Source of the DNA: Fonticula alba ATCC 38817
Lineage: Eukaryota; Protista; Nucleariida
DNA: 15,363 bases
Assembly (NCBI GenBank): GCA_000388065.2
Contig: KB932202.1
Reading direction: 5' to 3' (one strand)
The notes under the pieces are model-generated. The model was not told where the DNA came from. It made no database searches and saw only the letters and a program-made list of their open reading frames with translations. Shown piece after piece: positions 1-15,363 of this stretch. The stretch's first letter is position 1. Every line of letters starts with the position of its first letter. A program made the translations under genes and the position numbers.

Positions 1-129
1 TCGCCGCCTGCCCCTCCTCCCCCCCCCCCCCCCCCCCACTGCGCTCCCCCTGACACACGGCCATCTCCGGGGTGCCGAGCCTCGCCCGCGCTCCGAACGC
101 TAACCCTCCTAATCTCCCCCCCACCGCAG

Positions 130-1031
130 GCGACGTCAACAAGCTCCCCTCCGAGATGAATGTCGCCTCGTACAAGCCGGCCTTCGCGGCCATCGGCGAT
201 GACGCGGTTTTCTTCAGTCTCGGGTCCAGCAACAAGATTCTCTTCCTCGGCGCCGCCGACGGGGTCTCCGGCCACCGGCAGAACAACCACGACCCGTCCC
301 TTTTCTCCTGGAAGCTCGTGCGCGAGCTCAAGCGCCGGGCGGCGCACATCTCGGCCCTCTCAGCACCGGCCATGTCGCGCCTGGTGGCCGAGAGCCACAT
401 GGCGGCCATCAGCGACCCGGGCTACTTCCCCGGTGCGCCTCCCCGCGCCCTCCTCGCCCTCTTCCAGTGGCGGGCCCCGGCCCTTGCCCTTTCCCCCGCC
501 CGGCCATACTCACTCTCCACCGCCCCCCGCCGCCCATGTCCAGACGGCTACGTCAGCAGTTCGACGCTCGCCCTCTCCGGCATCGACCTCTCCAATCGCC
601 GGGTGTACTCCTATAACCTCGGCGACTCCGGGACACTGATCTTCGACCGGTATTCGAAGCTGGTTTTCCAATCGACCACCCAGTCGCACGCGGCCAACTT
701 CCCCTTCCAGCTGGGGGTCCCGCCGCAGATGTTCGACAGCACGGACTCCGGCTGCATCGAGACCTCCCCCGTCCTTGAGCCCTTCTCCCTGATCCTCACG
801 GCCAGCGACGGCCTGATGGACAACATCATGGTCTCCTCCCCGGAGCTGGCCACCCCGGTGTACCTGCTGCATCACACCATGCGCAGCCTCATCTCGCGCG
901 GCGCCTTTGCCGAGGCCGAGAAGAGCTTCAAAACCGGCATCGAGAATATCGCCTTCCTGGCGCACGTCTACGCCCACAAGCACAAGCGCAAGATGGACGA
1001 CGTGTCCATCGCCGGTGCCTATGTCTTTTAG
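130..1031 (+). CDS. PTC7: PTC7-family PP2C (PPM) Ser/Thr phosphatase, 5' partial; exons 130-432 and 544-1031
   Basis: PPM/PTC7 motifs in order: GDDAVF, AADGVSG, DPSLFSWKL, SSTLAL, NLGDSG, TQSHAANFPFQLG, ASDGLMDN, KMDDVSI. Intron 433-543 has donor GTGCGC, branch-like TACTCAC and a CAG acceptor, and removes a low-complexity insert. An acceptor at CGCAG 125-129 with GCTAAC at 99-104 implies an upstream exon, probably outside the window. Stop TAG at 1029-1031. Confidence 0.85.
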
Positions 1032-1129
1032 GTGGCCCCCCCCCCCCTGCCGCCCCCTGCGGCCCGAGCAGGCAAGAGAGGGTCCATGTGTATGTGGCTT
1101 TTTTTTTGCCTGCATGCATGCGTGTGTCT

Positions 1130-1132
<3 letters not shown>

Positions 1133-1160
<28 letters not shown>
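1133..1160. repeat. (TG)14 microsatellite followed by the 16-bp palindrome TGCGCGCATGCGCGCA (1163-1178)
   Basis: Read directly from the sequence, between PTC7 and the kinesin. Confidence 0.95.
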
Positions 1161-1161
<1 letters not shown>

Positions 1162-1487
1162 CTGCGCGCATGCGCGCACGTTAGAGGGGGCCAGCCGCCC
1201 GCCGGGCCCCTTTGCCGCCCTCCTTTCCCAAGCGCCCTGCCCCCGCGCTCCCCCCCCCCTCGCTCGCTAATGCCAGCCGCGTCTCCTCCGTGTCACGCCC
1301 ACGACCGCGCCTCCCATTGCCACCCATTGCACCCTCCCTGCCTCCCGGCCTCTTCCGCCAGGTCTTTTTCTTCCCCCCCTCCCCCCTGGAGCCCAGTGTC
1401 TAGATCGGCGACTGGGCGCCTCTTCCCTCCCCCCTGTCTTTTCTTCCTGCCTCATAAACCACCACCATTGCCAGCCTCTTCCCCCCC

Positions 1488-1729
1488 NNNNNNNNNNNNN
1501 NNNNNNNNNNNNNNNNNNNNNNNNNNNNNNNNNNNNNNNNNNNNNNNNNNNNNNNNNNNNNNNNNNNNNNNNNNNNNNNNNNNNNNNNNNNNNNNNNNNN
1601 NNNNNNNNNNNNNNNNNNNNNNNNNNNNNNNNNNNNNNNNNNNNNNNNNNNNNNNNNNNNNNNNNNNNNNNNNNNNNNNNNNNNNNNNNNNNNNNNNNNN
1701 NNNNNNNNNNNNNNNNNNNNNNNNNNNNN
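1488..1729. other. Assembly gap (242 N), probably containing the kinesin start codon
   Basis: N run starting after a C tract. The kinesin frame is open from the first bases after the gap. Confidence 0.95.
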
Positions 1730-1730
1730 C

Positions 1731-4700
1731 GAGGCCGAGGATGCCTTCCCGGTGCCGACTCGCCCGGTGCCGGACGCCGCCGGCCGCGGCGCCTCCACAT
1801 GCTCCATCAGTGTGGCCGTGCGCTTCCGGCCGCTGGACCGCGCTCGCGCCGGTGACAACGCCCTGCCCGCCTGGCTGATCAGCCCCCAGGGCAAGACCGT
1901 CCAGGCGGATCGTGCTGCTGCGGCTGCCGCGGCCGCGGCGACCCCACAGCCGCGCGACAGCCTGGCCCCCGGCGGGCCGACCTTCCACTTCGGTGCGTCC
2001 CGGCCGCCGGGCCGGCAGGCCACGCTGCATGCTCCTCCTCTGCCTCTGCCGCCTGTGTCCGCTCGCTGCCTCCCATCTCCGTGTCTCACCGCCCTCTCCG
2101 TTCCCCCTCCCCCGCCCGCTGGCCCAGACCACGTCTTCGACCATGCCGCCACCAACGAGGCCGTCTTCGACACCTGTGTCCATCACATTGTGCAGGCGGC
2201 CCTGCGCGGGATCAATGGTGCGCGCAGCCCCCCCCCTTCCTCTTCTTGTTGCGCCCCCTCTCGTCCTTCTCCGCTGCGCACGCGCGCGGCGCCCCCTCTC
2301 CCCACCCCCCCCCACATACACTGACATGCCAGCCACGGCACCCCCTCTCCATCGTCGCCCAGGCACCGTCTTCGCATATGGCCAGACCGCCTCCGGCAAG
2401 ACGCACACCATGTCCGGCAGCGCCGGCGACCCGGGGCTCATTTCCCGCGCGCTGGATGCCCTCTTCTCCCTCTCGGCCCAGGTACGCGGCACTCGGGCCC
2501 AGCCCCCGACGCGGCCATTCCAGGCCCCCCCCCCTCCTCCGCACTGACCCGCCCCTCTCCCCCCCCCCCCGGTTTCGGCCACCATGCTAGGACCACACAC
2601 GCACATACTCCTTCCGCCTGTCGTACATGGAGATCTACAATGACAACCTGCGGGACTTGCTGCAGCCCGGCTCCGGGACCACCATGCGCATCATCGAGGA
2701 CGCGCGCGGCGAGGTGCGCGTCCTCGGTCTCAAGGAGGTCCCGGTCGAAGCCCTGGACCAGGTCCAGCCGGTCCTCCGTGCCGGCGAAGGTACATACCAT
2801 TGCACCGGCTCGCCTGGCCCCGGGGGCCAGCCGCCGCCATCCCCGCTTGGTGGTGCTGACCGCCTTGTTGCCCCCCCCAGTGGGAACGATAGGAGACATG
2901 CTGGCGTGGCGCCAACAACAGGGGGGGGTGCGAAGAGCGAGACACCCCATCTCCGTGGATCTGGACATTGACGGCAGCCAAAAGCGGTCCCTGCCCTAGT
3001 GAGAATCGAACTCGTTTGCCTGCCCACCGAAGCCCCGCCCACTAAACCACAGCACCAAAATCGCCGGAAGGCCGGCGGCGCCAGGAAAAATAGCATTTAA
3101 ACCACGGCCTCGCGCGCCACACGGGTCGACCGTTTCTTGCTCCCCGCGCCGCCCCTGGGCGGCCGGGGGGGGGGGGGGGAGACGCGCCAGCGATCGATGT
3201 GTCCCCACCCCCTCACGTCCATGTTCCGTCCGTTGGGCACATTCCCGCTCTCCCCGGCCCCTTCTCGCGCTCGGGGGTCTCCCCTTGTTCCCCCTTGCAA
3301 TCCGCCCAGCGGGGGGGGGGGGGGGGGGAACACAGGAGCTCCCTCCGGAGAAGGAGATCGGCCCCAGCGGTGGCACCCCCTTTCCCCCGGTCCTCTCCTC
3401 CGCCCTCGCTCCTGACTCGGCCAAGCGGCCGGCCCCGATCGCGGCGCCATTCTTCCGCGGCCCCTGTGCCGGTGCCAGCCACCCGGCATGCGCGCACGTC
3501 TCTCCCTCCCTCCTCGCGCCTTCGGTCTCAACCCAAGCCCTCGCTCCCGCGCCCCGCCTTTGTCCCTCCCTCTCTCTTTCTCTGCCTCCCTCTCCCGCCT
3601 GTGTCCTCTCCCCCGCTTTCCCGCCTCTCGCTCCCCCCCCCCCCNNNNNNNNNNNNNNNNNNNNNNNNNNNNNNNNNNNNNNNNNNNNNNNNNNNNNNNN
3701 NNNNNNNNNNNNNNNNNNCCTTCCGCCCAGCCGAGCGTCACGTCGGCTCGACAAACATGAACGACCGGAGCAGCCGGTCGCACACCATCCTCCGCGTGGC
3801 GGTGGAGAGCCGACCGGCCGCCTCGCCGGCGCCCGGCCCCGCGGGACCCGGCGCCCCGGCCCTCGGCGCCGTGCGGATATCCTGCCTGAACCTGGTGGAT
3901 CTGGCCGGGTCGGAGCGCGCGCGCAGCACCGGGGCCGAGGGGCTTCGCCTGCGCGAGGGCGGCGCCATCAACCGCAGCCTGCTGGCCCTGACGAATGTCA
4001 TCGCCCGGCTGGCGGCCGACCCGACCTCCGAGGCCGGCCAGCACATTCCCTACCGCGACTCGCGCATCACGCGCGTGCTGCAGAACTCCCTCGGCGGCAA
4101 TGCCCAGACGGTCATCATCTGCACCGCCACCCCGGCCCCCGGGGACTTCGAGGAAACCCTCAGCACGCTGAAGTTCGCCTCCCGGGCCAAGGACGTCAAA
4201 AACCGCCCGCAGGTCAACGAGGTCCGTGACCGTCTGCCCGCCTCGGTCGGCCATGCTCGCCTGCCCCTCGCCGCCTTGCGCGCCTGCTCCTGGGGACTCA
4301 CCTGCTCCTCGCCTTTTTTTTTTCTTTTTTTTCTTTTTTTGCTCCTTCCCTGTTCCTCCCCGTTGCACAGGTCCTCCCGGACTCGGTGCTCATCGAGCAG
4401 TACCGCCGGGAGATCGCCCGGCTGAGTGTCGAACGAGACCAGCTGCTCCGCTGGTCGTCCCTGGGCCCGGGGCCCGAGCCCGGCCCCCTGGCCACGCCCG
4501 AGCCCCCCTGCGCTCGGTGCTCTTTGGGGCCGGAGCCGGAGCCCGGGCCGGAGCCGGAGCCGGAGCCGGACCCCGGGCCGCCGGGCCCCGATGCAAATCT
4601 CCTGCAGCAGCTGGAAAGCCGCCTCCATGTGGCCGAAGCCCATACGGCCCAACTGCAGGAGGACCTGCACGTGCGTGGGTCGGCGGTCCGCTCGCTCGAG

Positions 4701-6410
4701 GCCCAGGTGCTGGCCTTGTCCTCGGAGAGCGCCTCGCTGGGGGAGGAGCTGGCCGGGTTGCAGGCCCGGTCGGCCCTGACGGCCCGGCAGCTGGCCGGCG
4801 GCCTGGACCAGCTCATCCGGCAGCTGGGTGACGGCCTCGATGCCGGGGCGGGGCCCGCCGAGCAGGCCCCCCCGGGGGAGGCCCCCCGGGCTCCGGGTGA
4901 CCGGGCGCGTGCCCTGGCCGCCGCGGCCGACGCATGCCGATGGCCGGATGTCCGCCTGTCCGGGCCCTTCGGGCCGGTGGCCGAGCAGCTGGGCATCCTG
5001 GCCGGCCGGCACCGCCAGGCCCTGGCCCAGGGGGCATGCTGGCTGCAGGCCGCCGACGAGGCGCACCGCGCGGCCACCGCATCCAAGGCCGAGGCCGCCG
5101 CGGCGGCCGCTCGCACCGCCACCCTCGAGGAGGAGGTGGCCCGTGGCCGGCAGCAGGCCGAGCGCCTGGGCGCCGAGGCGGCGGCCGCCGCCCGGCAAGC
5201 GGCGCAGCTGGAGCGCGACTGTGCCACGCTGGCCCGCGAGCGGGACCTCCTGGTGGCCGAGCGGGCCACCATCGTGGCCGAGCAGAAGGCCGGGGCCCGG
5301 CACCGGGACCAGCTCCAGGCCGACCTGGCCCAGAGGGCCGCCGAGTGCGAGCGCCTGGCCCGGGAAAACCGCGCCCTCATGGCCGAGCACCGGGACCTGG
5401 CGCAGCGCCTGGCGACGCGGGCCGGCCCGGCGCCCCGGGCCACGGCCGAGCACCCCGCCGGCCAGGCCGCCGAGCAGACCCCCAAGCAGCCGGGCCCGCC
5501 GGAGCCGGGCCCGCCGGAGCCGGGCCCCCCCTCGGAGGGGCTCCTCTCGACGCCGCAATCCGAGCCGCTGGGTCCCGGGGGCTCGTCGCCCGACCATCCT
5601 GCGGCCCCCTTGCCCGGGCCGGGCGCCGGGTCGCCAAGCACCCCCGAGGCGCGGCGCCGGCGGCGCTCCCCCTCGCCCGATGGCGAGGGCCCCGGTTCGG
5701 TGAAGCGGCCGCGGCCGCTGGCCGACCCCGGCCCCGGGGCCGCGAGCGTGCCCGGCCCCGAGGCCGAGCCCCCTCGGCCGGGTGCGGGGCCGCCGGCCGG
5801 CTGCCAGCTGGAGGTGCTGGCCGAGCGGGACCGCCTGCGCGCCGAGCTGGCCACCGCACGGGAGCAGCTCCGTGACGCGGAGCGCCGGCTGCGGGAGCTG
5901 GCCACGGCCGAGCCCCGGACCCCGGGCCGGGCGGCGGACTGCCCGTCGGGCACCGCACAGCCGTCCGCCCACCCGGCGGCCCCGCACCCGGCCGAGCTGC
6001 ATGATGCCGGGCCTCGGCCCGGGTCGGGGAGCGGCCCGGCCGGGTCGCCGGGGCTGCGCGCCGGCCGGCGCATCCCCACCGCCTCGGCCTTCCTCCGGCG
6101 CTTGGAGTCTGGCCGCGGGCCCGGGCCGGGGTCCGGGGCCGCCGGGGCCGCCGGGGCCGCCGCCGGGTCGCCCACCTCCCCCTCGACGGGGCCGGGCTTG
6201 CGGCAGCGCCCCTGGTCGCGGCCAGCGGCCGCCGGGTCGCCGGGCCCGGCGGCCAGGAACCCCACGCTGGCCGCGCTGGCCGGCCACCCGCGTCCCCCCT
6301 CGCCCTCGGTGAAGTCGGCCAACCTGAGCGCCGACTCCGAGCAGGTGGCCCAGATGGCGCTCTCCTCGCTCGGGGAGATGGAGCAAGTCCCCCAGTGCCA
6401 GCAGCAGTGA
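1731..6410 (+). CDS. CENPE: Kinesin-7/CENP-E-like N-terminal motor with coiled coil and Pro/Gly-rich tail, at least 1066 aa; exons <1731-1992, 2128-2217, 2363-2481, 2591-2789, 3731-4221, 4371-6410
   Basis: The spliced product gives [13 protein letters not shown]|DHVFD, GING|[16 protein letters not shown] (P-loop), [10 protein letters not shown]|[18 protein letters not shown] (switch I), [11 protein letters not shown] (switch II), [34 protein letters not shown] and neck PQVNE|[18 protein letters not shown]. All five introns are GT-AG and phase-compatible, with 3201 nt summed. The C-terminus VPQCQQQ* resembles human CENP-E VPECKTQ*. Kinesin identity is near certain; the subfamily call is by motif memory. 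Confidence 0.9.
2980..3056 (-). ncRNA. Candidate ~77-nt RNA polymerase III transcript with vault-RNA-like architecture, antisense within kinesin intron 4
   Basis: Minus strand reads GGTGCTG TGGTTTAGTGG GCGGGGCTTCGGTGGGCAGGCAAACG AGTTCGATTCT CACTAGGGCAGGGACCGC TTTT. It has box A at +8 (3049-3039), box B (3012-3002), a T4 terminator (2983-2980), pairing 5' and 3' ends, and an AT-rich patch 30-45 nt upstream. Confidence 0.55.
3645..3718. other. Assembly gap (74 N)
   Basis: N run after a C tract inside kinesin intron 4. Confidence 0.95.
5490..5531 (+). repeat. 15-nt coding tandem repeat (PGPPE)x3 in the kinesin tail; a similar (PE/PG)n tract lies at about 4528-4590
   Basis: ccgggcccgccggag repeated; translation [14 protein letters not shown]. 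Boundaries are approximate. Confidence 0.8.
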
Positions 6411-6613
6411 CCGCCCGTGCTCCCCCCCCACCCACCCCCCCTCCTCCGTCCATTTCCTCCCTCCCCCCTTGTCCTTGTATTCCCGGCTCCCGTGACGCGT
6501 GTGTGCGCGGCGACGCACCCCGTACGATCGGCCGAACGCCACCAATACACCCCAGGCGTTGTCCTCCCTCCCCCCCCCCGCCGCCGCTTCTTTCTCGCCA
6601 CTCTCGCGTGCGA

Positions 6614-7022
<409 letters not shown>

Positions 7023-7134
7023 CCCCCCCCCCCCCCCCCCCCCGCCCGCCCGCCCGCCCTCCTGTTCGGTGCCATTCTGCACCTGCACCCGCCCCCTTCG
7101 CACAGCCATACTCGCCCGCGCGCACCCAGCTGCC

Positions 7135-7274
7135 ATGAGTCCCCCCGTCCCCCCTGGCACCACCGTCCAGGCATCCAAGCGCCTCCTGCGGCAGCACCTC
7201 CGCCAGGGTCTGATGGCCGGGGCTGCCAATGTGCAGCAACGCCGGTCCGACAGTGCGTCCTCATCTCTCCACTG

Positions 7275-7316
<42 letters not shown>

Positions 7317-8244
7317 GAAACGACACCCCCTCTCCCTGCTTCGTCGGATGCACTGACCGCCGGCCCCTCGGCAGACCAGCAGCTCTTGGCGCGGCTGCTC
7401 GAGCAGCCCGAAATCCCCCAGGCCCGCAATGTGGCCATCTATTGTGCGGACGCCGGGGAGCAGCGCGGCGAGGTAGACACCGACACCCTGGCGGCCACCC
7501 TGCTGGCGGCCGGCAAGCGCCTGTTTGTCCCGTATGTCTGGCCGCCGGGGGCCACCGACGCCGGGGGCCTGGCCAGCGGCTGCCGCATGGACATGGTCCG
7601 GGTCCGAGACCTGGAGGCCTGGCGCGCGCTCCCGGTCGGGCGCTGGGGCATCCGCGAGCCGATCATCGACCGCGACACGGAGTTCGGTGCGCCCGTCCCG
7701 CCCCCCCCCCCCTCCACCTGGCGCACGATATTGACAACCTCCCTCGACAGCTTACTCGGCCGCAGGCGATCCCACCCCACTGGACCTCATCATCATGCCC
7801 GGGCTTGGTTTCGACGCCCAGGGCGGGCGCATCGGCTTCGGACGCGGGTGCGTCCCGGCCCCGCCCCAATCACACCACCTCCCTCCTCCTCCTCCTCCTC
7901 CTCCTCCTCCTCCTCCTCTCGCGCACACCCCCTGCCAGCCACTGACCCCGAACAGCTATTACGACGAGTATGTGCGCTTCTGCGATCGGTGGGCCGACGC
8001 CCGCGGCACGCCACGGCCGCGCCTCCGTGCGTCCCTCCTCCCGGCATCCACCGCCCCCCTTGGCGCTCAGGCGCACCCGCCCGACTAACTCGACCATATT
8101 CGTGCGCCGGACCGCCCGCCCGCCACAGTGGCCATGTGCCTGCCGGAGCAGCTGGTCCCCGAGACAATGCCCCGCGAGGAGCACGATCACCGGCCCGTGG
8201 ATCGGGTCATCCTTCTGCCGCCGCGCCAGATGGGTCCCCTCTGA
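7135..8244 (+). CDS. MTHFS: 5-formyltetrahydrofolate cyclo-ligase (methenyl-THF synthetase), about 232-237 aa; exons 7135-7252, 7375-7686, 7751(or 7766)-7847, 7956-8026, 8129-8244
   Basis: Family motifs K..LRQ.LR, VAIY, EVDT, GKRLFVP, WGIREP, LDLIIMPGLGFD..G.RIGFGRG|YYDEY and EQLV...HD..VD.VI. Splicing restores the GxGxGYYD motif exactly. Donors are GTGCGT/GTGCGC and branch sites are CTGAC, TTGAC or CTAAC. Stop TGA at 8242-8244. Confidence 0.92.
7278..7311. repeat. (TG)17 microsatellite in MTHFS intron 1; a (CTC)n tract lies in intron 3 at about 7880-7917
   Basis: Read directly from the sequence. Confidence 0.95.
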
Positions 8245-8245
8245 G

Positions 8246-8267
8246 TGCGCGCGCGCGCGCGCGCGCA
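8246..8267. repeat. T(GC)10A perfect 22-bp palindrome just after the MTHFS stop
   Basis: tgcgcgcgcgcgcgcgcgcgca read directly. Confidence 0.95.
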
Positions 8268-8355
8268 TCTGTCCCCCCCCCCCCCTGCTCCATTCGCCCA
8301 TCCAAACGGACGAAGCAAATACAAGCCACACACACACACAGCATGCATTGCGCCA

Positions 8356-10371
8356 TCACGCCGGGACCAGGTAGCACAGCAGGAGCTCCAGCGCCGAGGC
8401 CCAGGCCAGACGTCGCTCAACGCCAGGCTCCACGGGGGTCACCTGGTCCAAGGTCATGGGTGCGGCGCCCGCAAAGGGGCACCCCGGCGCCGGGTCATCC
8501 ACCGGGTGGAGGTGCGTCGCCCAGCCCCCGGCCGGGGTCCGGACGTCCGCCCGCAAAACCAGCCTCAGCCCGGGCCCCGGCAGCGAGAACAGCCCAATCA
8601 CCAGCCCCAGGCTCCCGCCGGCCGGCAGGGCCAGTGACGCGTCCTCGCGCCAGGGCCGGGCCACATGGCGGATGGCCACCCCCGGCCGGGGGAAGAGCAC
8701 CAGCACTCGCCGGCCGCCGGACGGACAGCGCTCGCACAGGCCCTCCTCCGGGTCTAGGGCCACCACCGCCGTGCATGGCCGGCCGGCAGGGCCCCCCGGG
8801 GCCAGGTCGCAGATGCACCGCGTGTTGCCGGCAGGCCGTCCACTGGCCAGCGCCGCCAGCCACACCAGCGCCGTCAGCAGCCGGCGCCGGGCCCCGGGCC
8901 GAGGCCGGTCCGCGGGCCCGGAGTCCCACAGCCCCGGCGACAGGGGGCGTGCCCTGCCGGTGGGCCGCCGGGGGGGGGGGGGGGGGGGAAGGGGGAGAGG
9001 GCAGCCGAAAAAAGATATATGCAAAGACCCAAGCAGCAGAGGGGCACAAAAGAATGGACAAACGCCGGGAGGCGGGTCAGCCATCGAAGTCGCCAGCATG
9101 CAAGGTTGTGCGCATATGGGGGCGAGGGGCGAAGGGCGAAGGGGGGGGGGGCGGGGGGCGGGGGGCGGGGGGCGGGGGGCCAAGCGCACGCCATCAATCG
9201 CAGCAGGGCGTCCAACGGCCGGGCGGTCGCCAGGAGAAAGGGCAGCCCCGGGCGCAAGACCGCCAGCCGGGACAGGTGCCCGGCCAAATGGGCGGCCACC
9301 AGGCCGGCCGGGCCGGCGGCCTGGAGCAGGCTCGCCTCTGGGCGAGGGGCCGCCAGCGCGGCGGTCGCCATGGGGCCAGCCCCGCCGCCGGCCGCGGCGA
9401 TGGTGGCCTTTCGCGCGCGGGCGTCCGGCCGCCGAGCCTTGGCACGCGCCCCGGCCGTCAAGTCCACCACCTGCGCGGGCACAAGATGCCGCGTGAACAC
9501 CGGCTGCCCCGCGAGCAGGTCCACCTCGGCCAGGTCCACCAGATCCTCCTCGCAGGCCATGGCCCGAGGGGGAGCCCTGGCCGGGGACCCCCCGAGGCCG
9601 GGGGAAACACCGGCCGAGCCGCGTCCCAGCGCGAGACACGCCTCGCCGGTCGGCCGCCGGGCCGACTCGGAGCAAGGGCCCCCGGCCGGGCCTGGCCCGA
9701 CCCCCAGACACTGGTCGCCGGCCAGGCGCGGCCCGTCGCCACTGCGCAGCGGCCGCGGCAGGATGGGCCTATCATCGGGCACATCGGCCGGCCGGCTGGC
9801 CGGGGCCTGCGGAAGTACGGGCACACTGTGGACTTCATCGGCGTCTTGCTCCCGGACGTCAGTCAGGCGGCCCTCCGGACCATGGGGCGAGAGGAAAAGA
9901 GCCGGGCCCGGATGGCAACGCACCAAGCACGCCGCCCTCGCGCACCGAGGCCAGCCGGCGAAGGGCCCGGCCAAAGGTGTCGCTCTGGCGCACGGCCGCC
10001 GCCCCGGTGAAGGCCACGCGCAGGAAGCGGTCTGCCAGGGGCCCGGAGGCCGGGCCCGGCTTCAGCCGGAGGAGCAGCATACCCTCCTCCGCCGCTGTGC
10101 AGGAGGCCACGGCAGCGAGCTTCCCCGGCCAGGAAGCCCGGAGGATGGTGCGGAGCCACACGAGACAGGGTCAGGCCTCCAGCGACCGCGGGTGATCCTC
10201 CCACGACGGCGTGCGCACCTTCACATGCACCGGTGGCGCCGAGCCGCCGCGGGTAATGACCAGGAAAAAGTTGAAGCACCCTGTGGCATGCGCAGTGTCA
10301 GCTCGGGCTCGGGTGCTCGCCAGGAGAGGGGCTGCATGCATCGATGAAGGGGCAGACAATACAAAGTCCAT

Positions 10372-10415
<44 letters not shown>

Positions 10416-10592
10416 ACGCGCAGATACGCGCAGATACGCGCAGATACGCACCATCGCGCGCAAAGGACAGGGTCACGCTGGCCGAGCGGGGGGAGGTCCC
10501 GGTCGGAGGCCCCGGGCGCCGAGCGTCGCGACCCGGCTCCCGAAAGTGCAAGTTCTCTGTGGATAGCTGGCAAGGGTAGATCCCGCCGAGAG

Positions 10593-10634
<42 letters not shown>

Positions 10635-10692
10635 CGCTGTCGCTGGTGCCGCCGTCGCTGGTGCCGCCAGTGTTGTTAGGAGGGCCGGCCAT
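8356..10692 (-). CDS. Hypothetical protein of about 563-594 aa with an N-terminal poly-Ser and a possible PH-like beta-sandwich; exons 10692(or 10719)-10452, 10280-10219, 10119-9946, 9806(or 9872)-9190, 8953-8356
   Basis: Minus-strand ORF pieces (10171-10719, 9859-10161, 8874-9974, 8356-9711) join in frame through four introns with GTGCGY donors and CTGAC branch-like sites. Some acceptors are ambiguous. No family was recognised. Stop TGA at 8358-8356. Confidence 0.6.
10373..10450. repeat. (AC)21 microsatellite (10373-10414) plus a 10-bp tandem CAGATACGCG x3 (10421-10450) in intron 1 of the hypothetical gene
   Basis: Read directly from the sequence. Confidence 0.9.
10594..10629 (-). repeat. 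(AGC)12 trinucleotide repeat encoding poly-Ser
   Basis: (GCT)12 on the plus strand, in frame as S12 in ORF 10171-10719. Confidence 0.9.
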
Positions 10693-11371
10693 CGGGCTCG
10701 CGCGCGCAGAAACGAACATAAACAGAGGGGGTGGTGGGGGGGAGGAGGATGCCCAAAAACCGGGAGGGGACCCGGCTCCTCAGAGGCACGCCGGCGAAAA
10801 AAGCCCCGCCCTCCGCCCCCCGCTCGCACCGACGGCCGCCAGCCCCAGGCACATGCCAACGGCTGGGGCCGGGTGGTGCTTCCCCGCGCCCGGGAAAACC
10901 CGCAGCGTCTGGGGCGCCATCCCCAGTCCCCAGGCGGGTGTCCAGAGGTCGAGGTGTGTTTTTATTTCCCCCCCCCCGCCCCCCCCCCTCCCGCCCTCGC
11001 CTGGGTGCCGGACCATGTGTTGCATGGGGGCCGGGCAGGACGCCGCCATGAATATAAGAATCGGACCGGCAAGTTCAGACGGGGCAGAACCGCCAGGGCC
11101 CGTGATTGGACCCGGAACATGATCCCAAATAGCCTCCGCGGCGGGCGCGTCTGCGGGTTTAGGTGAGAATGGTGTTAGACAAAGAAAGGCCAACGCCGGC
11201 GGAAGGAATACACACACCCAACCCCGCAGGGGCGCATGACCCGTCTCCCGTCCGCGTGATCCAGCAGCCGAAATCCTGCCCCCCTGACTGGACACCGACA
11301 CACCGGGCGGGGGACGGGGCGCGAGGCACATCGGCCGGACAAGGCGATACATACATCCAGGGAAGGGGGCA

Positions 11372-11377
11372 TTTATT
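11372..11377 (-). terminator. Candidate polyadenylation signal AATAAA of the PITH gene
   Basis: Canonical hexamer about 96 nt downstream of the PITH stop, in GC-rich context. Its use in this organism is unverified. Confidence 0.4.
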
Positions 11378-11472
11378 GGGCAGGATGGCCGGCCTGCAGG
11401 AAAGCAAAGGGACAGACGAGAGAGGTGTTCGGATTGGCCCGCGATCTCGGGCCATCGGGCGAAGCGTGTCGA

Positions 11473-12036
11473 TCAGGCGTGCGAGTGCTCGACCTGCAGC
11501 AAGGGACCGGGGCCCAGGCAAGGGCGGCGCAGGGGGGCGGCGAAAGGAGGGCGGGGGGGGGGGGGATGTTAGATCGGGAGGCCTTTTCCGGGAAGAAGGT
11601 CCGGCCAAGGGGCGGGGGGGGGGGCGTGCCTTCTTCAGGTCGCTCATGTTGGTGGTGCCGGCGCCGATGCCAAAGACGTCGATGCCATGGATGCGCGTGG
11701 TCTCAGCGCCGTGGTTGGACTGGACGAAGATCTTCGTGGTGACAGGCGGTGCGGAGGTCAGGAAGGGGGGGTGCGCATGTGGTGGTGTGCCGGCGTGGCG
11801 CCGGAACCCCGGAGCAGGAGGGCGTATATGGATGGGCGTGTGCCTGCCTGCTGGGGCCAGGACAGGGCCCCGACGTACGGTGATGTTGGACACGCGCTGG
11901 AAGCGCGCGATCCGCAGGGGGATGTAGCACCCGGCAGCCAGCGAGGCGGCCGTCAGATCGGACTCCTGGGGTGGGGACAGCTGTGTGTCAGTGCCAGAGC
12001 CCTGGTCGCGGGGGGGGGGGGGGGGGGGGGGGGAAT

Positions 12037-12135
<99 letters not shown>

Positions 12136-12272
12136 CGGCATATGCGAGGGGGGAGGGGCGGTACGCACAAATGCCGCGGTCAGGGAGGACCCGTTCTCGA
12201 AGGACACGTCGTCGCGATTGACAAACACCCGAATGCGCTTGGGCGCGGAGTCTGGCCACGCGTCGTGCGTGT

Positions 12273-12310
<38 letters not shown>

Positions 12311-12786
12311 GCGTGAGTGTGCGCGAGAGGCGGGCAGCGAGCGGGCGAGCGTGTCAGTGCCCAAGCGCAGGGGCCCAGAGCGCAGGGAGGGGGGGCAAGG
12401 CCGCAAGCAAGGCACGCACCCGCGTCGGTGGCGGTGATCTTCAGCCCGGAGAGGCTGACCTGCTCCACGAAGTACATGTCCAGGATGAGCTCCTCGTCGA
12501 CGTCGCTCTCGACGAAGGGGGTGGTCTTCTTCAGCAGCCCGGTGAATGACCGGTCACCCTTGTCGTTGATCCCCTGCGACTGGCGCTGGTCGACCAGCTC
12601 CAGGAGCGAGGGGTGCTGCGGGAGGCAGGCCCGAAGTGGATGCGCGCGGGCGGGCGGTCAGACAGGCAGGCCAGGGGTCCGGGATGGGTCGACAGCGTGC
12701 AGCCGGCCGAGCAGGCCACAGCCCAGGCCGGGGCTCGGGCAAGGGACCCCCGAAGGGAGACGCACCTGGGGCTTGGAGGCAGACAT
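11473..12786 (-). CDS. Stand-alone PITH-domain protein (TXNL1-type PITH, no thioredoxin domain), 169 aa; exons 12786-12766, 12615-12420, 12251-12169, 11965-11879, 11731-11630, 11493-11473
   Basis: The spliced protein MSASKPQ|HPSLLELVDQ...FVESDVDEELILDMYF...APKRIRVFVNR...IPLRIARFQRVSNIT|IFVQSNHGAETTRI...TTNMSDLKK|VEHSHA* follows the TXNL1 PITH pattern (LESDCDEQL, PKxVKIFIN, VPLRYVKFQNV, IFVQSNQG..TTRI, TNMNDFK). Exons sum to 510 nt. The last intron is GC-AG. Confidence 0.9.
11494..11629 (-). other. GC-AG intron (136 nt), last intron of the PITH gene
   Basis: Donor AAG|GCACGC, branch TCTAAC (11573-11568), C-rich tract and acceptor TGCAG| (11494). Splicing yields the short C-terminus DLKK-VEHSHA*. 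Confidence 0.75.
12010..12135. repeat. Poly-G run (poly-C on the sense strand) in PITH intron 3, length probably inflated
   Basis: About 24 G, then AAT, then about 99 G. Confidence 0.9.
12268..12322. repeat. Imperfect (GT)n microsatellite in PITH intron 2
   Basis: Read directly from the sequence; boundaries are approximate. Confidence 0.85.
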
Positions 12787-13628
12787 GGATGCGGGGGATG
12801 GGAGGCGGGGGGGGGGGGAAAGAAAGGAAAAAAGCCGGGGTGCAAGGGACAACCGCGGCAAGGGGGCAGGAGGTGCGGGGCGAGGGGCTGGGGCGGTGGG
12901 TGCTGGCCAGGGCCCGCAAGGCAGCGGGCGGCTGCTGGCGGTGAGCCGGGCGAAAAATGGCCCCCATCGTCCGACCGGCGAGCAGGGCGGCCGCGGTGTG
13001 TCGCCTCCCGAGCCCCGCCGATCGCGGGGCACATTCGCGCGCGCGCGCGCGCGCCTAGACGCGCCGACGACGCGGGTCCGATCCCCCGGCGGAAAGGCGG
13101 GAAGGCCGCCCCGGCGGCACAAGCGTCTAGAAGGTGGTGTTGCGGTCATGTCAAAAGGCCGATCACATGAACGCCGGTCAGTGGGGACCTCGGCCGGGGG
13201 ATTTCGGCGATCGCAGCGTCGCGATCGCCCTGGCGCCCCTCCTCACATCGGTGGTGCACTCTCCTTCGGCCTCCTGCCGAGCCGCCCTATCCCCCTCCCT
13301 CGCCTTTTTCCTCGCCCCCCNNNNNNNNNNNNNNNNNNNNNNNNNNNNNNNNNNNNNNNNNNNNNNNNNNNNNNNNNNNNNNNNNNNNNNNNNNNNNNNN
13401 NNNNNNNNNNNNNNNNNNNNNNNNNNNNNNNNNNNNNNNNNNNNNNNNNNNNNNNNNNNNNNNNNNNNNNNNNNNNNNNNNNNNNNNNNNNNNNNNNNNN
13501 NNNNNNNNNNNNNNNNNNNNNNNNNNNNNNNNNNNNNNNNNNNNNNNNNNNNNNNNNNNCCCCCCCCACCTCCGCCTCTTCGCCCTCCCCCTCACCTCCC
13601 AAAAGAACTCCCCCTCTCGGACGCCAGC
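12787..13628. promoter_or_regulatory. Divergent (head-to-head) promoter region between the PITH gene and RINT1, including a 239-N gap (13321-13559)
   Basis: Flanked by the two divergent ATGs. Contains (CG)9 at 13036-13053, three CGATCG sites and a 9-bp inverted repeat. Function is inferred from position only. Confidence 0.6.
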
Positions 13629-15351
13629 ATGTGCGACGCCGACCCGGCGCGGGCCGTACGGCGCCGGCTCGTCCTGGCTGCCGAGGCTGGCCTTGCGGCC
13701 GCATGCGATCCCCCGGACGACGACCTGTCCGCCGAGGCCGATGACCACCGGGTGGCCCAGATCACTCGCGCCATTTTGGATGCCCTGCCGGTCGCGGGGC
13801 AGCCCCTGGCGGACCTTCCGCTGGCGCAGGCCCTGACGCAGGAGCTCGCCACCGGCGCCGGCGCCGAGGTACGGCCCTCCTGCCGGCGGGTATCTCGCTT
13901 GCCACTCGCGCAACATGGCCGGCTGACATCCTGCTCGCCCTCTCTCCGGGGCCCGCCACCCCCGGGCCGGCTGCTGGCCACACCGCCCAGGCGCATCGTC
14001 TTGCGGCCGAGGCTGGCGCCTCCATCACCCAGTCGCTTCGGGACCTGACCGGCGCGCGGCAAGCCCTGGACGAGCTCCACCTGCTGGCGGACGCCGAGAA
14101 GGCGGCGGCCGTGGCCGCGCGCGACCCGGCCCGCCTCGACCACGACCCCCAGGGGACCGTCCACCACACGGTGGAGGGCCTGCTTCGGCCGACCGCGCGC
14201 GCCCTGCTCGACGCCATGGAGGCCGAGCGGGCCATGCGCGTGGCCACCAGGCTGGCCGGCCTGCGCGCCGGGCTCGGGGCCCTGCCCGGGCCGGCCCGTG
14301 ACGCCGGCCTGGCCCTGCTGAGCCGCCATGCCCTCGGGTCGCCCCGTCAGCTGGCCCTGGCGGCGGTGGCCCGCGCGGCGGACCTCCTCGGCGCCGGGCC
14401 CGTGCCGGCCGTCCCCCGGTCGCAGGTCATCCGCCTGGTGGACGGCCACGCGGCCTGTGCCCAGGTGGCCTCCACTTTGGGCCCGAGCGCGCCGCCAACC
14501 TTGGCCGCCACGGCCCGGCGCCTGCAGCAGGAGTTCCTCGCCACCGCGTGCATCGTGCTGACCTGGTGCGTGGGCCCCCTCGCGCTTTTGCCCGGGCACG
14601 GCCTCGCTCTCTGACCCCCTGCCGGGCTCCTGCCGGCAACTCAGTGCCATCCTCCGGTCGGCGGCGGCCGAATTTGACTGGCCCCGGCCGCCCGGCATGA
14701 CCGACCATCCGGACCCCGGGCCCCTGGCCCCGGCGGATCAGCTCACCTTCTCCGAGGCATTCCTCATTTTCCTGTCGCTCCAGTACGCCCCCTGCCCCCC
14801 CCCCCCCCCTTGCGGCCGATCGGTCCTTGCCTTGTGGCGTGCTTCCCCTCCCCTGACTGCCGGCATTCTGGCGACCTTCCTGCCAGATCCTCCGAGTTTG
14901 GCACCATCCTCCCGGCGGCGGATGCCGGACACACGGCCCCGGGGCCCGGGCTCCTCCCCCTGCGAGCCATGGTGGCCCCCCTCGCAGCCCAGTTCACGGG
15001 GCACTTCCGACCCGCGGCGGCCGACGCCCGCCTGGCCCTTCTGAGCAAGGTGCCTCATGTGCCCTCGCCCGAGAATGCCTGCCCGCCCCGTGCACGAGCC
15101 ACAACTCACGCCCCTGTCCCCCCTCCCCCCCCCCCCTCGTCCCCCCTCGCTGTCGCTGTGCCCCGGCACACTTGCCGTAGCCCGACTGGGCGTGTGCGTA
15201 CATTTTGTCGCTCTACCAGCGGCACTCGGCCCGGGTGGCCGACATGTGCCAGGTCCTGGTGGATGCCTTCCTTCGGGTGCAGGCTCAGGAGCGCGCCGCG
15301 CGCCAGGCCAGCGTGGCAGCGCCCTCCGGCCCGGCCAGCCTCGACGTCCTT
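13629..15351 (+). CDS. RINT1: RINT1/Tip20-family ER tethering (Dsl1/NRZ complex) subunit, 3' partial; exons 13629-13868, 13991-14565, 14645-14782, 14887-15049, 15181-15351, continuing beyond the window
   Basis: The spliced segment LPLRAMVAPLAAQFTGHFRP...LLSK|PDWACAYILSLYQRH...CQVLVD matches the RINT1/Tip20 signature (LP..ml.Pl..RF.YHF...T....KPEW). All introns are GT-AG and phase-consistent. A possible next donor GTGTGT lies at 15352. Confidence 0.75.
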
Positions 15352-15363
15352 GTGTGTCCCCCC

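Follow-up and report, generated by a model that had tools for sequence, protein, structure and literature searches.

Boxes A and B are common to all tRNA-derived genes, and vault RNAs are ~80-150 nt long. Vault RNA genes are transcribed from a type-2 promoter that is composed of boxes A and B (PMC7904556). Rodent BC1 and 4.5SI are single genes descended from tRNA genes; they carry boxes A and B together with an upstream TATA-like box, and their RNAs fold as a hairpin and not as a cloverleaf. In the 4.5SI promoter, the TATA-like box lies at -31/-24 (PMC10137851). Here, we have analyzed a stretch of 15,363 nt from contig KB932202.1 of the Fonticula alba ATCC 38817 genome (GenBank assembly GCA_000388065.2; hereafter the window), in which a small unit with the parts of a Pol III gene lies on the minus strand. 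We conclude that it is a complete Pol III-type unit that arose by descent or selection and is not a chance match. The reading we prefer, with about even confidence, is that of a solitary tRNA-derived Pol III relic with tRNA-Gly-type boxes, antisense in a kinesin intron.

The host gene is on the plus strand and belongs to the kinesin-7/CENP-E type, which is mitotic. The parts of this gene that surround the unit are listed below.

2612 to 2789 (5' limit approximate), plus strand: kinesin motor exon 5' of the intron; ORF translation 2627-2789, RNA contig 2612-2787.
2790 to 3730, plus strand: host intron of the kinesin-7-type gene, with GT..AG ends; a transcriptome contig joins 2789 to 3731.
3645 to 3718, no strand: run of N (assembly gap) in the host intron, adjoining a poly-C tract.
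3731 to 4221, plus strand: kinesin motor exon 3' of the intron; Pfam Kinesin match (E 4e-50), RNA contigs, donor at 4222.

Pieces of the kinesin motor were identified by Pfam on both sides of the intron, and the best relatives in the kinesin search were from early-diverging fungi, at no more than 64% identity. With a minus-strand unit, a plus-strand gene of the kinesin-7/CENP-E type and splicing confirmed by RNA, the predicted position of the unit, antisense within an intron of a mitotic gene, was borne out. It had also been pointed out that this intron alone is long, which agrees with our measurement of 941 nt versus ~130 and 149 nt for the neighbouring introns, a length that is nominal because the run of N at 3645-3718 lies within it. 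As a separate observation on this gene, the donors at 2482, 2790 and 4222 read GTACGC, GTACAT and GTCCGT, with C at +4 in all three.

The features of the unit itself are given below, numbered along the minus strand with +1 at position 3056.

2980 to 3056, minus strand: body of the Pol III-type unit, 73 nt plus a T4 run; the joint motif of box A, box B and T4 is unique in the window.
3086 to 3101, minus strand: AT-rich (TATA-like) patch, -45 to -30; only three AT-rich clusters of 16-mers, this one included, occur in 15 kb.
3057 to 3077, minus strand: 6-bp GC hairpin CGCCGG/CCGGCG with loop CCTT, followed by A and a T4 run; immediately 5' of +1.
3039 to 3049, minus strand: box A TGGTTTAGTGG, +8 to +18; the sole exact match to TRGYNNAGTGG in the window.
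3002 to 3012, minus strand: box B AGTTCGATTCT, +45 to +55, located by pattern search.
3001 to 3013, minus strand: T-arm-like hairpin around box B, with a 3-bp stem and the loop TTCGATT; the sole part aligned by the tRNA covariance model.
2980 to 2983, minus strand: T4 run, Pol III terminator-like, +74 to +77, read from the sequence.

The AT-rich patch is composed of TTTAAAT at -45 to -39 and CTATTTTT at -37 to -30. Box A, box B, the T4 run and the upstream AT-rich motifs were all recovered on the minus strand where the original prediction had placed them, and its description of a type-2 Pol III anatomy with an upstream TATA-like patch stands, with box A, box B, T4 and the AT-rich patch all present. 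Only the distance between the boxes had to be amended, from 27 nt to the 26 nt that we counted. The unit therefore has an internal type-2 promoter (box A plus box B) and an oligo-T terminator. Two side observations concern the immediate surroundings. An 11-nt near-repeat, GCYGTGGTTTA on the minus strand, occurs at 3043-3053 and 3098-3108, that is, at the start of box A and in the left half of the AT-rich patch, 55 nt apart; it could be the trace of a partial duplication or a product of chance, and it is uninformative, as 500 nt of sequence would contain roughly one such repeat by chance alone. At position 3115, 59 nt upstream of +1, all three DNA runs compared with the window, including that of the source organism itself, read T where the window has C, which is probably a base error in the assembly.

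Taken singly, the two boxes occur in the window about as often as chance would have it. Box B, with up to two mismatches, had 12 matches versus 13.9 expected, and box A had one match versus 0.39 expected, both of which are within chance. We then considered their ordered combination in random sequence, 60 Mb of which was generated by a first-order Markov model with the composition of the window. In it, a single case of box A with the box B core 15-45 nt further on was observed, which corresponds to an expectation of ~0.5 such pairs per 31-Mb genome, and the same pair with a T4 run 8-30 nt downstream occurred 0 times. Upstream of the unit, 16-mers with at least 13 A/T were found at only three places in the window (0.15% of positions), and one of the two places outside the unit coincides with the polypyrimidine tract in the intron that follows. 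Four T4 starts are present on the minus strand of the host intron, all of them at the unit. Because of the ordered combination of box A and box B (with T4) and the rare AT-rich patch, the unit is regarded as non-chance.

It had been predicted that the unit is not a tRNA, and we agree, since ARAGORN, Rfam and a custom tRNA covariance model recovered no cloverleaf. ARAGORN called no tRNA at the unit with its defaults, nor when introns were permitted; lowering the thresholds to 80% yielded only a poor model, shifted in register, whose anticodon stem has 3 bp and whose position 33 is a G. The Rfam tRNA model had no match in 301 nt or 85 nt of sequence, neither at the gathering score nor at E≤10. 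The custom model, which was built from 38 tRNAs of 12 isotypes that had not been selected by pattern, aligned nothing beyond the T-arm hairpin of 13 nt (10.2 bits, E 0.37). When the unit is laid out in tRNA register, five of the seven acceptor pairs and three of the five T-stem pairs are found, the anticodon stem is absent, and the part preceding the T-loop is ~5-7 nt short for a tRNA. Several unusual kinds of tRNA were rejected as well. For an intron-containing tRNA, the ARAGORN models were implausible, and removal of an intron would shorten the 66-nt body further. The sequence is not that of a selenocysteine tRNA, being too short and having neither a UCA anticodon nor a long variable arm. 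As for a split or interrupted tRNA, the candidate 3' half near 2853-2860 has no preceding T-arm. This site, on the minus strand at ~2853-2860 and ~190 nt downstream, is perfectly complementary to the 5' acceptor strand of the unit and is followed by ACCA; it is taken as chance.

The identification of the unit as a vault RNA, or as having a vault-like architecture, found no support: the unit has no match to Rfam Vault, is too short, and has a panhandle whose z score is only -1.41. Neither Vault (RF00006) nor Y RNA nor any other Rfam family matched the 301-nt and 85-nt sequences, at the gathering score or at E≤10, a result to be read with the possibility that the RF00006 model may be insensitive for distant lineages. 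The unit measures 73 nt if counted up to the T run and 77 nt if the run is included, and both lengths fall under the vault range, which the original prediction gave as ~80-140 nt. Vault RNAs (RF00006) and the unit have in common a type-2 promoter, an oligo-U end and a predicted pairing of the 5' and 3' termini, whereas the unit differs from them in lacking a covariance-model match, in being shorter and in having a fold that is not significant. In the literature searched, no paper linking Fonticula alba with vaults was found. Y RNA was rejected on the absence of an Rfam match and on promoter type, which is internal here, whereas that of Y RNA is external (type-3). A companion-promoter arrangement as in trypanosomes was also rejected, as no Rfam RNA lies divergently upstream. 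With BC1 and 4.5SI, the unit shares boxes A and B, an upstream TATA-like box, a hairpin in place of a cloverleaf and, on our reading, descent of a single gene from a tRNA gene; however, their RNAs are expressed and conserved within a clade, whereas for the present unit no covering RNA contig and no conservation signal were found.

The panhandle that had been folded by hand was reproduced by RNAfold. It is the minimum free energy (MFE) structure, at -26.9 kcal/mol, and includes the helix 11-19/54-62 (pair probability 0.98-1.0) and the pairs 1-3/69-71. In this structure, box A is paired with the stretch after the T-loop (pair probability ~0.98), which is not the case in tRNAs, and a forced tRNA-like fold reached only -9 to -10 kcal/mol versus -26.9 kcal/mol for the panhandle. 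Shuffled sequences folded at -22.6 ± 3.1 kcal/mol (z -1.41), and 18 of the 200 shuffles folded as well as the unit. The stability of the panhandle is ordinary for the composition of the unit.

In the contigs of the source genome run, exactly one contig covers the element at 80% likeness or more. Its depth at the element is 22.3, equal to that of the flanks, with no loose ends listed at the element borders, and depth spikes in this run are confined to poly-G/C tracts. No second copy of the unit was found in the 15-kb window. Since it is present as a single copy at this likeness in the contigs of the source genome, the unit is not a young SINE or a member of a young repeat family. Target-site duplications around the unit were not found, and diverged relatives of it were found neither among the matches listed from the metagenome pattern scan nor in the kinesin search. 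In the only RNA run of this organism in which the stretch occurs, contigs span the exons as well as the splice junction, and none lies over the element; it should be noted that this is weak evidence because the library is unlikely to contain a Pol III RNA of ~75 nt. RNA runs labelled as an unrelated, well-studied organism were left aside. Near-identical DNA (~99% over window positions 2300-4300) was detected in two other runs, one labelled as another, much-sequenced organism and the other a soil metagenome, and therefore Fonticula alba or a very close strain is present in those samples. Strain changes number 0-1 in the element and 1-2 in the flanks, a divergence of ~1% that is too little to read constraint. 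G3029A, seen in one of the two strain runs, turns C28 of the element into U, which leaves a wobble pair at this place in the MFE fold, and A3083C is present in both near-identical runs.

Some other properties of the window may be recorded here. A poly-C tract at 6751-6899 and a poly-G tract at 11990-12138, each ~130-150 nt, form an inverted pair with 5.1-kb spacing and 93-97% complementarity, and many shorter poly-C/G tracts are spread across the window. Two segments, 1501-2000 and 13001-13500, have 42-46% GC versus 63-84% GC elsewhere in the window, and blastn detected no similarity between them. A Pfam match to 5-formyltetrahydrofolate cyclo-ligase was observed at ~7374-7673 on the plus strand (E 1e-5, just under the cut-off) and one to the PITH domain at ~11624-11734 on the minus strand (E 6e-6); both are probably exons of neighbouring genes.

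With regard to origin, the boxes provide the most direct lead. At least 120 loci in metagenome contigs carry both box strings, and all of those listed hold ordinary tRNAs. Among the matches listed, which are mostly prokaryotic tRNAs, 109 of the 117 tRNAs called by ARAGORN are tRNA-Gly, and thus the box pair is considered to be of the tRNA-Gly type. Because this pair is typical of tRNA-Gly, a tRNA-derived origin is a simpler account of the unit than a new class of Pol III RNA. The box A and box B strings are identical to those of tRNA-Gly genes. The unit differs from such genes in the spacing between the two strings, which is 25 nt versus 31 nt among the matches listed (1-2 longer), in having no anticodon arm, and in having no Gly-type acceptor stem, its acceptor sequence (GGU...) not being Gly-like. 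The five of seven acceptor pairs lie exactly 5 nt beyond the T-loop, a register that ~9% of random sequences would match. Compared with tRNA pseudogenes and look-alikes, the unit is similar in having box A, box B with a T-loop, an oligo-T stop and partial acceptor and T stems in register, in being intragenic (here, in an intron) and in being unable to decode; it is different in that its body is shortened and its anticodon arm unrecognisable, yet its promoter parts are all perfect. Partial tRNA features in register without a working cloverleaf, which is what defines a relic, are what the unit displays.

On the basis of the two boxes and the weak acceptor register, descent from a tRNA gene appears to be a plausible inference. 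The relic would have lost its anticodon arm and kept box A, box B with the T-loop, the AT-rich patch and T4. If these parts still work, TFIIIC would be recruited by box A and box B and would position TFIIIB at the AT-rich patch, and Pol III would make an RNA of ~73-77 nt ending in U; this RNA would be unable to decode and would be expected to fold as an irregular hairpin and not as a cloverleaf. The unit may thus still be transcribed into a non-decoding RNA of ~73-77 nt, and it presumably has no function of its own.

Several other explanations were weighed against the tRNA-derived relic. The most substantial of them holds that the unit encodes a functional non-tRNA Pol III small RNA with a type-2 promoter, one that either founds a new class or is vault-like but very short, and that would act via its panhandle hairpin. 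The Pol III anatomy is complete, including the rare upstream AT-rich patch, the predicted hairpin has very high pair probabilities, and the tRNA parts have disappeared whereas those of the promoter are perfect, all of which would suit such an RNA. However, no Vault, Y RNA or other Rfam family was matched, the 73-77 nt are under the vault range, the stability of the fold does not exceed that of shuffles (z -1.41), one of the few strain differences falls inside the element, neither the window nor the contigs of the source run yielded a second copy or paralogue, and no RNA contig covers the element, although this last point is weak, as the library is probably without small RNAs. We therefore regard a functional small RNA as unlikely, and the vault version accounts for only a few per cent of the share given to it. 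The stronger form of the idea, an expressed and functional hairpin RNA of ~73 nt that would represent a new small-RNA class or, at the far end, a miniature vault-type RNA, is quite unlikely. Of the original suggestion of a new Pol III RNA class, the part that stands is that the Pol III-type unit is real; RNA coverage, a conservation signal and a second copy, which would speak for the class itself, were not found. Perfect promoter parts beside a ruined body could also hint at selection for Pol III activity or binding, a hint that is not to be trusted because the element was noticed for its perfect boxes. The same contrast between perfect promoter parts and a degenerate RNA body, together with the location within a Pol II gene on the opposite strand, would fit an element acting at the DNA level, that is, a TFIIIC/Pol III site affecting chromatin or kinesin transcription much as ETC sites or tDNA barriers do, for which the RNA would be irrelevant. 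Since ETC sites usually need box B only, whereas the unit also keeps box A, the AT-rich patch and a terminator, we consider this very unlikely.

The remaining two explanations concern how the motifs came to lie in the intron. If tRNA-like motifs had come together by chance in GC-rich intronic DNA, each box alone would be within expectation, as was observed, and covariance models would give no significant match, which was also the case; moreover, ~0.5 A+B pairs are expected per 31-Mb genome, and the genome was read as a whole for such features. What argues against coincidence is that the combination of A, B and T4 never arose in 60 Mb of random sequence, that an AT-rich patch, independently rare (0.15% of positions), lies at the proper distance, and that the T-loop is perfect at seven of seven positions, with a compensated 52:62 pair. 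A chance assembly therefore has little probability in our view. The unit might instead be a SINE head of tRNA origin, or an organellar tRNA look-alike copied into the nucleus, either of which would account for tRNA-type boxes without an anticodon arm. With respect to a SINE, no other contig of the source genome run reaches 80% likeness over the element, target-site duplications are absent, and the T4 run at +74 means that there is no SINE body. With respect to an organellar copy, the middle part of the unit is very GC-rich, unlike typical organellar DNA. A look-up by sequence gave no match, although a blank of this kind means little. A SINE or organellar origin is accordingly the account to which we attach the least probability, and a very small one.

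Should the unit be no more than a relic, it would be the kind of by-product that tRNA gene turnover ordinarily leaves, and its main value would be as a caution that perfect A and B boxes do not imply a new class of RNA. If it is transcribed and has been retained, it would join the very small number of non-tRNA genes with a type-2 Pol III promoter that are known outside animals, and it would open a way to study how Pol III promoters are built, the TATA-like patch upstream included, in a lineage close to the fungal root that has received little study. Were it to encode a functional small RNA, such an RNA would come from the deepest branch on the fungal side of the opisthokonts.
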